Shown: one piece after another, positions 1-64,000 of the stretch
How the letters are laid out: every line of letters begins with the position of its first letter
Position numbering within the stretch: position 1 is the first letter of the stretch
Assembly (NCBI GenBank): GCA_021613535.1
Contig: CP075495.1
Coordinates: 10,478,001-10,542,000 of the forward strand
Direction of reading: 5' to 3'
From: Adineta vaga
Taxonomy: Eukaryota; Animalia; Rotifera
DNA length: 64,000 bases
Program-made: the position numbers and the translations under genes
The notes under the pieces: model-generated
What the model was told of the DNA's origin: nothing
Database searches by the model: none
The model's input: the letters and a program-made list of their open reading frames with translations, nothing else

Positions 1-301
1 AAAAACAAAATCATACAATGGCCAATTTTTTTGCTGAAAATCAACAAAAGAAAAAGAAAACAAGATAGTACTTCACTAACAGTACTTCGATTCAATTTTC
101 TCCGTTTTTTTTTCTATATTATAACATTAAAGAATGCAAAGATTTATTCTTTATGTTTTTTAGATATATTTACCTGCGAAAAAAGAACTTTATTTCAATA
201 CGTAAGCATTCCATTCGCAATATCTGTTAACATCACACCGTATACTTCATTCTTCGGTTTTAGAATGGCATATTTATGAATTGTGAAGAAAAAGAATTTC
301 A

Positions 302-3300
302 ATGCCTGGTGTTAATTTAAATTATGTAAGCTGATCTTTTTCGTCTTTAAAAGAAAAAATGGAAATATTAACTTTTCTTTCACTAAAATTTAGCATTCGT
401 CGATTTCTGTTGATCAATCTTCAACATATAATCATTCTTCTCAACAATATCTTTATTCATCGATTCAATCACAATTTTATCCATATGAATCTCATTCACA
501 ATTAACAAATTCTAGTGATCATCAAGAGAAATCGACTCAACGATCTCTCCCATTATCAACTAATTTGAAAAATACATCAATACAAAAAAAAACTGATTGT
601 AAATCTTCTAAGAATTGTTTTTTTTCTTCCTCATCCAATCAAACGTGTAAATTTAGGGAATGAAATTGAAATAACTGGAAATGTTCGAAATCTTTCTCCA
701 ACGTTATGGACATTATCTCAATTAACTGTTTTATATCTAAATGACAATCAACTAACGCGTCTACCATCGGAAATTGCTTGTTTAAATAATCTAGTCACAC
801 TTGATTTATCAAACAACAAACTCAGAAATCTTCCCTCAGAAATCGGTAAGTTTCATTTGAAATGAATTGATGAAGAATATCGTTTATTTTTTTGAATGCA
901 TATTTTCTTGTGTATAATATCTGTAACGAATGGCGGCAACGTCTCGTTTGCTTCACTGCATGTAAACGTCAGTTTTTATCATTCTTTTTTCTCGATATAC
1001 AAATCTGTCATGCATTATATTTTGACATTGTAAACACTGCCATCTGATTGTTTTGATTGATAGGTGATTTGATAACTTTACGTGAATTAAATTTAACAAA
1101 CAATTCAATTCGAAACTTACCATATGAAATTGGAAAATTATTTCGTTTACAAACCTTAGGTAATTAATTAGTTTTCATCAGAAAAATATATTAATTGAAA
1201 TGAAAATGATTCAATAGGTTTATTAGGAAATCCATTACCCAATGATATTCTTTCGATTTTTATGGAAACAAATGGTTTACACAAATTATTAACATATTTT
1301 CTGGATAATTATTCATCATCATTCAATGGTATTATAAATGAAAAACTGTTTTTTTTTCTTTTCCGATTGCCATGAGTTTACTTTTCTCTTCATCATCATC
1401 ATCATCATCATCATTTTCTTTTGTTCTCGCAATTGTAAAGTTTCAGAATATAGACTTGATTCTTACTACGTTCGTGAATTTCTCTTGTCAACATGGCATC
1501 AAACAAATGCAAACGAGAATTTCAATTCATCGGTAAGTTAATGATAAATATCGAATTCGTACTGGAGAAATAATAAAGAATATCTTGACCTCTTACTATT
1601 ATTGCTTGCTTAGTCAACGGTCATTGTTTCGTTCCGAGGGCTTCAATGTTTACTCATTTAGTTCGAATTGAAAGTGTTCACGTTGCAAACAAAGAAGACG
1701 ATTAATTTTCTCTTTTTCTTCTTCTTCTTCTTCTTTTGATCAAATAAATGAAGTTCTTCAAGAAATATTACTTATTCAAATGTATGATGAAAGACTATAT
1801 AATTAGAAGAAAAAAACAATTTTCCGTTTGTAACTACAGTTGAAATTGTACTCTTACATTTTCTTCGCGATTTGGCGATGTTTTTTAATTTTTCTTTGTA
1901 AGTATGCATGAAATTTTTTGCTTTGACAACTATCAATAGTAATGTTGTTATCAAGGTGTACAGAGGTAGCTTTTAGTGTATCGATTGTTTACATATAGTA
2001 ACACGAAAGAGAAAGTGTTCGAAAGAAAAAAGAAAAAAGTAGAATTAAAATAAAGTTTCGGGCGCTTTTTCATTGGTAAATATACTTTATTCTACCATAT
2101 AAATTTAAATATTTCAATCTGTTATTGATTTTTGTGGTTAACAATTTAACTGTGCATAGAATAACAGATTTTTCTTTCTAGTTTTGATTTCAATCGAAAG
2201 GTAAAAGTACAATACTGTATAATCATTACTGTTTTCTTTTTCTTCTTTTGTTTAATTGTTAGTTAATAAGATATGCCGTCATTTCAATCAAATTGCTAAT
2301 AGTACATAGAGAATGAAAATAAGTAAAGTTATTAGGCGTTTAAAAAAATGAGACAAACTACCATCTAAATAAGTATATGTCATTGTATTTCATGCATCAT
2401 TGCTCATAGCCAATCGTAGTATATGTACATATACGAGTAAACGTTAAAAAAAGTGAGAGAAATAAGAAAAAGAAAGAAGATGAGTTCTAACTCGAAATGA
2501 CGATCGAAAAAATTTTCTGTATATGGTAAAAATCGTTGTTGTTGTTATTATTTACAGGTATGAAAGTAAAAACCTTGATTGCAATTAAGCAGACAATACC
2601 CATATGTTTGTGTTTTTCTTTCGCTTTTCCTTTAACATCGATTTTATTATGTACCCGCTTTTCTTTTGGACGATTTTTTCTTTTTCTTCTTCTTCGTCTC
2701 ATTATTTAATGATATCATCATGATTAGGAATACGTTGATACAGTAAAGTGACGTGGACAGAAAAAAAAAGGAAACGTGACTTATTAAAGGTAAAAATCAA
2801 ATGAAAACGAATCAATCTCGAGATGGATTTGTTGAGTTTCCTCAATGAAGTACTTTTTTGTTCTCTTATCCGTTGTCTTATTCATTTTTCCGTCGTTTAC
2901 TTTCCAGGGTTACATTCATAATCGTTTCTTATTTTACCAAGTGAATATCTGTCGCCATTTCTCTCTTCAACATTCACCGATGCGCTTGAAGCTTTATTAA
3001 ATCATCAAGAGAGCTGTTTTTGCCATTTTTTTTTCAAAATTAACCAACGCAATTAGTATCGACTGAGAAGATGCGTGAATATGCCAACTTTTGTTTGCTG
3101 TTCATTCTCATCGAACCGAAAATAGACAAGAAAAAGAACCAGTACGATCCAGGGACGGTGAACTACACTATAAGGTTTTTCTTTTCTTTTCGACGAGGTT
3201 TTTTCTCCTTCTGTCTCTCTTTCGATGCGCTGAACAGAAAAAAAGAAAAAACGAGATTATTTTCCTTCTATTCGTCGTCTTTCTTTCTTATGTTCGATGA

Positions 3301-6300
3301 TTTGACAACGAGAAACATGTTGAGAAACAGGAGAAGAAGAGGAACAAAATGAGAAAAATATAATCGAGGTCTTATTAATATAACTTCTTCTATATTTATT
3401 TCTTCCGAATTGTAAAGAAACTAGTAACAATAGGTTTAGTATATTAAAAAAAACTAACAACAAGACGACTTTTTTTTTTATTCTGTTTCTGAGAGAATGA
3501 AATGCGCTCGATCACTTTAAAATTATTGAGAAAAAATAAACAGCAAAAACGAAACAAAATCAACGAAGAATTTCTCTTCTGATTGTCTCTCTTAACCTTG
3601 CCAATTCTGTTTCTCTCACACTATTATGAACACAACGATGACGAACGATCATGATCATTACAACGAGACAAGAGTAATGAGTGTGAGTGAAGCAATTGAC
3701 CTTCCTTTTTCATTTCTCTTTTTCTTCTATTTCGTTCTGATAATAACACTTCTAAGAAGCAATCTGTACATAAAAGAAAATATCAACTCAATCAAATATT
3801 TTTGTAATATTGATTGAAATAAGTTCCAGTTGGTTCCTCACTTCTTCTTCTTTTTCTTTCTTTTTTTTCGTAACATCGGCGGGGAGAATACGAATAAGAA
3901 AAGAAAGTCAAGTATACATATGTTGTACATTAACTTTATATACGTTTTTTTTCTTCTTTCTCATGTTTTAGTGGAACAAAATGACGAATTCATCTTTTTG
4001 ATACCAATTCAATAATCTATTTTTTTACTATTTTTTACTTGGTTCATATATTTCGCAAAAAAAAACATATTTAACTCATGTGTTCAGTAACTGAACCACG
4101 TCGTGCTACTGTTTCATGTAAAAATATTTTTACATCATCGACAAACGATCGTTCGACACCGTCGTCATCAGCATCAGCATCATTTCGACGATATAATAAT
4201 AATAATGCGAATGTCAAACGAAATCCTAATATGTATACGAATGTTTTCATTCGATCATCTAATCATTCGACAAAAAAACAACAACAAAGATTAGTTGACA
4301 TAACTAATGACAACCATTCCAATTCGAATGTCTTTCATATTCCATTTTCAACCGAACAAAGTTATGATAATGGAAAAAAATCTTTATCAAGTACAATTAA
4401 TAATACTAAACTACTCAGGACATCATTAAACCCGCTTTCACCAGCATTCTTTTCTACTCGTCATACATCATTATTAACGTCAGAACAAAAACAAGATACC
4501 CCATTAAGGTATGTTACTCTTTGTGAATAAAGAATCTAATTTGAAGAAGAAAGATTTTTGAGTTCAACCATTAATTACCCTAGAAAGACTTCTTTTATGT
4601 AATAACATATTGTATTGACTTTTTCAGTATATCTTTCAACTTTTGTCTTGATTTATAGACATGACTTTTTTTTATCTTTGTAGACAAACATACGTCCTTA
4701 AATCAATATTTTCTTTCAATTTCTAGTCATCCAAAAGTTGTTCTACTATCTGAAACATCTGATTATGGTAGTGGAACTGATCCTGAACTTCAATCAATTC
4801 AACATATATCACCACTTACAGATTCTTCACCATTTACATACGATATTGATAAATCATCATTTACATTTCCAACCATGGATCCCAATTCTAATTCATCAGC
4901 ACAAACTCGTCGTACATCTCTTTCCTCATCATCATCATCTTCATCTTCTTCACCTACATCTCCATCATCAAGTATAAGTAATCTATCATCCTATTCATCT
5001 TCATCGGAATTACAAACAACTTTCAATAATTCCAATCGTTTATCAAATAAAAAACATCTATCAATTAATAATAATACTTCGAATAACATGATTAATTGTC
5101 ATTGTGAAAAAGAAAATTCTTCATCACGTAAACGTAATCGACTTACTTCCCACCCAATTCGACGGTACACAACAGCAAATTATTGTGAAACTTGTCAAAT
5201 AAGACGAACGAAATTAAATTCTCGTTCAAAACTTCATTCCAATCGACAAACGAAACAACAACGTTCGAACAATCGATCTTATGATGAAATTTTCACACCA
5301 GTCAAATTTACCGTTGATTTAACTGGTCTGAATATCCATTATACCATTGAATATCATGATAATATGAAATGTACATGTTCAACAACATTAGTTTCATGTT
5401 ACAATTCATCTCGTTGTAAATATTCAGTTCTCAATGACTGGTCACCGATATTAATGATGAATTCATCCAATGAATATAATAATGAGTTGTATTATATTGA
5501 CACAAGTAACAATTTATGGCTGCCACCAACAATACCACCTGCTTTTAATTATCATGATTTATGTTTAACAAAATTTCATGAGAATAATCTTTCATCAGTT
5601 TATTTTGATGATAATGCCATTGTTGATGCCAGTGAACATATATCACCGTATTATCTTCGACGTATGATACCATTTATTGATAGAGAGTGTGAGAAAAATT
5701 GAAGAGAAAAGAGAACTAATATAAATACTAACTCATGGCGATCGATGTTCAGTTTTTTTTTCTTTCTTCTTCTTCTTCTTCTTCTGAAATTTCATTTTCT
5801 TTTTGTTTAGCTATTCAACCACCACCAACACGTGGATGGCTCCGTTTAGCCTCGCCAAATACTACCCAACCTACAGCGATTTTTACAGTAATGAATTATA
5901 ATATTCTCTGTGATAAATATGCGACCAGACATGTTTATGGTTATTGTCCATCTTGGGCATTAAAATGGGACTATCGTCGAAAACAAATACTTGATGAATT
6001 ACGTTCCTATGCCGCCGATATAATTGCATTACAAGTAAGAAAAATTAGAAGAAAAAAAAACAAGTGCATTTAAGCGAAGCAAATTTCGATACAGCTTGAA
6101 TCTTTTTTTTTTGTTGATCATGTATGGTACTCTAGATTAATGAAGTGAAAATTTTTCTTCTACTTCACTAACTTGTTGAGAAGTAGAACATATCCATCGT
6201 ACGCTAGTTGTCTTTGATTTTTATTTAATAGAGATTATTTAACAAAATTATAATTTCTCTCTTTTTCTTTTTTGTCTATTGTAGGAAATCGAAACAGATC

Positions 6301-7482
6301 AATTTCATTTATATTTTCTACCTGAATTACAAAAACTTGGTTATGATGGTGTTTTTAGTCCGAAATCACGTGCAAGAACAATGTGCGAACAAGATCGACG
6401 ATTTGTCGATGGTTGTGCTATTTTCTATCGACAATCAAAGTAATAGGAAATACAAATCATCTTATGTTTTCTATCGTATTTTGTTTTAATATAGATTTCG
6501 CTTGATCAAAGATTATCTTGTTGAATTCAATCAATTAGCAATGACAGCATCGAATGGTCTCGAATATCATGATATGATGAATCGTGTAATGACAAAAGAT
6601 AACATTGGTCTTGTTGCTGTACTCGAAACAAAAGACGAAATTTATTCACATTCATTTTCGAATAGTAAATGAAAATGAAAATTGATGATTAATTTTTATT
6701 TGTTCATTCTCTAGGTGTTTTATCATCGGATCATAAACAAATATTATTTGTTTGTACTGCACATATTCATTGGGATCCAGAATATTCAGATGTAAAAGTT
6801 GTGCAAACATTAATGTTATTATCCGAATTAAAAATGATTATGGAAGATGCGATGCAAAAACATCGAACGAATACTAATGTATCTACTAATTGTGCATCAG
6901 CACCACTTGTTCTTTGCGGAGATTTTAATTCTTTGCCAGATTCAGGTAACTAATTCAAATAAAAAACAATGATTTCGTTTCATTTCTTCTATGGAATAGG
7001 TGTCATTGAATTGATGCGTAATGGAAAAATTTCATTGAATCATGTCGATTTTAAAGATATTCAATATGAATCATATCTACAAAAAATCAATCGTTTAGAT
7101 GTGACATCGACTCAAAGTACCGATATTGTACATCATTTCAAATTACAATCAGCTTATGAAACAACATCATCGCCTATTATGCCTTATACAAATTATACGT
7201 AAATATTTGTTGATAGTTTTTGAATAAATATCAATTGTATTTTCCGACGATTCTAGATATGATTTTAAAGGTATTATTGACTATGTATTCTTTTCATCAC
7301 AGTTAATGCGCGTACTCGGTGTTTTGGGACCACTTGATCCTGAATGGTTACAATCAAATAAGATTGTTGGTTGTCCACAGCCGAATGTACCATCTGATCA
7401 TTTTTCTTTACTTGTTGAATTTGAATTAAATCCAATCACACAAAATTCAACAACAAATACTATCAGTGAAAAATATCAATGA
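302..7482 (+). CDS. CNOT6: CCR4-NOT subunit 6 (CCR4) deadenylase, LRR + EEP nuclease. Exons read as 302-325, 394-598, 657-845, 1064-1159, 1218-1328, 5811-6034, 6285-6439, 6495-6664, 6715-6945, 7000-7198, 7257-7482
   Basis: Spliced translation gives the LRR region WNEIEITGNVRNLSPTLWTLSQLTVLYLNDNQLTRLPSEIACLNNLVTLDLSNNKLRNLPSEIG and the EEP motifs YNILCDKYAT, ALQEIE, AHIHWDPEYSDVK, LCGDFNSLPDSG, TNYT-DFKGIIDY and PSDHF. Junctions are GT-AG and phase-consistent. The start codon is the least certain part. Confidence 0.93.
4078..5702 (+). CDS. Two-exon Ser/Asn-rich coding unit inside the large CCR4 intron (4078-4508, 4727-5688 or 5702): alternative N-terminus of CCR4, or a nested gene
   Basis: ORFs of 150 and 275 aa join in frame through AG|gtatgt (4508) and ttctag| (4726), giving about 465 codons in AT-rich DNA. 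A donor-like gtgaga at 5689 is in phase with the CCR4 exon at 5811. Confidence 0.7.
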
Positions 7483-8028
7483 TAACATATGATTCAACAT
7501 GAAAATCATAACATTTCTTATGTGCATTTCGAGAAAACAACAAAAATCTCTACATACGGTGAAATCTCAGGGGTACATAATGGTCATTTCGATTTCTATT
7601 CTTCTATGCATTTGTGTGACTCTATTCTTCGATATGTTTCTCAGTTTAACTTCTACAAGAATATGGTCATTGATCTTCTTCTCATTTCGATTTGTACGCA
7701 CGTAGGTATTACTAATCGTACAAATCATCAAAATATGTATACTTATTTTCGTTTTCTCTTGTTTTTTCTAATGTATGTATTGATCACTGAATTCATTTAC
7801 TTCATTATTAATCGCTCTCACGATAAGAATGAATTTGTTCATTCATATTTCTTGATGACAGTTGTACACACACACATACATACAAATACAATCACAAACT
7901 TTTCTTAATTACTTTTTCTCTTGCATTATTCCTGTTGTTTCTTTACCTACCTATGTGTATTTGACGACAACATTAAAAAAAACGTCGTTCAATAAAACAA
8001 AAATAAAATAGTGATTGAAAACAAACGA

Positions 8029-9450
8029 TTAAGATAGGAACATGTTAGAATTTTCTTCTGCTGATATAAATCGATCAATAAGGTCAAATGCAGCTCGTGG
8101 TTGTTCAGATGGAACCATATGACCAGCATTACGAACCCATGCAATAAAAAATGAATGTGCTTGTTTGATATATCCAGCTACTTCTCGATCATCATCTTTT
8201 ACTTTCCAAACTTTGCGTTCCGCATTGCGAACGTCTTCTGCATATTTCCATTGGAATTTATCTATCCATTCCATGGTTAATGATGATGCGATAATGACAT
8301 CCAGTAAACCATTATAGATTAAGACTTTATAGTTATTGTTTGCAATAACTGTAACCTTATCAACAATTGACTGCATCATATCATTAGCAAGAGCGATACC
8401 GACTGCATCACCATCATTATAAGTTAAATTTCCCACATGAATTTTTTGACGATTGTTACTTGCTGTTACCCATGGAACATAATAGTTAAAGGAATCTGGC
8501 ATTTGTGTTTGTAAATAATTATAGATATTATGCAAACCAGTTTTATTAGTATAGAAATCATCTAATAAATCACTAAATAATTCATAGGCAATCTGATATT
8601 GTTTCAATTCAATCGCATTTCGTGCTAATTCAGATTCTAAATTAACGCGTTCCATTTCTATCTCATCGATCAATCCAAATTGATAGAAAACTGGCCCATA
8701 ATTCCATTGATTGTATGGATCGATTAAACCATCACCGATAGCCATACCTTTCAGATTGATTTTTACTTTTGCTTGTGGATTTTCTATATGGATCTTATAT
8801 ACAATAGCTGGAACATATTTTCCACCATACGATTCACCAGTAACATAAAATGGACTTGGAATATGTTCAGGGAATATTTGGAAGAATTGTGTTAACATTG
8901 AATATAAATCACGGGCAACTTCATCTTCATTACGTACATAACCATCTTCACTCTTAGTAAAACTATAACCTGTTCCAACTGGTTGATCGATGTAAAGTAG
9001 ATGATATTTTGAGTTCCAAGTTATTTCACTTGGATGAAGTTTCTGTTCTTTATCAACCATTATTGGACCTTGTTCAGCAAATAAACCAAATAATGATGAT
9101 GCGCCTGGTCCACCTTGTAGCCAAACAAGCAATGGTGCACTTGCATTTCCAGTTTGCGAAGGAAAGAACCAAAAGAACAGATTGCTTTGATGAGTTTTAT
9201 TGACTGTAAGATAACCCGAATACGATGGAAATGAATAATCAGGTTGAAGATTAACTCGACTTAGATTTCTAGCCTGATCGATTTGACCAGATTCAATGTA
9301 AGGTGTAAGAAAAAGTGGTTGACCAGGATCATCGTTAGGCTGTATAGGTGTTTGTGGAATACTTGCTAATCGACGTCTTAAAGGATCAAAGGCTTGGATG
9401 AAAGTAAATAGATGAACAAGCACGAACAGTAAATGATAGAAATACTTCAT
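8029..9450 (-). CDS. CPVL: Secreted serine carboxypeptidase, peptidase family S10, CPVL/venom carboxypeptidase-like; intronless, copy A
   Basis: 473 aa with signal peptide, WLQGGPG, YIDQPVGTGYS, catalytic GESYGG (Ser), NGLLD (Asp) and AGHMVP (His). Confidence 0.92.
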   Translation of the reverse strand: MKYFYHLLFVLVHLFTFIQAFDPLRRRLASIPQTPIQPNDDPGQPLFLTPYIESGQIDQARNLSRVNLQPDYSFPSYSGYLTVNKTHQSNLFFWFFPSQTGNASAPLLVWLQGGPGASSLFGLFAEQGPIMVDKEQKLHPSEITWNSKYHLLYIDQPVGTGYSFTKSEDGYVRNEDEVARDLYSMLTQFFQIFPEHIPSPFYVTGESYGGKYVPAIVYKIHIENPQAKVKINLKGMAIGDGLIDPYNQWNYGPVFYQFGLIDEIEMERVNLESELARNAIELKQYQIAYELFSDLLDDFYTNKTGLHNIYNYLQTQMPDSFNYYVPWVTASNNRQKIHVGNLTYNDGDAVGIALANDMMQSIVDKVTVIANNNYKVLIYNGLLDVIIASSLTMEWIDKFQWKYAEDVRNAERKVWKVKDDDREVAGYIKQAHSFFIAWVRNAGHMVPSEQPRAAFDLIDRFISAEENSNMFLS

Positions 9451-9853
9451 CTGTCAGTATGTTCTATACGACAGGTATCTTGTTATAGGTAACTAAAATA
9501 AAAACAAGCATTACGTGCATGTAGTTATATACAATAAAATATATCTATCTCATTTCTTTCCTTCGTGCAGTCTATTGATGATAAAGCAGTAAGAAAAACG
9601 ATAGCTTCATGATATCAAGAGAAATGAGGACAAAATATTACTCGCACTCAACTAAAAAAGACAAATTTTGCTCTGAGAAGGTGATACTGCTGGAATTCTA
9701 CACAGATACACAATCATCTTGCATGTATAATTGATTAGCATATTTATTGTTTAAATTATGTTCGGAAATATATTTATGAAACGTTTTCTAAGTAAAAACA
9801 ATCATCAAGTGCAAAATAAAATAGAACAAAATAATGTGTTTCACAGGTTCTAT

Positions 9854-11242
9854 TTACGCTGATATAAATCGATCAATAAGGTCAAATGCAGCTCGTGGTT
9901 GATCAGATGGAACCATATGACCAGCATTACGAACCCATGCAATAAAAAATGAATGTGCTTGTTTGATATATCCAGCTACTTCTCGATCATCATCTTTTAC
10001 TTTCCAAACTTTGCGTTCAGCACCTCGTAATTCATTTGCAAACTGCCATTCAAGTTTATCTAACCAATCCATAGTTACTGAAGACGCAATAATAACATCA
10101 AGTAAACCATTGTAAATAAGCACTTTATAATTATTAGCAATCACAGCAACTTTGCCAACAATAGTTTGCATAACATCACTAGCTAAACCAGTTCGTACTC
10201 TTTCACCATCATTATAAGTTAAATTTCCCACATGAATTTTTTGACGATTGTCGCTTGCTGTCACCCATGGAACGTAATAGCCAAAAGCTTCTGGTAAATC
10301 AGTTAAGATATAATTATAAACATCACTCAAACCCGTTGCATTCGTATAGAATTCATCAAATAAATTACCAAAAATATCATATGCTAAACTATACTGTCCT
10401 AAACGAATAGCATTTCGTGCTAATGCTGTTTGTAAATTAACATATTCAAGTTGACGTTCATCAATCAATCCAAATTGATACATCGCTGGTCCCCAATCCC
10501 ATTGATTGTATGGATCGATTAAACCATCACCGATAGCCATACCTTTCAGATTGATTTTTACTTTTGCTTGCGGATTTTCCATATGGATCTTATATACAAT
10601 AGCTGGAACATATTTTCCACCATACGATTCACCAGTAACATAAAATGGACTTGGAACATGCTCAGGAAATATTTGAAAGAATTGTGTTAACATCGAATAT
10701 AAATCACGAGCAACTTCATCTTCATTACGCACATAACCATCTTCACTCTTAGTGAAACTATAACCTGTTCCAACTGGTTGATCAATGTAAAGTAGATGAT
10801 ATTTTGAATTCCAAGTTATTTCACTTGGATGAAGTTTCTGTTCTTTATCGACCATTATTGGACCTTGTTCAGCAAACAAACCAAATAATGATGATGAACC
10901 TGGTCCACCTTGTAGCCAAACAAGTAATGGTGCACTTGCATTTCCAGTTTGCGAAGGAAAGAACCAAAAGAACAGGTTGCTTTGATGAGTTTTATTGACT
11001 GTAAGATAACCCGAATACGATGGAAATGAATAATCAGGTTGAAGATTAACTCGACTTAGATTTCTAGCCTGATCGATTTGACCAGATTCAATGTAAGGTG
11101 TAAGAAAAAGTGGTTGACCAGGATCATCGTTAGGCTGTATAGGCGTTTGTGGAATATTTGCTAATCGACGTTGAAGAAAACCGAAACCTTGAGCAGAATT
11201 GAAAATATAACCAACAGTAAATAAAAGATACCAAGAGAACAT
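9854..11242 (-). CDS. CPVL: Secreted serine carboxypeptidase, S10, CPVL-like; intronless, tandem copy B
   Basis: 462 aa with the same motifs and intact triad; long stretches nearly identical to copy A. Confidence 0.92.
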   Translation of the reverse strand: MFSWYLLFTVGYIFNSAQGFGFLQRRLANIPQTPIQPNDDPGQPLFLTPYIESGQIDQARNLSRVNLQPDYSFPSYSGYLTVNKTHQSNLFFWFFPSQTGNASAPLLVWLQGGPGSSSLFGLFAEQGPIMVDKEQKLHPSEITWNSKYHLLYIDQPVGTGYSFTKSEDGYVRNEDEVARDLYSMLTQFFQIFPEHVPSPFYVTGESYGGKYVPAIVYKIHMENPQAKVKINLKGMAIGDGLIDPYNQWDWGPAMYQFGLIDERQLEYVNLQTALARNAIRLGQYSLAYDIFGNLFDEFYTNATGLSDVYNYILTDLPEAFGYYVPWVTASDNRQKIHVGNLTYNDGERVRTGLASDVMQTIVGKVAVIANNYKVLIYNGLLDVIIASSVTMDWLDKLEWQFANELRGAERKVWKVKDDDREVAGYIKQAHSFFIAWVRNAGHMVPSDQPRAAFDLIDRFISA

Positions 11243-11783
11243 CTTTCAGTATTGTATCGTATACGTGTTAGATATTCTTATCACTAGTTAAAAAGAAGAA
11301 ATATTCTATGTATTTATATATACATTAAATTGCATTGTAACTGACCTGTGTTTTTTTTTGTATTTACTATTTATCAGTGACGGAGAACTAGATAGTTATA
11401 ATTTGCATATATTCCAAGCAAGTATGTAGTATTGAGTTGAAACGAGCAGATATTATGATAAGATGTCTATTAAGCAAACGAAATTTACTTTTGTCATATT
11501 ATAGGGGTCGACATATGTCGTTCGATATTTAACATTATAAAAACTATTCTTCACCTATAAATAAGAATATAAAAATATTGACTGGGTAATTTAACAACTT
11601 CATAAATAATTTCAAGTATTCGACTTATTCGGATAAATACTGTTTTCAACTTGAATTTATTTGCTACAACAATCACTATTTTAACATTATAGCATAATAA
11701 GAAGAATACAAAACAAAGAATTCAGCACGAATAGTCTAAATGTTTGATATTATTCAAACAGATACAAGATTTACATTTACATT

Positions 11784-12594
11784 CTATCTAAATTCTCTTG
11801 CTTCCGATAATTTGTACAATTTTTCTAACATAAAACATGAGGTCACATAAGTTCGTAAAATTGAAAAAAATCCTGTAAAACAAAGTGCATATGTAATAAC
11901 TGAATGTATTTTTCTCGTAGATACATATTGTTTAATTTTTGTTATAAGTTTTTTTTCTTCTTCATGAATCAGAATATAGCGAACAACTAATAATGTATGA
12001 AATATATCTGGTCCATACCAATTCAATAAACGAAGATTTGGATGATCATGAATAGTAAGTGAACATATTGATGAAAGAAATGTGGTTTGATGTAACCAGG
12101 ATTGATCCGATGTTTTAAGTGTTTGAATATATGAATTAAATAATGAATTCCATAGTTCAATTGCAATTTCAAAGAAAAAATAGGCGATATACGAAGGATA
12201 AAGAAATCCAATACATGCATACATAGTAAAATGAGAATATTGATCTAATATATATTCGAAGAAATGTCCAACAATAGACGTTTGTTGTGACCAACGTGCT
12301 AAGCCTCCATCAAAAGAATCGAGAAAACCAGATATTGTATGGTAGATAACAAATAAAAGATATTTACGTTTACTAAGCAAAACAAAAAGTTTCTTTTATA
12401 ACTCAATTCAATGATATAGACATACCCAAAATATCGAAGACTAAGAAATATAAGTACTATGCGTATCCAAGATAACATATTAGGTACATTAAATAAAACG
12501 AACCATCCATTAATATTTACATGAGGATCTAAATTTAAGTTATAAGTTATTTATAAACTCCATTTAAAAGAAACTTACTCGTCGTATTGAACAT
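11784..12594 (-). CDS. CDP-alcohol phosphatidyltransferase family protein, phosphatidylinositol-synthase-like; 3 exons (about 12594-12579, 12528-12426, 12372-11784)
   Basis: Spliced N-terminus VLFNVPNMLSWIRIVLIF resembles the PIS PNxxxxxR element. Signature DSFDGGLARWSQQTSIVGHFFEYILD and several hydrophobic helices. Confidence 0.8.
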
Positions 12595-15500
12595 CTTTGA
12601 CTTCGAATTGTATCTATTTCAAAATCGAAAAAACATACGTTTTAGTTATTCTTTTATATCATATATACGAATGCGATAAATTATATTTCATTATGACTTT
12701 TCGCTTGAGTGATTTCTTCATTTTCTTTTTCTTTTTCGAAACAATTCATAAGAGAAAGAACTGATCGACACATTTTTGCAGGGCAAAACAAGTCGCTTTT
12801 TTCCTAGTTTAAATCAAAGTGTATTCTCGTTCTTATTTCACATGATTCTAGTTGAAAAAAAGTTTCTCATTGTAGATAAGAGAACCATATGAGTAAAATT
12901 ATTTCAAGTGCCTTCAAAAAAAACTATCAAATAAATTAAATTTTTGTTTTTTCTCCAAAAAAAATGAGTAGTACTTTTCTCTTTTTTTCTTTTCCTTTTT
13001 TTTCATATTAACACGCAATAGTCTAGAACTACTATCAAAATTTTATATAATAGAAAAAAATCGGTAATGATACTTAACTATGCATCCAACTATCGTTAGG
13101 TTTAATCGAATACAAGAAACATTCAACATACGTTACGACGTAGACGGCAAATATTGAGATTTTATTTTCTGTGAATATCGTATAAAACAAAACGGGACTT
13201 TTTATACTGAGAAAATTTCATGTCTATATGTCACTGAAGTAAATATTAGCATTATATTTATCTATATAATTAACAGTTTGATTATAAGTCATCATAAAAG
13301 GAAAACAAGCTATTTTTTTTCCAAACAACAAACTAGAAAACGCGTAGGAGCTCCACCTGTACAAAAGTATCTAAATATGTACTAAATAGAAAATGACAAA
13401 CATTTTTAATGTAATTCCATTGTTCCATCGTGTGTCGATTGTTCAATAATTCTCAAAATGTATTAACTATGATAATAGTATTCTTTTACAGACTTAGATC
13501 TATGTAATTACTTATTCCATATGATAAGTCTTTGACTATATAATAGAAAAAGAGGAGTGTGTTTTCTATCGAGAATGTTTAACGACAAAAACCTCTTTAT
13601 ACCGGTTTGATATGAAACGAATGTTTATGCATAGTAATCCATGGAAAATGATATACATCTACTGAAAATAGTATAGAATATCGATTGATAGATTTATTCA
13701 TACTCACGTTTGAAGAATATATACTACTAATAAATAATGTATTATTTAATGGTTAATATCAATTTACATCCATGTGCCCAAACAATAAAGATCTAATTTC
13801 TAATAAAGAATTTCACATGTGTCGCAGCACTTTTCTCTGATGTTTTTCTGTATTTATATGTGAAATGTTTACTCATCGGGTTAAATATCAGCCTTTTTTG
13901 TTTCGTCAAAATAGAGACGTATTGCTTTGTAGGACTTGAAAAAAGAAGTGAACTCTTCGTACGATTCTTATTTTTCATTTGTAAACGTGTTATTAGAAGA
14001 GAAAAACGGAAGTTTTCTTTACAAAGTTGACAATATTTCGTTAAACTACATCGACATTAACACATTAGTTGGTTATTTTCATATTCTAATTAAATTGAAC
14101 GGAATTTTACGAACAATACAGTCATGAATTTTCACAAATATTCTAAACATAACAAAAGTAAAGTGTTTGAAACAAAATAAACAATTCGTTTTTAACCCCT
14201 TTTCAGGTACTTTCTTCATTTCTGTAGTTGATGGACTTTTTATTAATTGAAATTTTTGAATTTAATCATTTTCTGAAAGTATGAGAACTATATGTATAAA
14301 ATATTGATTTCGTCGTACGTCTCCTAATGAACAGATTGAAAAAAACAGGAAAATTTGTTTTTCAGAGTAAGTGGCGCCAAGGTTACGTTTTTCTTCACGA
14401 AGTTCGTTCTTTAAGGAAATTGACTTATGATAATCCAAGAATCAATCTATTACAAATGTTCGTCTACTGTTTCTAACGATCGAACTTTATGTTACACACT
14501 AACTTGGTTCCTTATACCTCAACTATTTTATACAATCACATAGTTAAAAGTTTTTTTAGATACAGTAGAAACCAGAGGCGTTCTGTTTCTCATCTGTTTT
14601 AAAATTCATCTTAACTTACCTCAAGTTCAAATAAGCTCGATCAAATTTAGATAAAAAAATTGTGATTGTGTTCTATATAATGCTGTCGTCGATTTGTTTA
14701 GAAATCAATGTTGGATAGTCTAATGTCGAAACACGTGATCAACAATATTTATTCAATTAAAAAGACTGATAGATAGAAGAACAAACCTCGTTTGAATCCA
14801 AACGATTTCTCTCTCATAGAATTTAAAAAATATATTGATAGAGTTGCCGAAAAGTACTTGAATGTAATGAAGAATTCTATTCAATGAAGAAAAAGAACTG
14901 AATGTAAATAATGTACCGAGAACAATAAACCTTGGCTGACTAAGAAGAAAAAATTCATTTTATCTTGATTATATGTTAAAGTAAATGCTGAAATGCAAAT
15001 ATATGATTCACAGTAAAGTATTTGATAAAGAATATTATTAAGCATTCCTCTGTCAAATTTACCTGTTGCTAATGAATTAGAAATCGATTCATTAGAATTC
15101 TACAGACTTTCTTCAATGTCATGTGAATCGATTTCATTGAAATTATAAGGCACCACTTACAAACCAAATATTTGTTTTCTTTGATTCTATGATGAATTTC
15201 TTCAACTGATCATAGCATTTCCTTGGAATAAATAGTGCACATTATGAATTTAATGATCTATTATATTCATAATCGATCTTTTGTTGTCAACAATTCGATA
15301 AATTTAATAAACAATACTTTCTATTTCAATCGCATTTTCATCCAGTTGTATTGATTTGCTTTGTTTTTCCTACAAGAAAATCACTTTGAATAGCAAAATC
15401 TAATGAGAAGATTAGACGAGAAGAATTCTAGAAAAAGATTAATAATAATGGTTTATTTGAAGAAGAAAAACTTCGCATTTATTCACATGCAATCAAAATA

Positions 15501-16732
15501 CTTTACAATCGTCAAGAAATTCCACGTCTTCGAAAACATTGTACATCTATTATATTTCATAGCAATCGATCTATGGTATATCATTCTTTTCTAGTGATAT
15601 TCTAATATGGATCATAGTTCTTCACTCGACGAATTTGAGTAGACATTATAATGCTCGTGATTACATAGAAAATTCTTGGTCAGATTTGATCACTTTCATA
15701 GAACAAACAGCATTTGTAAATAACTTGAAGCTTTTTCTGTTATATTTACTGAGAGAATTGTTTATATTAAAAAAACTCATTGCTTTTTTAATTCAATTGC
15801 GAATCAAACCTATGAAGTAAGATCGACTAGAAGTTTTATTTTCACATACTTACTATGTTTATAGAAACATACACAATTATATTTGATATTAGAAGCTTTG
15901 TATTATCTGAGAAAGGTAATTAATAACAGAAAGAAATATTGAAATAATTATTTACTTTAAGATTATTCATTGTATAGTAGATTGGTTTTATTCTTCAGTA
16001 TTTTTTCTATGAAATTGAATTGATGAATTTTTTCGTAATTCTTATTTACAAGTAAATGACTTAATTCAACTTTTGTTTCTATAATGAACATGTTAACACT
16101 CGTCGAGAATGACTCGTTTGACCCTCAACTGAAGAACTAACAAAAAGGACTTTACTGATTATTTCTGCTGAAAAGTGGTTAGTTTTGAAAACGAATTTTT
16201 TATCATTTATGGAATACTGCTGACATATCAATCGATAGACTATTAGACAATAAATAATGCTATAGTTCCTTGAATTCGCAAAGTATTTTCTGAAAAAATA
16301 AAAAGAGTATTCTGAGCATCCTTACATTCCAAAATATCATGGATTCCTACACTATCATTATTATCAGATGATATCATTTTGCTTTCATCATTTCCTTGTG
16401 AATATTTGTTAATATTACTGTAATATTTAGAAACTTTAACTTTGTGAGTTTTATGATGTACACAACTGAGATTCTGACATGGATAAGAAAAGTACAGTAA
16501 TCATAATGCAACAAAATGTCAGAGAAACAAGCAAACATCTACATAGATTTCTAAACACAATCATCGTCATTATATCGTTGTTTATACAAGAAATTGAAAG
16601 TAGATCTTTCGAATGCTTTAGTGTGTATTTCGCGCTGACCGGTATAGTAGGAGGAATTGTATATAATTGATATCACATCCACACCCTCCATAGTAAGATG
16701 AAGTGTACCTGTAACGAATACCGATTGGCACA

Positions 16733-16907
16733 TAGTGGCAGCGTCAAGGGTGGCTAGGGTGGGCTGAGCCCATCCTGATTTAAAAATCTTTTGCAAAAAG
16801 CTGATTTTTATATTACAAAAAGGCACGATTTCTATAGTTGAGCCCATTCTGAATATTTTTTGGATAGGCTTAGCCCACCCTGAGTGCAAATTCTGGCGCC
16901 GCCGCTA
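16733..16907. mobile_element. 175-bp non-autonomous hAT-type MITE
   Basis: Perfect 8-bp direct repeat TTGGCACA at 16725-16732 and 16908-16915. Imperfect TIRs TAGTGGCAGCGTCA / TGGCGCCGCCGCTA (11/14). Subterminal GGGTGGGCTGAGCCCATCC and AGCCCACCC motifs. GC-rich relative to the window. Confidence 0.88.
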
Positions 16908-17830
16908 TTGGCACACGGAAGGAAATGCAGCACACAGATCATGTATGTTTAAAATTTCTACGCAGACTGAATAGTACCCTCTGTGGTATGACAGTTGTGG
17001 GCCATACGGTACACCCTAGTATAATACTTTAGGATCAACTGAAATCTGCCGAAATCAATTTGCGAATAATTCATTGTTTCTACTTATCATCTTTATAACC
17101 TCTCAGCCGCCTACTTAACCACCCACATCTATCGTCTCATCATCAAACTACTATCAATTTCCAATGTTTGCAATAGTTTTGAACAAAATGTTTTTTGACC
17201 TTTGACCTCTCTCCCACACCCTATCTTTCTTTTGGTATGGACGCTGACAGCGATAACTCATCAGATCATTATCAAAAAGTATACATTGTGGCGCTAGACG
17301 TTTTGACAATTTTCCCAGAGCTCTAATACATAACATTTTGGTCCATTTTCTATATACAATTTTTCTGTGAAATTAGATTTTTGGGCACAAGTCTTGTTTT
17401 TGAGATAATCACGCAAAAAGACCTAGTGGCCAATCTGATGATTCACATTCTACGTTCATAATGCAGCGGCATCCTTACAAAAATCATCCCTATAGCTCAA
17501 TAACAGTTTTTGAATAAAAACCAAATATATAAATCGATAGAAAAGAACTTGCTTTATCTACTGATGTAAAAATTATTTAGGGCCCATGTCAAAACGTTTT
17601 AGGACCGATCAGAAACGACTTTCTATTGATGCGCTTTTTTCTTTGTTATTCGTTCTGTTAGCGTCCGTATCATTAATTCATTTTGAACTGATCGATCTGC
17701 TTAAGGCATAAGAGTGTTTATCAATTTTTTGTTCTCTACAATCACTTGATCATTCTATTTAACTCATTCTTCAAATTTACACATGAAAACTTTTCTTTTT
17801 GTTTAGAAATATCATTATAAATTGAATATC

Positions 17831-19279
17831 ATGTCAGAATCCAGATCAAGTTCAAAAAGTCACGAATTTTTAATCAAAATATAATGGAACATATGATTGA
17901 TGATTTATTTGAAAATGATTTATCAATAAATTTATCAAACTATAGTCGTTTATATGATTGTATCAAACAATGGTTATTAACGCCAGATCTTTTAACGATG
18001 AACGAAAAATCTATACAGCTGAACTTTTATTTAAATTGTATGAAAGTTTACAACCAACAAATTCCTAAAACATTATATTATAGAGATGATTATAAAGCGG
18101 AAATATTCAAGAATATATTTCAAGGATTAATGCCTGACTTTTGCTTGGTGAACTTTTACATTATTTACGAATACTGCTTGATTATTCACCAAAATCTCGA
18201 AATTATATAATTGGTGCTATTACAGATTTTCATTATATACGATATGGTAAAGTTGTGAGATCAAATGATGATCATAATTTTACATATGAAGCATCGACAA
18301 AGCCTATTAATAATCCAAGTGAATTTTTACTAGATTATTTAGCAAAATTCTTTACAATGGATTCATCACAATTAGGATTTGATACATTTGTTCAATGACC
18401 TAAAAATATTCAAATTCACAACACTTTAATAGGAATTGGTGCTAATTCGATTGTAATGAATTGTTTTATGGACAAAAATGAAACTAATCGATATGCTCTT
18501 AAAATAACGAATAAATCTGTTGATAGAGAAGTTTTTATTTACAGAAAATTATACAACAATGAATACAATATCGAAAAAGTTCATCAATATGCTTTGGTTT
18601 TCTTGCATCCACCTGGAAAAATTATATCAAGTATAAATTTATTGAATAATCTTATTATTATATGGGATCAATTAAAACCTGGGCACAGAAATAACATTGT
18701 ACATTGCGATATTCGAAAATCGAATATCATTGAAATATTTCATAATCATCAAGCCAAGAGGTATGTTAAACAATAACTACTCATACGCCATTGTGTGAAT
18801 TTATCTTTTTCTTTTTTCAATAATTAATTATAAATATTTTTTTTTCTTTTGTATGAACAAATAGCTCTGATATTTTAATAATTGATTGGCGGAGTGCAAG
18901 TGAAGTTGGTTTCGATCAAGAATATTGTGGAACCTTGTCAACCGCTTCGAAGTATATACTTGATCGTTTCATTTATAAAAGAAATGAAAATATCCTATGT
19001 TTACCAATTGACGATTGTATTTCATTCATGAAAGTAGTCCTATTGGAAATACTTCCAAAAGAAATCAAAGAAAAAGTTTTAGCAAAGGTGAAACAAGGTT
19101 CTTATTCTGGTATTAATTTAGTGTATGAACAAATATATAAAATATATGCAAATGAACAATCGATTATATTACGAGTTATTCAATTTTTGGAAAAACATCG
19201 ATCGATATTAAATAATGAAACTTTAATTTCTTATATGGATCATTGTCTAAAAAGAAGATTATTGTTTACGTCAACTTAA
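17831..19279 (+). pseudogene. Disrupted Crinkler/fungal-type protein kinase with a putative N-terminal restriction-endonuclease-like region
   Basis: Fragments read GELLHYLRILLDYSPKSRNYIIGAITD, G-loop IGIGANSIV, ALKIT, HCDIRKSNII, then after intron 18761-18864 ILIIDW, YCGTLSTAS and PIDDCISF. In-frame TGA at 18396-18398; frameshifts near 17880 and 18140-18150. Confidence 0.72.
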
Positions 19280-19928
19280 AAATCAACAAGCAGATATTGA
19301 TTATTTTCTCCAACTAGAAGAAAATTTAATTTTATCTTAACCATTTGTTATGTAGTCTATTTTCGAGGTGATCTTTTTTTGAAAAGTATATTTTATTATA
19401 TCATTATGAACATAAATCGCTATTCGTTGTTTTCTTTTCGATTTCTCATCTGTTAATTAAAATAAAATATTTGAACAAAAATCTTGAAATATTTTCTTTA
19501 TTTCGTTTACAAAAATAGTTCGCATATAGACAAAGAGATTCATATTATTGTTAAAGTTCAATAACAAGTTTATGGTATGCTGTATAAATATAAAACAAAT
19601 TATTAAAAACAATTGTAAAACAATATAAAGTATAACTGACACTATTAGTAGAGTTTATTGAAAAAGGTCGATGAAGAAATGTCATTAGTCAATGATAATT
19701 TTATTTTTTGATTGTATTACTTATATATATAGGAGAAAAGAATATATATTTCTGTTAATAAACTTAGATGTGATCGATTCGATAGCACCGTAAAAGAGAA
19801 AAATAAAAGTGTGCATTTTTCTAGAATTATAGAATAATGGTGAATCTGGTTCTTTATATTTCTTTTTCAGAGGCTAGTAATTATTTTTGCTCTCGTTGTG
19901 CAGAACTTAGTGGACGCAGGAGAAATAA

Positions 19929-21208
19929 ATGGATCAACGATATTTTCAAGATGCAATCGCCAGAATTAGAAAAAGATATTCCAAGAACTAAAACTCAAAA
20001 AGCACTAAGTATCTGAAGAACCTTTTGCGACACAAAAAGCTCACTTGATGATGCAGTTTATGCAATCAGCGAAGGTATCTAACTTCAACAAATATCACTT
20101 AAAATACGTATGTTATTGTATTTACAGGAAGATGATTATCATCATGGTGAACGTGAAGTGGCTGATGATAAAAATACAAAATTACCTACTCTTAATGAGA
20201 AGGTACATTTTCTTCTTTCTTTCTCAACGTACACCTCTAAAGTTCTCATTTTGTGACGCGATGATCTCATGAAATGTACATCGGAAAACATTAACTGGAA
20301 CAACAGACGAACATAGCGAGATTCGAATGAGAACATTTGTTTTCCCAATTAGATCATGACATTCCGTTCGTATACAGAATGTGTTGAATAAAGACAATTT
20401 TACTTTGACGCTTTCATCAATCTTTTTACAGATGAGAGAACACATGATGATGCACAGGCAAAATTAAGAACATTCATTTCTTCTAAACAATTTATACTTC
20501 TCGTCCCAGAAACATTAGAATTCATCGTTATCGCATCGTATTCTGTAGTCGATAGAAGCAGAAGTTTGTTAAGACGGAATTAACAATCGACCTAATATAT
20601 CCGACGATGATCTATTCATCGAAAAAGGGAACATTATCGAATGTACCTGTATATATGTTAATGCTTCTTTGTACGCTAGTTGATCTAATTATCAGTTCTG
20701 AAAACTTTTCACCTTCAACGGCTGAAGAACAGGTAGTTTTTGAACAGATTCAAATATTTCATAATAATAACTAATTTACTTGTTTTTTTTTCTCGTTTTA
20801 GAAAGACTCAGAACAATTTGCAGCAAAAATATATGGCCAAACAAATTTCAGTAGCAGAGCGTTTCTTTCCTATAGTTACATTCATTATGTGATAACAATC
20901 ATTGCTACTGCAATGAGTCATTTCATTCTTTATCTCCTCTCGATTCTTGTTCGTCGATTTATTTAGTAGTGTAATTTATTCAATGATTCTTTTTGTTTTT
21001 TAGAAATCAGAAATCTCACTTAGATCATTTGAATATTCTCATTCGATCATCACCAATTCTAGCTAGAAATCGTTCGATGACGATGATTGCTTCGAATGAA
21101 AATAATTATCATCATAATGATGAGAACGAAAAAGATGTCTATGAAAACCTTTCAACAATTGATAAACAAAAATCCATTCAAGATGTTATCGATGTTGTTC
21201 GTATCTAG
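19929..21208 (+). pseudogene. Probable decayed multi-exon gene of unknown function
   Basis: Exon-like blocks bounded by AG/GT sites (about 20128-20202, 20696-20732, 21004-21208) with coding-like composition, but no continuous frame can be built and no family is recognised. Confidence 0.3.
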
Positions 21209-21377
21209 AAATTGATTTCTTCAATGTTTATCAGTTTTGATTTGTTCATGATGTCGATCGTTTTGACATTAATAAAGATCATTGAGTTCACCTTTTTCTT
21301 TCTATTCTCTTTGTTTTCATTTCTCATATTGAATAACCAAAGATATGCATCAGATGAATTGGATCAGCAACATTAAA

Positions 21378-22043
21378 ATGAAACAGAGTCAAGTAAATTC
21401 TCAACATGAGGAGAAACATATCTATTTATATATATAATCTAGAATAATAATACTAATATTGAACAAGAACATGGAAATGAAAGAAATTCAAAACTAGTTC
21501 ATAGAAGAAAACTTATTGTTTTCATATTTATTGCTATTATTGCTGGATTAAGTTTAATAGCAGCAATCATCCTTGTTTCAATCGGTAAGAATACTTCATT
21601 TAATTTCAATATATTTTTATGGATATTTTTTGTATACAGAATTCAATCAAATTTATCGTCGATCTCGTGAAATTTCAGGTAAATAACTAGGTACTTATCC
21701 CTCCTAACTTCTCGAATTATAAGAGTATCAGTCGATGAATATTTTCGACAAATTTATTAATCTTTTTCATGTATTCCTAAAATAAGTCATTTATAAAGCA
21801 AATTTTAACAGAAATTTCCTTATAATCTGTGTCTTCTTTTCAGAATTAGAACAGCAAACGTCGAATACTACAGATGCATCGATATTCAAGAATAGTACTA
21901 CATCATCAGTGTTAAATTCTATTATTATTACAAAAGATGTAGATACATCATTGATTAATACGAGTACAACAACAACAACTAGAGCAGCTTCTTCAATCCT
22001 AACGACAGTATCTCGATTCTTTTCAATGAATATGACAAACTAA
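21378..22043 (+). CDS. Small type II single-pass membrane protein with Ser/Thr-rich ectodomain; 4 exons (21378-21392, 21443-21584, 21640-21678, 21844-22043)
   Basis: Phase-consistent GT-AG junctions give MKQSQ-NNNTNIEQEHGNERNSKLVHRRK-LIVFIFIAIIAGLSLIAAIILVSI-EFNQ...STTTTTRAASS. In-frame upstream ATGs exist at 21345 and 21354. Missed by the ORF track. Confidence 0.65.
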
Positions 22044-22219
22044 TCTTTGTTTTTGTTTTTCAAAAAACCATTTCAATTCTGCAACAATTGTATTAAACAT
22101 CTAACATTATTAAATCCAATGAATTTTAACGTCTTTGTATTAAACCACTAGTAAAACTACGATATATATGTTAAAGATAAAGACAGCTTAATATCAAAAG
22201 ATATATTATAGTACATACT

Positions 22220-24886
22220 CTATTCTGAATGTCTTGATCTTCTCTTTGAATCATCACTGATAGAACTTTGTTTCCGAGTATAAAGATTTTTTCGTTCAGC
22301 TAATGTAAATACATAGTCTTTTAAAGCATTTCGTTTCATCCATATATAAATGAACATTGCCATAATACTAATCACTCCAAAAATAAGAAATAATCCAATC
22401 AATGATTCAACTCCCATTGAACTGTCTTCTTCTACTACATCAGAACAGATCTTTGTTTCAAACCATTTTTTTCTCAACGAATCAAGTTGACCTTTTTCAC
22501 GAAATAATAAAACATTTACATCGACATTTTCAACATATATCCATTGTTTTGGCATAACAATGCCGAATGAGCTTTTGTCAAAATCGGCACCAATCAATGT
22601 CAAGTTGCAATACATATTATTCGTCGCGTATGTTGCTACACCATTATCAATGAATGCTGCATCAATATTACTGTTGACAAGATTTTCAAAGAGCTCATTT
22701 ATAGAATTTAATGCAAAAAAATTTCGATTTCCACCCGAAATTTCTCGCAAGTAAAAATCTTCTACCGATGTACTCGTACGAATTCCAATACGGTTAAAAG
22801 ATAATTTACCATTCTTAATATCATCGATTCCAGAAACTGGATCCTTGGATTTTGATATCGTCAGATAAGAAGCTAGATTGGCAGTATACGTTGCAACAAA
22901 TACAATACTAACTATATAAAGGCCAACTGTTAGCAAGCGTCCAGCGGCTGTTCTTACATGAAAATCAGCACCGTATCCTACAATAACACCAAACGCATAC
23001 CATATTCCCATTGCTAATAATGAAGTAAAAGATCTGTGTTGTAATGCATCATTTTCTTTTTTTTCCAATAGACATACTAAAATACCAGCATAAATGTTGG
23101 TTATTAACAGTGTCAACCATAGATTACGTGAGAATGGTTTTAGAAATGATAAAAAATCAATACCTTCGTCAGGTGTTCGTCGCATAATAATACGTAATGA
23201 ATTATCAAATATTGAACTGGAAAAACTTACGATTTCTCGTCGTGCAGCAGTAATTTCAACATCACCTATCATCATATCATAGACACCTTTTGTGACGTCT
23301 TGTATCACTTCAGTATAAGTTTTATTTGCTGGTGCCAAAATAATTTGAGGTATAAATTTCATATTTTGTTGCAAGAGAGCAATCAGGTCAGGTATATATC
23401 CAATAAACTTCGTTGTATTTTGCCCGAAATCATCAGTTTCATAACTAACGATTGTGAATGGAATGGATTCCATAATAGCAATTCGTAATACTACACCTTC
23501 TAATACAGCTCGATCACTTGGAGGAACTGTTAAATCTCCCGGCCATACGATTACATTTGTACTTGTATATTGTTCCCAAGTATTTGCCGTAGCATATTTC
23601 AATACAGGTACGAAGCTAATACCAGTTGAAAGAAGTTGAGAATTTCGTGCAACATAATAAGTTCCATTCACTCGATCTGTTGTGTTCGAACTGAATTTGA
23701 TTGGGCCAGATACACCAAGAAAATCAATCTTATTAATTGCATCAAATAAATTACTTCTGCTCACAAAACGACGATTGAAACAATATGATGAACCTATTGT
23801 TGATGCACACAACAATGTCGAATTACTTGCATTCAATGAACAAATATCTAATAACGATAGAATCAATGTCCATGTAGCATCAAACGAAAACATCGCATAA
23901 TAATCGATGTTCAATACTCCGGGAAATGTTTCAGGTTCATATTGTTGCCATATAGTGTATACAGCAGTCAATAGTGTTGTATTAATTGGTGCATTAATGA
24001 CACTACCTGTCACTGGTTCAATTGTGAGCATTCCAATTAAATTTTGATAGAAAGTTCGATTAAAAGTACTCAATGAAATGCTTGAACTTAAGATCCATGT
24101 AAATTGTGGTCCAAGAACATTCTCATCAAGTGCATTTTGAATAATCGATGGAGTATGAATTGGATCAGCCCATAAGACTACGACTCGTGTTGAACTACTG
24201 GTCAATAATACCTTCAGATCACCTCGAATAATACGTGTTGTAACATCGAATATAATTGTTTGTCGTACGATTACTTGCCTGTCGCTAAACGCTTGAGTAA
24301 TTGTTTTTGCACCATTCGATCCATATGCATCATTTTGATAGATAATAATTGCTGATGTCCAGTTATATCGAGTGAATAATTTAGCAATAGCTATTGCAGC
24401 AGCATTATCGGGTGAAACTGTGCGATAAAATGCAGGATAAGAAATACGATCAGATAAATCAGGATTTGTTGCCGAATAGGATATTGCAGGAATATTAATT
24501 CTTGCAGCGAATGCAGCTATTGTTGGAATTTCTCTCGAAAGTGCTGGACCGACGATACCAGCAATAGTAGAACTTGATACTGCCTGACATGTACTGCTAA
24601 GAGCAGTTATTCTATTGCCATCAGTTTGAGCGACTTGCCATTGAATAAATTCTCCATCGATTCGCATATCATACTGTTGTGAAAGTATGATTGCTGCTTT
24701 GAACATTGCTCGTGAATGAACAGAAAATGAGGTTGGTTTTGATGTATTTTCTGCATCAGGAAAAAGACCTAATAATTGAATGTTGGAAGTGTTCGATGAC
24801 GGCCAAATTGCTGTAATAAATTGAATATGAACTTGTACGATAGTAAAGTAAAAGAATAAGTATCGTGACATCAAAGAGAAGAACAT
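22220..24886 (-). CDS. Intronless AvGluR1-type ionotropic glutamate receptor (LIVBP-like ATD, LBD, M1-P-M3-M4), copy 1
   Basis: 888 aa with signal peptide, GIVGP and LSDRISYPAFYRT in the ATD, ITAARREIVSFS in S1, gating motif TYTANLASYL and pore loop VIVGYGAD. Confidence 0.92.
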   Translation of the reverse strand: MFFSLMSRYLFFYFTIVQVHIQFITAIWPSSNTSNIQLLGLFPDAENTSKPTSFSVHSRAMFKAAIILSQQYDMRIDGEFIQWQVAQTDGNRITALSSTCQAVSSSTIAGIVGPALSREIPTIAAFAARINIPAISYSATNPDLSDRISYPAFYRTVSPDNAAAIAIAKLFTRYNWTSAIIIYQNDAYGSNGAKTITQAFSDRQVIVRQTIIFDVTTRIIRGDLKVLLTSSSTRVVVLWADPIHTPSIIQNALDENVLGPQFTWILSSSISLSTFNRTFYQNLIGMLTIEPVTGSVINAPINTTLLTAVYTIWQQYEPETFPGVLNIDYYAMFSFDATWTLILSLLDICSLNASNSTLLCASTIGSSYCFNRRFVSRSNLFDAINKIDFLGVSGPIKFSSNTTDRVNGTYYVARNSQLLSTGISFVPVLKYATANTWEQYTSTNVIVWPGDLTVPPSDRAVLEGVVLRIAIMESIPFTIVSYETDDFGQNTTKFIGYIPDLIALLQQNMKFIPQIILAPANKTYTEVIQDVTKGVYDMMIGDVEITAARREIVSFSSSIFDNSLRIIMRRTPDEGIDFLSFLKPFSRNLWLTLLITNIYAGILVCLLEKKENDALQHRSFTSLLAMGIWYAFGVIVGYGADFHVRTAAGRLLTVGLYIVSIVFVATYTANLASYLTISKSKDPVSGIDDIKNGKLSFNRIGIRTSTSVEDFYLREISGGNRNFFALNSINELFENLVNSNIDAAFIDNGVATYATNNMYCNLTLIGADFDKSSFGIVMPKQWIYVENVDVNVLLFREKGQLDSLRKKWFETKICSDVVEEDSSMGVESLIGLFLIFGVISIMAMFIYIWMKRNALKDYVFTLAERKNLYTRKQSSISDDSKRRSRHSE

Positions 24887-64000: not shown

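What the first reader, a model, noticed from the sequence alone, without database searches (positions are those of the whole stretch)
4078..5812. Hidden alternative 5' exons could replace the CAF1-binding LRR of CCR4 with a roughly 465-aa disordered N-terminus
Seen: the only large intron of CCR4 (1329-5810, versus about 50-220 nt for the others) sits exactly between the LRR and the nuclease domain. It contains a same-strand two-exon reading frame whose end has a donor-like T|gtgaga at 5688/5689 in phase 1, so T+CT (Ser) reads straight into IQPPPTRGW of the nuclease exon. Established: the CCR4 LRR docks the enzyme on CAF1 and so into CCR4-NOT. Inference: an internal promoter produces an LRR-less deadenylase that works outside CCR4-NOT with a different targeting module, so one locus would encode alternative deadenylase recruitment routes. 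I do not know of this architecture being described in rotifers.
Basis: partly seen in the sequence, partly recalled or inferred. Interest (0 to 1): 0.8.

Follow-up and report, generated by a model that had tools for sequence, protein, structure and literature searches.

The report
Conserved cassette exons inside rotifer CCR4

Summary
Observation confirmed. 4078-4508 plus 4727-5688 is one open frame of 464 codons. It ends at a phase-1 GT (5688|5689) that fits the nuclease exon at 5811.

It is real coding sequence. About 35 bdelloid-only relatives were found, with dN/dS 0.19-0.44. They lie in this intron in every locus fetched: both CCR4 loci of this genome (this window on C2, and C5), Adineta, Rotaria and unnamed lineages.

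It is not a free-standing nested gene. Two spliced transcript-like contigs of a related species carry it on one RNA with spliced nuclease exons, and one of them starts at the CCR4 5'UTR with the LRR exons. Both retain the 104-nt interval, so the frame stops.

The proposed junction appears only in 18 of 22 automated gene models from seven species, never in RNA. Sequence constraints favour a working donor:
- GT is kept through Cys-to-Arg changes.
- Conservation ends at GTGAG.
- The stop position drifts.

New here: a covarying intronic helix (box A 1364-1378, box B 5730-5744) brackets the cassette. An internal promoter is not shown. The scan noted the same idea on the C5 copy (s1-489645).

The parts
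302..1328 (+). CCR4 5' coding exons: 302-325 (ATG), 394-598, LRR exons 657-845, 1064-1159, 1218-1328 (donor G|GTATTA, phase 1)
   Evidence: Reading. tblastn and blastn to transcript contig L015 and to bdelloid CCR4 proteins P0036-P0038.
1364..1378 (+). Box A, 37 nt after the LRR donor. It is the reverse complement of box B.
   Evidence: It forms a 15-bp helix with 5730-5744 (one G.U). Homologous boxes occur in 8 loci, with compensatory changes at 3 pairs.
1447..1532 (+). Alternative non-coding or leader exon (acceptor tttcag, donor GTAAGT at 1533)
   Evidence: In L015 the equivalent exon is spliced from this donor to the cassette acceptor. Genomic L004 has AAAG|GTGAGT there.
2262..2436 (+). 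Alternative leader exon. Both ends are inferred. The core 2345-2427 is about 82% identical across lineages.
   Evidence: L001 positions 1-168 are colinear with genomic L004 and then jump 1.36 kb to the cassette acceptor.
3972..4508 (+). Cassette exon 1: acceptor AG 3970-3971, conserved 6-codon uORF 3981-4001, ATG 4078, donor GTATGT at 4509
   Evidence: Two different upstream exons join this acceptor in L001 and L015.
4727..5688 (+). Cassette exon 2. The frame is open to TGA 5700-5702 if unspliced. Phase-1 donors lie at 5661|5662 (GTATGA) and 5688|5689 (GTGAGA).
5689..5810 (+). Interval before the nuclease exon. It looks like an intron (divergent, indel-rich, pyrimidine tract, AG) but is retained in the related transcript contigs.
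5730..5744 (+). Box B, the conserved island inside the interval and the partner of box A
   Evidence: In the C5 ohnologue the pair is the top inverted repeat of the intron (24 nt, 92%).
5811..7482 (+). EEP nuclease exons 5811-6034, 6285-6439, 6495-6664, 6725-6945, 7000-7198, 7257-7482 (stop TGA 7480-7482)
   Evidence: Pfam PF03372 on exon 1 (24.0 bits against a cut-off of 24.5 for this 74-aa piece). Frames. Full-length relatives carry PF03372. Spliced in L015.

Best explanation
The two-exon frame is a conserved, bdelloid-specific coding cassette that belongs to the CCR4 (CNOT6-like) transcription unit. It lies in the intron between the LRR exons and the nuclease exons, together with two non-coding leader exons.

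The pre-mRNA has two routes.
1. The LRR donor (1328) joins the nuclease acceptor (5811) and gives canonical CCR4. A conserved intronic RNA helix probably helps this route. Box A lies just after the LRR donor and box B just before the nuclease exon, so their pairing loops out the whole cassette and brings the two splice sites together.
2. The leader exons and cassette exons are spliced in. In these RNAs the last short intron (5689-5810), which has a weak GTGAGA donor and contains box B, is slowly or conditionally removed. While it is retained, the RNA encodes the free protein of about 468 aa. When it is removed from donor 5688 or 5661, the same frame runs into the nuclease and gives an LRR-less CCR4 of about 850 aa with a Ser/Asn-rich, probably disordered N-terminus.

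Shown:
- The frame is coding and conserved.
- Its place in the intron is conserved.
- Related species carry it on the same RNA as the nuclease exons, with the interval retained.
- The box A:box B helix covaries.

Inferred:
- The helix affects splicing.
- The fusion junction is used.
- Something (an internal start or a spliced leader) puts the cassette ATG first.
For: Coding and conservation:
- 20 relatives of exon 2 at 45-68% identity, none named and none with a Pfam domain.
- The exhaustive HMM search finds only 15 representatives, all 391 aa or shorter.
- dN/dS is 0.28-0.38 (exon 1) and 0.19-0.44 (exon 2), against 0.02-0.05 for the nuclease exon.

Position:
- The order cassette exon 1, exon 2, about 100 nt, nuclease exon holds in all 20 fetched loci, with LRR exons upstream wherever the locus reaches that far. 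This includes the ohnologous locus on C5 of this genome.

Same RNA:
- L001 (1970 nt) and L015 (4029 nt, 99% identical to L001 where they overlap) lack the introns that genomic relatives have, yet run from the cassette into spliced nuclease exons.
- L015 begins with the CCR4 5'UTR, ATG and spliced LRR exons.
- P0097, from a separate Logan run, also has exon 1 joined to exon 2.

Donor:
- xGT|RAR is kept in 15 of 17 loci. This includes CGT (Arg) replacing TGT (Cys) in L008 and L009, and GTAAAA in L010.
- The two loci without it keep the upstream phase-1 GTATG donor.
- Alignment conservation stops at GTGAG. Indels follow, and the stop lies anywhere from 108 nt upstream of the acceptor to absent altogether.
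- 18 of 22 automated models in 7 species splice the cassette to the nuclease from one or the other donor; the other four read the interval through in frame. The models for A. ricciae, R. magnacalcarata and R. socialis were made by BRAKER with RNA-seq hints (PMC7943196).

Helix:
- A 14-bp core occurs in 8 loci at dG -24 to -34 kcal/mol.
- Full compensatory changes occur at three pairs (C-G/U-A twice, U-A/A-U once).
- It scores above the mean of 60 shuffles in all eight loci and above every shuffle in seven of them (L004: 33 against a shuffle maximum of 36).
- It is the top inverted repeat of the C5 intron.
- In L015 the only two introns retained are the ones that hold box A and box B.
Against: - No RNA contig with the exon 2 to nuclease junction was found. 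The three transcript-like contigs that reach the nuclease exon from upstream (L001, L015, L013) all keep the sequence before it.
- That L001 and L015 are cDNA is inferred from their missing introns. The nature of the JGI samples could not be looked up.
- They come from another species. No reads were laid on this genome.
- TGT is the common Cys codon in AT-rich DNA, so part of the GT conservation could be protein constraint.
- GTGAGA differs from the 12 other donors of this gene, which all have A at +3.
- In L015 the cassette ATG lies behind a 239-aa LRR frame, so that RNA is a poor template for it.
- The A. ricciae copy L014 and the divergent locus L006 lack a convincing helix.
- Canonical LRR-nuclease transcripts were found only for the C5-type locus (P0038, P0041, P0042), not for the window's type.
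Confidence: 0.6

Rival explanations
1. An internal promoter in the big intron drives an mRNA that starts with the cassette ATG and splices 5688 to 5811. Its main product is an LRR-less deadenylase that acts outside CCR4-NOT.
For: - Phase-1 donors are kept in all 17 loci, and conservation ends at the donor.
- 18 of 22 automated models in 7 species splice the cassette to the nuclease.
- The cassette is under purifying selection, so some RNA must present its ATG first.
- The leader exon core 2345-2427 contains a CCAAT-like and a TATA-like motif.
Against: - The only cassette RNAs seen keep the interval and stop.
- One of them starts at the CCR4 promoter.
- L001 begins exactly where genomic L004 has ...ctttag, so its first exon looks internal.
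- No fused ORF from any transcript contig appears among 15 billion proteins.
- Nothing tests CAF1 independence.
Confidence: 0.3
2. An independent orphan gene nested in the CCR4 intron. It makes only the free protein of about 468 aa ending ...ECEKN. The link to nuclease exons in RNA contigs is read-through or unprocessed host pre-mRNA. The in-phase donor is a by-product of a conserved Cys codon.
For: - It has its own ATG, a conserved uORF in the leader, and an in-frame stop soon after the conserved part.
- The stop-containing form is what L001 and L015 show.
- JGI and NCBI also hold stand-alone models (P0001, P0004).
Against: - No transcript ends between the stop and the nuclease exon. In L001 and L015 the downstream nuclease introns are spliced, so these are processed RNAs.
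- The C-terminal tail after ECE is not conserved in sequence or length and is absent in four loci.
- Cys changes to Arg only through CGT, which keeps the GT.
- The gene would need to stay about 100 nt from the host exon in both ohnologues and in all lineages.
Confidence: 0.2
3. A regulatory 'poison' cassette. Including the leader and cassette exons truncates the CCR4 frame after the LRR, giving an LRR-only protein or a decay target, and so tunes CCR4 output. Under this reading the cassette frame itself is secondary.
For: - In L015 the CCR4 frame stops just after the LRR (239 aa), and the nuclease is left untranslatable.
- The non-coding leader exon is highly conserved.
- The covarying helix points to regulated choice.
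Against: A frame of 464 codons kept open across all lineages with dN/dS well below 1 is not expected for a mere poison exon.
Confidence: 0.1

Closest known systems
Canonical CCR4 / CNOT6, CNOT6L / Drosophila twin (LRR + EEP nuclease; the LRR docks on CAF1 within CCR4-NOT)
   Same: Same gene family and same LRR-then-EEP order. Bdelloid transcripts with the canonical junction exist (P0038, P0041, P0042; annotated Adineta vaga protein P0037 at the C5 locus).
   Different: The LRR-EEP intron carries a conserved coding cassette that can be threaded in frame onto the nuclease. I know of no description of this for CCR4 (own knowledge; no paper found).
Automated bdelloid gene models named 'poly(A)-specific ribonuclease' or 'unnamed protein product' (e.g. 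A0A813SPW4_ADIRI = P0034, A0A818QQ61 = P0031, Rotaria magnacalcarata P0113/P0116)
   Same: Exactly the proposed architecture: cassette N-terminus, one bridging residue, then IQPPPTR... nuclease, without LRR.
   Different: They are predictions. They disagree on the donor (5661-type or 5688-type), and some read the interval through or add the LRR in front. None is described or validated.
LRR-less members of the CCR4 EEP family (ANGEL, Nocturnin, PDE12)
   Same: EEP deadenylase-type domain with a different N-terminus and no CAF1-binding LRR (own knowledge).
   Different: Those are separate genes. Here the LRR-less form would come from the same locus and the same nuclease exons as canonical CCR4.
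Long-range intronic RNA pairing that steers splicing (Dscam docking/selector sites, 14-3-3zeta; reverse-complementary matches flanking skipped or circularised exons)
   Same: Two conserved complementary boxes lie in the flanking introns. Pairing is kept by compensatory changes, and the geometry brings a distal donor and acceptor together.
   Different: A single box pair brackets a 1.6-6 kb cassette, not a cluster of mutually exclusive exons. The effect on splicing is untested.
Detained or retained introns
   Same: A short intron persists in RNAs whose other introns are gone (L001, L013, L015).
   Different: Known only from assembled contigs of related species. Nuclear detention or signal-dependent removal is untested.

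Membership tests
CCR4 / CNOT6-type deadenylase gene | EEP (Exo_endo_phos, PF03372) nuclease domain | tested here: met
   Exon 5813-6034 alone scores 24.0 bits (cut-off 24.5). Full-length orthologues at 81-98% identity in that exon carry PF03372.
CCR4 / CNOT6-type deadenylase gene | N-terminal leucine-rich repeats on the same transcript as the nuclease | tested here: inconclusive
   LRR exons lie at 657-1328. The canonical LRR-nuclease junction is seen in related-species transcripts of the C5-type locus only (P0038, P0041, P0042). It could not be tested for this locus.
   Phase-1 GT donors occur in all 17 loci. Frame compatibility is shown by the 18 automated models that splice there.
   Not in L001, L013 or L015, nor in any transcript-derived ORF found.
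   L015 starts at the CCR4 5'UTR. The L001 5' end coincides with an acceptor AG in L004.
Independent nested gene | Own 3' end: transcripts terminate before the host's next exon | tested here: not met
   L001 and L015 continue into spliced nuclease exons. This was tested in a related species only.
Long-range RNA bridge regulating splicing | Conserved complementary boxes in the flanking introns, with compensatory substitutions | tested here: met
   8 loci share a 14-bp core with 3 pairs showing both-sided changes. It scores above the shuffle mean in all eight and above every shuffle in seven.
Long-range RNA bridge regulating splicing | Disrupting or restoring the pairing changes splice choice | not testable with these tools
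   Needs minigene or genome-edit experiments.
Retained or detained intron | Intron kept in otherwise fully spliced RNA | tested here: met
   L015 removes eight introns and keeps only the two that hold box A and box B. L001 and L013 keep the interval before the nuclease exon.

The most novel reading that the evidence does not exclude
Box A:box B is an RNA switch, present in both duplicated CCR4 loci and in both Adineta and Rotaria. When it pairs, the LRR is joined to the nuclease and the enzyme is docked to CAF1 in CCR4-NOT. When it is open, the cassette is spliced in, and regulated removal of the last intron yields an LRR-less deadenylase with a disordered, bdelloid-only targeting arm. One locus would then toggle the recruitment route of a core mRNA-decay enzyme, possibly with desiccation and rehydration. 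The same geometry would also allow back-splicing of the cassette into a circular RNA.
Probability: 0.3. Interest if true: 0.8.

Novelty: new variant of a known kind. Interest (0 to 1): 0.6.

Why it matters
CCR4 is docked into CCR4-NOT through its LRR. A conserved, in-frame alternative that drops the LRR would mean that bdelloids can send the same nuclease to mRNAs by a second route. That bears on how these animals reshape their transcriptome during drying and recovery.

Whatever the outcome for the fusion, two results stand on their own:
- An orphan coding cassette has been kept at one spot of a housekeeping gene in both ohnologues and in all lineages sampled.
- A covarying long-range intronic helix brackets it. 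Such helices are rarely documented outside insects and vertebrates.

Both are directly testable with existing Adineta vaga RNA-seq data and with minigenes.

Tried and rejected
I did not resend or trim it, so read laying was never run.
- Pfam on both cassette exons: nothing.
- Rfam on 1-8000: only sub-threshold chance hits.
- AlphaFold2 of exon 2 with 21 sequences: mean pLDDT 40 and no secondary structure. No fold search was made.
- ESM Atlas: no usable hit.
- Consensus fold of the conserved leader exon: -5 kcal/mol, not convincing.
- TACTAAC in box B as the branch point: rejected as the general explanation. It lies 60-90 nt from the acceptor and is absent from the C5-type box.
- ATG 5735 inside box B opening a frame into the nuclease exon: present here but stopped in L001 and L002, so it is chance.
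- Full-length duplexfold energies were uninformative because they pair low-complexity flanks. They were replaced by an ungapped helix score with shuffles.
- The spliced (joined) model was never searched as one sequence. 
Full report
**What is in the window**

The + strand of 302-7482 holds a CCR4/CNOT6-type gene.
- A short N-terminal exon lies at 302-325, followed by exon 394-598.
- Three LRR exons lie at 657-845, 1064-1159 and 1218-1328.
- One 4482-nt intron follows.
- Six nuclease exons run from 5811 to the stop at 7480-7482.

The first nuclease exon alone scores 24.0 bits on Exo_endo_phos (cut-off 24.5). Full-length relatives carry PF03372.

- ATG 4078, exon to 4508.
- A 218-nt intron.
- Exon 4727-5688.
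- T|GTGAGA in phase 1, and TGA at 5700-5702.
- T plus CT of the nuclease exon gives Ser-IQPPPTRGW.

The genome has 100.8 Mb in 6 contigs. The annotated Adineta vaga protein I4U23_024855 (P0037) maps to its contig C5, whose length equals that protein's contig of record. I therefore take the genome for Adineta vaga.

**The frame is a real, bdelloid-only coding sequence**

- The word search with exon 2 gave 20 unnamed proteins at 45-68% identity.
- The exhaustive profile search of 1.84 billion representatives gave only 15 hits, all 391 aa or shorter.
- No Pfam family, no Atlas neighbour and no confident fold were found (mean pLDDT 40). A Ser/Asn-rich, largely disordered protein is a fair description.
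- dN/dS between lineages is 0.28-0.38 for exon 1 and 0.19-0.44 for exon 2, against 0.02-0.05 for the nuclease exon. Selection is purifying but relaxed.

**Position is conserved**

In every fetched locus, cassette exon 1, exon 2 and a gap of about 100 nt sit directly before the first nuclease exon, and LRR exons lie upstream wherever the locus reaches that far. These loci are four metagenome loci, ENA and Logan contigs, Adineta ricciae, A. steineri, Rotaria magnacalcarata and Rotaria sp. Silwood-1.

This genome has a second, shorter version at C5:9225627-9226535, inside the intron of the CCR4 copy annotated there as canonical LRR + nuclease (P0037). Another first-stage note (s1-489645) flagged that copy independently.

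**It is not a free-standing nested gene**

Contig L001 (JGI 3300056961, 1970 nt) lacks three introns that related genomic loci have:
- a 1.36-kb intron before the cassette;
- the intron between the cassette exons;
- the intron after the first nuclease exon.

It still runs without a break from cassette exon 2 into the nuclease exon.

Contig L015 (JGI 3300056981, 4029 nt, 99% identical to L001 where they overlap) is a full-length RNA. In order it holds:
- a 60-nt 5'UTR and the CCR4 ATG;
- all LRR exons, spliced;
- read-through of the LRR donor into the equivalent of 1329-1532;
- a splice from the 1532-type donor to the cassette acceptor (window 3971|3972, a canonical AG in genomic L004);
- both cassette exons, spliced;
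- the interval before the nuclease exon, retained;
- all nuclease exons, spliced, then the stop and a 3'UTR of about 400 nt.

A third contig from a Logan run gives a protein with cassette exon 1 joined to exon 2 (P0097).

That these contigs are cDNA is my inference, drawn from the missing introns and from two different 5' structures meeting at one acceptor.

Consequences:
- Cassette exon 1 is an internal exon.
- An internal promoter is not needed to transcribe the cassette.
- L001 starts exactly where L004 has ...ctttag, which suggests that its leader exon is internal too.

**The proposed junction**

Against it:
- L001 and L015 keep the 104-nt interval, so the frame stops 17 codons after the donor.
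- L013, from another sample, also keeps 117 nt before the nuclease exon while the next intron is gone.
- No transcript-derived ORF with the junction appeared in any search.

For it:
- The donor xGT|RAR is present in 15 of 17 loci.
- Where Cys is replaced, the replacement is Arg through CGT (L008, L009). The following Glu becomes Lys through AAR (L010). The splice consensus survives although the residues change.
- The two loci that lack this donor (A. ricciae L014, with TAT, and the divergent L006/L007) keep the upstream phase-1 donor C/T|GTATG. Its window equivalent is 5661|5662.
- In a ten-locus alignment, codon-like conservation ends at GTGAG. Indels begin there, and the stop lies anywhere from 108 nt before the acceptor to not at all.
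- 18 of 22 automated models from seven species splice the cassette to the nuclease from one or the other donor. The other four read the interval through in frame, and five of the 22 also put the LRR in front.
- The models for A. ricciae, R. magnacalcarata and R. socialis came from BRAKER with RNA-seq hints (PMC7943196). That does not prove this particular intron was hinted.

I put the existence of a functional fusion mRNA at somewhat under one half.

**A new element: a covarying helix around the cassette**

The conserved island in the interval (window 5730-5744, AACTCATGGCGATCG) is the reverse complement of a conserved island 37 nt after the LRR donor (1364-1378, CGATTGCCATGAGTT).

The pair is present in eight loci of both locus types.
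- The core is 14 bp, extended to 20-24 bp in the C5 type.
- dG is -24 to -34 kcal/mol.
- Three pairs change on both sides (C-G/U-A at two positions, U-A/A-U at one).
- Cells are almost always paired.
- It scores above the mean of 60 shuffles in all eight loci and above every shuffle in seven of them; in L004 it scores 33 against a shuffle maximum of 36.
- In the C5 intron it is the top inverted repeat found without prior assumptions (24 nt, 92%).

Pairing would loop out the cassette and bring donor 1328 next to acceptor 5811. In the C5 type, box B starts 5 nt after the cassette donor, so pairing would also mask that donor.

In L015 the only two retained introns are the two that hold box A and box B.

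The helix is weak in the A. ricciae copy L014, whose LRR donor also looks degenerate, and it is absent in L006.

**Limits**

I did not resend it, so no reads were laid on this genome.
- All RNA evidence comes from related species.
- Each exon was searched separately by reference.

**Comparison and verdict**

The gene is a CCR4/CNOT6 member. The cassette has no known family.

The mechanism resembles known kinds: alternative N-terminal exons, retained or detained introns, and long-range RNA bridges such as the Dscam docking and selector sites, or the complementary introns that flank skipped or circularised exons. It applies them in a way not described for CCR4.

The fused architecture itself already sits unremarked in public protein sets. 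I therefore rate the finding a new variant of a known kind, with interest 0.6.

Noticed in passing
window 1364-1378 and 5730-5744; L025 6852-6875 and 8461-8484: Conserved, covarying complementary boxes bracket the cassette in both CCR4 loci of this genome and in six other lineages. I read this as a long-range intronic RNA helix.
   Followed up: yes
window 2345-2427: The non-coding leader exon core is about 82% identical across Adineta, Rotaria and even the divergent L006. That is more conserved than the cassette coding sequence. It holds an AACCAATCG (CCAAT-like) motif and a TATATG motif. The consensus fold is weak, and the reason for the conservation is unknown.
   Followed up: partly
window 3981-4001: A six-codon upstream ORF (ATG ACG ... 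TGA) in the cassette leader keeps its position and length in L001 and L004, although its inner codons differ.
   Followed up: partly
L026 5272-5775 (= 728 to 225 nt before the window start); also L009 650-1214 and L014 2286-3236: A second, divergent LRR module lies just upstream of the CCR4 start and is annotated as a separate LRR-only gene in A. ricciae.
   Followed up: partly
L025 7627-8458 (G000:C5:9225627-9226458): The ohnologous short cassette has a run of Cys codons and a Tyr/Phe-rich segment. It has the same donor GAGAGT|GTGAGAAG, with box B starting 5 nt after the donor. The official annotation there is canonical CCR4 only.
   Followed up: partly
L014 about 4375 and 8598-8612 (Adineta ricciae): In this copy the 5688-type donor is lost (TAT), the box pair is degenerate, and the LRR donor reads GC. 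The copy may have given up the canonical route.
   Followed up: no
window 5735-6073: The ATG inside box B opens a frame that reads through the acceptor into the nuclease exon in this genome. It is stopped in L001 and L002, so it is probably chance.
   Followed up: yes
L013 1-120: A transcript-like contig from a third JGI sample keeps 117 nt of intron before the first nuclease exon while the next intron is spliced. The gene caller then starts the protein at MNYNIL, giving a nuclease-only frame.
   Followed up: partly
window 8029-9450 (- strand): A serine carboxypeptidase S10 gene lies downstream of CCR4. The same neighbour is seen in L009, L014 and L027-L029, so synteny extends beyond CCR4.
   Followed up: no
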